NCBI GenBank assembly: GCA_964423675.1 | Contig: CAYRFP010000002.1 | Span: 8,728 to 72,727 of the forward strand | Source of the DNA: an uncultured Oscillospiraceae bacterium | GTDB lineage: Bacteria; Bacillota; Clostridia; Christensenellales; Aristaeellaceae | Reading direction: 5' to 3' | Length of the DNA stretch: 64,000 nucleotides | In this document: piece by piece, positions 1-64,000 of the stretch | Position numbering within the stretch: the first letter of the stretch is position 1 | Layout: every line of letters begins with the position of its first letter | Notes under the pieces: generated by a model | Seen by the model: the letters and a program-made list of their open reading frames with translations, nothing else | Database searches by the model: none | What the model was told of the DNA's origin: nothing | Translations under genes and position numbers: made by a program

Positions 1-225
1 CACACTAGGGCGCAGCCGACGCAAAAGCGCGCCTTCGTTTTTGAATGCCGCATCCACCGTTATCACAAAGTGTACGTTGCCCTTATCCCGGGCATCCACG
101 CTTTTTTTGCTTATGCGCCAGGATGACAGCTGATCCCGGGAAACGCGTAGCTTTTCCAGCGCCAGCAGCAGCGGCGCGTCCGGCTCCGCATCCAGGGGCA
201 CCTTGAGATTGGCGATTCGCAGCAT
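1..225 (-). CDS. FAD-dependent oxidoreductase-like protein (COG2509-type), N-terminal part; gene runs off the left edge
   Basis: My own translation of the minus strand from ATG at 225-223 (SD AAGGAGGAAGCTT just upstream) gives MLRIANLKVPLDAEPDAPLLLALEKLRVSRDQLSSWRISKKSVDARDKGNVHFVITVDAAFKNEG... This N-terminal pattern (..L.LPLD....L......L......I..F.I.K.S.DAR.K....FVYTVD) is what I remember for this family. It is absent from the ORF track because it is open at the edge. Confidence 0.5.
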   Translation of the reverse strand, partial: MLRIANLKVPLDAEPDAPLLLALEKLRVSRDQLSSWRISKKSVDARDKGNVHFVITVDAAFKNEGALLRRLRPSV

Positions 226-391
226 AAGCTTCCTCCTTTGTCCGGTTCACCGGCTTCTGAAAACATTACCATATAGTATACCATGAAGCGCAGGCGGGAG
301 CAAGCCAAAAAGCAGGACGAGCAGGAAACGGGCGATGGGCAAATCGGCTTTTGCGCAGGGCTTTGCCGAGAGATGGGGATGCAGCTTTCTC

Positions 392-420
392 TTGTATCCG
401 GGCGGGGATTATGCTAAAAT
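392..420 (+). promoter_or_regulatory. Candidate sigma-A promoter for rimO
   Basis: TTGTAT (392-397), 17-nt spacer, TAAAAT (415-420), preceded by TGC (extended -10). It lies ~50 nt upstream of the rimO ATG. Confidence 0.45.
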
Positions 421-471
421 AAGGAGCGCGGCGGAGGGAGAATCTGTCGCGACAACGAAAGGAGCAATTCT

Positions 472-1785
472 ATGCTGCAGGGCTTAAAGGTTGGGATGAT
501 TTCTTTGGGATGCGTGAAAAACCGCGTGGATTCGGAGCAGATGCTGGGTACGCTGAAAGCGGCAGGCTGTCAGCTTACCAATGCGCCGGAGGAAGCGCAG
601 ATCCTGATTGTGAACACCTGCGGCTTTATCGCGCCGGCGAAGGAAGAATCCATCGATGCGATTTTTGAAATGGCGCAATATAAAAAAACAGGCTGCTGCC
701 AGGTTTTATGCGTGACCGGCTGTCTGGCTCAGCGCTATGAAAAGGATCTGCTGGCTGAGATTCCAGAGATTGATTGTCTGCTGGGCGTGAGCCAGTATGC
801 CGATCTTGTTCACTATTTGGAGGAAGCGCTGGAAGGAAAGCATCCGGTGGCGACGACGCGTAAAAAGGAATTTCTGGAATGCGGCCGGGTGCTGACCACG
901 CCGGGCTATTCCGCTTATATCAAAACCGGCGATGGCTGCGATAATCGCTGTGCTTATTGCGCCATTCCGCTGATTCGGGGAGGCTATCGTTCTCGCGGCC
1001 GTCAGGCGATTCTGGACGAAATCCGTCAAATGGCCAGCCGGGGCGTGAAGGAGCATATTCTCATTGCCCAGGATACCACCCGCTATGGCGTGGATACCGG
1101 CGATTCACTGGAAAGCCTAATGAACGAGGCGGCAGATATAGCGGGCGTGGAATGGCTGCGGGCGCTTTATATGTATCCCGATGAAGTGAACCAATCGCTG
1201 CTGGACACCATGGCAGCCCGGGAAAATATCTGCAAATATCTGGATTTGCCGCTTCAGCATGCGGCACCCGGATTGCTGCAACGGATGAACCGGCGGGGAA
1301 CCGTGGCGCATACCAAGGCCATGCTGCGAGCGGCGCGGGAGCGGGGCTTCTGCCTACGGACGACCTTTATCGTGGGTTTCCCTGGAGAGACGGAGGCGGA
1401 CTTTGAAGAACTGATGGCATTCACGGAGGAAATGGCCTTTGACAGGATGGGCGCATTTACCTTCTCTCCGGAGGAGGATACGCCCGCGGCCGCGATGCCA
1501 GATCAGATTCCGGAGGAAATCAAGCAGCAGCGGCTGGATCGATTGATGAAATTACAGGCGAAAATCAGCCTAGAGCGAAACCAGCTGCGGGTCGGGAAGG
1601 AAGAAAAGGTGCTGATCACGGGGCGGCAGGGCAAGCGCTATACGGCACGTTCGGCCTGGGAAGCACCGGATGCGGATGGCGAAATCCTGCTGGAAAGCCA
1701 GCAGCCCCTTACGGAAGGTGAATTCATTCGCGCTCGGATTATTCGTGCTGGCACGTATGATCTTTCTGCGGAAGCGCTGGTATAA
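472..1785 (+). CDS. rimO: Ribosomal protein S12 methylthiotransferase RimO (radical SAM, MiaB/RimO family)
   Basis: 437 aa. The N-terminal UPF0004 pattern is MISLGCVKNRVDSEQMLG and the radical-SAM motif is CDNRCAYC. A C-terminal TRAM-like segment is present. SD AAAGGAG lies 8 nt upstream. Confidence 0.85.
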   Translation: MLQGLKVGMISLGCVKNRVDSEQMLGTLKAAGCQLTNAPEEAQILIVNTCGFIAPAKEESIDAIFEMAQYKKTGCCQVLCVTGCLAQRYEKDLLAEIPEIDCLLGVSQYADLVHYLEEALEGKHPVATTRKKEFLECGRVLTTPGYSAYIKTGDGCDNRCAYCAIPLIRGGYRSRGRQAILDEIRQMASRGVKEHILIAQDTTRYGVDTGDSLESLMNEAADIAGVEWLRALYMYPDEVNQSLLDTMAARENICKYLDLPLQHAAPGLLQRMNRRGTVAHTKAMLRAARERGFCLRTTFIVGFPGETEADFEELMAFTEEMAFDRMGAFTFSPEEDTPAAAMPDQIPEEIKQQRLDRLMKLQAKISLERNQLRVGKEEKVLITGRQGKRYTARSAWEAPDADGEILLESQQPLTEGEFIRARIIRAGTYDLSAEALV

Positions 1786-1791
1786 AAAACA

Positions 1792-1821
1792 GGAGCGCGC
1801 CCCAATTTCCGCTCTTTTTTT
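1792..1821 (+). terminator. Weak rho-independent terminator after rimO
   Basis: GAGCG (1793-1797) pairs with CGCTC (1810-1814) and is followed by a T7 run. The stem is short and the loop is long. Confidence 0.4.
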
Positions 1822-1948
1822 CGTGCTGGCAGGAATTGCTTGACGGAGCGGTCGGGAAATAGTATAATAGACAAGTATATAAAATGCGATGAAAACGCGT
1901 ACGGCGCGTTGAAAAAGCGTATTACACAACGAGAGGAAGAGATTTGTT

Positions 1949-3241
1949 ATGGCAAACACGAAAACCCGGAAACCCCTCAGCAATAGCTGCAAGGGCCTGA
2001 TCTGTCTGGCACTTTTGCTGGTGGTGACGGTATTGGTCTCCTGCTTGGCCGTCAGCGGCATGAAGCTGGATAACGAGGGCGTGAATGTGCTACTGCCCTG
2101 GGTGCCCGTGAGCAGCCAGGATTGGCCTGCGTCCCTCCCCCTGTCCCGTAGCCTTGGCGGCGGCGACTATGCGGAATACACCGTTTCTGTTCCCGAGGGC
2201 AGCGAAGAATCCGTAGCGGATCTGGCCAATGCGGCGCTGAAGGTGATGAAAGCGCGCCTTTCTGCCTGCAATCTGAATGATGTGAAGGTCTCCTTGGTGG
2301 GCGAAAGCACCATCCGGGTGGAACTGCCCAAGACGGATGATGCGGCCAACGTGTTGTCCATGCTCAGCGGCAAGGGCAATTTCGAATTCCGCATTGGCGA
2401 TGAAGCGTTTATGACCGGTGCAGATATTAAGGTCGCTTCCGTTGGGCAATACGACACCACCACCTATATGCTGGGTCTGCAGACCACCGAGGAAGGCAAG
2501 CAGAAGCTGGCCGATGCGACTTCTGCTAATATTAACGGCACCATGAGCATCTATCAGGACGGCGCGCTGCTGATTTCTGCCACCGTGCCCGAAGCATTTA
2601 CCACTGGCACTATCTCTGTGCCGCTGGGCGCGAGCCGGGAAACCACCGAAAAGGTAGCGGCGATGCTGAACAATGGCGCCTTCTCTGCCGAACTGACCCA
2701 GGGCGAAACCGGCGAACTGGAGAATGATGGAAGCGGTTCTCTCCGTGCGCTGCTGATTATCGCTGCTGTGATGCTGGCTGTGGCGCTGGTTTATCTGGTG
2801 GTCACCGGCAAACTTACGGGTTTTGCCGGCATTTGGGGCGTATGGTGCGCCATTATGATGATGTTCTTCTTCTTTGCCACGCTGGTGCTGGCCACGGTGA
2901 ATGTGGCGGTTGCGATCGTGCTGCTGTTAGGCATTCTCCTGGCGATTTTCACCGCTGTGACCCGGACCGACGCTATTTCCAAGGAAATCGCCAAGGGTCT
3001 CGCGCCCAAGGCCGCCACGAAGGCGGGCTTCCGCGCTGCAGGCAAGCTGGTTTGGCTGGTGCATGGCGGCGCGATGGTGATTGCCTGCGTTCTGATGCTG
3101 ATCCCCGGCACGAAGGTTCTGGGCTACACCCTGTCTACGGCCGTGGTGGCAAGCGCTTTTGCCGCTCCGCTGATGCGCCTGTTCCAAAGCTGCTTTACCA
3201 TGATGAGCACCAAGCCCGGCCTGTTTGGAAAAACGAAGTAA
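1949..3241 (+). CDS. SecD-like protein-export membrane protein (divergent; no adjacent SecF)
   Basis: 430 aa with an N-terminal TM helix. The extracytoplasmic domain carries SecD-like blocks: VSLVGESTIRVELPKTDDAANVLSMLSGKGNFEFR and MSIYQDGALLISATVPEAFTTGTISVPLG..ETTEKVAAMLNNGAF. Several C-terminal TM helices follow. The position upstream of recJ-rel matches the secDF-recJ-relA synteny of Firmicutes. Confidence 0.5.
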   Translation: MANTKTRKPLSNSCKGLICLALLLVVTVLVSCLAVSGMKLDNEGVNVLLPWVPVSSQDWPASLPLSRSLGGGDYAEYTVSVPEGSEESVADLANAALKVMKARLSACNLNDVKVSLVGESTIRVELPKTDDAANVLSMLSGKGNFEFRIGDEAFMTGADIKVASVGQYDTTTYMLGLQTTEEGKQKLADATSANINGTMSIYQDGALLISATVPEAFTTGTISVPLGASRETTEKVAAMLNNGAFSAELTQGETGELENDGSGSLRALLIIAAVMLAVALVYLVVTGKLTGFAGIWGVWCAIMMMFFFFATLVLATVNVAVAIVLLLGILLAIFTAVTRTDAISKEIAKGLAPKAATKAGFRAAGKLVWLVHGGAMVIACVLMLIPGTKVLGYTLSTAVVASAFAAPLMRLFQSCFTMMSTKPGLFGKTK

Positions 3242-3253
3242 TGAATCCACGAT

Positions 3254-3290
3254 GGGTGCCGGTATGCCGCCGGCACCCTCTTTTTACTCT
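3254..3290 (+). terminator. Rho-independent terminator
   Basis: GGGTGCCGG (3254-3262) pairs with CCGGCACCC (3270-3278), a perfect 9-bp stem, followed by TCTTTTTACTCTTTT. Confidence 0.8.
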
Positions 3291-3313
3291 TTTGCAATTT
3301 TGGGAGGCTCCTT

Positions 3314-5593
3314 ATGCGGTCCATCGCCCTGCGCACGGTTTCTTCCGCCCCGGCTTTTTCCGGGCTGCCTGATTGGCTTTGTCGGTTGCTGGCTGCTCGC
3401 GGCATGGAAACGCAGGCGCAGGCGGACGCATTTCTGCATCCTGACTGGGATCAGCTGCTGCCCCCGGAAATGCTGCCTGGCCTGGGCGAGGCAACGGCGC
3501 TAATCCGCAGCGCCCGGGATGCCGGGCAGCGGGCCGTGGTGTATGGCGATTACGATGTGGATGGTGTATGCGCGGCAGCCATTTTGTCGGAAACTCTTCG
3601 GCAGATGGGCATGAATGCGGAGGTGTATATCCCGGATCGGCATACGGAAGGCTATGGGCTGAATTTGGCGGCTGTGGAAAAGCTGGCGCAGGAATACTCT
3701 CTGCTGATTTCGGTGGATTGTGGCATTGCCAGCATGGAAGAAGTGGCAGCTGCAAAGAAAGCGGGGATGCGAGTGATCGTGACGGATCACCATCGTCCCG
3801 GCCCGGAATTGCCCGATGCGGACGCGGTGGTTTCGCCCCTGCTAGGAGATTATCCCTTCCCGTATCTGTGCGGGGCGGGAGTGGTGTGGAAGGTGAGCCA
3901 GTCGCTGCTGGGTGAAAGGGCCCGAGAGTTTCTGGATCTGGCTGCGCTGGCTACAGTGGCCGATCTGGTGGAACTGACGGGCGAAAACCGGGCGCTGGTG
4001 GCACTGGGCTTGCCTTGCATTGCCAGCACTCGCCGCCCGGGCTTACAGGCGCTGGTGAAGGAGGCAGGAATATCTGGTGGCGTGACCAGCGAGCAGGTGG
4101 CTTTCCAACTGGCTCCCCGGCTTAATGCCTGCGGCCGACTGGCCTCTGCTCAGATTGCCCTGGAATTGCTGGAAACGCAGAACCCGTCCCGGGCACAGGA
4201 ACTGGCTGCACGGGCACAGACGCTGAACCAAAGCCGAAAAGAGCAGGAGCAGCAGGTAATCGATGCGGCAGAGCAGCAGGTGGCGCAGATTAATCTGGTG
4301 GATAACCGGGCCATTGTGGTCTGCGGCGAAGGCTGGAACAGCGGCGTGGTGGGTTTGGCAGCGGGCCGCATCGCGGAGAAATATGCCTATCCCACAGTGG
4401 CGCTTTCCCGGGAGGGCGATATTTGCGTTGGCAGCGCCCGCAGCGCCGGGGATGTGGATATTTACGAAGCACTGAGGCAATGCCAGGATCTGTTTTTGCG
4501 TTTTGGCGGCCACAAACAGGCGGCTGGATTGACGATGGAAGCGGAGCGTGTGCCGGAGTTTCAGCGGCGGCTGTCTCAGGCAGTGGCGCAGCAGACCGGC
4601 GGCGTGGCGCCGATTTCCGTCTTCTGGTGCGACGGGCAATTGCAGTTGTCTCAGGTTACGGAGGAAACTGTTTCTCTGCTGGCGTTGCTGGAGCCCTTTG
4701 GCATGGGCAATCCGGCACCCCGGTTTTTGTGCGCAGGGGTGGAAGCCCTGGCGCTGCGGCCGGTGGGCAAGGATGGAAAGCATCTCAAATGCACCTTTCG
4801 CCAGGGCAACGTGCTGCGGGACGGAATTTTCTTTGGCGGCGGCGAACAGGCTTCTGCGGTTGGGGGAGAATACCGGATGGTTATGACCCCAACCCTTAAC
4901 GAATTCCGTGGGCGTGTCACGGCGCAATGTCAGCTATACGCGCTGGAATTGGAGCCGGAGACGCTGCCGCCTGACCCCGAGGCGGATGCGCTGAGCTGGC
5001 TGGCGCAGCCAAGGAGCGAGGGCCGGGCGGAAACGCTTGCGCAGGAAAAGCTGGATGCGTGCATGGCGGGGCAGCAGGGAACGCTGCTGGTTTGCCGCTG
5101 CTGGGAAACTGCGATGGCGTTGCGGGCGCAATATCCGCAGGCGGCGTTTTTTCTGGAAAGGGCGGCGGATCCCCGGGCATTTCATGGAATTTTGCTGCGA
5201 GGTTCCCCGGCGAATGCTTGCGCTTCCTATCGGTGTGTGATATTATGCGACGGCGACTTTTTTGACGCGGACGCCTGGCGGGCCGCCTGTCCGGATGCGC
5301 ATGTATACGCCCTGCCCCAAACGGCAGCGGCAAAGGCGCTGCTGGCGGGGATGGCGCTGGATGTTCCGCAGCTGCGGGAATGCTATCGGCAGCTGCGAGC
5401 GGCCCCGCCCCGAAGCCTGGAGGATTTTGCTTATGATGCCGGTTTTACTCTTTCTCAGGCGGCGTTTGCCCTGACGGTGTTTGCCGAAATCAATCTGATC
5501 GATTGTGTTTTAGCGCCTTTTTCGATTTCCCTCCGGCCTATGCAAAAGCGTGGCCCGGAGGAAAGCCTGCTGTATCAGGCGGCGCAAGGATAA
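3314..5593 (+). CDS. recJ: Single-stranded-DNA-specific exonuclease RecJ
   Basis: 759 aa. DHH-family motifs VVYGDYDVDGVCAA, SVDCGI and VIVTDHHRP are present, plus a DHHA1-like GGHKQAAG. SD GGGAGG. Confidence 0.9.
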   Translation: MRSIALRTVSSAPAFSGLPDWLCRLLAARGMETQAQADAFLHPDWDQLLPPEMLPGLGEATALIRSARDAGQRAVVYGDYDVDGVCAAAILSETLRQMGMNAEVYIPDRHTEGYGLNLAAVEKLAQEYSLLISVDCGIASMEEVAAAKKAGMRVIVTDHHRPGPELPDADAVVSPLLGDYPFPYLCGAGVVWKVSQSLLGERAREFLDLAALATVADLVELTGENRALVALGLPCIASTRRPGLQALVKEAGISGGVTSEQVAFQLAPRLNACGRLASAQIALELLETQNPSRAQELAARAQTLNQSRKEQEQQVIDAAEQQVAQINLVDNRAIVVCGEGWNSGVVGLAAGRIAEKYAYPTVALSREGDICVGSARSAGDVDIYEALRQCQDLFLRFGGHKQAAGLTMEAERVPEFQRRLSQAVAQQTGGVAPISVFWCDGQLQLSQVTEETVSLLALLEPFGMGNPAPRFLCAGVEALALRPVGKDGKHLKCTFRQGNVLRDGIFFGGGEQASAVGGEYRMVMTPTLNEFRGRVTAQCQLYALELEPETLPPDPEADALSWLAQPRSEGRAETLAQEKLDACMAGQQGTLLVCRCWETAMALRAQYPQAAFFLERAADPRAFHGILLRGSPANACASYRCVILCDGDFFDADAWRAACPDAHVYALPQTAAAKALLAGMALDVPQLRECYRQLRAAPPRSLEDFAYDAGFTLSQAAFALTVFAEINLIDCVLAPFSISLRPMQKRGPEESLLYQAAQG

Positions 5594-5605
5594 AGGAGGA
5601 GCGGG

Positions 5606-7813
5606 ATGGCTTATACAGCATATGAATGCCTTACCCTGGAACAAATTCTGGAGCGGGTGCGCAAATCGGATCCCAGCGGCAAAGGCTGCGATCTGATTGA
5701 GCGGGCGTTTCATTTTGCGCAGAAGGCCCATGAAGGGCAGGTTCGCAAAAGCGGCGAGCCTTACATCGTGCATCCGACCTATGTGGCCTCTATCCTTACG
5801 GAGCTGATGATTGATCCTCCCACTATCGCCGCTTCCTTCCTGCATGATACCGTGGAAGATTGCGAAGGCGTGACGCTCCAAAGCATCCAAACCGAGTTTG
5901 GGGCGGAGGTGGCGCAGCTGGTGGATGGCGTGACCAAGCTGAGCAAGCTGGACTTTGCCGACCGGGAAGAGCAGCAGGCCGAATCCCTTCGCAAGATGAT
6001 TCTGGCCATGAGCAAGGATATCCGGGTGGTGCTGATCAAACTGGCGGATCGGTTGCATAATATGCGAACGCTGCGCTTTAAGCCGGTAGACCGGCAGGTG
6101 GCCATTGCCCGGGAAACCCTGGATATTTACGCGCCTCTGGCGCATCGCCTGGGCGTATATACGATTAAACAGGAATTGGAAGACCTGGCGCTGCGCTATA
6201 TCGATCCCGAGGGCTATCAGGATGTGGCCAAGAAGGTGGGCATGAAGCGGGCCGAACGGGAAGAAAACATTAAGCTGGTGATCAGCGAGCTTTCTCAGAA
6301 GCTGAATGAGGCCGGGATGCATTATGAGATCGATGGTCGGCCCAAGCATCTTTATTCCATTTACCGCAAGATGGTGATCCAGAACAAGCCCTTTGACCAG
6401 ATCTATGATTTGATTGCGATCCGTGTGATCGTAGATACGATCCCGGAATGCTACACGGTTCTGGGCATTGCGCACACACTGTGGAATCAGGTGCCGGGTC
6501 GATTCAAGGATTATATTTCCGTGCCTAAGGCGAACATGTATCAATCCCTGCATACAACGGTGGTAGGTGGGCGACGGATTCCCTTCCCTTTTGAAATCCA
6601 GATTCGCACCTGGGAAATGCACCGGGTGGCCGAATACGGCATTGCGGCTCACTGGAATTACAAAGAAAAGGGGCATGGGGACGGGGGACTGGATCAGAAG
6701 CTTTACTGGCTGCGTCAGATTCTGGACTGGCAATCCGAAACCCGGGACAGCCATGAATTTATCGACAGCCTGAAGACCGATTTATTTTCCGAGGAGGTCT
6801 TTCTATTTACCCCCAAGGGAGACATTATTTCCATGCAGCGGGGGGCAACGCCGCTGGATTTTGCGTACCGGATTCATTCTCAGGTGGGCAACAGCTGCGT
6901 GGGCGCGAAGATCAACGGCAAGATGGTGCCGCTGGACACGCAGCTATCCACTGGCGATCGGGTGGAAGTGATCACCTCTGGCGCGTCCAAAGGGCCGAGT
7001 ATGGACTGGCTCAAGATCGTGAAAACCCAGCAGGCCAAGGCGAAGATTCGGCAGTTTTTGAAAAAAGAGTTGCGGGGCGAAAACGTGCAAAAAGGCAGGG
7101 AAATGCTGGAGCACGAAGCCCGGCGACGGGGAATCAAGCTGGGAGATTATACGAAGCCGGAATACTATGAGCCGCTGCTGCGCAAGTACATGTTCCAGGA
7201 ATTGGAGGACATATACGGTGCAGTCGGTTATGGTGGTATAGCATCATCATATGTCATTTCCAGGTTAATAGACGAGAAGCAGAAAAAGGAAGCGCCGGCG
7301 CTGCCCAAGGTGACGGTGGTGCAGGAAGGGGCTATGCCCGCATCCACGCCGCAACCGCCCAAGGGAAAGCCTACCCACGGCATTTACGTGCATGGGGAAT
7401 CGGGAATGCTGGTGCGGTTTGCCAAGTGCTGCAATCCGGTGCCGGGAGATGATATTGTGGGATACATCACCCGGGGACGCGGGGTGACGGTACACAAAGC
7501 GGACTGCGTAAACGCCCTGCACACGGAGCCGGAGCGAGCAATTCCCGTTTCCTGGGCGGAGGAGGGCGCAGGCACATTCAGCGCGAACCTTCAGATGATT
7601 TGTTACGATCATCCATCGTTGCTGGGCGAGATCACTGCGTTTATTACAGAAATGAATCTGCCGATCACAGCCATTTCCGTGAAGCTGAACAAGAACAAGA
7701 CCTGCAATATTACTACCACTATTCAGGTGCAGAGCCGCGAACAGCTGGACAATGCCATTCGCAAGCTGCAAAAGCGCTCGGATGTGGTGGAAGCTTATCG
7801 TAGCGTAAACTGA
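5606..7813 (+). CDS. relA: Bifunctional (p)ppGpp synthetase/hydrolase Rel (RelA/SpoT homolog)
   Basis: 735 aa. The HD hydrolase domain shows EPYIVHP..HDTVED and the synthetase block shows GRPKHLYSIYRKM..DLIAIRVIV. TGS (FTPKGD..L..GATPLDFAY) and a C-terminal ACT-like domain follow. Confidence 0.95.
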   Translation: MAYTAYECLTLEQILERVRKSDPSGKGCDLIERAFHFAQKAHEGQVRKSGEPYIVHPTYVASILTELMIDPPTIAASFLHDTVEDCEGVTLQSIQTEFGAEVAQLVDGVTKLSKLDFADREEQQAESLRKMILAMSKDIRVVLIKLADRLHNMRTLRFKPVDRQVAIARETLDIYAPLAHRLGVYTIKQELEDLALRYIDPEGYQDVAKKVGMKRAEREENIKLVISELSQKLNEAGMHYEIDGRPKHLYSIYRKMVIQNKPFDQIYDLIAIRVIVDTIPECYTVLGIAHTLWNQVPGRFKDYISVPKANMYQSLHTTVVGGRRIPFPFEIQIRTWEMHRVAEYGIAAHWNYKEKGHGDGGLDQKLYWLRQILDWQSETRDSHEFIDSLKTDLFSEEVFLFTPKGDIISMQRGATPLDFAYRIHSQVGNSCVGAKINGKMVPLDTQLSTGDRVEVITSGASKGPSMDWLKIVKTQQAKAKIRQFLKKELRGENVQKGREMLEHEARRRGIKLGDYTKPEYYEPLLRKYMFQELEDIYGAVGYGGIASSYVISRLIDEKQKKEAPALPKVTVVQEGAMPASTPQPPKGKPTHGIYVHGESGMLVRFAKCCNPVPGDDIVGYITRGRGVTVHKADCVNALHTEPERAIPVSWAEEGAGTFSANLQMICYDHPSLLGEITAFITEMNLPITAISVKLNKNKTCNITTTIQVQSREQLDNAIRKLQKRSDVVEAYRSVN

Positions 7814-7977
7814 CCAGGCAAGCAATTGCCGTATTGCGGGGTAACGTTCTCTAACGGGCAGGGGAATGATTCCACGGTACTCCCATACGCGAAGAAGTAA
7901 GCATTGTAAGACGAACAAAGTCCGCGAGTTTATTGAGGAAAATACAGATGTTCCCCGTAGCAGGGAGCGTTATCGCG

Positions 7978-8001
7978 AACGGGAAAACGTGTTTTCCCGT
8001 T
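7978..8001. repeat. Near-perfect 11-bp inverted repeat (AACGGGAAAAC GT GTTTTCCCGTT) inside a long non-coding gap
   Basis: Read directly from the sequence. Related half-sites ACGTTCTC..CGTT recur at 7843-7856 and 8195-8208. Confidence 0.6.
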
Positions 8002-8319
8002 GCCGATCATCTGAAAAAACCAGGTCAAAATTGATCGAGGTCTGAGCGCCGCTCAGACGCTGCTGCGGGATGCTACTATAGCTTCGTTCCTCTTGTTCCT
8101 CACAGAAAATGGCTGATTCGATTCGTCTAAGCAAAATTGTGAATTGAGTCCAGAGATGAAATCTCTGGCGGGGTTGCTGGGCGCGCAGCCCCGCAACGTT
8201 CTCCCGTTCCCATCCTTCCCACAAGATTCATAGAAATGTAAAACAATTTTCAGAATTAGCAGGAATTTTCAAGTAGACCGCGAACTATACAGAGTTATCC
8301 TTTAGAACAGGAGGAGACC

Positions 8320-9816
8320 ATGCAGCCGCCGCAAGGGCCTTATCAGCCAGATTATCCCCCCGCCGCGCCTGGGGGAGAGCAGCAATGGACGCAAATGCCG
8401 CTGCCGAATCAGGGCGCACAGCAGCCCATGCCCGGCCAGGCACCGCCGCCTTTGCAGATGCCGGCGTATCCGCAAATGCCGGGTTCAGCGAATGGGCAGG
8501 GATTCCAGTCTGGGCAGCCCCCCGTAGCCGGAAGCCAGATACCCCCGCCGCCACAGCAGATGGTGGGCATGCATCCGCAACAGGGCGTGTATCAGCCGCC
8601 CAAGACCGGGATGCCGCGCGCGAAAAAGAACGGGAATAAGGGCGTTTATCTGGCGTTGATCGTGGTGGTGGTGGCTTTCGCTGCCTTTGCTGTGCTGCGA
8701 ATGCTGGCTCCGGGGCAGGTGGCCTATGGGTATGTGGAGGCGGGCTCCCTGAGTGCCCGCTATACGGGCGACGCCGTGGTGGTGCGCAACGAAACGGTGT
8801 ATACCCAGGACGGCGTGTCCCAGATCGATTATGGAGTGGATGAGGGCGCGGAAGTGAACCGGGCCGACCTAGTGGCTACAGTATATTCTTCCGGGTTTAG
8901 TTCCAAGGAATGGACAACCCTGCAAAACTATCGCGACCAGATCAAGGAATACCATAAAACCCTGATCGCAAACGCTGCTGCTGATACCCGTCTGATCTCT
9001 CTGATGAGCAAGGTGAAGGAACGGGCACTGGAAGCGCAGCATCTGGTGCAGGGCGCGCAGGGCAGCCTGATTGCGCAGGAAACGCTGCTGACCGAGGCTA
9101 TGCAGGATCTGCAAATCTACCTGAAACAGAAATACCCGGATGACCAGAAGCTGACCCGCCTTTACGATGACGAAAACACGCAGCTTCAGCGCATTTCCTC
9201 CTGGACGAAGCAGTATGCCGCCACAACGGCGGGCCGCGTCAGCTTCTATACGGATGGCTTTGAAACGGCGCTGAATATGAACACCTATGGCGATTATTCT
9301 CCCGCCCAGGTGCGCAGCATGTATCAGGGCAATATCCCCAGCACCGGCGATAGCTATTCCCGGAACACGGTTTCTATTTACCGGGTGGTGCGGGATGACA
9401 GCTGGGTTGTGCTGATGCTATGTAACGAAATGGAATGGACGCCTGTTAATGGCCGCACGTATAAGCTGCTGATTGAAAGCTTCGACAATACGATCGTGGA
9501 CGCCACAGTGGAATCCTTCACCCGCTCGGGCGGGGAACTGCTGGTTCGGCTGAAGATTGACGATACGTCCGCCCTGCAAAACGTGCTGTATATTCGCTCC
9601 TGTCAGGTGCAGCTGGGCGAAAGCGTGAATAGCCTGATGGTTCCCAGCCGGGCGATTTATATGAAAGAAGGGCGCAAGGGCGTGGTGATGTCCACGGAGG
9701 GCGGCGAATACTGGACCGCCGTGGAGGTTATTTCCGACGATGGGAAGGAAGCCTACATCATCCCGGAAAACCCGGGCGTGCTTTACGAAGGCGTGCGAAT
9801 CCGCCTCTCCTTCTAA
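8320..9816 (+). CDS. Membrane-anchored protein with P/Q-rich N-terminus and HlyD/membrane-fusion-like ectodomain (function unknown)
   Basis: 498 aa with strong SD AGGAGGAG. The first ~105 aa are low-complexity (PQGPYQPDYPP...QMPGQAPPPLQMP). One TM helix follows (VYLALIVVVVAFAAFAVLRML). After it come beta-rich segments flanking a long helical stretch, which is reminiscent of periplasmic-adaptor architecture. The fold assignment is by eye only. Confidence 0.4.
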   Translation: MQPPQGPYQPDYPPAAPGGEQQWTQMPLPNQGAQQPMPGQAPPPLQMPAYPQMPGSANGQGFQSGQPPVAGSQIPPPPQQMVGMHPQQGVYQPPKTGMPRAKKNGNKGVYLALIVVVVAFAAFAVLRMLAPGQVAYGYVEAGSLSARYTGDAVVVRNETVYTQDGVSQIDYGVDEGAEVNRADLVATVYSSGFSSKEWTTLQNYRDQIKEYHKTLIANAAADTRLISLMSKVKERALEAQHLVQGAQGSLIAQETLLTEAMQDLQIYLKQKYPDDQKLTRLYDDENTQLQRISSWTKQYAATTAGRVSFYTDGFETALNMNTYGDYSPAQVRSMYQGNIPSTGDSYSRNTVSIYRVVRDDSWVVLMLCNEMEWTPVNGRTYKLLIESFDNTIVDATVESFTRSGGELLVRLKIDDTSALQNVLYIRSCQVQLGESVNSLMVPSRAIYMKEGRKGVVMSTEGGEYWTAVEVISDDGKEAYIIPENPGVLYEGVRIRLSF

Positions 9817-9845
9817 GGCGGAATAAGGAAAAGGAGGAAAGGGCC

Positions 9846-10520
9846 ATGGCGGATACGCTGGCTGAGCGCGTCAGGCAGGTGCAGGAAACGCTTCGGCGGG
9901 AAAGCGCCCCGTGGGGGCGGCCGCCCAAGCTGATTGCAGTGACAAAATACGCCGCTCCGGAGCAAATTCTGCCGCTGAAAAACCTGGGCATAACGCATAT
10001 TGGTGAGAATCGCGTTCAGGTTTTGCGGGAAAAAATGCCCTTTTTGGATGAAAAATTTTCAATCCACCTCATTGGAAGGTTGCAAACCAACAAAGTTAAA
10101 TATATAATAAAAGATGTATGCATGATCCAATCGGTGGATCATCTGGCGCTGGCGCAGGAAATCGATCGTCAGGCTGGGAAAGTCAACAGGCGCATGCCTG
10201 TGCTTTTGCAGGTCAATATCGCCAGGGAGCCGCAAAAGGGCGGCGTGGCAGAAGAAGATTTGCTGCCGTTGCTGAAAAGCTGTGCGGCGTTGCCGGGCGT
10301 TCAGGTGCAGGGGCTGATGGCCATAATGCCCTTGGGCGCGGATAAAGAAACACTGGAGAAACTGTTTGCAAGAATGCGCGGGCTGTTTGACCGCTGCGCG
10401 GCGGAAGCTGTGGCGGGGACGGATATCCGCGAATTATCCATGGGCATGAGCCAGGATTATGATTTGGCAGCTCGGGCGGGCGCAACAATGGTGCGCGTGG
10501 GCTCGGCGCTATTTCGATAA
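9846..10520 (+). CDS. yggS: YggS/YlmE-family pyridoxal-phosphate homeostasis protein
   Basis: 224 aa with LIAVTKY, HIGENRVQ, IHLIGRLQTNKVKYI and LSMGMSQDY..A...GATMVRVGSALF. It sits immediately upstream of sepF, as in the distal dcw cluster. Confidence 0.9.
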   Translation: MADTLAERVRQVQETLRRESAPWGRPPKLIAVTKYAAPEQILPLKNLGITHIGENRVQVLREKMPFLDEKFSIHLIGRLQTNKVKYIIKDVCMIQSVDHLALAQEIDRQAGKVNRRMPVLLQVNIAREPQKGGVAEEDLLPLLKSCAALPGVQVQGLMAIMPLGADKETLEKLFARMRGLFDRCAAEAVAGTDIRELSMGMSQDYDLAARAGATMVRVGSALFR

Positions 10521-10538
10521 AGCAGGAGGAACACGGGG

Positions 10539-11504
10539 ATGGGAAACGGAAACTTCTTTGATAGCCTGAAGCAGAAGGCGCGGGCGCTGTATAACAATTT
10601 CTTCTATGAGGGCGAGGAAGCTCCCGCACCGCGGATAGAAGAAAGCTATCCTCCTCAGCAGGAGCAGCAGCCCTATTATCAGCAGGCGCCTCAGGGCTAT
10701 CAGCAGCAGGCTTATCAGGCTCCTGTTTATCAGCAGCAGGCCCAGCAGCCGCAATCCTATCAGGCCCCTGTTTATCAGCAGCCTGCGCCCCAGCAGCCCT
10801 TCCAGGCTCCGGCTCGGAACCGGCGGACGCAGCAGCATGCAGCGCAGCAGGAAAGCAATGTGGTGGATTTCAATGTCTATCAGCAGCAGGCGGGGGCGTA
10901 TCAGCAGTCTGTAGCGCAGCAGCCTGCGCCTCAGCAGCCCCCCTTCCAGCCGGAACAGCCGCAGCCTGCTGTCGGCGGTGCGCTGCTCAATGCCCGGGTG
11001 ATTAATGCCCGGGGCATGGGCGATTGCCGCAGCGCGATTACGCTGCTGCGGGGCGGCGATGCGGTGCTGATCGTGCTGGAAAACGTAACCGACCCTGCCG
11101 AAATGCGTCGGCTGGTGGATACCCTCAGCGGCGCTTGCTATTCCCTGACCGCTACGATTACCAAGGTTTCCCGTTATGGCGTGTATCTTCTGGCGCCCCA
11201 GACCATGGCGGTCTATGCCGATCAGGCGACGAATCAAATGAACGGTGCGCCTACACGGACGGCGCAGCGGCCTATGTATCAGCCCGGAATGAACCAGGCG
11301 GGTCAGCGCACGATGTATCAGCCCCAGAGCGCTTATCAGCAGCCGCAGCAGAATGCGGCCGGCTTCACGCAACGCTCCGCCGTAGCTGAAGAAGCGGCGC
11401 AGCCCTTCTATGCCCGCACCGCGCCGCAGGAGGCGCAGGTTCCGGCGTTCTCAGCGCAGCCTGCTGGATATGGCTATGCGCCGGATGAGGCTGTGAACCA
11501 GTAA
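10539..11504 (+). CDS. sepF: Cell division protein SepF with long Q/P/Y-rich extensions
   Basis: 321 aa. The core SepF domain is recognisable (VINARGMGDCRSAITLLRGGDAVLIVLENVTDPAEMRRLVDTLSGACYSLTATITKVSRYGVYLLAP). Low-complexity regions flank it. The yggS-sepF-yggT-divIVA order supports the call. Confidence 0.85.
   Translation: MGNGNFFDSLKQKARALYNNFFYEGEEAPAPRIEESYPPQQEQQPYYQQAPQGYQQQAYQAPVYQQQAQQPQSYQAPVYQQPAPQQPFQAPARNRRTQQHAAQQESNVVDFNVYQQQAGAYQQSVAQQPAPQQPPFQPEQPQPAVGGALLNARVINARGMGDCRSAITLLRGGDAVLIVLENVTDPAEMRRLVDTLSGACYSLTATITKVSRYGVYLLAPQTMAVYADQATNQMNGAPTRTAQRPMYQPGMNQAGQRTMYQPQSAYQQPQQNAAGFTQRSAVAEEAAQPFYARTAPQEAQVPAFSAQPAGYGYAPDEAVNQ
10713..10800 (+). repeat. Degenerate 45-nt tandem repeat inside sepF (YQAPVYQQ... 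units)
   Basis: tatcaggctcctgtttatcagcagc (10713-10737) and tatcaggcccctgtttatcagcagc (10758-10782) differ at one base. They encode YQAPVYQQQAQQPQS / YQAPVYQQPAPQQPF. Confidence 0.6.
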
Positions 11505-11536
11505 TCCGTCCTCTCTCTGGAAAGGAGAAACGAAAG

Positions 11537-11797
11537 ATGCTTATTTTCACGCTGCTGCAAAAACTGCTGAGTCTCTATGCGCTGCTTTTGCTAATTGACC
11601 TGGCGCTGCCCTATGTGACGGATGCTCAGCAGCCGTGGATGACGGCGCTGGCTCGCATTTGTGAGCCGGGAATTCGCATTGGCAATCGAGTGGCGGCGAA
11701 GCTGATTCCGGAACGCCGCACGAAGGTAAACGTGGGCGCGATCACAGCGATTGTGCTTTGCTATGTGGCCCGGCTGGTGCTGGGGCTGTTTGCGTAA
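11537..11797 (+). CDS. yggT: YggT-family membrane protein (YlmG)
   Basis: 86 aa with two hydrophobic segments. It lies in the conserved position between sepF and divIVA. SD AAAGGAGAA. Confidence 0.75.
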   Translation: MLIFTLLQKLLSLYALLLLIDLALPYVTDAQQPWMTALARICEPGIRIGNRVAAKLIPERRTKVNVGAITAIVLCYVARLVLGLFA

Positions 11798-11838
11798 TCA
11801 AATCGAATCGGCTCAAGGCCGTGAAAGGAGTTTGACCT

Positions 11839-12360
11839 ATGCCCATTACCGTTGCCATGATCGAAGAAAAAGAATTCAAGACCAAGATGCGCGGATACGA
11901 TCCGGAGGAAGTGGACGAGTTTCTTGACCAAATCTGCGACGAAATGGTAGCCATGCAGGAGGAAATCGCCACGCTGCAGGCGCGTCTGGCCCAGGCTCCT
12001 CGGAGCAGTCAGGCGGCGTATGCCCCGGCTCCCGTGCCGGCTCCTGCCCCTGCTCCTGTGAAGGAAGCGCCTAAAGCGGCCAAGGCAGAGGATGGCCAGG
12101 CGGCTCAGAAGGTGCTGGCGATGGCTCAGAAGGTGTACGAAGAAACCATTGCTGATGCGAAGGCAGAAGCGGAAAAGATTCTGTCTAATGCGCATCAGCG
12201 TGCGGATGCCGGCCTGGAAGCTCTAGAAGACGAAAAGGCGGCGCTGGAAGACCAGGTGAAGAGCCTTAAGGCTGCGGCAAAGGATTATAAGGCGCGGTTC
12301 CAGCGGCTGTTGGACGATCAGCAGCATGTGCTGAACGCGGAAGGCAAGCTGTTCGAATAA
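11839..12360 (+). CDS. divIVA: DivIVA-domain cell-division/polar-scaffold protein
   Basis: 173 aa. The N-terminal lipid-binding motif is ITVAMIEEKEFKTKMRGYDPEEVDEFLDQI. A coiled-coil rest and an A/P-rich linker follow. Confidence 0.85.
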   Translation: MPITVAMIEEKEFKTKMRGYDPEEVDEFLDQICDEMVAMQEEIATLQARLAQAPRSSQAAYAPAPVPAPAPAPVKEAPKAAKAEDGQAAQKVLAMAQKVYEETIADAKAEAEKILSNAHQRADAGLEALEDEKAALEDQVKSLKAAAKDYKARFQRLLDDQQHVLNAEGKLFE

Positions 12361-12493
12361 GCAGGGGCAGGAAACGAAAAAGCAGTCTTTTCTGGAAAAC
12401 AGGGGGACCTGCCGAGAGCCATCCCTGCGAACGGCAGCACGAAGGCAAGCACTGCAAAAAATGGGTTTTCCCCTGACACAGAGTACAAATCTG

Positions 12494-12528
12494 CGCTTGG
12501 CGCTGGAACAGGCGCCAGGCGTTTTTTA
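12494..12528 (+). terminator. Rho-independent terminator downstream of divIVA
   Basis: CGCTTGGCGC (12494-12503) pairs with GCGCCAGGCG (12512-12521). This is a 10-bp stem with one G-U pair and loop TGGAACAG, followed by TTTTTT. Confidence 0.8.
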
Positions 12529-12546
12529 TCAAGAGGAGGAAACAGT

Positions 12547-13419
12547 ATGCGATATGGCGCGCTGGAAGGCGGCGGCACGAAAATGGTGCTGGCCGTGGCG
12601 GATGAACAGATGAATATCCTAGCGAGGGAGAGCATCCCCACCACCACCCCGGATGAAACCATGGGTCGGATGATTTCTTTTTTTCAGAAAAATCCGGTGG
12701 ATGCACTGGGAATCGGCTGCTTTGGTCCGCTGGATTTGAACCCTGCGTCTCCCACCTATGGCTCCATTACCAAGACGCCCAAACTGAGCTGGCGGGATTA
12801 TCCGCTGCTTCCGGCGTTTGAAAAGGCGCTGAGCGTTCCCTGCGCCATCGATACTGATGTGAACGCAGCAGTGCTTTGCGAAGCGGAAATGGGCGCAGGC
12901 AAGGGGCTGAAAAACTGTGTGTATGTCACCATCGGCACAGGCATTGGCGGCGGCGTGTATTGCGAGGGCAATTTGGTGCACGGACTGATGCACCCTGAAA
13001 TGGGGCATTTTTTGCTGGCTCCGCATCCGGATGATCCCATGCCTCAGGGCATTTGCCCCTATCATGGCAGCTGCCTGGAAGGCCTGGCCAGTGGCCCCGC
13101 GATTGAAAAGCGCTGGGGCGTGTCGGCCAAGGAGCTGAGCCCGGATCATCCTGCCTGGAAGCTGGAAGCTCATTATCTGGCGCAGATGTGCATGGCCGCG
13201 CTGATGATTCTGTCGCCGGAAAAGATTGTGCTGGGCGGCGGCGTGATGGGGCAGACCCATCTGTTCCCCATGATTCGCCAGGAAACGCTGCGATTGATGC
13301 AGGGCTATTTGAGCTGCGTGGATAATTTGGACGAGGTGATCGTGCCCCCGGCCTGCTTCCCGGATAGCGGCCTGCTGGGATCGCTGCTGCTGGCAAAGAA
13401 GGCGCTGGAAAAAGCATGA
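12547..13419 (+). CDS. ROK-family sugar kinase (fructokinase/Mak-like)
   Basis: 290 aa with MRYGALEGGGTKMV and TIGTGIGGG. The Zn-binding ROK motif reads HPEMGH..........CPYHGSCLEG. SD AGGAGGAA. Confidence 0.8.
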   Translation: MRYGALEGGGTKMVLAVADEQMNILARESIPTTTPDETMGRMISFFQKNPVDALGIGCFGPLDLNPASPTYGSITKTPKLSWRDYPLLPAFEKALSVPCAIDTDVNAAVLCEAEMGAGKGLKNCVYVTIGTGIGGGVYCEGNLVHGLMHPEMGHFLLAPHPDDPMPQGICPYHGSCLEGLASGPAIEKRWGVSAKELSPDHPAWKLEAHYLAQMCMAALMILSPEKIVLGGGVMGQTHLFPMIRQETLRLMQGYLSCVDNLDEVIVPPACFPDSGLLGSLLLAKKALEKA

Positions 13420-14186
13420 GGGTGTTCGATACGCATTGTCATTTGGACGATGAAAGATTTGCGCCGGATCGGGAGGATGCGTATCAGCGGATGCTGAATG
13501 CGGGGGTGGAGCGCTGCGTGTGCGTTGGCAGCGATTTGTCCTCCTCCCGGCGCTGCCTGGATTTTGCGACGGAGCATGTGGGAGCATATGCTGCTGTTGG
13601 GGTGCATCCTCATGAGGCAAAGGACGTCCCGGCGAATTATCTGGAGCAGCTTGAGGCTCTGTTACAAGCTGAAAAGGCGGTGGCATTGGGGGAAATTGGT
13701 CTGGATTATTATTACGATTTTTCCCCCCGGGAAACCCAGAAAAAGGTGCTGAATGAGCAGCTGGATCTGGCGATTGCGCTGGATGTGCCGGTGATTTTCC
13801 ATATCCGGGACGCGCATGGGGACATGCTGGAGCTTTTCCGTAGCCGAAAAACGCTGCCAAGCGGCGTGATTCATTGCTTTTCCGGCAGCGCGGAAACGGC
13901 GCGGGAATATGAAAAAATGGGATTCTATTTCTCCTTTGCCGGGCCGTTAACCTTCAAAAAAGCGCCGCATCTTTGGGAAGCGGCTAAGGCAGTGTCGCTG
14001 GATCGGCTACTGGTAGAAACAGACAGCCCTTATCTGGCCCCGGAGCCCTTGCGCGGACGGCGAAATGAGCCGGCCAACGTGGTGTGGGTACTGAAAAAGC
14101 TGTCTTCGCTGCGCGAGGTTCCGGAAGAAGCCATGGCGCAGCAAACCTTTGAAAACGCCTGCCGTTTTTATCGGCTGAATCCCTGA
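13416..14186 (+). CDS. tatD: TatD-family metal-dependent hydrolase/DNase
   Basis: 256 aa with FDTHCHLDD, GEIGLDYYY, IHCFSG and ETDSPYLAP. ATGA start/stop overlap with the upstream kinase gene. Confidence 0.9.
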   Translation: MRVFDTHCHLDDERFAPDREDAYQRMLNAGVERCVCVGSDLSSSRRCLDFATEHVGAYAAVGVHPHEAKDVPANYLEQLEALLQAEKAVALGEIGLDYYYDFSPRETQKKVLNEQLDLAIALDVPVIFHIRDAHGDMLELFRSRKTLPSGVIHCFSGSAETAREYEKMGFYFSFAGPLTFKKAPHLWEAAKAVSLDRLLVETDSPYLAPEPLRGRRNEPANVVWVLKKLSSLREVPEEAMAQQTFENACRFYRLNP

Positions 14187-14277
14187 GCAGGGATGAATCT
14201 GCCCTTGCATTTCGTTGCATGGTTGAAGAAAAAGCGCCACCGATAACGGGGGACGCTGTCGAACGGAGGTGCAGCCT

Positions 14278-14823
14278 ATGAAGTATCTGCGCAGGCTGAT
14301 TTGGTATATCTGTTCTCGGCTGCTGGTGCTTTGCTGCATCCTGGGGCTGATCGTGATGGCGTTTTATTTCTCCATGAATGCCACCAACTGCTATATTCTG
14401 CTGAAGGACGGCATGGCCAAGCGCGCCCAGGTGATTATGATGGGGTCGGGTGCGGATGTGGAACTGAGCAGCTATTTCGCCCCGGCGTATCTGGATCGGG
14501 ATACGAAGCTGGTGGAAGCCAGAAACGGCCAATCCACTTATCAGACCGATTACAGCATTACAGGCTTTGACCATCGAATTACCATGAACTGTTTCTGGTG
14601 CTGGCCTTGGGAGGATACGGCTCGGGCAACCATTACCGAGCGGATTCCCGCCATTGATGGCAAGCTGAAAAGCTCCACCCGCGAAGCCGCCGCTACTGCG
14701 GGCGTGACCCTGGCCGCCACCCCCAAATGGCAGACTACCCAGTATTCCGTGATTCTTACCCGGGAAAACGGCCGATGGCATATAAAAAATATGAGCGTGG
14801 TTAAGGTGCTCAATGATGAATGA
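14278..14823 (+). CDS. Hypothetical membrane-anchored protein
   Basis: I prefer the start at ATG 14278 (SD GGAGGTG 7 nt upstream) over the track start at 14269. One N-terminal TM helix (LLVLCCILGLIVMAFYF) is present. I recognise no family. Confidence 0.5.
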   Translation: MKYLRRLIWYICSRLLVLCCILGLIVMAFYFSMNATNCYILLKDGMAKRAQVIMMGSGADVELSSYFAPAYLDRDTKLVEARNGQSTYQTDYSITGFDHRITMNCFWCWPWEDTARATITERIPAIDGKLKSSTREAAATAGVTLAATPKWQTTQYSVILTRENGRWHIKNMSVVKVLNDE

Positions 14824-15802
14824 GAAGCGTGCGGAAACGCCCTCCTTATATCTTGCCCCCATGGCGGGCATTACCGATCAGGTGTTTCGCAGACTATGCT
14901 TTGCCCATGGCTGCGATCAGGCAACCACTGAAATGGTTTCGGCTCAGGGCTTTTTAACTGCTCCCCGAGATCGAAACGCCTATCGCTTTCTTCTGGCGCG
15001 CTATCCGGAGGAAGGGCCGCTTGCTGTACAGATTTTTGGCAGCGAACCGGCTTTCATGGAGGAAGCCGCGGCCCGGCTGACGGAGATGGGACGTTTTACA
15101 GCCATTGATGTGAATATGGGCTGTCCGGCGCAGAAGGTGGTAGGCGGGCAAAGCGGCAGCGCGCTGATGAAGGATCCCGTGCTGGCGGCTCGGATCGTGG
15201 AACGAATGAAAAAGGCAACGCTGTTGCCTGTGACGGTGAAAATGCGCTTGGGCTGGGATGACGCGCATAAAAACGCCGTGGAATTCGCCCAGGCGGTGAC
15301 AGCGGCGGGAGCGGATGCGCTCACCGTGCATGGCCGGACGCGGATGCAGCAGTATTCGGGAAAGGCGGATTGGGAAATGATCGCCCGGGTGCGGGAAGCG
15401 GTGCAGGCACCGGTGATTGCCAATGGCGATATTGTGGATGGCAAAACGGCGTTGGAAGCCGCGCGTATAACGGGATGCAGCGGCTTGGCCATAGGCCGGG
15501 GCGCACTGGGCAACCCCTGGCTTTTCGAGGAAATTAAAGCTGCCTTTGCCGGGGAAAGCTATGAGCGGCCCTGCTTTGCGCAGGTGCTGGAAACATCGCT
15601 GAAGCATGCCCGAGCCATGGAGGAATGGAAGGGAACGCATAGCGCACTGCTGGAAATGCGCAAGCATTTTGGCTGGTATGTGTCCGGCCGCCGGGGCGCA
15701 GCGCAGGCACGCACAAGGATTAACCTGGCGCAGTCGCAGGACGAGGTGGAGCAGATTCTGCGGGAAATGATGCAGGAGGAGCCGCCCGCTGCTGCGCTAT
15801 AA
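14813..15802 (+). CDS. dusB: tRNA-dihydrouridine synthase (DusB-like)
   Basis: 329 aa with LAPMAGITDQVFR, DVNMGCP, VTVKMRLGWD and HGRTR..YSG.ADW. It overlaps the upstream ORF by 11 nt. Confidence 0.9.
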   Translation: MMNEKRAETPSLYLAPMAGITDQVFRRLCFAHGCDQATTEMVSAQGFLTAPRDRNAYRFLLARYPEEGPLAVQIFGSEPAFMEEAAARLTEMGRFTAIDVNMGCPAQKVVGGQSGSALMKDPVLAARIVERMKKATLLPVTVKMRLGWDDAHKNAVEFAQAVTAAGADALTVHGRTRMQQYSGKADWEMIARVREAVQAPVIANGDIVDGKTALEAARITGCSGLAIGRGALGNPWLFEEIKAAFAGESYERPCFAQVLETSLKHARAMEEWKGTHSALLEMRKHFGWYVSGRRGAAQARTRINLAQSQDEVEQILREMMQEEPPAAAL

Positions 15803-15864
15803 ATCTAATGCAAGCAAAGCACGCTGGAAACCAGAACATTCAGAAAACGAAGGAGAGCCATGCC

Positions 15865-16119
15865 GTGAACCAGGAAACAACGGGAACGGTAATTTCTGTT
15901 GCTAAGCAGTGGTGGCTCAAAATCAACCAAAAACCGATTCGAATGGGCGCTGGGGAGGGCGCGGCATTTCCGCATGTTATCAAAGTGCAATATATGGTAG
16001 GCGAAAAAAACTACGTCAAAAGAAAATGGATTGGTGCGGGACAGCCTGTTCCTGCATTGGGGAGCAATTTAACAGTCCAGTATTGTATCGATAAACCCAG
16101 GAAAGCAAAAATCATTTAA
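15865..16119 (+). CDS. Small hypothetical protein
   Basis: The track ORF is 15808-16119. GTG at 15865 has the better SD (AAGGAGAG, ~8 nt). The region is visibly more AT-rich than its neighbours. I recognise no family. Confidence 0.35.
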   Translation: MNQETTGTVISVAKQWWLKINQKPIRMGAGEGAAFPHVIKVQYMVGEKNYVKRKWIGAGQPVPALGSNLTVQYCIDKPRKAKII

Positions 16120-16232
16120 CTGCCTCAGCTTGCAAAACACAGCAGCAAAATACCGAAAGCTGATCGCCTGCCGACCGCTATCTGCGAAAGCTGGGCGATC
16201 TTTTTCTGTACATTTTCAGAAGACGTCTGCAC

Positions 16233-16265
16233 AAAAAAGCATCCGCCCAGAAAGTATGCGGATGC
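16233..16265 (-). terminator. Rho-independent terminator of the sdaAB-sdaAA operon
   Basis: The minus strand reads GCATCCGC ATACTTTCTGG GCGGATGC followed by TTTTTTGT. The stem is 16239-16246 paired with 16258-16265. Confidence 0.75.
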
Positions 16266-16319
16266 GAAATTGTTTTAGAAATAGCGGGCAAAAGAGCCGT
16301 TTTTTTTTCTGGCGGCAGT

Positions 16320-17177
16320 TTAAAGCTCCTGCTTCTTTCTGCAAACGCTGGGGCAGGCTGCGCAGCCGCCCTCGCCGGTTTCTCGCAGGGAGGGAGGCAG
16401 TTGCTCGCCCACGGCCTTCATAGCGTCGATTACTTCATCCGGAGGAATGGGGGAGGGGACGCCGGCCAGCGCCAGATCTGCCGCAACGAATGCGCCCGCG
16501 ACGCCGGAAGCATTGCGATAAACGCAGGGAACTTCCACCAGCCCGCCCACAGGATCGCACACCAGCCCCATCACGTTCATCAGCGCGAAGGCACAGGCGT
16601 CCGCGCTTTGCTTGGGAGAGCCGCCCCGCAGATAAACCAGCGCTGCCGCTGCCATGGCTGCCGCGCTGCCGCATTCTGCCTGGCAGCCGCCCTGCGCCCC
16701 GGAAATGCTGGCTCGGGCAGCAATCACTTCGCCTACCGCCGCCGCAACGATCAGGCCGTTGCGCAGGGCTTCGTTGGAAAGCTGATAAGTTTCCTGTGCC
16801 GTTAGCAGGGCTGCGGGAAGAATGCCGCAGGCGCCTGCCGTTGGCGCGGCAACGATCTTGCCCATAGCTGCATTATATTCCGCAATGGCAAGCGCCCGTG
16901 CCGCGGCCTTCCCGAGATAATCGCCGCCCACGGTCTGCCCGGCGTTGACCGCGGCTTGCAGCTTGGATGCCTGGCCGCCGGTCATGCCGCTCATGGAATG
17001 CAGGGCAGGATCAAAGCCGCGTTCCGCGCTTTGACGCATGACCTCCAGAGCCGCGTCCATCCGTGTTTCAATTTCCGATCGGGTCAGGCCATTTTGTTTT
17101 GTTTCGCTGGCGATGGCGGCTTCGGCCAAGCCAATGCCTTCGGCCTGCAAAATCAGGCTTTGCAAAGAATATTCCAT
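16320..17177 (-). CDS. sdaAA: L-serine dehydratase, iron-sulfur-dependent, alpha subunit
   Basis: Conserved GGCQAECGSAAAMAAAAL, AGACGILPA and VCDPVGGLVEVPC are present. The start is reset to ATG 17177 (MEYSLQS..., SD ACGGAGG) rather than the track start at 17213. Confidence 0.9.
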   Translation of the reverse strand: MEYSLQSLILQAEGIGLAEAAIASETKQNGLTRSEIETRMDAALEVMRQSAERGFDPALHSMSGMTGGQASKLQAAVNAGQTVGGDYLGKAAARALAIAEYNAAMGKIVAAPTAGACGILPAALLTAQETYQLSNEALRNGLIVAAAVGEVIAARASISGAQGGCQAECGSAAAMAAAALVYLRGGSPKQSADACAFALMNVMGLVCDPVGGLVEVPCVYRNASGVAGAFVAADLALAGVPSPIPPDEVIDAMKAVGEQLPPSLRETGEGGCAACPSVCRKKQEL

Positions 17178-17231
17178 AGAAACCTCCGTTGATTGGCATT
17201 CCATGTACCGCAATGGGTTCGATACAGGGGA

Positions 17232-17891
17232 TTAGAGCTGATCCAGCAGCGTCACATCCTGCACGGCGGACAGCGCTCGTAGCGCATTTAACAGTTCTTC
17301 ATCCGGCCGCGTGTCCAGTTCAATGGCCATGCAGGCCTTGCCCCCCACCTCATGGCGGAACACGCGCATGGTGGCAATATTGATATTCGCATCCGAAAGC
17401 AGACGCGTTACCATGGCGATGGCTCCGGGAGCATCCGTATGGCGGATAATCAGGGTGGTTTTTTCGCCGGAGAAGCCCACCTCCATGCCGTCCAGATACT
17501 GCACACGGATGCTGCCGCCGCCAATGGAAGCGGCCTGTAAGCGAATCCGCCGTCCGCTTTCGCCCACGGCTTCCACGACCACGGTGTTAGGATGCGCATC
17601 CCGCAGTTGAACAGGCCGGAAGGTCACGTCCAGCCCCTGCTCTTTGGCCAGATGCAGGCTGTGGCGCAGCCGTTCATCGTCCACAGTCATGTCCAGCAGG
17701 CCGCCCACAACGGCCCGGTCGGTGCCATGGCCGCGATAGGTTTTTTCAAAGGAACCGTGGAAGGAAACAATGGCTTTCACCGGTTTTTCCCCCAGCAGCT
17801 GCCGGGAAACGCGGCCAATCCGCGCAGCACCAGCAGTATGCGAGGAAGAGGGGCCGATCATGACCGGCCCGATGATATCAAATAGATTCAT
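17232..17891 (-). CDS. sdaAB: L-serine dehydratase, iron-sulfur-dependent, beta subunit (with ACT domain)
   Basis: The start is reset to ATG 17891 (SD AAGGAGG), giving MNLFDIIGPVMIGPSSSHTAGAARIG.., the canonical SdaAB N-terminus. A C-terminal ACT-like segment is present. Confidence 0.9.
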   Translation of the reverse strand: MNLFDIIGPVMIGPSSSHTAGAARIGRVSRQLLGEKPVKAIVSFHGSFEKTYRGHGTDRAVVGGLLDMTVDDERLRHSLHLAKEQGLDVTFRPVQLRDAHPNTVVVEAVGESGRRIRLQAASIGGGSIRVQYLDGMEVGFSGEKTTLIIRHTDAPGAIAMVTRLLSDANINIATMRVFRHEVGGKACMAIELDTRPDEELLNALRALSAVQDVTLLDQL

Positions 17892-17946
17892 GGGAGCCTC
17901 CTTGCGCAAAGAAAAGGAATGCGTTTTGCCGTGGGGGAGAATGACC

Positions 17947-19698
17947 TCACGCCTCGTCCCGGCTGGCGGCAAACTGACTGTAATAGAGGGTATGGTAGAA
18001 GCCGTCCTTTTGCAGCAGGGTTTCATGATTGCCCTGCTCGATGATATGGCCGTCTTTCATTACAAGGATTGTGTCTGCTCCCCGGATCGTGGAGAGCCGA
18101 TGCGCTACGATAAAAGACGTGCGCCCCTGCATCATCTGATCGAAGGCTGCGGCAATTTTCAGTTCAGTGCGGGTATCGATGGCGCTGGTGGCCTCATCCA
18201 AAATCAGCAGCGGCGGATCCGCCAGCATCACCCGGGCAATGCACAGCAGCTGCATCTGGCCCTGCGATAGCCCGCTGCCCACGCCGATGACGGTGTCATA
18301 TCCCTTGGGCAGGCGCTTGATAAAGGAATGGGCATGGGCGGCCTTAGCGGCGGCAATGATTTCCGCATCTGTGGCGTCTGGCCTGCCATAGGCGATGTTT
18401 TCCCGCACGGTTCCCTGGCGCAGCCAGCTTTCCTGCAGCACCATGCCAAACAGCGCCCGCATGCCGTTCCGGCTCATGCGATAGATGCTCTGGCCGTCGA
18501 TGGTAATATCCCCTGCGTCAATATCATAAAACCGCATCAACAGATTGACCAGGGTGGTTTTCCCGGCGCCAGTTGGCCCGACGATGGCCACCTGCTGCCC
18601 GGCCTTTACCTGCAATTGCATGCCTTCAATCAGCGGGCGATCGGGGGTATAACCAAAGGATACGTTGGAGAAGGTTATGTCGCCCCGGATTTTCTGGGGC
18701 GCGGAAGAGTTTTCCGTATCGGGCTGTTCTTCTTCTGTGTCCAGGAAGTTCATGATTCGGCGCAGCGCCGCCATGGCGGTTTGCAGCTGGGTCATCACAG
18801 AACTGATTTCGTTGAACGGCTTGGTATACTGATTGGCATAGGTCAGGCAGGCGGAGATGTTGCCCACACTCATAACGGCCAGCCCCTGGGTCAAAGCAAT
18901 GAAGCCGCCGGTCACACCTACGGCCACGTAAACCAAATGGTTTACAAAGCGCGTAACAGGATTCACCAGTGCGCCGTACAGCTGGGCGCGATAGCCGCAG
19001 ATTCTCAGCCGACCGTTGATCTCATCAAAGGCCTTCACGGCGTTTTTCTCCTGTGAAAACATCAGCGACAGCTTCTGGTTTCCTGCCCGTTCGCTGATGA
19101 AAGCGGTTAATTCGCCCTGTGTGTCGCTTTGCTCGCGGAACAAGTGGTGAGATTTCCCAGTAATTTTTTTGGCGACTAGGATAGAGAGGGGAGTAAGAAC
19201 CAGAACCACCAGCGCTACCCAGCCACTGATGGAAAGCAGGAACAGCATAGTGCCCACGATGGTGGCCACGCCGGTCATCAGCTGGCTCACGCCCTGAAGC
19301 AGGCCATCGCCTACCGCTTCAGCATCCGCCGTCAACCGGGCTACGATATCCCCGTGAGGCGTACGATCGATAGCCTTGAGAGGTACGCGATGGATCTTGG
19401 CAAAGGCTGCATCTCGCAGATCCCGCACCGTGCGATAACAGACCACGTTGGTGCAATAAGACAAAAGCCATTGGAAACCCGCCGCCAGCAGATAAACCCC
19501 CAGCAGCAGGCCGATAATCCAGAACAGGACAGGGAAATCCACGTTTCCTTCGATGATAACGTCAATGCCATCGCCGATCAGCAGCGGAGCGAAAAGCCCC
19601 AGCCCTACACTGATCACAGCAGAAACAAATGCTGCGATTAAAGGCAGCCGACTTTTTTTCAGATACGGTAGCAACCGCTTCAGCCCTTGCTTTTTCAT
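17947..19698 (-). CDS. ABC exporter, fused permease/ATPase subunit (type I, multidrug/lipid-type), partner B
   Basis: 583 aa with six predicted TM helices. Walker A is GPTGAGKTT, the signature is LSQGQMQL and Walker B is LILDEATS. ATGA overlap with the upstream partner gene. Confidence 0.9.
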   Translation of the reverse strand: MKKQGLKRLLPYLKKSRLPLIAAFVSAVISVGLGLFAPLLIGDGIDVIIEGNVDFPVLFWIIGLLLGVYLLAAGFQWLLSYCTNVVCYRTVRDLRDAAFAKIHRVPLKAIDRTPHGDIVARLTADAEAVGDGLLQGVSQLMTGVATIVGTMLFLLSISGWVALVVLVLTPLSILVAKKITGKSHHLFREQSDTQGELTAFISERAGNQKLSLMFSQEKNAVKAFDEINGRLRICGYRAQLYGALVNPVTRFVNHLVYVAVGVTGGFIALTQGLAVMSVGNISACLTYANQYTKPFNEISSVMTQLQTAMAALRRIMNFLDTEEEQPDTENSSAPQKIRGDITFSNVSFGYTPDRPLIEGMQLQVKAGQQVAIVGPTGAGKTTLVNLLMRFYDIDAGDITIDGQSIYRMSRNGMRALFGMVLQESWLRQGTVRENIAYGRPDATDAEIIAAAKAAHAHSFIKRLPKGYDTVIGVGSGLSQGQMQLLCIARVMLADPPLLILDEATSAIDTRTELKIAAAFDQMMQGRTSFIVAHRLSTIRGADTILVMKDGHIIEQGNHETLLQKDGFYHTLYYSQFAASRDEA

Positions 19699-21425
19699 TT
19701 TTCAGCTGCCTCCTTTTCCGAAAGCTGGGACAGGCAGATTTCCTGGTATACCGGGCAGCTTTCCATCAGTTCCCCATGCGTTCCCCGGCCCACCAGTCGT
19801 CCATCGTCCAGCACAAGAATTTCATCCGCATAGCGAATGCTGCTGGCGCGCTGGGACACGATGAATACAGTCATTTGATCTGTCGAGCGGGCGATAGCCT
19901 GGCGCAGCGCCGCATCGGTGGCAAAGTCCAGGGCGGAGGATGCGTCATCCAGAATCAGAATTTTGGGTTTGCGCACCAGTGCACGGGCGATCGTCAGCCG
20001 CTGCCGCTGCCCACCGGAGAGGTTCTTTGCGCCTTCTTCGATTTGATAGTCCAGCTGGCCGGGAAGCTTTTTAACGAATTCGCTGGCCTGAGCAATATCC
20101 AGCGCCGCCCAGATTTCTTCGTCTGTCGCGTCTTCCTTGCCCCAGCGCATATTGCTGCGCACCGAGCCGGAAAGCAGCGCAGCTCCCTGGGGCACCATGC
20201 CCACCATGCCCCGCAGGGCTTCCATGGAATAATCGGTAACCCGGCAGCCGCAAACTGAAACGCTGCCATCGGTCACATCATAGAGCCGGGGAATAAGAGA
20301 CACCAGGGTGGATTTGCCTGAACCTGTGCCGCCAATCACACCCACGGTACGCCCAGAAACGATGGAAAAATCCACATCACTCAGTGCCGCTTCGCCACCA
20401 CCGGGATAGAAGAAACGAACTTGTTCAAATGCCACGACCGGCTTGCTGGCATCCGGCTGCGCGCCGGACCCATTTTGCAGCGCAGGCTTCTTATTCATGA
20501 TTTCCCCAATGCGCCCTGCCGAAGCCCCAGCCTTAGTGAAGATTACCACCAGGTTAGCCACGATGGTGGCTTGCACAAGAATCTGTGCCAGATAGTTGAT
20601 AAAAGCAATCACCACTCCCTGAGACAGCAGCCCATCCTGCACCCGTCCTGCGCCCAGCCATAAAACAGCCAGCACGCCCAGGTTCATGACCACAGAGGTG
20701 GCGGGGTTCAAAAGAGCGCTCCAATGGCCCACGCGGATGGCTGTTTGGGTATAATCCTCCGAGGCATCCTGAAACCGCTCCGTTTCTTCCTTTTGCCGGG
20801 AAAACGCACGTACTACCCGGGCCCCCTCCAGGTTTTCCCGGGAGATGCGAGCCAGGCTGTCCAGCTTGCGCTGAAGGGTTTTAAAGAAGGGAAGCGATTC
20901 GGTCATGACGATATACAGCAATACCACAATCAGCGGCGTGGTCACTAGGAAAACCACCGACAGGCGGATATCCAGAATCATGGCCATCACAATGGAGCCA
21001 ATCGCCAGGAACGGCGCGCGCACTACCAGACGAATCAACATGGCCAGAGCCTGTTGAAGCTGATTCACATCGCTGGTCATGCGGGTAATCAGCGCGGGCG
21101 CGCCGATTTCATCAATATCCTGGCAGGAAAGCGAATTGATTTTGGCAAATAAATCGTGGCGCAGCTCCGTGCCAAAGCTTTGGGACGCGCGAGACGCCAC
21201 CACCTGGCAAACCAGCGCTGTGCCCACGCCAATCAAGGCGATCAGCAGCATTTGAACGCCTTTGGATAAAATAACCTGACGATTGCCAACCGCCACGCCA
21301 TCATCCAGTAGCTGAGCCATGACCAGCGGCAGAATCAATTCCAGAATGGCCTCGATCAGCTTAAAGCTTTGCCCCAAAAAAATATCTCGCTTGTAACGCT
21401 GAAAGTATTTTCGCAAGAAGTGCAA
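19695..21425 (-). CDS. ABC exporter, fused permease/ATPase subunit, partner A
   Basis: 576 aa. Walker A is GGTGSGKST, the signature is LSGGQRQR and Walker B is ILILDDASSALD. It appears to use a TTG start with AAGGAGGAACGGAGAA upstream. Confidence 0.85.
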   Translation of the reverse strand: MHFLRKYFQRYKRDIFLGQSFKLIEAILELILPLVMAQLLDDGVAVGNRQVILSKGVQMLLIALIGVGTALVCQVVASRASQSFGTELRHDLFAKINSLSCQDIDEIGAPALITRMTSDVNQLQQALAMLIRLVVRAPFLAIGSIVMAMILDIRLSVVFLVTTPLIVVLLYIVMTESLPFFKTLQRKLDSLARISRENLEGARVVRAFSRQKEETERFQDASEDYTQTAIRVGHWSALLNPATSVVMNLGVLAVLWLGAGRVQDGLLSQGVVIAFINYLAQILVQATIVANLVVIFTKAGASAGRIGEIMNKKPALQNGSGAQPDASKPVVAFEQVRFFYPGGGEAALSDVDFSIVSGRTVGVIGGTGSGKSTLVSLIPRLYDVTDGSVSVCGCRVTDYSMEALRGMVGMVPQGAALLSGSVRSNMRWGKEDATDEEIWAALDIAQASEFVKKLPGQLDYQIEEGAKNLSGGQRQRLTIARALVRKPKILILDDASSALDFATDAALRQAIARSTDQMTVFIVSQRASSIRYADEILVLDDGRLVGRGTHGELMESCPVYQEICLSQLSEKEAAEK

Positions 21426-21462
21426 TTCTCCGTTCCTCCTTCAATCCGTGAATCGTTTCAAT

Positions 21463-21491
21463 ATTATAGCAATTTGCCATAACCTTGACAA
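21463..21491 (-). promoter_or_regulatory. Candidate sigma-A promoter for the ABC exporter operon
   Basis: The minus strand reads TTGTCA (21491-21486), 17 nt, TATAAT (21468-21463), with TGC immediately upstream of the -10. Confidence 0.55.
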
Positions 21492-21513
21492 GCGTTTTTC
21501 AAAAGATTACAAT
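21485..21513 (+). promoter_or_regulatory. Candidate sigma-A promoter for the G1P-dehydrogenase-like gene
   Basis: TTGACA (21485-21490), 17 nt, TACAAT (21508-21513). Its -35 overlaps the -35 of the divergent promoter. Confidence 0.55.
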
Positions 21514-21564
21514 AGGAAGGAGTGATTTGGGCATAGGAACTCGTTTTTTAAGGAGGTCAGAGCA

Positions 21565-22914
21565 ATGCTTTTTTTTGACGAGATGAGTCTGGACGAACTG
21601 TTGCGCCCTGAAGGCCATGTCTGTGATTGTGGAAGAAAGCATGAAACAGGGCTGAAATTCTTGCGCATTGGCCCGGGAACGGTCGAATACGTTCCGGATG
21701 CGCTGCGTTTTTTGGGCTGCAAAAAGCCTTTTCTTGTGGCAGATGCGAATACGTGGCAGGCAGCTGGAAAAAGAGTGGCCGCGATTCTGGAAGCTAACGG
21801 AATTCCTTACGAAAAATACGTTTTCCCAGCACAGCGGGGACACATCGAACCAGATGAAAGCGCCGTGGGCAGCCTGACGATGCATTTTGACCCTACCTGC
21901 GATATTGCACTGGCGGTAGGATCCGGCGTGATAAACGATTGCTGCCGGGTGCTGGCGCATGCAGCGGGAATTGGACACATGGTGGTGGGCACGGCACCCT
22001 CCATGGACGGCTATGCTTCCAATTCGTCTTCCATGATCGTGGATCGAATCAAAACTTCCCTGTACGCCTGCTGCCCTCAGGCTATTATTGCAGATATCGA
22101 TATTATGAAGGAAGCGCCCATGCGCATGCTCTGGGCTGGGCTGGGGGATGTACTGGCTAAATATAATTCCCTGTGCGAATGGCGCATTTCCCATATTGCA
22201 ACCAACGAGTATTATTGCGAAAACGTGGCGCGGCTGGTGCGGAAATCGGTGCGGAAGGTGACGGCCAACGTTCCGGGTTTGGTAAAGAGGGATCCGGCGG
22301 CGGTGCAGGCCGTGGTGGAAGGGCTGATTCTGTCCGGCGTGGCGATGGATTTTGCCAAAATCAGCCGCCCGGCCTCGGGCATGGAGCATTATTTTTCGCA
22401 TATGTGGGAAATGGAAGCGCTACGAAATGGCGGACATGCAGATTTGCACGGCATTTGCGTGGGCGTGGGGCTGTGTCTGACGCTACCTTTATATGATAAG
22501 CTGCGAAAGCGTGGAGCCGATCCGGTTCAGGCTCGGACGGCTTTCGAGGCCTTTGATTCGGCGGCGTGGGAGCAACAGATGCGAGAGATATTCGGCCCTA
22601 CGGCAGAGGATGTGATTGCTCTGGAAAGAAAGGTAGGGAAAAATACAAGGGCGATACACGAAAAAAGGCTTCAGAATCTGTTGGAGCATTGGGATCAGGT
22701 GCTGCAGGCCATGGACGAAGAACTGCCGGATGTGCAGGAACTTTTGCAGCTGATGCAGGATACCGGGATGCCCACCACCCCGCAGGAACTGGGCCTGGAT
22801 CAGGGGGCGGTGCATCGGGCTTATCTGGGCACTCGGGAGATTCGGGATAAGTATCTTCTTTCGTCCATGCTCTGGGATTTGGGCTTGTTGAATGATCCGG
22901 AATTTCTGATGTGA
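21565..22914 (+). CDS. Iron-containing alcohol dehydrogenase superfamily protein, sn-glycerol-1-phosphate dehydrogenase (AraM/EgsA)-like
   Basis: 449 aa. N-terminal CDCGRKH precedes the Rossmann part. AVGSGVINDC is present, along with His-rich metal-site segments (HYFSHMWE, HG..VG). The assignment is from remembered family features, not a search. Confidence 0.6.
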   Translation: MLFFDEMSLDELLRPEGHVCDCGRKHETGLKFLRIGPGTVEYVPDALRFLGCKKPFLVADANTWQAAGKRVAAILEANGIPYEKYVFPAQRGHIEPDESAVGSLTMHFDPTCDIALAVGSGVINDCCRVLAHAAGIGHMVVGTAPSMDGYASNSSSMIVDRIKTSLYACCPQAIIADIDIMKEAPMRMLWAGLGDVLAKYNSLCEWRISHIATNEYYCENVARLVRKSVRKVTANVPGLVKRDPAAVQAVVEGLILSGVAMDFAKISRPASGMEHYFSHMWEMEALRNGGHADLHGICVGVGLCLTLPLYDKLRKRGADPVQARTAFEAFDSAAWEQQMREIFGPTAEDVIALERKVGKNTRAIHEKRLQNLLEHWDQVLQAMDEELPDVQELLQLMQDTGMPTTPQELGLDQGAVHRAYLGTREIRDKYLLSSMLWDLGLLNDPEFLM

Positions 22915-23016
22915 TTTTATCTGCGGCAAAAGGCCGCGAACAAGGGACGCTTTCTTAAAGTGAAAGTGCCCTTTTTTGTTTGTTTTTTGCAGTCTTCGCT
23001 CTTTTTTGCGCGGCGC

Positions 23017-23049
23017 TTCGACGGAGAAAAGAAGCCCGCTGTCTATAAT
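23017..23049 (+). promoter_or_regulatory. Candidate spoIIG-type promoter (0A-box-like TTCGACG plus TATAAT with long spacer)
   Basis: TTCGACG at 23017-23023 resembles a Spo0A box (TTCGACA). TATAAT is at 23044-23049. The TTCGAC-to-TATAAT spacer is 21 nt, reminiscent of the over-long spacer of the B. subtilis spoIIG promoter. Confidence 0.3.
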
Positions 23050-23070
23050 GAAATGGCGGAGGGGAAGAAA

Positions 23071-23853
23071 ATGCGGGTGATGGGCGAGGCATTTGTGCTG
23101 CTAAACGGCGGCCTGGATTTTCTTTGTCTCATGCTTTGTGCCCGCGCAATGCATTTGCGCTTCCGACCGATTCGCGGCGTTCTGGCCGCAGCAGCAGGAA
23201 GCATCTATGCGCTGGCTGCCTGGATGATACGCACTCCTGACATACGAAGCATTCCAGCGCTGTTGCTTTCCGGCCTTGCCATGGCGGCGCTGGCTTTTGG
23301 GAAAAATGGCTGGAAGGCGCTGCCGGGGCTGGGCGCTGCCGGACTGTTTCTGGCGGGACTATGCGATTTTCTGCTTCGCCTAAGCTGGGAGCCTGGCGGA
23401 GCGATGACCGGCTGCGTTCTGGCAGCAACGGCGCTTTCCCTGCTGCTTCCAGGTGGTGTTCGAGGTAGTGTCGGTTTTTCTCTGGAAATCCATTGGCTGG
23501 GAAAACAGGTTCGACTTCCTGCCTTTCGGGACAGTGGAAATCAGCTTCGAGATCCTATCCGCGGGCTGCCGGTGATCATCGCGCCGGGTTCCTTGCTCAA
23601 GCCGCTTATGCCTCCAGGCGTGAACCCCGGAGATTTGGCCACGCTTCCACGGGGCTGGTATTTCGTGCGAGCGAAAACAATCAGCGGGGAGGACACATTG
23701 ATGTGTTTCACGCCGGATAGGCTAACGCTATGCCGGGGAAGACGGCGCTATCCCCTTTGCGCAGCGCTGGCGCTTTCACCCTTTCAGGAATCCCGGGCGC
23801 TGCTGCCCGAAGCAATTTTCTTGCAGGAGGACACGTTGAATGCAAAGCTTTGA
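23071..23853 (+). CDS. spoIIGA: Sigma-E processing peptidase SpoIIGA
   Basis: The start is reset to ATG 23071 (SD GGAGGGG). A polytopic N-terminal half is present. The C-terminal aspartic-protease motif [21 protein letters not shown] matches DSGNxLxDPxxxxPV. It lies directly upstream of, and overlaps, sigE. Confidence 0.8.
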
Positions 23854-24502
23854 TATGCGAAAATGGATGCTGTTGTTTTTTACGCGGCTGCGCACCGGCG
23901 GGGTACATTATATCGGCGGGGCAGATCCGCTTCCCCAGCCCCTTACCCATGAGGAGGAATTGCAGCTGGTTTCTCAGTTGCATCAGGATGACGGAACGGT
24001 TCGCTCGATTCTCATTGAACGCAATTTGCGGCTGGTTGTCTTTATTGCCAGAAAATTTGAAAATACGGACGTGGGCCTGGAGGATCTGATTTCCATCGGT
24101 ACGATTGGTTTAATCAAGGCAGTGAACACCTTCGATCCTGGCAAGAAGATTAAGCTGGCTACGTATGCGTCCCGCTGTATTGAAAATGAGGTGCTGATGC
24201 ATCTGCGGCACACCAGCAAGCTGCGCAGAGAGGTTTCTTTGGATGAGCCGCTGCGCACGGATTGGGATGGTAATGAGCTGCTCCTTTCCGATGTGCTGGG
24301 CACGGAGAGCGATTTGGTTTCCCGGGGACTGGAAGAGGACACGGAAAAGCAACTGCTGTTCAGCGCCCTTTCCCAGTTAAGCCCCAGGGAACAGCGGATT
24401 ATGCGCCTGCGCTTTGGGCTGGGCGGCGGCAGGGAAATGACGCAAAAGGAGGTGGCAGATATTTTAGGCATTTCCCAATCCTATATCTCCCGTCTGGAAT
24501 AG
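23840..24502 (+). CDS. sigE: Sporulation sigma factor SigE (pro-sigma-E); ends at an unexpected in-frame TAG, see findings
   Basis: The pro-sequence plus [17 protein letters not shown] is present. Region 2 reads [18 protein letters not shown] and region 4.2 reads [20 protein letters not shown]. The same frame continues past the TAG as RILSRLQTEMIRISS to TAA at 24548-24550. Confidence 0.9.
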
Positions 24503-24555
24503 CGGATTTTATCCCGGCTTCAAACGGAAATGATTCGCATTTCGTCCTAATATTT

Positions 24556-24583
24556 AAGGTCTGCCGTTTCTGGCAGCCTTTTT
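24556..24583. terminator. Hairpin + T-run between convergent sigE and gerXC
   Basis: AAGGTCTGCC (24556-24565) pairs with GGCAGCCTT (24572-24580) with one bulged T, then TTTT. It lies 5 nt after the TAA that would end a full-length sigE. Confidence 0.55.
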
Positions 24584-25728
24584 CAGTTTTCCCGAAGCTG
24601 CACGTCCACCGTTACCTGCACTGCAGCATTTTGATAAGCATCCCGCCAATGATATTTCTCCCAGTCGGGGATGGTGGCAAAACGCTGAACGGCAATGTTA
24701 CCAAAGCCGAGGCCATCGCAGCGCAAGGTCTGTAAATGTTCAATTACAGCTTGAATGTCTTGGGAAAGAAGCTGCGAAAGAGGGGAGGGATCCACGTTTT
24801 GCCCGGGGGAAACATGGAGCTCGCAGAAAAGGCGAACGTACAGCGTGGTTTTTCCCTTTTGCAGATCAACCCGCAGTTCAGCTGGCATTCGTGCAAAAAC
24901 CGGCACGGCTTCATCCGCGCCGTTTTTTATGGAAAGCGATTGCGCGCTGCCGTCCAGTAGATGAATCAATGCCATTTCATAGCCGGTCAGCAAACCGCTG
25001 ACGGAAACGCCGTTCGTGGCTGCTGCGCCGAAAAGCTCAATGGCGTTTACGCTTTTTCGCGATAATTCGCCGGCTTTTTCATCAAGAACGTTCTGGTTGT
25101 CCGTTTCCTGAGCAGAATGAAAGGTATTGATCGCGCCGTAAATCAGCAGCGGATCCCGAAACCCATAGCCCAGATCCCGCACGGCCTCGCCCAGAGTTGT
25201 GGTGGGAACGAAACCTTTCCCTGCATAATTAATCAGCGTGGTTTCAATATATCGGCTGAGCCGGATGCCCACATAGGGCTTTTGTTCGGCAATGAAGGGG
25301 CGCGCTTCCCCATGGCAAACCACCAGCGATGCTTGCGCCCGCATGCGCGGCAGCAGATAAACGCTTTGGAGAAGGGAGGAAAACTGAGCATCTTGGCTGG
25401 CACGTTCACCAATCACCACTTCCCGCGTCTGGCTGAAATTCAGGGAACGCGGGGTGGTGGCGTGGAGAAGGTTCACAGCGTCTGGAAAAGTTATTCCAGA
25501 GGCTTCCAATAGGAAGTAGCCTATTTGCTCATCCTCGGTGGTGCTGCCGCCGCTGTCGCTGCCAACGCCGGCATTGCTGGGCACCTTCACCGTTAATCGG
25601 ATGCTCCCATTCTCCATTTTATCCACACCTAGGATAATCACCAGCAGCTGTTCTTCCAATTGGCGGCTCATGCAGCCAGAAAGTGGGAGGCAGGAAAGCA
25701 ATAGCAGAAAAGCAAGCGCACGTTTCAA
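24583..25728 (-). CDS. Spore germination receptor C subunit (Ger(x)C lipoprotein)
   Basis: The start is reset to TTG 25728 (SD AAGGAGGAAACCGGA), giving (M)KRALAFLLLLSCLPLSGC, a lipobox signal peptide. The rest resembles GerAC-family proteins. The track ORF extends 205 aa further upstream, but that stretch overlaps gerXB. Confidence 0.8.
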   Translation of the reverse strand: MKRALAFLLLLSCLPLSGCMSRQLEEQLLVIILGVDKMENGSIRLTVKVPSNAGVGSDSGGSTTEDEQIGYFLLEASGITFPDAVNLLHATTPRSLNFSQTREVVIGERASQDAQFSSLLQSVYLLPRMRAQASLVVCHGEARPFIAEQKPYVGIRLSRYIETTLINYAGKGFVPTTTLGEAVRDLGYGFRDPLLIYGAINTFHSAQETDNQNVLDEKAGELSRKSVNAIELFGAAATNGVSVSGLLTGYEMALIHLLDGSAQSLSIKNGADEAVPVFARMPAELRVDLQKGKTTLYVRLFCELHVSPGQNVDPSPLSQLLSQDIQAVIEHLQTLRCDGLGFGNIAVQRFATIPDWEKYHWRDAYQNAAVQVTVDVQLREN

Positions 25729-26873
25729 TCCGGTTTCCTCCTTTGGTGTAGGGCGGAGCCGATTAGTCCCAGCCCTACCGCACCGATAGCCACTGCTCCG
25801 CGCCAGGGGGCCAGGGCGATCAGCAGTTGTTCTGCATCCGTGGTGTTCAGGTCCGCCAGAGGAACCAGCAGCAGAAACAGAAGCGTAAGCAGACCGGGCG
25901 AAATCTGCCGCCTCCCCGTTGCATGGCTGATTAGCGCTGCCGCCCGGGTTACGCCGGTAGATTGCAGCATCAGCAAAAGGAACAGCACTGCGCACAGCAG
26001 CAGCGACCAGGCTGGCAGCGAGGGGCTGACATTGCTCAGCAGCATCATCCGCCAGCCTATCGTTTCTTTTCGGGCCAGCGCGTAAAACGGTAATAAGAAG
26101 GCGCTGAACAGGGCGGTGACAGTGCCCAAGCCCAGGCAGCAAAGTACCGAACGGACGCCTGGACGGGCCTCCTGACAAAGCGATTGCAGATTGCTGTCTC
26201 GCTGGGGCAGCAGCAGTGGCAGGCAGCAGGAACCCACGCAGCCGCTCATCCAAAGCGCGCCATGAGCGATGCTGGGAAGTCCCTGACCCAGCCACGGAGC
26301 TAAATGGCCCAGGCTGCCATAAGGGGCGGCGGTGGCCGCGCAAAAGCCGATCATCAAAAGCAGTACCCAGCGCATCAGCCGCGCAAGGCGGGGCAGGCCG
26401 TATTCATCTCCGCCGCCCACGGCCAGAGCGGAAACCACCGCCACGGCCAGCGCCACCCAAAGGCTGCTCACCTGAGGAAGCACGTCGCTGAGCACGGCGC
26501 AGATAACAAAGGCAGCCAGCTGCGCATCCAGCAGAGAAACCGCCGCCAACGCCACTGAAACGATTCCGGCAACCGGTTTGCCCAGCGCGGAAACCAGCGG
26601 CGTTTGCCCGGGCTGCCTTTTTCGGCAGATGTGAAGCGATCCCAGCACAAGCGCCAGACAGAACGGCAGGAGCGCAAGCAGGGAAAGATACCCCGCCGTG
26701 CTGGCATGGCCGTAAAGATACAAGGAAAGGCCAATGACGATCTGACCATAAAGATTCAGGCCGCTCAGAGCATATTGCTCCATAGCGTAGGCCTGACCGC
26801 GCTCCCGCAGCAGAGTCTGCCGATCGGAAACGGAGGTGGTCGTTTGAAAAAGTGAAGAAAAACAGCGTTTCAT
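25725..26873 (-). CDS. Spore germination receptor B subunit (GerAB-type permease)
   Basis: 382 aa and polytopic (about 10 hydrophobic helices). ATGA overlap with gerXA and a 4-nt overlap with gerXC. Confidence 0.8.
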   Translation of the reverse strand: MKRCFSSLFQTTTSVSDRQTLLRERGQAYAMEQYALSGLNLYGQIVIGLSLYLYGHASTAGYLSLLALLPFCLALVLGSLHICRKRQPGQTPLVSALGKPVAGIVSVALAAVSLLDAQLAAFVICAVLSDVLPQVSSLWVALAVAVVSALAVGGGDEYGLPRLARLMRWVLLLMIGFCAATAAPYGSLGHLAPWLGQGLPSIAHGALWMSGCVGSCCLPLLLPQRDSNLQSLCQEARPGVRSVLCCLGLGTVTALFSAFLLPFYALARKETIGWRMMLLSNVSPSLPAWSLLLCAVLFLLLMLQSTGVTRAAALISHATGRRQISPGLLTLLFLLLVPLADLNTTDAEQLLIALAPWRGAVAIGAVGLGLIGSALHQRRKPD

Positions 26874-28390
26874 TTATCCTCCTGATCCCAGGCTCGCATG
26901 CGGCCATCCGTACGCCGCAGATGGAAAGGATTGGCCATAAAGCCGCGCAGACGCTGCCGCCAGATGGGCATGCGAAGCACAGCGTCCGGGTTGGATGGCC
27001 GCTTTGGGGCAATGGGGGAGAAATAGGGGCAGCCTAGGGAGGTAAGCCCCGCCAGCCGCAGCAACAGATAAAAGCAACCCAGTACCAGCCCCAAATACCC
27101 GCCCAGGCCAGCTGCTATAACCAGGAAAAACTGGGCGATGCGCAGCGAAAGCGTCAGCGGAAAGGAGGGCACCGCATAGCTGCCAAGGCCACTGATAGCC
27201 ACTACGATAATCAGTAGTGGGCTGAACATATCTGCGTCCACGGCGGCTTGCCCCAAAATCAGGCCGCTGACAATGGACAGGCTTCCGCCCATGACCCCGG
27301 GGATCCGGGCACCGGCCTCGTTAATCAGGCTGAAAACCAGCAGCATCAGTAGCATGGACATGAATAGAGACAGCGGCACACGGGATTGAGATTCGATCAC
27401 CGATGTGAGCAGCGAAAGCGCCATGCCCTCCGGATGGAAAACCGTTAGCGCCACATAAATGGCGGGCATCAGCAGTGCCAGCAGCATGCCGATCATCCGC
27501 AGCAGCCGCAGGAATGTTCCGTATTGCCAGCGAAGTGCCGTGTCATCCGGGGCATGATACAAATGCATCAGACCAATGGGCAGGGCCAGCGCTGCCGGCG
27601 CGTTTTCCATGAGGATAACCGCCTGCCCTTCCTCCAGGAAACTAGCTGCCCGGTCGGGGCGTTCTGTGGAGCCAACCTGGGGAAGCAGCGAATATGGCTT
27701 ATCTTCGATCAGCTGCTCCAGCATGCCAAGCGAACTGACGTAATCTACATCACACCCCCGGAGCCTGCGTCGAAGCTCGTCCAGCATTTCCTGCTGGGCA
27801 ACGCCATCCAGATACAAGAGGCTCAGCCGGGTGGGCACCTTGCTGCCGATTTCCATTTCTTCGCTGATCAGGGCGGGCGAGCGCATCATACGCCGGATGA
27901 GCACCACGTTGTCCCGCAGCGATTCTGTGAAGCCCATATGCGGGCCCACGATGACGGTTTCGTTAATGGGTTCGCTGACGGCTCGTTTCACAAAGCCTTT
28001 CACATCCAACAAAAGCGCGCCCGGCATGGTATCACAAAGGAGCGCTGCGTCTCCGCTGAACACCCGGTTTAGCAGCTGCGAAAGCTGGGCTGTGGGCTGA
28101 ATGGAAGCCGTTTGCAGGACCTGCTTGGTCAAAAAGCTGTCCAGCGGCTCGTTTTCCGGGAGCTGCTTCGCTTGCAGACAGGGGGCTAGCACGAATTTTT
28201 GCAGTTTCGTATCGTTTGCCAGCCCATCTACGTAGATCAGCGCGGCTGAATATCCCAGCAATTGAAATTCATGGATGACCACATCCTCGCTTTTTTCTGA
28301 ATGTGCTCCCTGACGAACCAGCGCCAGAGATTGCCGATAATCCCCGGTCAAAACGCCCTGCATCAGCGGTTCCCATTCCTGCGAAGCCAT
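26870..28390 (-). CDS. Spore germination receptor A subunit (GerAA-type)
   Basis: The start is reset to ATG 28390 (MASQEWE..., SD GGAAGG), giving 506 aa. GerA-family blocks are present (IYVDGLANDTKL, ESLRDNVVLIRRM, PTRLSLLYLDGVA), with a C-terminal TM bundle. Confidence 0.85.
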   Translation of the reverse strand: MASQEWEPLMQGVLTGDYRQSLALVRQGAHSEKSEDVVIHEFQLLGYSAALIYVDGLANDTKLQKFVLAPCLQAKQLPENEPLDSFLTKQVLQTASIQPTAQLSQLLNRVFSGDAALLCDTMPGALLLDVKGFVKRAVSEPINETVIVGPHMGFTESLRDNVVLIRRMMRSPALISEEMEIGSKVPTRLSLLYLDGVAQQEMLDELRRRLRGCDVDYVSSLGMLEQLIEDKPYSLLPQVGSTERPDRAASFLEEGQAVILMENAPAALALPIGLMHLYHAPDDTALRWQYGTFLRLLRMIGMLLALLMPAIYVALTVFHPEGMALSLLTSVIESQSRVPLSLFMSMLLMLLVFSLINEAGARIPGVMGGSLSIVSGLILGQAAVDADMFSPLLIIVVAISGLGSYAVPSFPLTLSLRIAQFFLVIAAGLGGYLGLVLGCFYLLLRLAGLTSLGCPYFSPIAPKRPSNPDAVLRMPIWRQRLRGFMANPFHLRRTDGRMRAWDQEDK

Positions 28391-28552
28391 GTGATCCCTT
28401 CCTTTCCAGGCTCTTTTGTCCTTAGAATGCCCTGGATAGCGGAAAATTAATCCATCCTTTGCGGTGCAGCACAGTTCAAGGACCGATGTTTTTTGGATTT
28501 TTTGTTTCAAAGGGGAAAAGGGGGTGTATAATAGGGGAGAACAGGAAAAGAA

Positions 28553-28834
28553 ATGGAGGAGATGGCCATGGCTTGCAATGTGCATGTGACGGGTGGCGAA
28601 TTGCCCCAGGCAGAAATCGACACTTATATTCGGCGGGCGCAGCAGAAGTTTGGCGCAACGCCTCAGGGCATTGATATTCTGGTGGACGGCGATTACGTGG
28701 AGCTTTCCTATGATTTCGGCGATGTGCCGTTTCATCGGATTCGCAGGATTACCGGCTACTTGGTGGGCACCCTGGATCGGTTTAACAACGCCAAACGCGC
28801 AGAAGAACATGATCGGGTGAAGCACGCAGTCTAA
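28553..28834 (+). CDS. Small stand-alone NrdD-type glycyl-radical-domain protein
   Basis: 88-93 aa. ATG 28568 has the best SD (GGAGGAG). The C-terminus FHRIRRITGYLVGTLDRFNNAKRAEEHDRVKH matches the C-terminal glycyl-radical motif (R-x-x-G-Y...N.gK..E...R.kH) of class III anaerobic ribonucleotide reductase. A strong terminator follows. Confidence 0.6.
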   Translation: MEEMAMACNVHVTGGELPQAEIDTYIRRAQQKFGATPQGIDILVDGDYVELSYDFGDVPFHRIRRITGYLVGTLDRFNNAKRAEEHDRVKHAV

Positions 28835-28865
28835 AAAAGGTCTGCCCAAGCATTTGATGAAAAAA

Positions 28866-28925
28866 AGGAAAAACAAAGCGTCCTCCGAAGGGTTATTGCC
28901 CATTCGGAGGACGTTTTGCGTTTTC
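28866..28925. terminator. Bidirectional rho-independent terminator
   Basis: CGTCCTCCGAA (28879-28889) pairs with TTCGGAGGACG (28903-28913), a perfect 11-bp stem. It is flanked by an A-rich run upstream and TTTTGCGTTTT downstream. Confidence 0.85.
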
Positions 28926-28958
28926 CAACGCTTTGTTTTGCCTGAAAGCGCTGAATGA

Positions 28959-29667
28959 TTATTCTGCTCCATAGATTTTTATCATGCGCAGCACCAGATT
29001 GAGTGCAGATTCTGCAACGCCATTTTGCCGGAATGCAGCGATGCATTTTTCGAAAATAGCGCTGTTGGCCTGGGCTAACCGGTTTTTCTGCGCAGAAGAA
29101 AAGACAAGCAGCGCCTGTTCATCCAGCGCCTGCCCGGAAAACAGCTTTGTTCCTGCGGCATAGAGACAGGGAACCAATCAAAATGCTTCTGTAGAACGCA
29201 GGAAATTTCGTGCGTCCTTGCAAGCAGATACTCTCGCGCTTCTTCCTCGCTGCAATCGCAGAGCAGATAGTTTTTTTCTGGATGCTTTCTGCCCATGCCT
29301 GAAATTTCGTCAGAATACAATCGTCAAACAGCGCTTGCCCTTTCGCACGTTTTTCCAGAAGGAAGCCCGTGCCGTCTGCGCTGTCCGGGTCATAGCAATA
29401 TCCGAGAATGGGAACCACGGAAACACCGCAGCGCGATAAATCCAGAAGGCTTTCAATCAGCTCGTCCAGATAGGTTAATTGATCATCGCGGGTCGTTACG
29501 TTCCGAAGCTTCAGGCGCTGGGTGGACAGAACGGCATAATCGCCTATCAGATAGGCGTGACGATCAACGCCGCGCTGTGACCATTTCATGCCTTTTGCTT
29601 GCTCGATAAGCTGCCGTGCCTGCGAAAGCTCTATACTGAAGTATTTTGCAAGCATGCTTTTTTCCAA
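28959..29667 (-). pseudogene. Hypothetical protein gene split over three reading frames (two apparent frameshifts)
   Basis: ORFs 29119-29667, 29075-29320 and 28959-29177 are contiguous. Each looks protein-like only in its own segment (...FDDCILTKFQAWAESIQKK | NYLLCDCSEEEAREYLLARTHEISCVLQKHFD | VPCLYAAGTKLFSGQALDEQALLVF...IYGAE). The first shift coincides with a T7/A7 homopolymer at 29271-29277. Confidence 0.4.
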
Positions 29668-29730
29668 ATGGTTCTTTCTTCAAAAATCCCATTCAATGCC
29701 TGCAAGGCGACGCTTTCCACCGGCCTGAAA

Positions 29731-29934
29731 TTAGGCTTCCTCCATGGAAACCAGTTCGAAGCCCTTGCCTTCCACGGCCTGGCGGATGGCGGCGGGATCG
29801 GCTTCGCCTTCCACAGTGCAGATTTTCTTTTCCAAATCCACGCAGGCATTTAGCCCCAGATCATGCAGCGCGCCTTCCACCTTTCCGGCGCAGCGGATGC
29901 AATGCATTCCTTCGATGTGCAGAATTCGTTTCAT
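29731..29934 (-). CDS. Heavy-metal-associated (HMA) domain protein, CopZ-like metallochaperone
   Basis: 67 aa. MKRILHIEGMHCIRCAGKVEGAL carries the GMxCxxC metal-binding motif in a ferredoxin-like layout. SD AAGGAGGAA. It lies 22 nt downstream of polC. Confidence 0.75.
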   Translation of the reverse strand: MKRILHIEGMHCIRCAGKVEGALHDLGLNACVDLEKKICTVEGEADPAAIRQAVEGKGFELVSMEEA

Positions 29935-29956
29935 GTTTGTTTCCTCCTTGGCTTTT

Positions 29957-32900
29957 TTATAATTGAAACAGCGTCACCTGATTGGTTTCCGCCAGTTCCT
30001 TCAGGCAGCCGTGCTCCCGCAGCAGATCCAGCACGGCGCTGGACAGCTTGGCTCGGTTTTTCAGATCTTCAACGGAGATAAACGGCGTAGTTCTGGCCTC
30101 CACGATACCAATGGCTGCAGATTCGCCCAGGCCGCCCAGCGCCGTGAAGGGCACCCGCAGCGTGGTTTCGCCTTCCGGGATGAAACGGGAAACATCGCTC
30201 TTATACAGATCCGCCGGCAGGAAAGAAAAGCCCCGCGCCATCATTTCCAGCACCAGCTCCATGGCGGTGATGGCATCCTTATCCTTGGCGGTGGTTTGCT
30301 TTTGCGCGTCCTGGTCATACATTTCCTGCAATTTGGCGCGCAATTGATCAATGGGCAGGATCATGGTGCAGGCATCGAAGCCGTCGCCGCGAATGGTGAA
30401 ATAAGCGGCGTAATACGCCAGCGGCCGATGCACCTTATACCATGCCACCCGCAGCGCCATGGTAACATACGCGGCGGCATGGCCCTTGGGGAACATATAC
30501 TGGATCTTCCGGCAGCTTTCCTCAAACCAGGCGGGAACGTTATGCTCGTGCATGGCTTCTGCCATTTCAGGCTTCAGTCCCTTGCCCTTGCGGACGAATT
30601 CCATGGTGTCAAACGCCATTTTGGCCGGCACGCCCATCTGCATCAGCTGGTTCATGATGTCTTCACGGGTGCAGAGACATTGCGACAGGGGCACAACGCC
30701 CTGATCGATCAGATCCTTGGCGTTGCCCAGCCACACGTCCGTGCCATGGGACAGGCCGGAAATACGGATCAATTCCTGCATGGTGGAGGGATGCGTATCT
30801 TCCAGCATCTGGCGTACAAAGGATGTGCCAAATTCGGGTACGCCGAAGGTTCCCGTCTTGCAGCCGGCGATTTGATCCGGTGTGACCCCCAGCGCTTTGG
30901 GCGAGGAAAAAAGGCTCATAACTGCCTTGTCATCCAAGGGAATTTTGCGGAAATTGACCCCGGTCAATTCTTCCAGCATATGCAGCATGGTGGGGTCATC
31001 GTGGCCCAGAATATCCAGCTTAACCAGAATGTCGTGCATGGAGCCGAAATCGTAGTGGGTAGTCACGGTGGCGCTTTCGGTATCATCGGCAGGATGCTGC
31101 ACGGCGGTGAACTGGCAGATGTCATACGCCTTGGGAAGCACCACCATGCCGGCGGGATGCTGGCCCGTGGTGCGTTTAACGCCAACACAGCCAGCCGCCA
31201 GCCGCTCTTTTTCCGCATCAGAAACGGTCATGTTTCTTTCTTCCAGGTATTTGAGCACATAGCCGTAGGCTGTTTTCTCAGCCAGCGTGCCAATCGTTCC
31301 GGCACGGAAAACAAATTTTTCACCGAATAGTTCTTTTACGTAGTTATGCGCTGTAGGCTGATATTCGCCGGAGAAGTTCAGGTCAATATCCGGCACCTTG
31401 TCACCCTTGAAGCCCAGGAAGGCTTCGAAAGGAATGTCGAAGCCATCTTTCACCAGCGGGTTTCCGCAATCTGGGCAGAGTTTGTCAGGCAGGTCAACGC
31501 CGATGGTGTATTGGGGCGGGATGTTGAAATCTGCCTTGCGGCAGTGCTCGCAGCGATAGTGCGGGGGCAGAGAATTGATTTCAGTGATCCCGGTAAGGAA
31601 CGCAACGAAGGAGGAACCCACACTGCCGCGGCTACCGACCACATAGCCATCCGCCAGAGATTTGGCCACCAGTTTTTGCGCAATGGAATACAGGGTGCAA
31701 TAGCCATAACCCACGATAGCGTTGAGTTCTTTGTCGATGCGCTTTTGCACGATCTCGGGCAGCTCGTCTCCATAGAGCCGATGGGCAGTGCCGTAAGTCA
31801 AATTTTTTATATCATCCTCTGCCGTTTCCCAGAAGGGGGAGAAGGTGGTTTTGCCCTCGGGGTGCGGCGGGAACAGAGCCACCGTGCCCACGCGATCGGC
31901 AATTTTCTTGGGATTATCGATGACCACCTCGTGAGCCTTTTTGGCGCCCAGATATGCAAACTCTTGCAGCATTTCATCAGTGGTTTTCAGATACAGCGGC
32001 GGTTGATGATCCGCATCACTAAAGCCCTGGCCGGCCTGCAAAATGGCGCGGAAGACGGAATCCTCCGGATCCAGAAAGTGCACGTCGCCCGTCGCGACCA
32101 CGGGCAGCCCCAGTTTTTCGCCCAAGCGCACGATGCGGCGATTAAATTCCCGCAGCGCTTCATCATCCGCCACGCGCCCTTCCCGGGTTAGAAAGGCGTT
32201 GTTGCCAATGGGCTGGATTTCCAGATAATCATAGAACCGGGCGATCTTGCCCAGCTTTTCATCGCTGGCACCATCCACCATGGCGCTGAACAATTCGCCG
32301 GATTCGCAGGCAGAGCCAACCACCACGCCCTTGCGGTACTTTTGCAGCACGGCCCTTGGAATGTGGGGCTTGCGGCGAAAGTATTTCAAGTGCGCATCGG
32401 AGATCATGTGGTTGATGTTAGTAATACCATCCTGGCAGGTAGCCAGAAGAACCACGTGCCAGGAATTGCCCAGGGTGTATCCACTGCCCACGTCGTTGAG
32501 ATCCCGCAAGGTCTGAGCGCCTTTTTTCTGCGCGTCCTCGATCATTCGGGCCAGGCATTGGGCGGTGGCTGCGGCGTCGTTTACGGCCCGGTGCGCATCC
32601 TTGAGGGAAACGCCCAGCCGCTTGCATACCGAACCCAGCCGGTGAGATTTCAATTCTGGATACAGCTTTCGTGCCAGCGTCAGGGTGTCCAGCTGCGGCG
32701 CTTCATAGGTTTGCCCCAGGCGCTTCAATTCGCTTTCCAGTACGGCGCAGTCGAACTTGGCATTGTGGGCTGCGATGGGGCAGCCGTCTATGAATGCCAT
32801 AAGCTGCGGCAGCGCCTGCTCCGCAGTGGGCGCATCGCGCAGCATCTGATCGGAAATATGCGTGATTTCCACGATCTTTTGGGGCAACAGCATGCCGGGA

Positions 32901-34309
32901 TTCACCAGCGTGCCATAGGAATCCACCACCTGCCCATGAGCCAGCTTCACCGCGCCGATTTCAATAATCCGATCCTTGGCTGTGTTCAGCCCGGTGGTTT
33001 CAAAATCCAGCACGATGATGGGCGTATCTAGCGGCAAATCGGCGCTGGCGGAAACCACCTGGTCATCATCCGTCAGATACCCTTCCACCCCGGGTAGTAG
33101 CTTGATATTGTTTTTCTTGGCGGCGGCAAAAGCTTCAGGGAATGCCTGAACCACACCATGATCCGTGATGGCGATGGCTTCATGCCCCCATTTCGCCGCG
33201 CGGGCAATCAGATCGGAGGCGGAAACCACCGCATCCATATTGCTCATTTGCGTATGCGCGTGCAACTCAATGCGCTTTTCCTTGGCAGTATCCATACGCT
33301 GAGGCAGGACGCAACTGCTCATATCCCGCGCCATAATTACCGTTTCATGGGAATAATTATCGTATTGCGTTTCGCCTCGCACTAGGATGCCCATGCCGGG
33401 CTTAATGGCTTTGACCACCTTCTGAACGGCTTCCCGCTCCTCCTCCGTAATGGGCGGCGGTGCTTCTTCATCGTCCTTGCGGCGTCGGGGACGATAGCGC
33501 AGGAAGGTCTTGCAGCGGATTGTGGAGGTAAAGTCCGTTACCAGGAAGGAAAGCAGCACCATTTCGCCCCCGGCGATTTCCTTATCCTCGGCGGAGAGCA
33601 CTTTTCCCCGGATGACAACCAAGCCGGTATCATCGGTCAGCTCCTTAATAGGCACCGGCGGATCGCCGATGGATCGGCCACGAATGCGGCAGTCCTCTTC
33701 TTTTGGCTTTTCTTCCGCCTTTTTTTCCTGCTGCTTCTGGGCGATTTCATCAAAGCGGGCGGCTCTTTCCGCCGCCACACGATCCTGCTGCTCCCGCTCC
33801 TGTTGCAGGGCGTAAAGCCGCTTTTCTTCATCGCCGCAAACCTTTAACATAACCTCCGTATCCAGCCGGAACACATCCTTGATTACCTGTGCCAGCTGGG
33901 AGCGCACCTGCTGTTTTTCCAGATACTGCATAGAAAACTCATCTGGCATTTCCAGCGTCACCCGCCCGTTGCCAGGGCTCCAGTGCATATCGTATTCCCA
34001 GGAGGCCACCGCGGGATAATGGCGGATCAGATAATGGTTCAGAGGCGCGGCATATTTATCCGGGCTTTGCAGAAATTCCCGAGCCAGACCGGGGCTGGCA
34101 ATGCGAACGGAAAAACTGAGCCCTGGGAATGCGCTTTGCAATGCGCGTTTCACCACGAAAAAGCCCTTCTCTCCGATTAAAACATCGGAAAGAAAGGAGA
34201 AATATGCCTTATTTTCGCTTTTTACATAACGCACCCGTTCAATCGCGATTTTTCCTGCCGCTTCCGGCAGCGCCTGATGAACGGTTTGCAGTAATTCGTC
34301 ATACGTCAT
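29957..34309 (-). CDS. polC: DNA polymerase III, PolC-type (Gram-positive replicative polymerase with intrinsic 3'-5' exonuclease)
   Basis: 1450 aa. PHP domain (ELHAHTQMSNMDA), DEDD exonuclease (VLDFETTGL, AHNAKFDC, HRAVNDA), a polymerase core and a Zn-finger-like CEHC...CPDCG are present. Confidence 0.97.
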   Translation of the reverse strand: MTYDELLQTVHQALPEAAGKIAIERVRYVKSENKAYFSFLSDVLIGEKGFFVVKRALQSAFPGLSFSVRIASPGLAREFLQSPDKYAAPLNHYLIRHYPAVASWEYDMHWSPGNGRVTLEMPDEFSMQYLEKQQVRSQLAQVIKDVFRLDTEVMLKVCGDEEKRLYALQQEREQQDRVAAERAARFDEIAQKQQEKKAEEKPKEEDCRIRGRSIGDPPVPIKELTDDTGLVVIRGKVLSAEDKEIAGGEMVLLSFLVTDFTSTIRCKTFLRYRPRRRKDDEEAPPPITEEEREAVQKVVKAIKPGMGILVRGETQYDNYSHETVIMARDMSSCVLPQRMDTAKEKRIELHAHTQMSNMDAVVSASDLIARAAKWGHEAIAITDHGVVQAFPEAFAAAKKNNIKLLPGVEGYLTDDDQVVSASADLPLDTPIIVLDFETTGLNTAKDRIIEIGAVKLAHGQVVDSYGTLVNPGMLLPQKIVEITHISDQMLRDAPTAEQALPQLMAFIDGCPIAAHNAKFDCAVLESELKRLGQTYEAPQLDTLTLARKLYPELKSHRLGSVCKRLGVSLKDAHRAVNDAAATAQCLARMIEDAQKKGAQTLRDLNDVGSGYTLGNSWHVVLLATCQDGITNINHMISDAHLKYFRRKPHIPRAVLQKYRKGVVVGSACESGELFSAMVDGASDEKLGKIARFYDYLEIQPIGNNAFLTREGRVADDEALREFNRRIVRLGEKLGLPVVATGDVHFLDPEDSVFRAILQAGQGFSDADHQPPLYLKTTDEMLQEFAYLGAKKAHEVVIDNPKKIADRVGTVALFPPHPEGKTTFSPFWETAEDDIKNLTYGTAHRLYGDELPEIVQKRIDKELNAIVGYGYCTLYSIAQKLVAKSLADGYVVGSRGSVGSSFVAFLTGITEINSLPPHYRCEHCRKADFNIPPQYTIGVDLPDKLCPDCGNPLVKDGFDIPFEAFLGFKGDKVPDIDLNFSGEYQPTAHNYVKELFGEKFVFRAGTIGTLAEKTAYGYVLKYLEERNMTVSDAEKERLAAGCVGVKRTTGQHPAGMVVLPKAYDICQFTAVQHPADDTESATVTTHYDFGSMHDILVKLDILGHDDPTMLHMLEELTGVNFRKIPLDDKAVMSLFSSPKALGVTPDQIAGCKTGTFGVPEFGTSFVRQMLEDTHPSTMQELIRISGLSHGTDVWLGNAKDLIDQGVVPLSQCLCTREDIMNQLMQMGVPAKMAFDTMEFVRKGKGLKPEMAEAMHEHNVPAWFEESCRKIQYMFPKGHAAAYVTMALRVAWYKVHRPLAYYAAYFTIRGDGFDACTMILPIDQLRAKLQEMYDQDAQKQTTAKDKDAITAMELVLEMMARGFSFLPADLYKSDVSRFIPEGETTLRVPFTALGGLGESAAIGIVEARTTPFISVEDLKNRAKLSSAVLDLLREHGCLKELAETNQVTLFQL

Positions 34310-35362
34310 GGAGATACTCCCGCACGGCCTTTGCCATGCCTTCAGCCAGATCGCCCGTTAGCTTGCCCACGGGCTTTCCATGGATAAAAAGCGCGCCGCA
34401 ATCCTTGCCGCCGCAAAGGGCGATATCCGCATCCCGGGCTTCCCCGGGGCCATTGACCACGCAGCCCATAACGGCCACCGTGATCGGCCGCTGCACATCG
34501 CTGAATTCCGCTTCCAGCCGCCGGGCAATTTCGGCTACGTTGATCTGCGTGCGCCCGCAGGTGGGGCAGGAAACAAAGCGGATGCCGCTTCGCAGCCCAA
34601 TGGCCCGCAAGATGGCAATCGCCGCTTCCGGCTCCCGGATTGGATCGCCGGTCAGGGACACGCGGATGGTATCGCCAATGCCAGCAACAGCGCACCGATG
34701 CCGATGGCAGATTTGATCGTGCCCTGTCCCGGCAGACCGGCTTCCGTAACACCCAGATGTAGGGGATAATCGCACTTTTGCCGCATCAGCCGATAGGCTT
34801 CCACCGTCATGGGCACGCTGCTGGCCTTCAGCGATACCACAATATCGTAAAAATGCGCATCTTCCAGAAGCTGAATATGACGCAGAGCACTGTCGACCAT
34901 CCCCTGAGCCGTTGCGCCTCCGTCGCGGGCCAGCAGATCTTTTTCTAGTGAACCGGCATTCACGCCAATACGGATTGGCACACCATGTGCCTTGGCGCAA
35001 TCCGCCACCCGGCGCACGTTTTCTGCTCCGCCGATATTGCCTGGATTAATCCGCAGCTTATGAATGCCGTTTTCCATGGCGGCGATAGCCAGGGTGTGAT
35101 CAAAATGAATATCCGCTACCAAAGGAACAGGGCTGGCGTCTACCAGCGGACGCACGGCCTGGGCGCAGACGGCGTCATAGACGGAAAAACGCACCAGATC
35201 GCAGCCCGCTGCAGCCAGCGCCCGAATCTGGCTCAGGGTGGCGGCCACATCCCGGGTGTCGGTATTCGTCATGGATTGAACGGAAACCGGACTTCCACCG
35301 CCGATGGCAACGTTTCCGGCTTTTATCTGAATTTTCGCGCCCATTGCGCTCCCCCTCATCAT
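34299..35362 (-). pseudogene. ispG: 4-hydroxy-3-methylbut-2-enyl diphosphate synthase IspG, reading frame broken near 34680 (true frameshift or assembly indel)
   Basis: The N-terminal TIM-barrel part lies in ORF 34652-35362 (VQSMTNTDTRDV, LRINPGNIG, LHLGVTEAG..GTIKSAIGIGALLL). The C-terminal 4Fe-4S part lies in the other frame, ORF 34299-35000 (GIGDTIRVSLTGDP...SCPTCGRT...MGCVVNGPGEA). The junction reads CTGTTGCTGGCATTGGCGATACC. Confidence 0.85.
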
Positions 35363-36453
35363 TGGAATAGATTTAGCACGTCTTTGCAGGTCATCACCAG
35401 CATCAGCCCCAGCAGCACTACATAGCCTGCCAGATGCACATACGCTTCCACCTTTTCCGGCACCGGCTTGCGGCGTACAGCTTCAATGGCCAGAAAAACC
35501 AGGCGGCTGCCATCCAGACCTGGAATAGGAATCAGATTGAACAGCCCCAGGTTTACCGAAATCAATACCAGCAGCTGCACGTAAACCGTCCATCCGGATT
35601 TCTGAGTCTCCTCTGCAATCATCCGGATAATGCCCACTGGCCCGGCAGACTGGGAAAAGCCGTCCGGTGTGGTGAAAAGCGCCTTGAGCCCGGAAAGAAC
35701 AGCGCCCCCCGCCTGAATGCAATAATCCGTTCCGGCTTTGACGGCTTGGAGGAGATTTGCTTTCTGATACACAGGCGTGTATTCATAGCCCAGCTGAACG
35801 CCGATCAAATAGCGCCCATCCTCGGCGCTAAAACGGGGAATCATGGCAAGCGTCAGCGTTTCATCGTTTCGCTGAATTTCAATTTGCAGCGGGGGATCAT
35901 TTTCCTGATACGCGCTGATCATTTCCACTGCCGGCAGTTGACCGTTTTCGGTTAATCCGCTGGCGGCTTCTTCATTAACCCGTAGGATAATATCTCCGGC
36001 CTGAAGTCCGGCTTCCTCCGCCGCGCTGCCTGGATTGACGCTGCTGATTACCGCCCGGCCAACGATTCCTTCCGTGGCGACCCCGATGAATAGAAACAAA
36101 ATCGTGGCTGCCGCCAGCGCCAGCACGAAATTCATCACCGGACCCAGGGCGATGGTAATCATCCGTTTCCAGGCAGGGAAGCGGTTCAGGTTTCGCGGAT
36201 CATCCCTGGAAACGCCGCTTACCTCGTCCTCTCCGTAAAACATGCAATAGCCCCCTGCGGGAATCAGCCGGAGAAAGAATTCGGTCTCATGCTTCTTGCT
36301 TTTCCATTTCAGCAGCTGTGGCCCAAAGCCAATGGCAAATTCCTTGACCGGAATGCCCGTTAGCCGGGCGGCAAAAAAATGGCCGCATTCATGAATCATG
36401 ACCATTACGCCTAACATCACAATGGCCGCCAGCACATAATAAACCGTCGTCAT
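35359..36453 (-). CDS. rseP: RIP zinc metalloprotease RseP/YluC (site-2 protease)
   Basis: The start is reset to ATG 36453 (SD AAGGAGG), giving MTTVYYVLAAIVMLGVMVMIHECGHFFAAR with the HExxH motif. A PDZ-like middle domain and the C-terminal motif NLIPIPGLDG are present. Confidence 0.9.
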   Translation of the reverse strand: MTTVYYVLAAIVMLGVMVMIHECGHFFAARLTGIPVKEFAIGFGPQLLKWKSKKHETEFFLRLIPAGGYCMFYGEDEVSGVSRDDPRNLNRFPAWKRMITIALGPVMNFVLALAAATILFLFIGVATEGIVGRAVISSVNPGSAAEEAGLQAGDIILRVNEEAASGLTENGQLPAVEMISAYQENDPPLQIEIQRNDETLTLAMIPRFSAEDGRYLIGVQLGYEYTPVYQKANLLQAVKAGTDYCIQAGGAVLSGLKALFTTPDGFSQSAGPVGIIRMIAEETQKSGWTVYVQLLVLISVNLGLFNLIPIPGLDGSRLVFLAIEAVRRKPVPEKVEAYVHLAGYVVLLGLMLVMTCKDVLNLFQ

Positions 36454-36478
36454 AGTTCCTCCTTGGATGGGCATGTTT

Positions 36479-37627
36479 TTATTGGCGAATCAGCCGCTGC
36501 GCCTCTGCACGGGCCAGCCTGTCTGCTTCCAGCACTTCTTCCAGCGTCCCAGCTGACAAATGCGCCCAGCGCTGCAAAGCGCCGTCCACAATCTGCGGAA
36601 TCTGACCGAAGGTGATTTCCTCCCGCAGGAAGGCGTAAGCCGCTTCCTCGTTTGCGCCGTTGAGCACGCAGGCTGCCGCGCCGCCGGCGCGCAGAGCAGC
36701 ATAGGCCATGGAAATGGCAGGAAACTTTTCCAGATCCGGCGCCTCAAAGGTCAATTGGCCAAGAGCAAACAGATCCAGTTCCTTCTCCCCGGTTTCCATT
36801 CGTTCCGGGTAGGTCATGGCGTAAAGAATGGGCAGCCGCATATCGGGAACGCCAAGCTGCGCCAGCACCGCCCCATCCCGGAACTGAACCGCCGAATGCA
36901 CGATGCTTTGTGGATGCACTACCACCTGAATCTGCTCAGGCTGCGCATGAAACAGCCATTTGGCTTCAATAATCTCCAGCGCCTTATTAAACATGGAGGC
37001 GGAATCGATGGTGATCTTGCTGCCCATACTCCAGGTGGGATGCCCCAGCGCCTGGGCAATGGTGGCAGTCTGCATCCGCTGTTTATCCCAAGTGCGGAAA
37101 GGTCCGCCGGAGGCGGTGAGTAAAATTTTGGTGTAAGGATTCCCGCCTGCACCCTGCAGGCATTGGAAAATGGCGCTGTGTTCGCTGTCTACGGGAAGAA
37201 GCGTTGGGCCGCTTTCATCAGGGGGACAGGCAGCCATAACAATTTGTCCGCCGGCTACCAGCGTTTCTTTATTAGCCAGCAGCACCCGCTTGCCTGCCTG
37301 ACGCGCGGCCAGCACGGCTTTGAGCCCTACCATGCCCACCACTGCCGCCAGCACATCCCGCCCCTCGCATTCCCGGGCTACTGTTTCCAGCGCGGCTTCT
37401 CCAAACAGGAAATGGCAAAATCGCAGATCATCCGGAATCTGCGCGTGATCAACGCCAGTCAGTGCCGCCAGCCTTGGCCGCAGCAGACGAACCTGCTCAA
37501 ATAAAAGCGCCGCATTTTTATGAGCGGTCAACGCCGTCACAAAAAAGCGGCCGGGATGCAAGGAAATCACGTCGATAGCCTGACGGCCGATGGAACCGGT
37601 ACTGCCCAAAATTGCAATGCCCTGCAT
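36479..37627 (-). CDS. dxr: 1-deoxy-D-xylulose 5-phosphate reductoisomerase
   Basis: 382 aa with ILGSTGSIGRQA, LANKETLV, PVDSEHSAIFQCL and HPTWSMG.KITIDSA. Confidence 0.95.
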   Translation of the reverse strand: MQGIAILGSTGSIGRQAIDVISLHPGRFFVTALTAHKNAALLFEQVRLLRPRLAALTGVDHAQIPDDLRFCHFLFGEAALETVARECEGRDVLAAVVGMVGLKAVLAARQAGKRVLLANKETLVAGGQIVMAACPPDESGPTLLPVDSEHSAIFQCLQGAGGNPYTKILLTASGGPFRTWDKQRMQTATIAQALGHPTWSMGSKITIDSASMFNKALEIIEAKWLFHAQPEQIQVVVHPQSIVHSAVQFRDGAVLAQLGVPDMRLPILYAMTYPERMETGEKELDLFALGQLTFEAPDLEKFPAISMAYAALRAGGAAACVLNGANEEAAYAFLREEITFGQIPQIVDGALQRWAHLSAGTLEEVLEADRLARAEAQRLIRQ

Positions 37628-37672
37628 ACGCGCCTCGCTTTCTGAACAAGAAAAGGACTTTCCCCGTCTGCA

Positions 37673-38485
37673 TCAGACGGGGAAAAGGTTCAGCAACAAA
37701 TAAACATACATCACCAGCGTGGACCAATACACGCTGTCCAGCCGATCCATCATGCCGCCGTGACCGGGGAAGATGGAGCCGTAATCCTTCACGCCACAAT
37801 GGCGCTTAATCAGGGATGCGAACAGATCGCCCAGCTGCCCAGCCAGACCGCCCAGCACACCTAGCACGATGAAATGCCACAGGGGGGGCATCTTGGCAAA
37901 ACAGGAGAAAACGCCGCACATGAGCATAGCGAACAACACGCTTCCCATCAGGCCGGCCAGCGAACCTTCTACGGATTTGTTGGGGCTCACCGCCGGACAC
38001 AGCTTCCGGACGCCAAACCTGCTGCCGATAAAGTAAGCTGCCGTATCGCCCACCAGGGGCACACCAAAGGCCAGAAGCGCCAGCAGCAGCTGATGCACCC
38101 GATCCGGGGCTTTCATCAGGCCCAGCATGCACATGCCCGGCAGCAACACACAAAACAGCGGCAGCACCGACATCAGCAGGTCTTCCAGCCGCGGCTCAGA
38201 CTGGAACAACACCATCATCGCTACCAGCATACATGCCCCTGCTACCAGCGAAAACAGCGGCGAAACGCTGCCGGACATGGCAAACAGCGGTACTGATAAA
38301 ACCAGACAAAGCCAGCTGGGCCATTGCACTGGCCGGTGCCCTGCTGCGCTCATGGCGCGATAAACTTCGTACATGGATACGCAGATGGAAGCCATATATA
38401 AAACCGAAAAGACCCAGCCGCCCATAGCCAACGCAAAGGCCAGTACAGCAACTAGACAGACCCCGGTGATGATTCTGGTCATCAT
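37673..38485 (-). CDS. cdsA: Phosphatidate cytidylyltransferase
   Basis: 270 aa and polytopic. The CTP-transferase signature is SLIKRHCGVKDYGSIFPGHGGMMDRLDS. Confidence 0.9.
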   Translation of the reverse strand: MMTRIITGVCLVAVLAFALAMGGWVFSVLYMASICVSMYEVYRAMSAAGHRPVQWPSWLCLVLSVPLFAMSGSVSPLFSLVAGACMLVAMMVLFQSEPRLEDLLMSVLPLFCVLLPGMCMLGLMKAPDRVHQLLLALLAFGVPLVGDTAAYFIGSRFGVRKLCPAVSPNKSVEGSLAGLMGSVLFAMLMCGVFSCFAKMPPLWHFIVLGVLGGLAGQLGDLFASLIKRHCGVKDYGSIFPGHGGMMDRLDSVYWSTLVMYVYLLLNLFPV

Positions 38486-39198
38486 TTGTTTCTTCCTCCA
38501 AACCGGCGATCCCGGCGAGCAAATTCTTCCAGCGCCCGGTGATAATCCGTCAGGCCAAAATCTGGCCAGAGGACGGCGGGAAATTCAAATTCCGCATAAG
38601 CGCATTGATACAGCAGGAAATTGCTCAGTCGCATTTCTCCGCTGGTTCGGATCAACAGATCTACATCCGGCAAATCATAAGTATATAATTCCCGAGCCAG
38701 ACGGGTTTCATCAATTTCTTCCGGCTTTATTTCTCCAGATGCCGCCTGCCGTGCCAGACGTTGCGTTGCCCGCACCAATTCGGCTCGGCCGCCGTAATTC
38801 AAAGCGATGTTCAGCTTGAGCCCAGTGTTTTTCTGGGTTCTGTTTTCTGCCTCCGTCACGGACAGCCGCTGCTTTTCCGGCAGGCCGTCTTTATCGCCCA
38901 GGATGCGGATGCAAACGTTTTTCTGATTCAGTTCGTCGATCTCCGAAGAAAAGAATTCCAGCAGCAGCCCCATGAGGGCGTTCACTTCCTGGGGATCACG
39001 CTTCCAGTTTTCTGTGGAGAAGGCATACAAAGATAAAGCCTCGATCTTCAGATCGCTGCTTTCGCGGATAATGGCGCGCAGGGCTTCCACGCCCTTGCGA
39101 TGCCCCAGCGCCACCTGAAGGGCATGCTGCTTCGCCCATCGGCCATTGCCATCCATAATAATGGCCACATGCCGGGGCAAACGGGATAACTCGCTCAT
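38482..39198 (-). CDS. uppS: Isoprenyl transferase (undecaprenyl-diphosphate synthase)
   Basis: The start is reset to ATG 39198, giving MSELSRLPRHVAIIMDGNGRWAKQH. Also present are FSTENWKRD, RTSGEMRLSNFLL and RRFGG. The track ORF extends to 39492 but that stretch overlaps frr. Confidence 0.95.
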   Translation of the reverse strand: MSELSRLPRHVAIIMDGNGRWAKQHALQVALGHRKGVEALRAIIRESSDLKIEALSLYAFSTENWKRDPQEVNALMGLLLEFFSSEIDELNQKNVCIRILGDKDGLPEKQRLSVTEAENRTQKNTGLKLNIALNYGGRAELVRATQRLARQAASGEIKPEEIDETRLARELYTYDLPDVDLLIRTSGEMRLSNFLLYQCAYAEFEFPAVLWPDFGLTDYHRALEEFARRDRRFGGRNK

Positions 39199-39407
39199 GG
39201 CTCCTCTTTTCCTGCTTCCCGCGGCGCACCGTCCAGAAACCGCGCCGCAATCCATTGCCCCTGTCTGCATAATATCACCCGGGGTGTGCCCTCCTGCCGC
39301 GCTTGTCCGGAGCGGACAGGCGCGGCGGAAAACACCACCTGGGGCGTTTGCTCCTGCGGAAGAGAGGCCAGCGCCTCCTCCAGGGGACGGCCTAAAGCGC
39401 GCTGCAT
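39195..39407 (-). CDS. Candidate 70-aa ORF translationally coupled between frr and uppS
   Basis: Its ATG overlaps the frr stop (TGATG), with GGAGG 4 nt upstream. Its TGA overlaps the uppS ATG (ATGA). Third codon positions are G/C-rich like neighbouring genes. I recognise no family. Confidence 0.3.
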   Translation of the reverse strand: MQRALGRPLEEALASLPQEQTPQVVFSAAPVRSGQARQEGTPRVILCRQGQWIAARFLDGAPREAGKEEP

Positions 39408-39964
39408 CAGACCTCCATGATCTCCTTTTCCTTTTCGGAAGCGATCTTATCAATTTCTTTGATCTGGCTGTCGGTGAGTTTTTGCATTTCATCCTCGGCC
39501 TTGCGCTGATCGTCCTCCGTGATGGCGGAATCCTTCTTCAGCTTTTTGAGCTGCTCCATCGCATCCCGGCGAGCGCCGCGAACGGCCACCTTGGCATCCT
39601 CTGCGCCCTTGCGCACCATCTTGGTCAGTTCCTTGCGGCGTTCCTCGTTCAGTTCGGGTACAACCAGCCGGATCAGCTTGCCATCGTTGCTGGGGTTCAT
39701 GCCCAGATCGCTTTTCTGGATGGCCTTTTCCACCAGAGGAATTGCTTTGGGATCCCACAGGGAGATGGTCAGCAGACGGGGTTCCGGGCTGCTGATATTG
39801 CCCATTTGCTTAAGCGGAGTGGCCGTGCCATAATAGTCTACCGTGATTCGATCCAGAATCTGAGGATTGGCCCGGCCGGCACGCAGGGACAGCATGTCCC
39901 GCTGATAGAATTCCTTGGTTTTCTCCATTTTTTCCTTGGCTGCGGTGATAACAGAACGATACAT
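39407..39964 (-). CDS. frr: Ribosome recycling factor
   Basis: 185 aa with RAGRANPQILDRITVDYYGTATPLKQMGNIS, IPELNEERRKEL and RRDAMEQLKK. Confidence 0.95.
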   Translation of the reverse strand: MYRSVITAAKEKMEKTKEFYQRDMLSLRAGRANPQILDRITVDYYGTATPLKQMGNISSPEPRLLTISLWDPKAIPLVEKAIQKSDLGMNPSNDGKLIRLVVPELNEERRKELTKMVRKGAEDAKVAVRGARRDAMEQLKKLKKDSAITEDDQRKAEDEMQKLTDSQIKEIDKIASEKEKEIMEV

Positions 39965-40037
39965 CGTTTTTTCCTCCGTTTCATCAGGCTTTGCATTTTA
40001 TTTTACCCTGTTTTGGCGCATTCGTCAATGATTGGCT

Positions 40038-41228
40038 TTATTTCTGCCGTGTTTTTTCATGATATTCGAAATAATCCCGGTCAAAGTGGATCACGCACCG
40101 ATAGCGGGCGTCCAGGGTGCGGGCGTGGGCACAGATGCCGTCCTGCAATGCATCCAGCTGCTGTGCATGGGGCGGCAGCAGCACATCGAAAACCAGATTG
40201 ATATTCTTATCCCCAGGAACCCGCCGGAAATCATGCAGCTTCAGCGGCGGCGTAAGAGAAGAAAGATAATCCGCCATCTGTTTGCGGGCGGTTTCGGTTT
40301 TCTCATCGTGGGTGAGGATGGGATCCATATGGATGCAAATCGGAATATGAAGCTTTTGCGAGATCTCCCGTTCGGCGCTGTCGATCACCTCATGAATGGC
40401 AACCAAATCGCTGTCTGCCGCTACCTCCGCGTGCACGGACGCCATGGATCGGCCAGGGCCGTAATCATGCAGCACCAGATCATGTGCGCCAAGAATGCCT
40501 GGATAATGCAGCAGAAGCTCCAAAATCTGCTGGCCCTTTTCTCTGTCCGGCGTGCTGCCCAGCAGTCGGGAAACTGTGTCCCGCAGCACCTCGAAGGCTG
40601 CTTTAAGCACCAGCAGGGAAACCAGCGAGCCCACGTATCCATCAATAGGCCAGTTGAAAATCAGCGTGACCACTGTGGAAAATACCACGGCGCCTGTGGC
40701 CAGCACATCGCTTAGGCTATCCTGGGCTGCGGCCAGCAGGGTGGGGTTATCGGTCTTGCGGCCCAGCACACTATAAAAGCGCCACATCCACAGCTTTACC
40801 AGCACGCCCGCCGCTAAAATGCCTACCATCAGCCAGGAGAAGGACGCAGCTTCGGGATGCAGGATGCCCTCCACGCCGGATTTGAGCAGTTCCAGGCCGA
40901 ACACGCCGATAAGAATGCCCACGCCCAGAGCTCCCAGATACTCAACCCGCCCATGCCCGAAGGGATGCTCATCATCCTGGGGCTTTTGCGCCATGTGTAC
41001 GGCGATCAGGGCAATCAGGCTGCCACCCGCATCGGACAGATTGTTTACACCGTCCGCCGTTATGGCGACAGAGCCGCTGAGAAAACCAAGCAGAATCTTG
41101 GCCAGAGCCAGCAGCAGGTTTAGCGCCATGCCCGTTACGGAGCCCAGCATGCCGTAGGCTTCCCGGACATGCTGATCCTTCACGTTTTCCGGATCCCTGA
41201 TCCATCGGCGAATCAAAAATTGAATCAT
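40038..41228 (-). CDS. Cation diffusion facilitator (CDF) family divalent-metal efflux transporter
   Basis: 396 aa with six TM helices. AITADGVNNLSDAGGS and DDEHPFGHGRVEYL are present. A C-terminal cytoplasmic domain follows. SD GAAGGAGAG. Confidence 0.9.
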   Translation of the reverse strand: MIQFLIRRWIRDPENVKDQHVREAYGMLGSVTGMALNLLLALAKILLGFLSGSVAITADGVNNLSDAGGSLIALIAVHMAQKPQDDEHPFGHGRVEYLGALGVGILIGVFGLELLKSGVEGILHPEAASFSWLMVGILAAGVLVKLWMWRFYSVLGRKTDNPTLLAAAQDSLSDVLATGAVVFSTVVTLIFNWPIDGYVGSLVSLLVLKAAFEVLRDTVSRLLGSTPDREKGQQILELLLHYPGILGAHDLVLHDYGPGRSMASVHAEVAADSDLVAIHEVIDSAEREISQKLHIPICIHMDPILTHDEKTETARKQMADYLSSLTPPLKLHDFRRVPGDKNINLVFDVLLPPHAQQLDALQDGICAHARTLDARYRCVIHFDRDYFEYHEKTRQK

Positions 41229-41307
41229 TCCGTTTCTCTCCTTCTTGCCGCGCGCATTGCTTTCTTTACCCTATTGCGGCAAGCCTTGCGATTATGCACA
41301 ACATAAT

Positions 41308-41336
41308 ATTTTACCATACTTTTTTCCTGGGTGCAA
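41308..41336 (-). promoter_or_regulatory. Candidate sigma-A promoter for the CDF transporter gene
   Basis: The minus strand reads TTGCAC (41336-41331), 17 nt, TAAAAT (41313-41308), preceded by TGG (extended -10). Confidence 0.45.
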
Positions 41337-41341
41337 CCAGG

Positions 41342-41370
41342 TTGCGCCGACAGGCAGGGGATGATATAAT
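41342..41370 (+). promoter_or_regulatory. Candidate sigma-A promoter for the GTPase-NYN gene
   Basis: TTGCGC (41342-41347), 17 nt, TATAAT (41365-41370). It sits back-to-back with the CDF promoter. Confidence 0.45.
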
Positions 41371-41406
41371 GGGAACGATAATTGTAAGCAAAGGATGAGG
41401 ATGCCC

Positions 41407-44043
41407 ATGGAAAAGGCGGCGCTGACGGTGGGGCTGCTGGCCCACGTGGATGCGGGAAAAACCACCTTATCAGAGGCCCTGCTCTATACCGCCGGGGCGG
41501 TTCGGAAGCTGGGGCGCGTGGATCATCGGGATGCGTTTCTGGATACCGATGCGCAGGAGCGGGAGCGGGGCATTACTATCTTTTCCAAGCAGGCGCGGCT
41601 TTCCTGGCATGGGCGGGAAATCGCGCTGATGGACACTCCGGGTCACGTAGATTTTTCCGGCGAGATGGAACGGACGCTGAGTGTGCTGGATTGTGCTGTG
41701 CTGGTTATCAGCGGGGCAGATGGCGTGCAGGCGCATACGCGTACCCTGTGGCGGCTGCTGGAACGCTATCAGATTCCCTGCTTTTTATTTGTGAATAAAA
41801 TGGATCAACCAGGTGCAAATCGGGAGGCTTTGTGCGCGGAATTACAGCAAAAGCTACAGGATGGCTGCGTAGATTTTCTGGCTCCAGACGCTACGGAGCA
41901 GATGGCAACGGGCAGTGAAAACGCACTGAATCATTTTCTGGAAACGGGAGAAATTCCACAGCCTGAGGTAACGCAATTGATTGCGTCCCGTCGCATTTTT
42001 CCCTGCTTTTTCGGAGCGGCGCTGCGGCTGGACGGGGTGGACGCGCTGCTGAACGCTTTGGCAGATTACGGGCCCTGTCCGTCTTATGCGGATTTATTTG
42101 GCGCGCGAGTTTATAAAATTGCCCGGGATCCTCAGGGAGCGCGGCTGACGTATCTGAAAATAACCGGGGGTTGCCTGCATGTGCGCGATAGCCTGAATAA
42201 TCGTTCGCAAGGGCTTTCTCCTGAAAATACTTGGGAAGAAAAGATCAATCAGATTCGCCTGTATTCCGGCGGGAAATTCCAGACGGTGGAGCAAGCCGGA
42301 GCGGGGACGATCTGCGCCGTAACGGGACTGAACCACACCAGAATCGGCGATGGATTGGGCGCGGAAAAAACTGCGCCGGAGCCGATGCTTACCCCGGTGT
42401 TTACTTATCAGGTGCTGCTGCCGCAGGGAACGGATGCTCATGCCGCTCTGCAAAAGCTTCGGCAATTGGAAGAAGAAGAACCACAGCTGCATGTGGTTTG
42501 GCGGGAGAGGCTGCGGGAAATTCATGTGCAGCTGATGGGCGAGGTACAGCTGGAAATTTTGGGTCGGTTGTTGCAGGATCGGTTTGGGCTATCTGTTCAG
42601 TTTGGTGCGGGCAGCATTCTTTATCGTGAGACGATTGAAAATGCGGTAGAGGGCGTGGGGCATTATGAGCCTCTGCGGCATTATGCTGAGGTGCATCTTA
42701 TGCTGGAACCTGGGCCCCGGGGCAGCGGGCTGCGCTTTGCCTCCGCCTGTTCGGAGGATGCGCTGGATCGAAATTGGCAGCGGTTGATTCTGACGCACCT
42801 GGCGGAAAAACAGCATCTGGGTGTGCTGACCGGATCGCCTGTTACGGATATGAAGATCACGTTGCTTGCTGGACGGGCGCATCTAAAACATACCGAGGGT
42901 GGCGATTTTCGTCAGGCAACCTATCGGGCGCTTCGTCAGGGGCTGATGCAGGCTCGAAGCGTGGTGCTGGAGCCATGGTATGATTTGCAGCTGGAACTTC
43001 CCGCGGAGGGACTGGGCCGCGCCATGAACGATATTCAGCAAATGGGCGGCTCCTTTGAAACACCGGAAAATGTGGGCGACGAAGTGATTCTGCGCGCCAC
43101 AGCGCCTGTGGCCCGGACCCGACATTATGCCCGGGAACTGGCCGCCTATACCCATGGAAAAGGGCGAATGGCCTGTTCTCTTCGGGGCTATGCACCCTGC
43201 CAGGAGCAGGAGCGGCTTGTATCCGCAATGGGCTATGATCCGGAGAGGGATGCGGAAAACACGGCGGATTCGGTGTTTTGCGCCCATGGGGCGGGATTTG
43301 TGGTTAAGTGGAACCAGGTGCGGGAATATATGCATGTTCAAACTGGCTTTGGCCAGGAACGCCAGGAGCAGGCAGATGCGCCTGCTCCCGTTCGCCGAGC
43401 CTATACAGGAACGTTGGAAGAAGACAAAGAACTGATGGCGATCTTTGAACGTACCTATGGTCCGATTCGGCCTCGGTCGTTTCGCCCAGTGGCTCCGTCC
43501 GCACCAACGCCGGTGGAGACGGTGTATATTCCCCCGGAGCAGGAATTTCTGCTGGTGGATGGATACAACATCATCTTTGCCTGGGATGATTTGAAGGCAG
43601 CAGCCAAAACCGGGCTGAGCCATGCCAGGCAAATGCTGATGGATATTCTGTGTAATTATCAGGGAGTGCGGCCATGCCAACTGATTCTGGTGTTTGACGC
43701 ATATAAGGTGTCCAATAATCCGGGCAGGGCAGAAAAATATAACAATATTTCCGTGGTTTATACCAAGGAAGCGGAAACGGCAGATAACTATATCGAAAAG
43801 GCCACTTATAAACTGGGCAAAAACAGCAGAGTGCGGGTGGCCACATCGGACGGGCTGGAACAAATGATTATTTTGGGTCATGGCGCGCTGCGGGTTTCGG
43901 CAAAGGAATTCCGCCGGGAGGTGGAGGCGGCGAATGTGGAGATTCGGGCCATTATGGCGGCGTATAATACGCTGCCGGTCTCCAATCCCGCATTGGAACG
44001 CGCGCTTTGGGATGCGCTGGAAAAAAAGAAGGCGAAGCATTAA
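41407..44043 (+). CDS. TetM/EF-G-family translational GTPase fused to a C-terminal Rae1/YacP-type NYN ribonuclease domain
   Basis: I prefer the start at ATG 41407 (MEKAALTVGLLAHVDAGKTT; the track start is 41395). GTPase motifs are AHVDAGKT, RGITI, DTPGH and NKMD. The C-terminal ~150 aa read LLVDGYNIIFAW..LVFDAY..VVYTKEAETADNYIEK..VATSDGLEQMIILGHGALRVSAKEF, which is YacP/Rae1-like. Confidence 0.85.
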   Translation: MEKAALTVGLLAHVDAGKTTLSEALLYTAGAVRKLGRVDHRDAFLDTDAQERERGITIFSKQARLSWHGREIALMDTPGHVDFSGEMERTLSVLDCAVLVISGADGVQAHTRTLWRLLERYQIPCFLFVNKMDQPGANREALCAELQQKLQDGCVDFLAPDATEQMATGSENALNHFLETGEIPQPEVTQLIASRRIFPCFFGAALRLDGVDALLNALADYGPCPSYADLFGARVYKIARDPQGARLTYLKITGGCLHVRDSLNNRSQGLSPENTWEEKINQIRLYSGGKFQTVEQAGAGTICAVTGLNHTRIGDGLGAEKTAPEPMLTPVFTYQVLLPQGTDAHAALQKLRQLEEEEPQLHVVWRERLREIHVQLMGEVQLEILGRLLQDRFGLSVQFGAGSILYRETIENAVEGVGHYEPLRHYAEVHLMLEPGPRGSGLRFASACSEDALDRNWQRLILTHLAEKQHLGVLTGSPVTDMKITLLAGRAHLKHTEGGDFRQATYRALRQGLMQARSVVLEPWYDLQLELPAEGLGRAMNDIQQMGGSFETPENVGDEVILRATAPVARTRHYARELAAYTHGKGRMACSLRGYAPCQEQERLVSAMGYDPERDAENTADSVFCAHGAGFVVKWNQVREYMHVQTGFGQERQEQADAPAPVRRAYTGTLEEDKELMAIFERTYGPIRPRSFRPVAPSAPTPVETVYIPPEQEFLLVDGYNIIFAWDDLKAAAKTGLSHARQMLMDILCNYQGVRPCQLILVFDAYKVSNNPGRAEKYNNISVVYTKEAETADNYIEKATYKLGKNSRVRVATSDGLEQMIILGHGALRVSAKEFRREVEAANVEIRAIMAAYNTLPVSNPALERALWDALEKKKAKH

Positions 44044-44175
44044 AAGGAAAAGTTTCAGCAAAAAGCGTAGCCTGTCAAAAAAGTTAAAAGACGAGAAGCG
44101 GGCGTGGCGCTTTTTTCGCTCCCTGAGTTTCTGATCCCAAAGCGGTGAATTTCCTGATAAATCACTGCAAAATCC

Positions 44176-44204
44176 TTGACTTTTTCAAGAAAATATGCTA
44201 CCAT
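44176..44204 (+). promoter_or_regulatory. Candidate sigma-A promoter for rplU-prp-rpmA
   Basis: TTGACT (44176-44181), 17 nt, TACCAT (44199-44204), preceded by TGC. A ~115-nt leader separates it from the rplU ATG. Confidence 0.5.
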
Positions 44205-44324
44205 TCTTCGGTAAGCCGCTCGGGAGGGGCTTCTTAAATGCGGAAACGCTGCCCCGTGGCTGAAATATGCTATTCTTTCCTTCTAAGATTGTCCCGGCGA
44301 GTATGAAAACAGGAGGTGCTGCCC

Positions 44325-44630
44325 ATGTACGCGATTATTGCGACCGGCGGCAAACAGTACCGTGTCTCGGAGGGAGACACCATCTACATCGAGAAGCTCG
44401 AAAACGAAGTTGGCGACGTGGTTTCTTTCCCCGTCATGATGCTCTCTGGCGAGACCATTGAAGTGGGCTCTCCCTATATCGAGGGCGCGACCGTGACTGG
44501 CAAGATCGTGCGCCATGGCAAGGGCGAAAAGATCGTTGTGTTCAAGTACAAGAGCAAGAAGAATTATCGCCGCAAGGCTGGCCATCGTCAGCCCTTCACT
44601 CAGGTGGAAATCACCGGCGTGAACGCCTGA
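44325..44630 (+). CDS. rplU: 50S ribosomal protein L21
   Basis: [25 protein letters not shown]... SD AGGAGG lies 8 nt upstream of ATG 44325. The track start at 44316 is a GTG. Confidence 0.95.
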
Positions 44631-44635
44631 AAAAA

Positions 44636-44947
44636 ATGATCCGCATTTCGCTTCATCGGTCGGGGGAGGAAATCACCGGCTTTGAATGCAAAGGCCATGC
44701 GGGCTATGCGCAGGAAGGCAGCGATATTGTGTGTGCCGCAGTTTCTGTGCTGACAACCACCTGTATAAACGCGCTGGAAAGCGTGGCAGGGGTGGAGCCG
44801 GCGGTGGAAGTGGCGGAAGGGTATATGAAAGCGCAGCTTCCAGTATCCTCGTCACATGACGCGCAGATTATCCTGCAATGCATGCGGCAGGGCTTGAGCG
44901 ATTTGGCGGAGCAATATCCTCGATATCTTCGGCTCACTGAAATTTGA
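44636..44947 (+). CDS. prp: Ribosomal-processing cysteine protease Prp (YsxB family)
   Basis: 103 aa. GFECKGHAGYAQEGSDIVCAAVSVL carries the His/Cys dyad context. It sits in the conserved position between rplU and rpmA. Confidence 0.9.
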   Translation: MIRISLHRSGEEITGFECKGHAGYAQEGSDIVCAAVSVLTTTCINALESVAGVEPAVEVAEGYMKAQLPVSSSHDAQIILQCMRQGLSDLAEQYPRYLRLTEI

Positions 44948-44965
44948 TCATTGGAGGAAGCAAAT

Positions 44966-45265
44966 ATGTTGAAGCTCAATTTGCAGCTTTTCGCCCATAA
45001 AAAAGGTATGGGCTCCACCCGTAACGGCCGCGACAGCGAATCCAAGCGCCTGGGCCCGAAGCGGGCTGACGGTCAGTTCGTGCTGGCTGGTAATATCCTC
45101 GTTCGTCAGCGGGGCACCAAGGTGCATCCCGGCCTGAACGTGGGCATCGGCAAGGACGATACCCTCTTTGCCAAGGTAGATGGCATCATGCGCTTCGAGC
45201 GCAAGGGCAAGTTTGACAAGCAGGTGAGCGTGCATCCCGTGGCCACCGAAGCTGCCGCCCAGTAA
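44966..45265 (+). CDS. rpmA: 50S ribosomal protein L27 (with Prp-cleaved N-terminal extension)
   Basis: [30 protein letters not shown].., where the propeptide ends ...LQLFA. SD GGAGGAA precedes ATG 44966. Confidence 0.95.
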
Positions 45266-45280
45266 TTCAGGAAACCATGA

Positions 45281-45317
45281 GGAGCCGTTTCTTCGAAGCG
45301 GCTCCTTTTCTTATTTT
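45281..45317 (+). terminator. Rho-independent terminator of the L21-Prp-L27 operon
   Basis: GGAGCCGTTTC TTC GAAGCGGCTCC forms an 11-bp stem with one G-U pair, followed by TTTTCTTATTTT. Confidence 0.85.
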
Positions 45318-45339
45318 GTGCGCCGATAAGGAGACATGT

Positions 45340-46422
45340 ATGAAGCATCTGGAAACGGACAGGCTGCAGCTGCGCCCATTTACATGGGAGGATTATCCCC
45401 TGATCCTTGCGATTTCCTCTGACCCGGACACGGTGAAATATTTGTACTATTGGGGTCGCCCCGGCATGACGCCGGATCAGGATGCGCAGCGCTTTTTGCG
45501 CTATGCTATTGGCGCATATGAAAAAACGCCAGTGAAATCCATGGAATATGCGCTGGTGCGCAAGGCGGATAATCAGCCGATCGGCGACGGCAGCATTGAA
45601 TGGCTGGACGATGGGTTTTCCGCGGAAATCGGCTGGATTCTTTTGCCGCAGTATCGTGGCCAGGGCTATGCCACTGAAATGGCCAAGGAATTAATGCGTT
45701 ACGGCTTTGAGGAGCTGGGCGCTGAGCGGATCATCGCCCATTGCGATGCGAAAAATGCGCCATCCTACCGGGTGATGGAGCGACTGGGCATGCGCCGGGA
45801 AGGCGTGGCGAAACAGGTACGCCCTGCAAAAATAATGGGCGGCAGGCGCGGTGACGAATGCACCTACGCTATTTTGAAAGAGGAATGGGAGACACAGAAA
45901 AAGCTACAGGAGGTGCTGGCGTTTCCCTGGAATTTTCAAGGTTTTATGACGCTGCCTGAACTGACGGACGGCGAACTTCGGCTGATCTGCGCGAAGAAAC
46001 GCCCGCAGGACGGAATTGATCCCACAGTTTCCTCCTATTTCTTTCTGATCACCAAAGGCGGCGAGACCATTGGCAGCATCGATTTGCGAATTGGCTATAC
46101 TCCGCTGCTTTTTTATGCAGGCAATGTCGGCTATGATATTCTCGAATCTCAGCGTGGGCATGGATATGCGGGCAAGGCGTGCCGACTGCTTTGGCCAGTT
46201 TTGCGGTATCATGGCATGCGCTGCGCCCTGATAACAAACGATACGGATAACGCCCCATCTCGGCGCGTCTGCGAAAAGCTGGGAGCACGGCTGCTATGCC
46301 AGGCGGATGTGCCGGAAACAATGCCTATGTATAATCATGGGCTGCATCGCGCCAACATTTTTGTGATGGAGGAAGAAACGGCAGAATGCAGATCATCGTG
46401 GAAAAAAGCCAACGGCAATTGA
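45340..46422 (+). CDS. Tandem GNAT-family N-acetyltransferase (RimJ/RimL-like N-terminal module plus second GNAT module)
   Basis: Start at ATG 45340 (SD AAGGAGA). The first module shows ETDRLQLRPFTWEDY...QYRGQGYATE..A.NAPSYRVMERLGM. The second module shows GNVGYDILESQRGHGYAGKA...DNAPSRRVCEKLGA. Confidence 0.8.
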   Translation: MKHLETDRLQLRPFTWEDYPLILAISSDPDTVKYLYYWGRPGMTPDQDAQRFLRYAIGAYEKTPVKSMEYALVRKADNQPIGDGSIEWLDDGFSAEIGWILLPQYRGQGYATEMAKELMRYGFEELGAERIIAHCDAKNAPSYRVMERLGMRREGVAKQVRPAKIMGGRRGDECTYAILKEEWETQKKLQEVLAFPWNFQGFMTLPELTDGELRLICAKKRPQDGIDPTVSSYFFLITKGGETIGSIDLRIGYTPLLFYAGNVGYDILESQRGHGYAGKACRLLWPVLRYHGMRCALITNDTDNAPSRRVCEKLGARLLCQADVPETMPMYNHGLHRANIFVMEEETAECRSSWKKANGN

Positions 46423-46829
46423 CCCTGCTGGATGCGATGGGCCGTTGTCTGCTCCAATGCCCCATTGCATTGGGAAAAAATCCGGTTGGGCCGAAGGAGC
46501 GGGAAGGAGACGGAAAAACGCCGGAGGGACGCTATTTCGTCTGCCTGAAGAAGCAGGGAAAGTTTGGCCCGGCGCTTGGCGTTAACTATCCCAGCACAGC
46601 GGATGCGCTGCGCCTGAATGCGGATGAAGCGTTGCTCTCCTGCCTTCGCCTCCGCGAAGCGGCGGGGCAGCGGCCGCCCTGGGGCACTGCCCTAGGCGGC
46701 GAAATTTATATTCATGGCGGCGGAACAAAGGAAGATTGGACAGCGGGCTGCATCGCTCTGCCAGACGAACAGGCGCTGCTGCTTTATCAGCTAACACCCC
46801 TGGGAACGCCCATTGAGATTCGGCCGTAA
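46386..46829 (+). CDS. L,D-transpeptidase (YkuD) domain protein
   Basis: 147 aa. KTPEGRYFV...IYIHGG......TAGCIALPDEQ carries the His/Cys catalytic motif HG...GC. It overlaps the end of the GNAT gene by 37 nt. Confidence 0.8.
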   Translation: MQIIVEKSQRQLTLLDAMGRCLLQCPIALGKNPVGPKEREGDGKTPEGRYFVCLKKQGKFGPALGVNYPSTADALRLNADEALLSCLRLREAAGQRPPWGTALGGEIYIHGGGTKEDWTAGCIALPDEQALLLYQLTPLGTPIEIRP

Positions 46830-46836
46830 TCGCTGT

Positions 46837-48141
46837 TTAATGGCGCAGTATTTCCAGTGCTTTTTCCAACACACTGTCTCGGCTCTGGCGCAAATCATCT
46901 AGGGAAGGGGCGCACGGAATATCCGGCTGGATGCCCTGGCCGATGAATTCTGTTCCATCCAGCAGCCGATAGCCGACCGAACAGATTCGGAACCCTCCGC
47001 CCAGCGACAGCTTTTGCAGAAGCGGCGTTCCGGTGGTTCCGCTGGTGGGCGTGCCGCAGATTTTGGCCCGGTGATTGGTGCGAAACATGGCAACCATGTC
47101 TTCAGCGGCAGAAGCAGTATAGCGGGAGGTTAGAAGCAAACAGGGGCCATTATACATGGCAGCGCGCCCCTCCTCGCCATAGCGATCCTCATAGCAATCG
47201 CAGTATGTTTGGCGCAGGAGATGCTGGCATTTATCCATTTCCGCCTGCGTTGCATTGCCGCAGGCAATCGCTTGCTGAATTTCCTGCTGGCTCCAGGCGG
47301 CAATTTGACTGGCGGAAGCCAGGCCAACGCCGGTCATGGAACGCGTCCATTTTTGACATGCGCCGAAGGCTCCGGAGATCAGCAACTCGGCAATTTCCGC
47401 ACCGTACCGGGTCATGCCGCCGATATTCTCCCGCAGATCCAGAATCAATCCGTCTGGCAGCGTTTGCTCCAGCGCTGCACGAATCTCAGCCGCCGCTTCG
47501 CTGTGCATTAAATCATCCAGTCGAATCAGCAGAATATTCCCTGCATAGCGGCGAATATCCAGCGTTTTCGAAGGGACGGGGGTAAAGTGCGCGGTGGCAG
47601 CCAGCGAGAGTGAAATGAGATTTTCGGGCTGCGCAGGGCATAGATCGAAGGAAAACGCGCCTTGATCGGTTTCCATGCGGTTGCCAGTGGGCTTCAAAAG
47701 AAGGGGCAGAATACGCCGGAGAGGATAAGGCGCAATCCATACGCCAATATGATAGCCGTATCGGCTCAACTGCTGTGCATAATCCGACCAGGGCCGACCA
47801 TTAATGGCCTGCACACAGGCACCGAGAAATGGCCGACAGGCTGGGGAAACGGCATGGAGATAACAGCTGTTTGCATGAAACCGCAGAGAAAAGGGAAGAA
47901 AGCCGGTCGCCTGAACCAGCGCATGAGGGAAAATATAATCGGTGTGGCCATCGCCCAGTTGATTCAGAAATTCTGCCAGAAGTAAATGAAAAGCCGATTC
48001 GCTTTCCGCATGAAGCACTTTCGGCAAATAATCCCTGTACGCCTGATCCCAATCAATGCCTGCTCGATCAAAATAAGGGAACACAGCGGACGCCTGTTTC
48101 CAGATGACGGATAAATCCAGAATGCGTTGAATCTTGTCCAT
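46837..48141 (-). CDS. S41-family (C-terminal-processing/tail-specific-like) peptidase
   Basis: The start is reset to ATG 48141 (SD AAGGAGGG, 6-nt spacing). LILDLRENIGGM and TSRYTASAAEDM fit the S41 peptidase core. Confidence 0.7.
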   Translation of the reverse strand: MDKIQRILDLSVIWKQASAVFPYFDRAGIDWDQAYRDYLPKVLHAESESAFHLLLAEFLNQLGDGHTDYIFPHALVQATGFLPFSLRFHANSCYLHAVSPACRPFLGACVQAINGRPWSDYAQQLSRYGYHIGVWIAPYPLRRILPLLLKPTGNRMETDQGAFSFDLCPAQPENLISLSLAATAHFTPVPSKTLDIRRYAGNILLIRLDDLMHSEAAAEIRAALEQTLPDGLILDLRENIGGMTRYGAEIAELLISGAFGACQKWTRSMTGVGLASASQIAAWSQQEIQQAIACGNATQAEMDKCQHLLRQTYCDCYEDRYGEEGRAAMYNGPCLLLTSRYTASAAEDMVAMFRTNHRAKICGTPTSGTTGTPLLQKLSLGGGFRICSVGYRLLDGTEFIGQGIQPDIPCAPSLDDLRQSRDSVLEKALEILRH

Positions 48142-48255
48142 GTTCATCCCTCCTTGTGTTCCAAATTCTATGCGATTCCGGCAGAAAAGACAAGACTTGT
48201 AAGGCAACGGCGTTTATGCTATAATAATTATGCCAAGAAGGGATATAAAACATAG

Positions 48256-48293
48256 AATAAAAAGAGGGAATGCCGAATTATTTCAGCATTCCC
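48256..48293 (-). terminator. Rho-independent terminator of the VanW-family gene
   Basis: GGGAATGC (48266-48273) pairs with GCATTCCC (48286-48293). On the minus strand it is followed by TCTTTTTATT. Confidence 0.8.
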
Positions 48294-48311
48294 TTTGTTC
48301 CATGAAACTGT

Positions 48312-49313
48312 TTATTGATCCGCCCGCCAGATAGCGACGAACAAGGCGAAATCGTGGGTGGATGCATCGATACGAATGGGAAAATCATAATCGTTGCGGA
48401 TAATCAGATTCAGAGAATCCGTGCCGGAGGATGCATCCATGCCATGCGGGAGATACGAAGCGCCGTTATTGCCGTGGGGCTTGCGCATGAGGATGGTCAC
48501 ACCGGGCAGCTGCATTACGGTGTTATACAGGCTGCTGGACACCTGGCAGGAACCGCCGCCATAATTCTCCTTGGTTTCGCCGTCCACCAGCACGGGGGCT
48601 GGCAGATAGCCCGTGGCGGCATTGAAGGGGCCTACGGTGCTGTTGAAATCCAGCTTTTCACCGGGCTGTAGCGTTTTGCTCATATAGGCGCAGGCCACGG
48701 CCAGGTTGTTGATGCGAGCGGGGTTATCATTGTAAAAGGATGTGAATACAGACAGGGGCATCTCATCCGTTCCGTAATCCACGCTGCCGGCCACAGGCAG
48801 CAGCTCGTCCAGATCGCGGGAATCCACATAGCCATACTGTCGATGATATACCAACTTTGCCCAGCCGTCCTCCACGCCGATAATGGCGATGCGCGCGCCT
48901 TCAGTCAGCGGAGAAAGGGTTTCGCTGTCGGCAGATTTATCAGCCTTTACCTCGGTGGGCCGGGTGATCTTGGCATAGAAGCGATAGACTTCCACGGTGT
49001 AAGGCGGCGTATTGATTGGATCCACCACGCTGGTCACATCGATACGATGGCGGAGAATATAGCCGACCTTTCCGTTATAATCCACCTCGACCCAATTGGG
49101 ATACACGGCGGTGATATAAATTTTTTTGCCAGGGTTCAGCGATTTGATAACTTCGCTTTCCTTGTCCATGGCCACATAGACGTTAGTATAGCTATTATCG
49201 TCGTAGCGCTTGGTGATAATGCCGTTATAGAGAACAGTCTTATCCTCACCCACGGCGCTGACGCTCAACAGCGCCATGAGCAGCGCCAGGGGCAGAAGCA
49301 GCTTCTTTTTCAT
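48312..49313 (-). CDS. Secreted VanW-family protein with SH3-like repeats
   Basis: 333 aa with signal peptide MKKKLLLPLALLMALLSVSA. Two SH3b-like units are present (WVEVDYNGKVGYI; WAKLVYHRQYGYV). The VanW core reads GGGSCQVSSSLYNTV. Confidence 0.8.
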   Translation of the reverse strand: MKKKLLLPLALLMALLSVSAVGEDKTVLYNGIITKRYDDNSYTNVYVAMDKESEVIKSLNPGKKIYITAVYPNWVEVDYNGKVGYILRHRIDVTSVVDPINTPPYTVEVYRFYAKITRPTEVKADKSADSETLSPLTEGARIAIIGVEDGWAKLVYHRQYGYVDSRDLDELLPVAGSVDYGTDEMPLSVFTSFYNDNPARINNLAVACAYMSKTLQPGEKLDFNSTVGPFNAATGYLPAPVLVDGETKENYGGGSCQVSSSLYNTVMQLPGVTILMRKPHGNNGASYLPHGMDASSGTDSLNLIIRNDYDFPIRIDASTHDFALFVAIWRADQ

Positions 49314-49389
49314 GCAGGGCCTCCCTGTTTATCCTTGGTAATGTGCCGTCCTGGAAAAGCAGACGGCGAGACAAACATTTTCAACATCC

Positions 49390-49417
49390 ATTATAACACG
49401 CTTTCCTTATTTGGCAA
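49390..49417 (-). promoter_or_regulatory. Candidate sigma-A promoter for the VanW-family gene
   Basis: The minus strand reads TTGCCA (49417-49412), 16 nt, TATAAT (49395-49390), preceded by TGT. Confidence 0.45.
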
Positions 49418-49653
49418 ATGCCTTGCGGGAAATTTTACAAAGCTGGGTGAGAAAAACGGGTTTAGTTTTCCTGTCTCCGCGCCATGCGTTTTTTGCGATG
49501 GACGCGGGCAAACAGCGAAAGGGGCTGTGATTGCTTTGGCCGGGGGGAAGAACGATCCATCCTGAACACCTCCTGTCAAGGAAAGCATGCGTGAAAAGGG
49601 ATGCGCTTATGCAAAAAACTTGTTCAAAATCGATCTTCTTTCTTCGACAATTC

Positions 49654-49682
49654 TTGCATGCTTCGCCTTTTTGTGATATGAT
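49654..49682 (+). promoter_or_regulatory. Candidate sigma-A promoter for the shikimate operon
   Basis: TTGCAT (49654-49659), 17 nt, TATGAT (49677-49682), preceded by TGA. It lies ~60 nt upstream of aroK. Confidence 0.5.
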
Positions 49683-49743
49683 GAAAGCAGCGCGGCGCTT
49701 GGAGCGCAGCGGAGAAGCGCTTCGAGCACGAGGAGGATCGGCC

Positions 49744-50253
49744 ATGCTCAATATGCATATTTTCCTGGTAGGAATGGCGGGCGCTGGGAAGACCAGCTTG
49801 GGCCGCCGTTTGGCGCAGAATTTGAATATGCGCTTTGTGGATACGGATCAGCGGGTGAGCGAAATGATGGGCATGTCCGTAACCGATATTTTCGCATCCC
49901 TGGGCGAATCCCTCTTTCGAAATGCAGAAACGGGGGCGCTGATTGAACTGGTGGGCCAGCCGCCCTGTATTGTTTCCACTGGTGGCGGGCTGTGTACCAT
50001 CCAGGAAAACGTGACAATTATGAAAAATCACGGCGTGATTATCCATATCGACCGGCCGCTAGATCAGATCCTGTCGGATATTAAAATGGACAGACGCCCC
50101 ACGCTGGCCGGCGGAGGCCGGGAGGACGTGATCGATCAGTATAACCGCCGCATCGGCTATTATCGGGCTGCGGCGGATTATCGGCTGGATAACTCCAAGG
50201 GGTTTGTGATGGGCGTGAAAAACCTGACGGAGCTGGTGGAGAGCCTTCAATAA
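49744..50253 (+). CDS. aroK: Shikimate kinase
   Basis: The start is reset to ATG 49744 (SD AGGAGGA). The sequence reads MLNMHIFLVGMAGAGKTSLGRRLAQNLNMRFVDTD... with a Walker A motif. 169 aa. Confidence 0.9.
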   Translation: MLNMHIFLVGMAGAGKTSLGRRLAQNLNMRFVDTDQRVSEMMGMSVTDIFASLGESLFRNAETGALIELVGQPPCIVSTGGGLCTIQENVTIMKNHGVIIHIDRPLDQILSDIKMDRRPTLAGGGREDVIDQYNRRIGYYRAAADYRLDNSKGFVMGVKNLTELVESLQ

Positions 50254-50322
50254 AACAGAAAGCAGCGCGGGCTTTGCGGGCCAAAGGGACGCAGAGCCCT
50301 TTTTCATCCAAGGGAGAGAAGC

Positions 50323-51351
50323 ATGATTATTGTTGTAAAAAAAAGCGCGGGAGAGGAAGCTATTCGCGCTTTGACGGAAACTATTCAGAATATGGGCTAT
50401 GGCGTGCAGCGGATTCAGGGCTATGAAAAGACCGTTCTTGGCGTAGTGGGCGACACGGCGCGGCTGGACGCAGAGCGGATTAAAAGCCAGCCCATCGTGG
50501 AAACCATTCATCGGGTGACAGAGGCGTATCCTCTGGCAGGACGGCATTGGCATCCGGCGGATACGGTTGTGGAAATCGGTTCGGTGAAAGTCGGCGGGGG
50601 ACATTTTGCCTGGATCGCCGGCCCCTGCGCTGTGGAAAATGAAAAGCAGATTCTTTCTGCGGCGCGGGGAATCAAGCAGGCCGGAGGCCAACTGCTTCGA
50701 GGCGGAGCGTTTAAACCGCGTACCTCGCCGTATGCCTTTCAGGGGCTGGGCGCAGAAGGCATTCAGCTGCTGCTGGCAGCTAAGGAGGAAACCGGGCTGC
50801 CTATTGTGACGGAGATCATGGATGTGCGGGATCTGCCGCTGTTTGAGCAGGTGGATGTGATTCAGGTGGGTGCGCGCAATATGCAGAATTTTGAATTGCT
50901 GAAGGAACTGGGCGCGCTGCGCAGACCGGTGCTGCTCAAACGTGGCCCCAGCGCCACCATCCAGGAATGGCTCTTGAGCGCGGAATATCTCCTGGCAGGG
51001 GGAAACAGCCAGGTGATACTTTGCGAGCGGGGTATCCGCACCTTCGAAACCGCAACACGCAATACCATGGATATTGCCGCCATTCCGCTTTTGCATCGGC
51101 TGACGCATTTGCCAGTGCTGGCCGATCCCAGCCATGCCACAGGCTCGGCGGCGCTGGTACAGCCAATGGCGCTGGCAGCTACGGCGGCTGGTGCGGATGG
51201 GTTGATGGTGGAAGTGCATCCTCAGCCAGAAACAGCACAATCGGACGGGGCGCAGGCGCTGGATCTGAAAGCCTATGCGGAAGCCGTGCGGGCGGTGACA
51301 GCCATTCGGCCCTATGCATTTACAGCAGGAGGAAGCCATGCGGCGCATTGA
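50323..51351 (+). CDS. 3-deoxy-7-phosphoheptulonate (DAHP) synthase, type I-beta with N-terminal ferredoxin-like regulatory domain
   Basis: 342 aa. An N-terminal ~70-aa FL/ACT-like module precedes the KDO8P/DAHPS barrel (IAGPCAVE, LRGGAFKPRTSPY.FQG, IQVGARNMQN, DPSHATG). Confidence 0.9.
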   Translation: MIIVVKKSAGEEAIRALTETIQNMGYGVQRIQGYEKTVLGVVGDTARLDAERIKSQPIVETIHRVTEAYPLAGRHWHPADTVVEIGSVKVGGGHFAWIAGPCAVENEKQILSAARGIKQAGGQLLRGGAFKPRTSPYAFQGLGAEGIQLLLAAKEETGLPIVTEIMDVRDLPLFEQVDVIQVGARNMQNFELLKELGALRRPVLLKRGPSATIQEWLLSAEYLLAGGNSQVILCERGIRTFETATRNTMDIAAIPLLHRLTHLPVLADPSHATGSAALVQPMALAATAAGADGLMVEVHPQPETAQSDGAQALDLKAYAEAVRAVTAIRPYAFTAGGSHAAH

Positions 51352-52375
51352 GATTCCCACTGATCCCCCTTATTCCGTGCTGATGGGTTCTGGGCTTATC
51401 AGCGAAGCCGGGCAAAGAATCCGGGCTTGTCATGCGCCCTGCACTGCGGCGATTATTACGGATGACATCGTAGCGGAGTTGTATGGCGAAAGCTTGCAAA
51501 AAAGCCTGCGAGATGCCGGCTTTAAGTCGGCGTTATTTGCGTTTCCGCATGGAGAACAGCATAAAAATTTGGAAACGCTGAGCCGGATTCTGGAATGGCT
51601 GGGGGAAATGCGGCTGAGCCGGGGTGATATCGTGATTGCCCTGGGCGGCGGTGTGGCTGGAGATATGGGTGGGTTTGCTGCGGCGGTATACGCCCGGGGT
51701 GTTCCCTTTGTGCAGATTCCCACCACGCTACTGGCTGCTGTGGATGCATCGGTAGGGGGCAAGACGGCGGTGGATCTCCGGGCGGGAAAGAATCTGGCCG
51801 GCGCGTTTCATCAGCCGCTGCTGGTGCTGTGTGATATGGATATTCTTTCCGCTTTGCCGGAGACGCTGGTTCGGGAAGGCGCGACGGAGATGATCAAATG
51901 CGGCGTACTGGCAGATCCGGAACTGCTGGAATGGCTCACGGATGGCTCCTGGCAGGTCAATGGGGAGGACGCTGTGGCGCGGTGCGTGGAAATTAAGCGC
52001 GATTATGTGGCAGGGGATGAACGAGATCAGGGAAAACGCCAGTATCTGAACCTGGGACATACGTTCGGCCATGCCGTGGAAGTCTGCTCGAACTATTCCA
52101 TTTCCCATGGCTGCGCCGTGGGGATGGGGCTGGTGATGGCAGCGCGGGCGGCAGGCATGAATCCCGCGCCAATTCAGGCGGCGCTGGAAGCTTTTTCTCT
52201 GCCTAAGCATGCGCCTTATTCTGCCAAACAGCTGGCTAAGGCTGCACTGGGGGATAAAAAGCGTTGGGGCGACATGATTACGCTGGTGCTGCCGGAGAAA
52301 ATTGGAAGGTGCAGGCTGCAATGCATTCCAGTTTCCCAACTGCCGGATTACTTTAGCCGGGGGATAAATGGATGA
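51338..52375 (+). CDS. aroB: 3-dehydroquinate synthase
   Basis: Start at ATG 51338 (SD AGGAGGAAG). GGGVAGDMGGFAAA, PTTLLA.VDASVGGKT and LNLGHTFGHA are present. Confidence 0.9.
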   Translation: MRRIEIPTDPPYSVLMGSGLISEAGQRIRACHAPCTAAIITDDIVAELYGESLQKSLRDAGFKSALFAFPHGEQHKNLETLSRILEWLGEMRLSRGDIVIALGGGVAGDMGGFAAAVYARGVPFVQIPTTLLAAVDASVGGKTAVDLRAGKNLAGAFHQPLLVLCDMDILSALPETLVREGATEMIKCGVLADPELLEWLTDGSWQVNGEDAVARCVEIKRDYVAGDERDQGKRQYLNLGHTFGHAVEVCSNYSISHGCAVGMGLVMAARAAGMNPAPIQAALEAFSLPKHAPYSAKQLAKAALGDKKRWGDMITLVLPEKIGRCRLQCIPVSQLPDYFSRGING

Positions 52376-53580
52376 ATGTAACCGTGTATCCCGGGAAATT
52401 AACGGGTTCAGTCGCTGCGCCGCCTTCGAAATCGCATGTTCACCGGCTGCTGATTGCTGCTGCGCTGGCCAAGGAGGAAACGGCCATCCGTTGCCCGGAA
52501 CTGAATGCAGATTTGGAAGCCACTCTTCGCTGCCTGCAAGCGCTGGGCGCAGGCGTGGAGCAAGAAGGAGGAGTGCTTCGTGTGCGGGGGGCGGAAAAGG
52601 CAGCGGGGGCTGCACAGCTGGATTGCGGTCAAAGCGGCTCTACGCTTCGTTTTCTTCTTCCTCTTTGCGCCAGTCTGGAACAGACGGTTCATCTGATCGG
52701 GTCAGGTCGTCTTCCCGCGCGCCCCATTCGCCCGTTGCTTCAGGCGCTTTCCCAAAATGGTGCTCGAATACAGGGTGAGGGTTTGCCACTGACGCTGAAC
52801 GGGGGCTTGCAGCCAGGCATTTTTTTGCTGCCCGGTGGGGAAAGCAGCCAGTATTTTTCCGGGCTGCTGCTGGCGCTCCCCCGGCTGAATGGGGAGAGCA
52901 CGGTGCGCTTTCTGCCACCGCTGGCTTCTGCGCCCTATGTGGATATGACGCTGGATGTGCTGGCGCAATTTGGCGTTTCCATGGAATCTGTGGAAAACGG
53001 ATGGCGGGTTCCGGGCGAGCAGCAGTATCGCTCTCCCGGCACGGTGGAAGCGGAGGGCGATTGGTCTGCTGCAGGAAACTGGCTGGCCGCGCAGGCTATG
53101 GGAAATTCGATTCGGATAACAGGACTTCGCGCCGCATCCCGTCAGGGGGATCGGCGGCTGCCGGAATTGCTGCGGCACGTGGGCGAAACCATCGATCTGA
53201 CCGCTACGCCGGACATGATGCCAATTCTGGCCATGATGGCGGCGGGCTGTCCTGGCCAGAAAACGCGGCTGGTTGGGATTGCCCGGCTGCGCCAGAAGGA
53301 ATCAGATCGGGTGGCGGCGATGATCGCAGCCATTCGGGCGCTGGGGGGCTGGGTACAGGCGGATGCGGACACGATGCAAATTCGTGGTCAGCGGCTGCTG
53401 GGCGGACAGGCGGACGGCGCGGCTGATCACCGGGTTGTGATGGCGCTGGCCATTGGCGCAACAGGCTGCGCGGGGCCTGTGGTTATTTCTGGCGCGGAAG
53501 CTGTGCAGAAATCATATCCGCGGTTTTGGCAGGATTTTGAAACGTTGGGAGGGAAGGTTCGCTATGGCGCAGCTGGGTAA
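52372..53580 (+). CDS. aroA: 3-phosphoshikimate 1-carboxyvinyltransferase (EPSP synthase)
   Basis: 402 aa with PPSKSHVHRLLIAAALA, CGQSGSTLRFL, LRQKESDR and DHRVVMALA. ATGA overlap with aroB. Confidence 0.9.
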   Translation: MNVTVYPGKLTGSVAAPPSKSHVHRLLIAAALAKEETAIRCPELNADLEATLRCLQALGAGVEQEGGVLRVRGAEKAAGAAQLDCGQSGSTLRFLLPLCASLEQTVHLIGSGRLPARPIRPLLQALSQNGARIQGEGLPLTLNGGLQPGIFLLPGGESSQYFSGLLLALPRLNGESTVRFLPPLASAPYVDMTLDVLAQFGVSMESVENGWRVPGEQQYRSPGTVEAEGDWSAAGNWLAAQAMGNSIRITGLRAASRQGDRRLPELLRHVGETIDLTATPDMMPILAMMAAGCPGQKTRLVGIARLRQKESDRVAAMIAAIRALGGWVQADADTMQIRGQRLLGGQADGAADHRVVMALAIGATGCAGPVVISGAEAVQKSYPRFWQDFETLGGKVRYGAAG

Positions 53581-54637
53581 ACGACTACGGCTGGAAATAT
53601 TCGGCCAATCCCACGGCGAGGCTGTGGGCGGGGTGATCAGCGGATATCCTTCCGGAAGATGCATCGATTGGCTGGCGGCGGAAGCCTTTATGGCCCGGCG
53701 AGCGCCGGGATGCGGCGCGTTTGCGTCCAAGCGGAAGGAGAATGATCGGCCCCGGATTGTTTCCGGGCTTAACGAAGACGGCGAAACCTGCGGCGCGCCC
53801 CTTTGCTTCCTTATTCCCAATCATGATGCGAACAGCAGCGATTATGAAGCGCTGCGGCCCACACCTCGCCCGGGCCATGCGGATTACGCCGCGTATTGCA
53901 AGCTGGGAAATGCTTGGGATTATCGGGGGGGTGGCCAGTTTTCCGGGCGGCTTACTGCGCCAATTTGCTTTGCCGGGGCGCTGGCTATGCAGCTTTTGCG
54001 GGAGCAGGGCGTGCAAATTGGAGCGCATATTGCGCGGATCGGCCAGGTGGCAGATGCGGAATTGGATGTGAACCATCCCGTCTTTCCGCTGTACCCGGCG
54101 GGGGCGTTTCCGGTGCTGGATGTGGCGGCAGGCCAGCGTATACAGGCGGCCATCGCGGAGGCAAAGGCGGCGGGGGACAGCCTGGGCGGCATGATTCGCT
54201 GCATTGTTTCCGGCTTGCCCGCCGGAAGGGGCGACGCTTTGTTTGACGGCGTGGAAAGTCGTTTGTCAGTCGGCCTTTTCGGAATTCCCGGGGTGAAGGG
54301 CGTGGAATTCGGTGCGGGATTTGCTGTGGCCGGGATGCGGGGCAGCGAGAACAACGATGCTTTCTGTCTGCGGGATGGCCGCGTGGAAACCAGGACAAAT
54401 CATTGCGGCGGCATTCTGGGGGGCATAACCAACGGCATGCCGCTTTATTTCCAGGTGGCCGTGAAGCCCACGCCTTCGATTACCCTGCCCCAGACAACGA
54501 TCAACAGAGACAATCAGCAGGAAACCACGCTGTCCGTTTCCGGTCGTCATGATAGCTGCATTGTGCCGCGGGCAGTGCCGGTGGTGGAAGCTGTGGCGGC
54601 GCTGGTGCTGGCAGATATGCTTTTGGAAGGAGCCTGA
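53564..54637 (+). CDS. aroC: Chorismate synthase
   Basis: The start is reset to ATG 53564 (SD GGGAGGGAAGG). FGQSHGEAVGGVISG, RPGHADY, GGGQFSGRLTA and GRHDSCIVPRA are present. Confidence 0.9.
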   Translation: MAQLGKRLRLEIFGQSHGEAVGGVISGYPSGRCIDWLAAEAFMARRAPGCGAFASKRKENDRPRIVSGLNEDGETCGAPLCFLIPNHDANSSDYEALRPTPRPGHADYAAYCKLGNAWDYRGGGQFSGRLTAPICFAGALAMQLLREQGVQIGAHIARIGQVADAELDVNHPVFPLYPAGAFPVLDVAAGQRIQAAIAEAKAAGDSLGGMIRCIVSGLPAGRGDALFDGVESRLSVGLFGIPGVKGVEFGAGFAVAGMRGSENNDAFCLRDGRVETRTNHCGGILGGITNGMPLYFQVAVKPTPSITLPQTTINRDNQQETTLSVSGRHDSCIVPRAVPVVEAVAALVLADMLLEGA

Positions 54638-54639
54638 GC

Positions 54640-54918
54640 ATGGAAGTGGATTTGCAGGAAATCCGCCGGGAACTGGATCAAATAGACAATCAGATGGCTG
54701 CGCTGCTGGAGCAGCGGATGAAGACGGTGGCCCGTGTGGCGGCTTACAAGAAAGAAAAGGGACAACCGGTTTTGGATTCGGCACGGGAAGAACAGATTAT
54801 TGCGCGGCTGTCTGAACAGGTTGAAACGGATTTTGTGCCTTGCGTGGAAGCGGTCTATAAGAAGCTTTTTGAGGTTAGCCGTGCCTATCAGAAACGGCTG
54901 CTGGGAGAAAACCAATGA
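54640..54918 (+). CDS. Chorismate mutase (AroQ class, monofunctional)
   Basis: 92 aa. LQEIRRELDQIDNQMAALLEQRMKTVARVAAYKKEKGQPVLDSAREEQI is the typical helical CM_2 pattern. Confidence 0.85.
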   Translation: MEVDLQEIRRELDQIDNQMAALLEQRMKTVARVAAYKKEKGQPVLDSAREEQIIARLSEQVETDFVPCVEAVYKKLFEVSRAYQKRLLGENQ

Positions 54919-55679
54919 TAGAGTTCGGGCTGCTCGGCCGGCGGCTTGGGCATAGCTATTCGCCGCAACTGCATCGCTGCTTTGGCACGTATGATTATCA
55001 GCTTTTGCCAATGGAACGGGCGGAAATGCTGGCTTTTGTTGCATCCCGGAAATATCGTGGGCTGAACGTGACCATCCCTTATAAGCAGGATGTGGCGTTT
55101 TTATGCGATGAAATTTCACCGTTGGCGCGGCGGATTGGCAGCGTGAACACGCTTTACTTCTGTCAGGGCAGGCTATGTGCTGAAAATACAGATTTGCCGG
55201 GAATGCGGGAAATGCTGCGCCGGGGCGGGATGCGGGTACGCGGGCAGAAGGTGGCCATTCTGGGCAGCGGCGGCACGTCCCTCACCGCCCAGGCGCTTTG
55301 CCGGGAGGATGGAGCGAAGGAAACACTGGTGGTTTCTCGGCAGGGGCCACTGGATTATGCTGCGCTTTGCCGGGAACACCGGGATGTGGAATTGCTGATT
55401 AACACGACGCCGGTAGGTATGCATCCGGAAACGGGAAATTCGCCGCTGGATTTAATGCCATTTAAGCGGCTGCGGGGCGTTGCGGATGTGATCTATCATC
55501 CTTCCGAAACCCTTCTTTTAGGTCAGGCGAAGGCACTGGGAATTCCCTGCGTGGGCGGACTGTGGATGCTGGTCAGTCAGGGCTGGCACAGCGCGCGACT
55601 GTTTTTGCAGGAGGATTTGCCGGAAACGCTGATGGAAAGCGCCTATGCGGCGCTGCTGAAATTGGAGGAAGTGCCATGA
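54915..55679 (+). CDS. aroE: Shikimate dehydrogenase
   Basis: 254 aa with GHSYSPQLH, GLNVTIPYK, GSVNT and ILGSGGTS. Confidence 0.85.
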   Translation: MIEFGLLGRRLGHSYSPQLHRCFGTYDYQLLPMERAEMLAFVASRKYRGLNVTIPYKQDVAFLCDEISPLARRIGSVNTLYFCQGRLCAENTDLPGMREMLRRGGMRVRGQKVAILGSGGTSLTAQALCREDGAKETLVVSRQGPLDYAALCREHRDVELLINTTPVGMHPETGNSPLDLMPFKRLRGVADVIYHPSETLLLGQAKALGIPCVGGLWMLVSQGWHSARLFLQEDLPETLMESAYAALLKLEEVP

Positions 55680-56116
55680 GAATTCTGGTGCTCAATGGGC
55701 CGAATCTCAATTTTCTGGGGATTCGGGAGCCGGATATTTACGGCCGGAAAACCTATGCGGATTTGGAAGCATACATCCAAAAAACGGCGGAGGAAATGGG
55801 GATCACAGTGTCCGTTCATCAGAGCAACCATGAGGGGCAGCTGGTGGATTGGATTCAGGAGGCGTATGGGCAATACGATGGTATTGTAATCAATCCCGCC
55901 GCATACACCCATACATCGGTGGCACTTTTGGACGCGCTCAAGGCGGTGGCGCTTCCCTGTGCCGAGGTGCATTTAAGCGATTTATCGACCAGGGAATCCT
56001 TCAGGCAAATCAGCTATGCCGGGATGGCTTGCCAGGGTCATTTTATGGGACAGGGATTTCAGGGCTATGGACAGGCATTGGCATTTTTGAAGAATCAGAT
56101 TGCAAACAAAGCGTAA
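55676..56116 (+). CDS. aroQ: 3-dehydroquinate dehydratase, type II
   Basis: The start is reset to ATG 55676 (ATGA overlap with aroE). The sequence reads MRILVLNGPNLNFLGIREPDIYG...HQSNHEGQLVDWIQ..INPAAYTHTSVA..D. Confidence 0.9.
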   Translation: MRILVLNGPNLNFLGIREPDIYGRKTYADLEAYIQKTAEEMGITVSVHQSNHEGQLVDWIQEAYGQYDGIVINPAAYTHTSVALLDALKAVALPCAEVHLSDLSTRESFRQISYAGMACQGHFMGQGFQGYGQALAFLKNQIANKA

Positions 56117-56163
56117 GAAAAAGGGAGAGAATGAGGCAAAAGCCTTGTTCTCTCCTTTTTTTC
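56117..56163. terminator. Bidirectional rho-independent terminator between the aro operon and the convergent giant glucan-synthase-like gene
   Basis: GGAGAGAATGAGGC AAAA GCCTTGTTCTCTCC forms a ~14-bp stem including two G-U pairs. It is flanked by AAAAA upstream and TTTTTTT downstream. Confidence 0.85.
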
Positions 56164-56168
56164 TTAGC

Positions 56169-59100
56169 TTAGCGCTTGAAGGGATAACGGCAGGCATGAA
56201 TGCGGCCATCATCCAGAAGCGTAACCCATCCTCCGTCCAGCTTTTCGCCATCAAGCGTGGGAAATACCACATCGCTGGCAGCTGTGAAATGGTATTCTGA
56301 GCTGCCAAAGCGATAGACAACGGTGTATTCCTCCTGCTCCGGGGCGGGATAAGGTGAAAGACGCGCCTGATTGCCCCGCTTTTCAAAGCCCAGCAGCTGG
56401 GTGAAAATCACGAAATACAACCAAGCGGCGCTGCCGGTATACCAGCTCCAGCCGCCCCGACCGATGTTTTGTCCCGCGTACACATCCCCAGCCAGCACAT
56501 AAGGCTCTAACCGATAAACCGAAATCTGCTCAGATGTTGCGCCATGAGAAAGGGGCAAAAGAGCCCGGGCGATTTCCCAGGCCTTTTCCGTTTCGCCAGC
56601 CTTGCATAGAGCAGAAAGAAGCCAAGGTGCAGCATGGGTGTATTGGCCGCCATTTTCCCGCACGCCGGGGAGATATGCGCCGATATATCCTGCGCCTTCT
56701 TGGGGTGCAAAAGGCGGCGCCAGCAGGCGGACGATTTGATGCTCTCGGTCATAGAGCAGCCGCACTGCTTCCGTTAAAGCGGATCGGGCATGATCCCGGG
56801 GCGCGCCGGCCAGTATGGCAAAAGCCTGGCTGATCAGATCAATCCGTGGGGGACAGGTATCCGGCCCGCCGATGGGTTCGCCTGCATCATTCCAGGCACG
56901 AAGATACCATTGCCCCGTCCAGGCGTTTTCTGCATTTTCCAATAACTGATGGCGAAGGGCGGAAAGACGTGCCTGCTCCTCTCTGGGGCACAAGGGCACA
57001 AATTCCTTTAGCACCAATGCAAGAAAGAAACCCAGCCATACGCTTTCGCCACGCCGGCCGCCGATTCGGTTCATTCCATCGTTCCAGTCGCCGCCGCCCA
57101 TCAGCGGCAGACCATGACTGCCCAGCGCCACCGAATCAATGGCCCGCAGACAATGCTGCAGCAGCGGTTCTTCCCAGGCGGTGGGGGCCGGATCCTCATA
57201 GCGGTCATCTTCCCCGGTTTCCAGGGGCGCAGAAGCAAGGTAAGAAACTGGGACGGAGAGAATGGACAAATCCCCGGTGATGCGCGTGTAAAGCGCCGTT
57301 AGATAGGGCAGAAACAGTTTGTCATCGCTGATGCGTGTGCGCACACCCCGGCGCGGCGCATGCCACCAGTGCTGCACATCTCCTTCCGGGAACTGATGCG
57401 CAGCGCAGCGCAGAATGTGTGCTCGGGCAAACGCGGGATCCGTATAGAGAAGAACTAGAAGATCCTGCAATTGATCCCGGAATCCAAAGGCGCCGCCGGA
57501 TTGATACGGCCCGGTGCGGGCCAGCAGACGCGCGGCCAGTGCCTGATAGGGCAACCAGCGGTTGAGCACGGCTTCCAGCGCCGTATCTGCCGCATAAAGC
57601 TGAAGTCCGGAAAGGCGCTGTGTCCAATGGCTGCGGACGGAACGAAGGATTTCACCGCCGCTCTGGGCAATCAACTGTTGAAAAAGCGCCTGCGCGTTGC
57701 TGGGGTTTTGTGCAATGCCCAGGACCAGAAGCATCTGGCATGGCTCATGGGGAGACAGAATCAGATCGCGCTGCCAAAGCCCCATGGAACCGTTCGCAGA
57801 GCCTGCAGGGGGAAGACAGGGAGGCAGTTCTTCAGAAAAACCATAGCAAAGCGCGGGACAGATTGTCTGCGCTTGCGCACCGTCCATGGCGGCGAAAGCT
57901 AAAGAGGAGTTTCCGGATTGAGCAAACACCAGCGAACCGGCGGCGCGACAGCGGGTAAATCCAGGCTGTTCGCCTACGCCGAAGCGCACCGTGTAATATA
58001 GCCGCAGCTTCCGTTTTCCTTCGCTACGCAGCGTGACGATGCGCACGCCGCAGGGCATATCCACCGGGCAGCAGACCGCCACCTCGGCATAAACCGCCCC
58101 GGATTTGGTTTGATAAACGGTTACGCCCGGGGCGTGAATGGCTGTTGGGCGGCAAAGGGGATAGAATTGGCCGTCTTCATCCCGCAGATAGATTTCTTCC
58201 GCGGGTCGGGGACGATGCACATCTGGCGGCGGGCAGGTAGCGGGCGCGAGCCGACTGTTTTCGCCAAAGGAATGGAGAATGCCGCTTTCGCAAACTACGG
58301 TGCCAAAGAGACCGTTGGTCAGGATGTTGTGCCAGGGCGCGGGGGGCGGCGTATAAACGGCATAATCCCGTTCTTCCGTCAGGCCACCAAAGCCGTTATC
58401 CAGCATTAACGGCGGGGGAGCAATGGGGATTGGCTGGGCAAGCGGAGCAGCCTCCGATGATGGCAACGCCTGACGCAGCGCGGAAAGCTGCGCGGAAAGG
58501 GCAAGCCCGGAACGCAGCGTCAGCTGGGCGCGGCTTTCCAAAGCTTCCGCTTCCGCTTCTGTGCAGGTTAGCACATGAACACCCCCGTCCGCGCCCTGCA
58601 AATCCCGGTTGGGGCTGACCGACAGAAGTGAAGAAACAGCATCGTGCAAAGGACGGGCATACCCGCTTTCCTCCTGACAGGCGAAGATCAGATCCGTCCA
58701 GATCCCCTGCGCTCGCATCCAGCTATGCGCTCGAAGCGCATGCCGAATCAGCGGTTTATCCGCCCCATGCAGCCGTACCAGCAGCACCGGCAGCACCCCT
58801 GGAATGCCAAAGCGCCAGAGTGCATCAGGCGGAGCAGAGGGGAGGGCGCAGGAATGGGGCTGGCCAGAAAAGCAAAGGCAACCCAGCATCTGCTGATACA
58901 GCGAGAGCATCCGCGCATCCAGATGCAGAAAGCGCAGCGACATATGCGCCTGAGTGGCGGCCAGCGAAAAAGCAGAGCGGGCAAAATCCGGCGTAAGGGA
59001 AAGGGAAGAAAATTCATCCTCTCTGGCGCGGACAGCTGTGAAGAAATAAACCCGGGTCGTTCCTTTGGCCGGCAGACGCAGCATGCAGCGCAGACTCAGG

Positions 59101-62100
59101 CAGGGAGCAACCACGTCCCCCAGACGGCATTCGGCTGAATCAAAATCGATTTGCATCTGAGCAGGGTGCGCATAGGAACCGTTTCGGCCCAGAAACAGCA
59201 GTCGATCGCCTTGGCGTCGCAGGGCGGCAACGTCCCCGGCAACGACATGGCAGATAAATGGCGTTTGATCTTTTTCATCCCGAGGCAAGCGTCGGGAGAG
59301 AAGACCGTTAGCCCCCATTGCCTCAATTTGAACGGAAAGATCGCGGAAGTTGGGATGCGCCGCATCCGCGGCCTGATCCCCCTGAGCGATTTCCAGGAAC
59401 GAGCAGGCTTCGATCGTGCATTCCTCCGATCCGGGATTTTCAAGAGTCAGTGCAGCCAGGGCAACACCAGTCAGGGGCTCTACGCAGCATTGCAGTTGGG
59501 CGTTGAGTCCGAAAGCAGAAGCTCGGAAAAGCACCTGCCCCGGTTCAAAGGTAGCCTGTGCCTGAGCAGCAAGCCGGAAGAATGCGCCGTTTTTTTCTTC
59601 GCGCAGGTAAAATTGCGGACCGGAAAGCTGATCGGCTGCGGGGAAAAAGCGGGTAATCATCACGCCCTGATGGCGCAAATACCCATGCCCGGATGCGGAA
59701 AGCAGCCAAGTGGTTCCGCCGCCAAAGAGAGCGTGGGCATCCAGGGGCAGTCCGGGCCGCGCAGCCCGGGCCGGCGAACTGCTCGTTTCCCTTTCCTCTC
59801 GGAATTGCGGCAGCGTAATTTGACGGTGGGGCAGAGACGGAGCTTTTTCCCAAAGCAGATCGGCCTGCGCCTGCGCCTGAGGCGCGGCCATAAATTGCCG
59901 TACCAGGGAAAAATCCGTCAGCGCATTGCAGACGGCGCAGAGAATCATGCCCTGATGATGTGCCATATGGCTGTGTACAAGGCGTGGCCCTTTTCCCACC
60001 CGCTGAGGCGAAAAATCCGCAGCTTCAAAAAGCCCGTGGCCATCCATCCAGCCCAGGCGATGCATATGCGCCAGATTGCTCCCGGCGGCTCTTGGTACAA
60101 AGGGAAACGCCAGCATGGACGCATATGGCGCGACCACATTGCCTGCTGTGTCTCCAGATAGAGCTAAAGCGGGCAGACCAAAAGCCTTGTATTGATAATA
60201 CAGTTCGGGGTCAAAGGCGTAATAGCCGCTTTCACTAATGCCAAAAGGCCGATGACCGGCAGCGCTGATTTGCGCTTTGATCGCCCGCATGCAGCCCTCG
60301 TGGAGAAGCGTACCAGGAATCAGCGGGAGAAGCAAAGGCGGCATCAGATATTCGAACAGGGTTCCGCCCCAGGAAAGCAGCGCCGCGCCGCCCCCAGCCC
60401 GCACGACGGCTCTGTTGAGCCTCTGCCAATGCTTTCTGGGCACCTGTCCTTTCATCACTGCGATAAAGGAGGCGAGCCTCGCTTCGCTTGCTAAAAGGTC
60501 ATAGTGCGCGGAAGCCAATCGATGCGCGGATACGTCCATGCCAATGGAAAACAGATCGGTTTCCCCATCATAGAGAACGGAGAAATCCATAGCGGCGGCC
60601 AGCGCATCCAGCCGGCTGGGCAGGGAACGGAAGGTCGCATCCATTTCCGCCAGCCGTTGTCTGCACGCTTGGGCGCAGCAAAGCAGACAGCCTGCAAGAT
60701 TCCCGGAATCCACAGTGGAAAGAAAAAGGGGCTGCAGTGGAGCCAGGGTTTTTGTGTCATACCAATTACAGAAATGCCCGTGCCAGGTTTTCATGCTTTC
60801 CAACGTGTCCAGCGTATCGGCCAGGCGGGCAGCCATTTGTGCGGTGGTGATCAGGCCCAGTTCCCGGGCGGCAACACAGGAAAGCAGATACAGGCCGATA
60901 TTGGTTGGAGAGGTACGGCAAGTTGCTCCTTTATCGGGCTCCAGCTGCACGTTGTCTGGGGGCAGAAAATGATGCTCAGCCGTGACCTGATCGGCGAAGA
61001 ACTGCCAGGTTTTTCGAGCCAGACTGCGGGCTTCGTCCCGTTGAGCGGGGGTTAATCCCGGCTCCTGGCGATCCGGTGCGTCCAAATGCCGGGCGATCAG
61101 CGGGCAAAGCACCCACCAAATGCCGACGAACACTGCGGGCAGAAATCCGTTTGGCAGCAGAGCCAGGGCGATCAGCCCTGTGCCTGCGCCAATTTGCAAA
61201 AGCACGCAGGGGAAAGGATAGTTTCCGCCAGCTTCTGCCTGCGCCGCCGTTACCCAGCTGAGCAGACCCTGATGGCTGATAAACTGCCGATACAGTGCCC
61301 GCAGGATACCATCCAGCAGGGTATACGCTTTTGCGGGCAGAAGCAGTAGCCGAAGTCCCATGCCCCGGATGGGCCATGGAAGCCCCAGTAGAAATAAAAG
61401 AGGCTGATCCAGCCCTGCGCCCAGCAGCATCAGTGCAGTTTGCGCCAGGGGCACCAGAGATCGGCGCAGATTATCATAAATTTTGAAACGTGACAAAAGC
61501 GAAAGCCGTCCATCCTGCAAAAAGGGAAGCAACTGCCAATCGCCCCGTGTCCATCGATGCAGCCGCTTTTGCCAGCCGGGAAGGCGCGCGGGGTGGCCAT
61601 CATAAAACACAATATCTTCCGCCAGGGCGCTGCCTGCGATTTCGCCTTCGATAAGATCGTGGCTCAGCAGTCGCCCTGCTGGCATGCGCCCCGCCATTTT
61701 GCTCATCCAGTAAGCGGGCTGATAGATGCCCTTGCCTACGAAGGAGCCGCGGCCAAACACATCCTGATATACATCCTGTACGGACAGATGATAGGGATCG
61801 GCTCCGCCCAAACCGCCCAGCAGACGCTGGACGCGAGTGCGCACGGTATCCGGCGCAATCTCCATGCGCGGCTGAATAATGCCTACCCGTCCCTTTTGCA
61901 GCGGATGATCCATGGCACCAATCAGAGAAAGTGCTGCGCCCGGGGGAAGGAAGGTGTCCGCATCCAGCGTGATCACATAGGCGTATCTCTCCCGCAGAAA
62001 GCGCAGATCGCAGGAGGCGTGGCAGAAGGAGTCCGTGCATTCCTGCCCCAGTAGCAGTTGATTCAGCGCTTCTAAAGCGCCGCGCTTGCGCTCTCGACCG

Positions 62101-63566
62101 GTAAAGCGCCGCTGACCGCCATCCCAGCGACGGTTGCGATGCAGATAGAAAAAGCCTCCGCCATATTGGTCGTTCAGCGCCTCAATGGCTGCGGATGCGG
62201 CAGAAAGGATTTCCTGATCCTCTGGCTGATTCTGAGCGGCGCTGTCAGCAAAATCACCCAGAAGCATAAAGTCCAGATGCGCTTCCGGACTGGCGCAGCG
62301 GAGAATGGAAAGCTGCCTGGCCATATGCAGCGCATGCTTGCGGGAAAGCAGCAGGGTAGGCACCACAATCAGCGTTCGTTGGGCAGGGGACAGAGAACGA
62401 AGATGCAGCCGGGGCAGCATCCGCGCCGGGCAGCGGCGGCGCAAAAAGGCATAAACGACGCGCCGGCTTACTTCCGAACTGCAAAGAAGAACGCCTGGCA
62501 GCGCATAAAGCGGTGCGTTCAGCCCGAGCGTTAGGGCGGAGAGAACGGCGGTCAGCAAGAAAATGCTTCCAACAAACGGGCCCATAGCATGCCGAGAAAG
62601 GAAGCCGGGCTTTCGGCCAAGCAGATAGGCGGCGATTTGCGCGGGCTGTTCGATCAGATAATAGCCGCATTGCCTCTTGGTCCCCTTTTCATTTTCCCGC
62701 AGCGCCATGGCTGCCCGAGCCACCGCTGCTTCACTGACCCGCAGCCGCCGCGCTAAAAAGCAGACGCGGGCAACGTAATAGCTCCGGCTGGGCTCATCCA
62801 TGCGTTGATAGGTTGTTTCCTGGCGAAGAACGGCGCTGATGGGGCTGAGTCGTTCGATGATTCGTGAAAAGGGGATTCGTTCCAGCGCATGCAGGGAGGA
62901 AAGAATGGCCCCGGCTTCTTGCCCCTGGCGCGTAAGTTCTTCATGATTTTCTTCCAACATCTTCCGTGCGCCTATGCCGCTCTTTTCCAGCAGTTCATCC
63001 ATGTGCCGCAGAGATTCGGGATTTTCCTGGGCGGAAAGGCGGGCGATGATGGCGGAAAGCAGAGCGGGGTCGCCAGGCAGGGCCAAGCCTTTCTCCTGCT
63101 CCATTTTCTGAATCCATCGGTTTGCCTGCCGCCGCAGCTGCGCTTGATGGACGCAGGAAAGGAGAATTGGCGAAAGCCGATCCAGCAGGGCGCAGGAAAG
63201 CGCATCCCGCAAAAGGCAGAGTTCCTGCTGCGTAGGCTCTTTATCGCCAAAAAAGGCCCGGCTTACCCGCAAAATCGCTGCCGCAGAAATCTGGTTTCCG
63301 CTTTCCTGGCAGATTTCCTCGCTCAGCCGCAGCACTCGAGGCCGCCGGTTTTCGCCGGGGATGCGGGGTGCTTTCCGCAGCGCGTCTTGTAGGCGTGCTG
63401 TTTCCTGAAGAAGAAAGCGGGCGTGATCCTCAATCCATGCGCCGGCGGGGGATAGATCATCCCGGGGAAGTTGCCGGCAGGCAGCCAGCGCCTGGCGGAT
63501 GCGCCGCTGAATCCTTGCGGGAGCGGACAGGGAAACAAGGGAGAAAACGGATGAAATTTGATCCAT
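56169..63566 (-). CDS. Cyclic beta-1,2-glucan synthase (Cgs/NdvB/ChvB)-like multidomain protein: glycosyltransferase + central glucan-processing domain + C-terminal GH94-type phosphorylase
   Basis: The start is reset to ATG 63566 (SD GGAGG, 6 nt); the track start at 63587 is TTG. The protein is ~2465 aa. The GT module shows VVPTLL...ITLDADTFLP...LSHDLIEGE...HRWTRGDWQL. TM clusters are present. The central block reads TSPTNIGLYLLS...STVDSGNLAG. The C-terminal GH94-like block reads FGFRDQLQD...GGGDWNDGMN...GGWSWYTGSAAW. Confidence 0.85.
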   Translation of the reverse strand: MDQISSVFSLVSLSAPARIQRRIRQALAACRQLPRDDLSPAGAWIEDHARFLLQETARLQDALRKAPRIPGENRRPRVLRLSEEICQESGNQISAAAILRVSRAFFGDKEPTQQELCLLRDALSCALLDRLSPILLSCVHQAQLRRQANRWIQKMEQEKGLALPGDPALLSAIIARLSAQENPESLRHMDELLEKSGIGARKMLEENHEELTRQGQEAGAILSSLHALERIPFSRIIERLSPISAVLRQETTYQRMDEPSRSYYVARVCFLARRLRVSEAAVARAAMALRENEKGTKRQCGYYLIEQPAQIAAYLLGRKPGFLSRHAMGPFVGSIFLLTAVLSALTLGLNAPLYALPGVLLCSSEVSRRVVYAFLRRRCPARMLPRLHLRSLSPAQRTLIVVPTLLLSRKHALHMARQLSILRCASPEAHLDFMLLGDFADSAAQNQPEDQEILSAASAAIEALNDQYGGGFFYLHRNRRWDGGQRRFTGRERKRGALEALNQLLLGQECTDSFCHASCDLRFLRERYAYVITLDADTFLPPGAALSLIGAMDHPLQKGRVGIIQPRMEIAPDTVRTRVQRLLGGLGGADPYHLSVQDVYQDVFGRGSFVGKGIYQPAYWMSKMAGRMPAGRLLSHDLIEGEIAGSALAEDIVFYDGHPARLPGWQKRLHRWTRGDWQLLPFLQDGRLSLLSRFKIYDNLRRSLVPLAQTALMLLGAGLDQPLLFLLGLPWPIRGMGLRLLLLPAKAYTLLDGILRALYRQFISHQGLLSWVTAAQAEAGGNYPFPCVLLQIGAGTGLIALALLPNGFLPAVFVGIWWVLCPLIARHLDAPDRQEPGLTPAQRDEARSLARKTWQFFADQVTAEHHFLPPDNVQLEPDKGATCRTSPTNIGLYLLSCVAARELGLITTAQMAARLADTLDTLESMKTWHGHFCNWYDTKTLAPLQPLFLSTVDSGNLAGCLLCCAQACRQRLAEMDATFRSLPSRLDALAAAMDFSVLYDGETDLFSIGMDVSAHRLASAHYDLLASEARLASFIAVMKGQVPRKHWQRLNRAVVRAGGGAALLSWGGTLFEYLMPPLLLPLIPGTLLHEGCMRAIKAQISAAGHRPFGISESGYYAFDPELYYQYKAFGLPALALSGDTAGNVVAPYASMLAFPFVPRAAGSNLAHMHRLGWMDGHGLFEAADFSPQRVGKGPRLVHSHMAHHQGMILCAVCNALTDFSLVRQFMAAPQAQAQADLLWEKAPSLPHRQITLPQFREERETSSSPARAARPGLPLDAHALFGGGTTWLLSASGHGYLRHQGVMITRFFPAADQLSGPQFYLREEKNGAFFRLAAQAQATFEPGQVLFRASAFGLNAQLQCCVEPLTGVALAALTLENPGSEECTIEACSFLEIAQGDQAADAAHPNFRDLSVQIEAMGANGLLSRRLPRDEKDQTPFICHVVAGDVAALRRQGDRLLFLGRNGSYAHPAQMQIDFDSAECRLGDVVAPCLSLRCMLRLPAKGTTRVYFFTAVRAREDEFSSLSLTPDFARSAFSLAATQAHMSLRFLHLDARMLSLYQQMLGCLCFSGQPHSCALPSAPPDALWRFGIPGVLPVLLVRLHGADKPLIRHALRAHSWMRAQGIWTDLIFACQEESGYARPLHDAVSSLLSVSPNRDLQGADGGVHVLTCTEAEAEALESRAQLTLRSGLALSAQLSALRQALPSSEAAPLAQPIPIAPPPLMLDNGFGGLTEERDYAVYTPPPAPWHNILTNGLFGTVVCESGILHSFGENSRLAPATCPPPDVHRPRPAEEIYLRDEDGQFYPLCRPTAIHAPGVTVYQTKSGAVYAEVAVCCPVDMPCGVRIVTLRSEGKRKLRLYYTVRFGVGEQPGFTRCRAAGSLVFAQSGNSSLAFAAMDGAQAQTICPALCYGFSEELPPCLPPAGSANGSMGLWQRDLILSPHEPCQMLLVLGIAQNPSNAQALFQQLIAQSGGEILRSVRSHWTQRLSGLQLYAADTALEAVLNRWLPYQALAARLLARTGPYQSGGAFGFRDQLQDLLVLLYTDPAFARAHILRCAAHQFPEGDVQHWWHAPRRGVRTRISDDKLFLPYLTALYTRITGDLSILSVPVSYLASAPLETGEDDRYEDPAPTAWEEPLLQHCLRAIDSVALGSHGLPLMGGGDWNDGMNRIGGRRGESVWLGFFLALVLKEFVPLCPREEQARLSALRHQLLENAENAWTGQWYLRAWNDAGEPIGGPDTCPPRIDLISQAFAILAGAPRDHARSALTEAVRLLYDREHQIVRLLAPPFAPQEGAGYIGAYLPGVRENGGQYTHAAPWLLSALCKAGETEKAWEIARALLPLSHGATSEQISVYRLEPYVLAGDVYAGQNIGRGGWSWYTGSAAWLYFVIFTQLLGFEKRGNQARLSPYPAPEQEEYTVVYRFGSSEYHFTAASDVVFPTLDGEKLDGGWVTLLDDGRIHACRYPFKR

Positions 63567-63708
63567 GGGCTGCCTCCGTTGCTGCAAAAGATGGGGTGTT
63601 TGGGTAGTTTGCGCAGAAAACGGAAATAAAAAACTGGAAATTTTGCAAAGGCCATGCTATAATAAATATATAGAACGGCCCATGGCCCATCGAAAGCGAG
63701 GGGAAGGC

Positions 63709-64000
63709 ATGTGGTATAAGCCTCCGGATGCGGCCGCACGGGAACAATTTCATCAGGGTTTATCGGATTGCGCGTATGAATTTTTGGGCGCGCATCCTGT
63801 GCGGCAGGATAAAAAAATGTATTGGCATTTTTCGGTTTGGGCGCCCAATGCCCGGCAGGTTAGCGTGACTGGCGAATTTTGTTTTTGGGATCGTCAGGCG
63901 TATCCGATGAAGAAGCAATACGATGGCATTTGGGAATTACGGCTGCCGGATCGGCTGTTTACAGTGAACATGGAAAACAAAGCGCAGTTTTCTTACCCCG
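63709..64000 (+). CDS. glgB: 1,4-alpha-glucan branching enzyme GlgB, N-terminal fragment (runs off the right edge)
   Basis: My own translation from ATG 63709 gives MWYKPPDAAAREQFHQGLSDCAYEFLGAHPVRQDKKMYWHFSVWAPNARQVSVTGEFCFWDRQAYPMKKQYDGIWELRLPD... This matches the GlgB N-terminal pattern (YEFLGAH...F.VWAPNA..VSV.G.FN.W....PM.....GIWE..IP). Confidence 0.8.
   Translation, partial: MWYKPPDAAAREQFHQGLSDCAYEFLGAHPVRQDKKMYWHFSVWAPNARQVSVTGEFCFWDRQAYPMKKQYDGIWELRLPDRLFTVNMENKAQFSYP

Follow-up and report, generated by a model that had tools for sequence, protein, structure and literature searches.

In Bacillus subtilis, Rae1 (YacP) acts as an mRNA endonuclease whose cutting depends on translation and takes place 12 nt upstream of the A site when a ribosome has stalled (PMC12407103); on collided ribosomes, it makes tmRNA substrates (PMC13622287). 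Cleavage inside the A site was a hypothesis of 2017, and the literature holds no structure of ribosome-bound Rae1. The enzyme is a free protein of about 170 aa that is encoded in a cysS-mrnC-rlmB-yacP-sigH cluster. Recruitment of a nuclease or probe to stalled or collided ribosomes for rescue is also known from SmrB (Escherichia coli) and Cue2 (yeast), which are collision-triggered mRNA endonucleases, and from Hbs1-Dom34, a GTPase-delivered A-site probe. Their likeness to the protein described here is functional only: the SMR and NYN nuclease folds are unrelated, and no covalent fusion of a translational GTPase (trGTPase) and a nuclease is found among them.

Such fusions have been known since 2015 and 2017. 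Atkinson 2015 (BMC Genomics, Additional file 8; PMC4342817) gave the sequences of Tet + NYN_YacP fusions from ten Clostridia genomes, and Matelska et al. 2017 (NAR; PMC5499597) described TetM-NYN_YacP fusions; E. rectale is included in the published set. The fusion was merely noted there, in about ten species, and the Rae1 biology was predated or ignored, whereas relatives are now known across Oscillospiraceae, Lachnospiraceae, and other Clostridia, in no fewer than 587 species-representative genomes. The protein from the window (the whole 64,000-nt stretch of DNA that was analyzed) is a further orthologue, from an uncultured Oscillospirales-type gut bacterium, with an identical architecture of EF-G/Tet-like domains I–V, linker, and NYN_YacP domain. 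In agreement with the preliminary description, no experimental study of the fusion protein or of any family member was found in the literature. The family is large and without a characterized member. Its gene is common among the Clostridia that dominate the human gut, such as Faecalibacterium, Blautia, and Agathobacter rectalis. Cultured carriers of the gene are C. thermocellum, C. cellulolyticum, and C. phytofermentans.

The fusion is encoded by a single unbroken ORF (41395..44043, + strand) that amounts to 882 aa when counted from the first ATG. The ATG at 41407, which had been taken previously as the start of one ORF of about 878 aa, is more likely the start codon than 41395, because an SD-like GAGGA lies 5 nt upstream and the nearest homologs have 878 aa. 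The frame itself is confirmed. The gene and its flanking signals are as follows.

41342..41370, + strand: putative sigma-70-type promoter read from the sequence, with a -35 TTGCGC (41342-41347), a 17-nt spacer, and an extended -10 TGaTATAAT (41362-41370)
41397..41401, + strand: SD-like GAGGA before the ATG at 41407, read from the sequence
41407..44043, + strand: whole CDS of the trGTPase-Rae1 fusion protein, 878 aa plus stop; other in-frame ATGs at 41395 and 41401
44096..44120, + strand: weak, uncertain terminator-like hairpin followed by a T-run, 3′ of the stop codon

The promoter that had been assigned to the gene is plausible in view of its perfect extended -10. Its -35 is weak, and owing to the match at only 3/6 positions a consensus promoter scan made no call at 41342..41370. 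The fold of the downstream hairpin is no more stable than that of shuffled sequence (z=-0.24). In the short 5′ region, neither a leader ORF nor an RNA motif was found, and hence no leader-peptide attenuator. Both halves of the protein are kept together in one frame, uninterrupted by a stop codon or frameshift, at 80/80 related loci inspected. This count, together with the number of species genomes that hold a relative, rules out an assembly artifact that merged two genes. The fusion protein is confirmed as one real polypeptide, composed of an EF-G/TetM-like GTPase and a Rae1-type nuclease, and its AlphaFold model takes on two confident modules that are separated by a disordered linker.

The N-terminal ~645 aa are a complete EF-G/EF2-family translational GTPase, which is predicted from its sequence to be catalytically competent. 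Every GTPase motif that had been read from this part is present (878-aa numbering: G1 AHVDAGKT 12-19, RGITI 54-58, DTPGH 76-80, NKMD 130-133). The domains are arranged in the order typical of EF-G.

41422..42069, + strand: G domain (aa 6-221) with the catalytic His80 in DTPGH and a short Tet-like G′ insert; GTP_EFTU E=1.8e-52
42103..42357, + strand: domain II (aa 233-317), EF-G_D2 match; beta-barrel predicted by AlphaFold
42391..42606, + strand: domain III (aa 329-400), EFG_III 26.3 bits; supported by the full-length EF-G alignment and Foldseek
42613..42954, + strand: domain IV (aa 403-516), A-site-probing; EFG_IV E=1.9e-18
42964..43209, + strand: domain V (aa 520-601), EFG_C E=7.2e-17

The underlying Pfam matches span residues 10-225 (GTP_EFTU), 237-321 (EF-G_D2, E=1.5e-8), 333-404 (EFG_III), 407-520 (EFG_IV), and 524-605 (EFG_C) in the 882-aa numbering. 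Domains II, IV, and V are above their cut-offs and domain III is slightly below its gathering score of 27. The alignment with EF-G is full-length (E=1e-77), and a Foldseek comparison pairs the AlphaFold model with EF-G structures at E=1e-55, which completes the five-domain EF-G-type architecture.

Tet(M) and Tet(O) (PDB 3J9Y, 3J25, 4V6V) are likewise EF-G paralogues built of five domains, and their G′ insert is short too. The observation that the N-terminal part tracks these GTPases along its length holds, as residues 10-600 of the fusion are collinear with residues 4-611 of Tet(M). Atkinson 2015 (PMC4342817) proposed tetracycline protection with an accessory RNase, in which the GTPase would dislodge the drug like Tet(M)/Tet(O) and the NYN domain would add RNA cleavage. 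The collinearity and the Tet-like insert speak for this reading, as do the best NCBIfam model of the fusion protein (tet_protect), the position of the family as sister to the tetracycline ribosomal-protection proteins (RPPs) in a neighbor-joining tree, and a domain IV loop III that equals that of Tet(M) in length, given that Tet(M) can tolerate loop-III substitutions. We nevertheless regard it as improbable. The tet_protect model (NF012153) scores 419 bits against a cut-off of 775, all subtype models stay likewise far below their cut-offs, and identity to Tet(M/O/W/S/B(P)) is 29-32% compared to 25-29% for EF-G. In loop III of Tet(M) (505-LYYSPVSTP), it is Pro509 that clashes with tetracycline, although some substitutions in the loop are tolerated (PMC4750697, PMC7456112). 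The signature YYSPVSTPADF is common to Tet(M), Tet(O), and Tet(W), and Tet(B(P)) carries FFSPASTPADF. This signature, including Pro509, is absent from 141/141 fusions (diverse family representatives clustered at 50% identity), which harbor a conserved ...H.KHTEGGDF in its place. The tip loops of domain IV instead follow two family signatures, GH[FY]EPLRHYAEV (418-429) and G[RK]AHxKHTEGGDFR (489-502), that are near-invariant across the 141 fusions and common to unfused relatives too; the RPP loops IHIEVPPNPFWAS and YYSPVSTPADFR differ from them. Compared to Tet(M)/Tet(O), the fusion has different signatures in domain IV loops I and III, an additional NYN domain, and a different C-terminal extension of 45 aa that replaces the RPP C-terminal helix. 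Tet(M)/Tet(O) genes are mobile, whereas the fusion gene belongs to the chromosomal core and has neither a mobile context nor a leader-peptide attenuator. Species carrying the fusion are normally susceptible to tetracycline unless tet(W), tet(O), or a similar gene has been acquired.

An ordinary tetracycline determinant is rejected by the sub-threshold score, the low identity, the missing loop-III signature, and the chromosomal housekeeping neighborhood, and the N-terminal part is thus not the determinant of a mobile element. The GTPase part is a distinct subfamily, sister to yet separate from the RPPs. Many copies carry misleading names; the protein fails the curated RPP thresholds and lacks the RPP loop signature, and resistome estimates from gut metagenomes can come out too high as a result of such annotation. 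As the closest housekeeping sister of the RPPs, the family also bears on the origin of ribosomal protection.

Domain V is followed by two segments that lead to the nuclease.

43198..43341, + strand: family-specific extension after domain V (aa ~598-645) of helix, beta-hairpin, and helix; AlphaFold pLDDT 72-89
43342..43542, + strand: flexible linker (aa 646-712, ~67 aa), disordered save for one semi-conserved helix
43414-43461, + strand: the semi-conserved linker helix (aa about 670-685), motif [DE]xE[LIV]xxI[FLM]x[RK]T[YF]G

The extension has no Pfam match. It is characterized by the conserved residues Y610, D615, S622, F624, G628, and H643, with C598, C625, and H627 being frequent, and it occurs in fused and unfused family members but is absent from Tet(M/O/W) and EF-G. 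This folded, conserved segment was overlooked in the preliminary description. The linker of about 70 aa had been called low-complexity; it is indeed disordered (AlphaFold pLDDT <50 at 650-668 and 682-709), but not purely low-complexity, as it holds the helix. Across the family, it is rich in E/K/R/A/S and varies from 42 to 143 aa (median 87). The unfused “translation factor GTPase family protein” of Lactobacillaceae (L. salivarius WP_250201203, 639 aa) belongs to the same subfamily, being 48-52% identical across aa 6-645 with the domain IV signatures and the extension in common. It terminates right past the extension and has neither linker nor NYN domain.

The C-terminal part takes on the fold of Rae1.

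43543..43971, + strand: Rae1/YacP-type NYN endoribonuclease domain (aa 713-855), NYN_YacP E=9.2e-48; AlphaFold pLDDT about 85-92
43972..44040, + strand: variable basic helical C-terminal tail (aa 856-878), predicted helix 861-877

The NYN_YacP match (PF05991) covers residues 719-858 in the 882-aa numbering with 162.8 bits against a cut-off of 24.6, so that the GTPase set and NYN_YacP are both significant on one polypeptide. The block-for-block resemblance to YacP/Rae1 that had been proposed for the last ~150 aa is borne out by an alignment of ~158 residues with the B. subtilis crystal sequence (PDB 5MQ8/5MQ9) at E=1e-24. D718, D764, D793, and D815 align with D7, D53, D81, and D104 of Rae1, which retains for the fusion all four acidic residues of the NYN/PIN-like active site. 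Compared with YacP proteins that stand alone, the domain has an identity of 38-47%. Judged by its sequence, the nuclease half is an NYN endoribonuclease of the Rae1/YacP type whose active site is intact. The tail varies from 0 to 49 aa across the family.

The same architecture is found in >120 clusters at 61-97% identity and in ~140 representatives at 50% identity; the E. rectale orthologue, for example, has 933 aa and is 53.5% identical over the GTPase part. Among the 141 representatives, D15, G17, K18, G55, T57, D76-G79, and D133 are invariant (141/141), while H80 and T19 occur in 140/141 and the four NYN aspartates in 139/141 each. Both activities are therefore under selection.

A ribosome-docking GTPase in the same polypeptide suits a ribosome-coupled nuclease. 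In the favored model, the fusion would act as a GTPase-docked Rae1 that rescues stalled or collided ribosomes and targets mRNA, a proposal that in our judgment is about equally likely to hold or to fail. In its GTP form, the GTPase would dock at the ribosomal factor-binding site, unlike whatever surface free Rae1 uses, and domain IV would probe the stalled or collided ribosome's A site. Docking would keep the tethered nuclease locally concentrated near the mRNA emerging from that ribosome or its collided neighbor, with the tether reaching either to the mRNA entry side or, in a disome, to the mRNA between the two ribosomes. The nuclease would cleave this mRNA as free B. subtilis Rae1 does, yielding truncated messages for tmRNA-mediated rescue, and the factor would be released once GTP has been hydrolyzed on the sarcin-ricin loop. 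When an EF-G or Tet-type factor is bound, its domain IV fills the ribosomal A site, and the NYN domain therefore cannot be there on the ribosome that carries the GTPase. The earlier suggestion that the fusion delivers an A-site nuclease needs revising, since the Rae1 cut is currently placed 12 nt upstream of that site, at the tail of stalled or collided ribosomes. The rescue model is weakened by the preference of Tet-type factors for non-rotated ribosomes with an empty A site, as the trailing ribosomes of a collision are rotated. Rae1 of B. subtilis functions without a GTPase of this kind, which may therefore serve another purpose, and the existence of unfused family members implies a separate function for the GTPase.

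A more tentative, rather unlikely variant would make the fusion a bacterial no-go decay machine in one polypeptide. Here, the GTPase would sense a stall or collision via the factor site and the A site and license the tethered Rae1, and GTP hydrolysis would serve as the reset. Rosetta-stone logic would make the unfused Lactobacillaceae GTPase a rescue factor that acts with free Rae1, and the RPPs would descend from this housekeeping lineage. For the rescue model itself, covalent fusion to a factor-site GTPase implies a defined docking geometry, which bears on the recognition of stalled or collided ribosomes by Rae1, and a GTP-analogue trap could let cryo-EM capture Rae1-type cleavage complexes.

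In the window, the gene lies between frr/uppS/cdsA and rplU, a chromosomal housekeeping neighborhood, with rplU, prp, and rpmA directly downstream. Its GC content is native, and no mobile-element context was found at the locus. The adjacency to rplU-prp-rpmA that had been pointed out is real here but not conserved, being seen at 0/80 related loci including one that is 83% identical, and it is therefore without functional weight. No operon partner is conserved across the related loci, whose neighborhoods are variable and of housekeeping type. In A. rectalis, a BrnT/BrnA toxin-antitoxin pair adjoins the fusion gene. The fusion gene is a chromosomal, core housekeeping gene typical of Clostridia.

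Two further readings compete with the rescue model. In one, which is unlikely, the fusion would be an RNase directed to the ribosome with rRNA or tRNA rather than mRNA as its target, in GTPase-gated ribosome maturation, quality control, or stress inactivation and turnover. It may be loosely compared with Nob1 and eIF5B in eukaryotes. The EF-G-family paralogues BipA and LepA function in ribosome assembly, and the tether would place the nuclease near rRNA as much as near mRNA. Before the Rae1 work, processing of rRNA or tRNA had been predicted for NYN_YacP on account of its operon with Mini-III and rlmB, and an “rRNA RNase ability” was put forward for testing by Atkinson 2015. Rae1, however, the sole characterized NYN_YacP member, shows translation-dependent cleavage of mRNA, the NYN domain of the fusion resembles stand-alone YacP in identity and active site, and the linkage to ribosome-biogenesis genes is not conserved. 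A toxin-like stress or anti-phage effector that arrests translation through RNA cleavage on ribosomes, as raised in the preliminary description, is highly improbable. Rae1 has been speculated in the literature to act against foreign mRNA, and the BrnT/BrnA pair of A. rectalis would suit such a role; the fusion has no PADLOC match, conservation of an immunity or partner gene is lacking, and the relatives examined across Clostridia are chromosomal and conserved in sequence. With this core-housekeeping behavior and the native GC content, the defense role is unsupported.

The fusion shares with Rae1 the NYN_YacP fold and the four acidic residues and would, by its design, likewise act on ribosomes, but its nuclease is the C-terminal part of a GTPase of 878 aa that is encoded at an unrelated locus. 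This locus differs from the canonical yacP position, which Listeria keeps in a mrnC-rlmB-yacP-sigH-type arrangement, and neither rlmB nor a second NYN domain is present within the window. Stand-alone yacP was compared in one fusion carrier, Monoglobus, and in Vescimonas (Oscillospiraceae), both from incomplete record sets. Vescimonas, which was scored for the rlmB slot alone, has no yacP after rlmB. In Monoglobus, nothing occupies the canonical rlmB-yacP slot, and the fusion is the only NYN_YacP match in the chromosome pieces examined. These results fit the fusion being the Rae1 orthologue in the two lineages.

The ORF 41395..44043 (+) is uninterrupted and encodes 882 aa when counted from the first ATG, or 878 aa when translation starts at 41407. 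The latter is the better start choice, since a GAGGA element (41397-41401) lies 5 nt upstream of that ATG and the two closest homologs (97% and 84% identical) are both 878 aa long. The following domains are assigned by Pfam (882-aa numbering; residue numbers elsewhere refer to the 878-aa protein):

Residues 10-225: GTP_EFTU, E=1.8e-52
Residues 237-321: EF-G_D2, E=1.5e-8
Residues 333-404: EFG_III, 26.3 bits, slightly below the gathering score of 27
Residues 407-520: EFG_IV, E=1.9e-18
Residues 524-605: EFG_C, E=7.2e-17
Residues 719-858: NYN_YacP, E=9.2e-48, 162.8 bits against a cut-off of 24.6

Both the GTPase and the NYN_YacP part are thus matched significantly in the same polypeptide, and the one-ORF fusion reported in the preliminary description is correct and statistically unambiguous. 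Solved structures similar to the N-terminal 640 aa include EF-G (~1e-77) and Tet(M)/Tet(O) (~1e-71); for the C-terminal 194 aa, B. subtilis YacP/Rae1 (5MQ8/5MQ9) is the sole match (E=1e-24). The blocks LLVDGYN, VFDA, TKE.ETAD..IEK, and VATSD are found in the Rae1 alignment, which bears out the block-for-block likeness given in the preliminary description.

A merging of two genes through an assembly error is ruled out by the related loci, in all of which (80/80) the GTPase and NYN parts share one frame. In locus L008, both halves keep the same frame and a stop occurs only late, past the NYN core; in locus L058, the frame is likewise the same, the apparent break being a boundary artefact of the frame test. 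A word-indexed search retrieved over 120 clusters (61-97% identity), all 855-909 aa long and with an identical Pfam set. Of the best 150 matches from an exhaustive HMMER scan over 1.84 billion representatives at 50% identity, ~140 were full-length fusions (830-1156 aa), and relatives turned up in at least 587 genomes when a single genome per species was scanned. Genomes with a relative include Oscillospiraceae (Faecalibacterium prausnitzii among them), Lachnospiraceae (Blautia, Faecalicatena, Robinsoniella, Acetatifactor, Fusicatenibacter, Herbinix), Monoglobus, Agathobacter rectalis, Mogibacterium, and Gallibacter.

Carriage on plasmids or phages is ruled out, as the “plasmid” matches from Monoglobus, A. 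rectalis, Listeria, and C. difficile lie on pieces of chromosome that carry secA, fusA, and rlmB. The PLSDB records NZ_OY725736/39/41 (Monoglobus), NZ_LR134402 (Listeria), and NZ_CP1496xx-CP1497xx and NZ_CP033217 (C. difficile) represent such chromosomal pieces filed as plasmids, and cysS-mrnC-rlmB-yacP-sigH is present in some of them. NYN or GTPase matches in these records are for this reason not evidence of plasmid carriage.

The fusion is already present in the literature. Its sequences were given by Atkinson 2015 (PMC4342817) from R. albus, E. eligens, E. rectale, B. proteoclasticus, C. cellulolyticum, C. lentocellum, C. phytofermentans, C. thermocellum, and D. hafniense, with the proposal that rRNA RNase activity be tested. 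Matelska et al. 2017 (PMC5499597) reported that some Clostridia have a TetM-NYN_YacP fusion, the role of which they considered unclear. Neither paper draws a link to Rae1 biology, the fusion goes unmentioned in recent work on Rae1, and full-text literature searches returned no experimental study of it. The protein of the window adds a new orthologue to a family that is known but uncharacterised.

The catalytic residues of both halves are conserved among 141 fusion representatives aligned with MAFFT. The GTPase residues D15, G17, K18, G55, T57, D76-T77-P78-G79, and D133 are found in 141/141 sequences, H80 and T19 in 140, and I56 in 139. The nuclease residues D718, D764, D793, and D815, which pair with D7, D53, D81, and D104 of Rae1 (numbered from the alignment to the PDB sequence), are each present in 139 of the 141, so that the acidic NYN/PIN-like active site noted in the preliminary description is retained. 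The near-universal presence of the GTPase motifs and of the four NYN aspartates indicates purifying selection for catalysis in both domains, as judged from the alignment.

The AlphaFold2 model, which was built on a 58-sequence alignment, has a mean pLDDT of 80.9. The EF-G-like body is confident, with EF-G in ribosome-bound and free forms as its best Foldseek matches (E ~1e-55), and the NYN domain (713-855) is likewise predicted with confidence. Domain V is followed by a predicted folded extension composed of a helix (601-608), a hairpin (622-633), and a second helix (635-641). The linker is predicted to be disordered at 650-668 and 682-709, with one helix in between (670-684). Across the 141 representatives, it is 42-143 aa long (median 87), rich in E/K/R/A/S, and carries the motif [DE]xE[LIV]xxI[FLM]x[RK]T[YF]G, in which E675 occurs in 124 sequences and I679 in 126. 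The initial reading as a low-complexity linker of ~70 aa was therefore roughly right but missed the conserved folded element at ~598-645 and the semi-conserved linker helix.

The linker helix (aa 670-685, window 43414-43461) is amphipathic and confined to fused proteins; it could serve to dock or autoinhibit the NYN domain. The ~45-aa extension (aa ~598-645, window 43198-43341), which has no Pfam match, is conserved and specific to the GTPase subfamily, fused and unfused alike. Y610, D615, S622, F624, and G628 are near-invariant in it; C598, C625, H627, and H643 are present in only 76-92% of sequences, and a zinc or other metal site in the extension would be speculative.

The GTPase half was compared with tetracycline ribosomal-protection proteins (RPPs) and with EF-G. 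The tet_protect model is its top NCBIfam match, with a score of 419 bits where the cut-off is 775 bits, and it falls far under the cut-offs of all EF-G models. It shares 29-32% of its residues with authentic Tet(B(P)), Tet(O), Tet(W), Tet(M), and Tet(S), and 25-29% with EF-G. Tet(M), Tet(O), and Tet(W) have the domain IV loops IHIEVPPNPFWAS and YGLYYSPVSTPADFR in common, of which Tet(B(P)) has a close variant each; the fusions instead carry the nearly invariant GH[FY]EPLRHYAEV and G[RK]AHxKHTEGGDFR. A bona fide tetracycline protection protein is ruled out by the bit score, the identity, and the different domain IV loops. With its chromosomal setting added to the sub-threshold score and the missing loop signature, the GTPase part is also not an ordinary mobile tetracycline determinant, a possibility that the preliminary description had raised against itself. 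Loop III is the key element of tetracycline displacement, with Pro509 clashing with the drug (PMC7456112, PMC4750697). The fusion may have residual protection activity, because loop III is equal in length in the fusion and Tet(M) and some loop-III substitutions are tolerated in Tet(M) (PMC4750697). An RPP to which an RNase has been added, which the top model and the loop III length would favor and the replaced loops speak against, is nevertheless very unlikely.

Unfused proteins of ~640-660 aa (48-52% identical) share the domain IV signatures and the ~45-aa extension. They include a copy on L. salivarius megaplasmids, many chromosomal Lactobacillaceae copies, and a representative adjoining ileS (P0257). 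In a neighbor-joining tree, a crude one whose internal order is unreliable, fused and unfused proteins form a single clade that is sister to the RPPs. The loop signatures, the extension, and the shared clade therefore identify the GTPase part, on sequence evidence, as a distinct housekeeping subfamily of the EF-G family that carries a Rae1 module in Clostridia.

The unfused orthologue (L. salivarius locus L081, 5992-7911, and clusters P0332-P0434; 639-660 aa, in the same identity range) is widespread in Lactobacillaceae and is an EF-G paralogue family lacking characterisation. Its database names are inconsistent: ‘elongation factor G’, ‘GTP-binding protein’, ‘TetM...’, and ‘Tetracycline resistance protein TetM from transposon Tn916’. 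The fusion itself is often annotated as ‘TetM/TetW/TetO/TetS family tetracycline resistance ribosomal protection protein’ (the A. rectalis locus L082, locus L088, and clusters P0005, P0014, P0046, and others). A core gene that is widespread among gut Clostridia is thus frequently mislabelled as a tetracycline-resistance gene, which is a likely source of false resistance calls in gut metagenomes.

In Bacilli and C. difficile, rlmB is followed by yacP and sigH, as in the canonical Listeria cluster cysS-mrnC-rlmB-yacP-sigH. Monoglobus and Vescimonas differ: rlmB is followed by a TIGR00282 metallophosphoesterase gene in Monoglobus (L091, 3480-5044) and by a gene for a 718-aa hypothetical protein in Vescimonas fastidiosa (L092, 3474-6414), with no yacP-sigH at that position in either. 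The fusion is the sole NYN_YacP match among the available Monoglobus chromosome pieces, an incomplete record set, and the window has neither a further NYN domain nor rlmB. An orthologue replacement of stand-alone Rae1 by the fusion fits these data, which consist of the rlmB slot in Monoglobus and Vescimonas in incomplete records, with the fusion established for Monoglobus alone.

The genes flanking the fusion gene, whose GC content is like that of its surroundings, are as follows:

Upstream, minus strand: cation-efflux gene, frr, uppS, cdsA
Downstream: rplU, prp, rpmA, then a tandem GNAT gene, a YkuD transpeptidase, and an S41 peptidase

The adjacency to rplU-prp-rpmA seen early on is real in the window but not conserved, and a functional linkage is ruled out by its occurrence in 0/80 related loci. 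The 83%-identical locus L001 lacks rplU adjacency and keeps the cation-efflux gene and frr upstream. No conserved operon partner was found across the 80 loci, the best candidates being a MATE-type transporter (13/80, on either side and either strand) and a downstream GreA-like gene (11/80). PADLOC gave no defense-system match for the locus, and the proposed stress or defense role accordingly finds no backing there; a toxin or defense effector is extremely improbable.

In solved complexes, EF-G and Tet factors place the G domain on the sarcin-ricin loop and fill the 30S A site with domain IV. The NYN domain would thus be excluded from the A site of the ribosome that carries the GTPase. The GTPase half would dock on the ribosome and sense its state, and the NYN half would be the effector. 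Its tether would allow it to reach mRNA beyond the decoding center, which may be that on the entry-channel side adjoining the factor site or, in a disome, the inter-ribosome mRNA, where Rae1 cuts; release would be timed by GTP hydrolysis. The discoverers of Rae1 no longer uphold its docking in the A site and now place the cut at the tail of the stalled ribosome, 12 nt upstream of the A site (PMC12407103). Rae1 generates tmRNA substrates on collided ribosomes, and its association with the ribosome is transient (PMC13622287). The earlier proposal of A-site nuclease delivery was reasonable in spirit but built on an outdated Rae1 model and a non-conserved neighborhood. The identity of the two parts is near certain, and we infer their coupling and the substrate; the docked GTPase with its tethered nuclease, taken as a whole, has about an even chance of being correct. 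An rRNA- or tRNA-directed maturation or decay factor, which the rRNA RNase proposal of 2015 would suit and the Rae1 likeness of the nuclease less so, is rather unlikely. The docked and tethered arrangement would make the fusion a practical route to how Rae1-type nucleases engage ribosomes.

The promoter assigned to the fusion gene (41342-41370) has a perfect extended -10 element (TGaTATAAT, 41362-70) and a weak -35 element (TTGCGC), and is plausible as a putative promoter. The 3′ terminator candidate of the fusion gene is a weak hairpin with a stability not above that of shuffled sequence, which makes an intrinsic terminator uncertain. Rfam returned nothing in the whole window at gathering thresholds and nothing at E<=1 in 41200-44340, an L21 leader included. 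The 272-nt spacer before rplU (44044-44315) contains a good promoter-like site (44176-44204, TTGACT-17 nt-TACCAT, with TG upstream) that implies a leader of ~110 nt without an Rfam match, L21-leader type included, at E<=1; any leader structure there would be of an undescribed type. In A. rectalis (L082, 5325-5833), a BrnT/BrnA (CopG-type) toxin-antitoxin pair, not seen in the other loci, lies divergently and immediately upstream of the fusion gene. The uppS ORF (38482-39492, minus strand) starts with ~110 Ala/Gly/Arg-rich residues before the Prenyltransf domain (from residue 111), and its true start is for this reason probably further downstream than listed. Directly after rpmA, 45277-46422 (+) encodes two tandem GNAT acetyltransferase domains in one protein, and the 3′ end of this gene overlaps the start of the YkuD-type L,D-transpeptidase ORF (46386-46829, +) by 37 nt.
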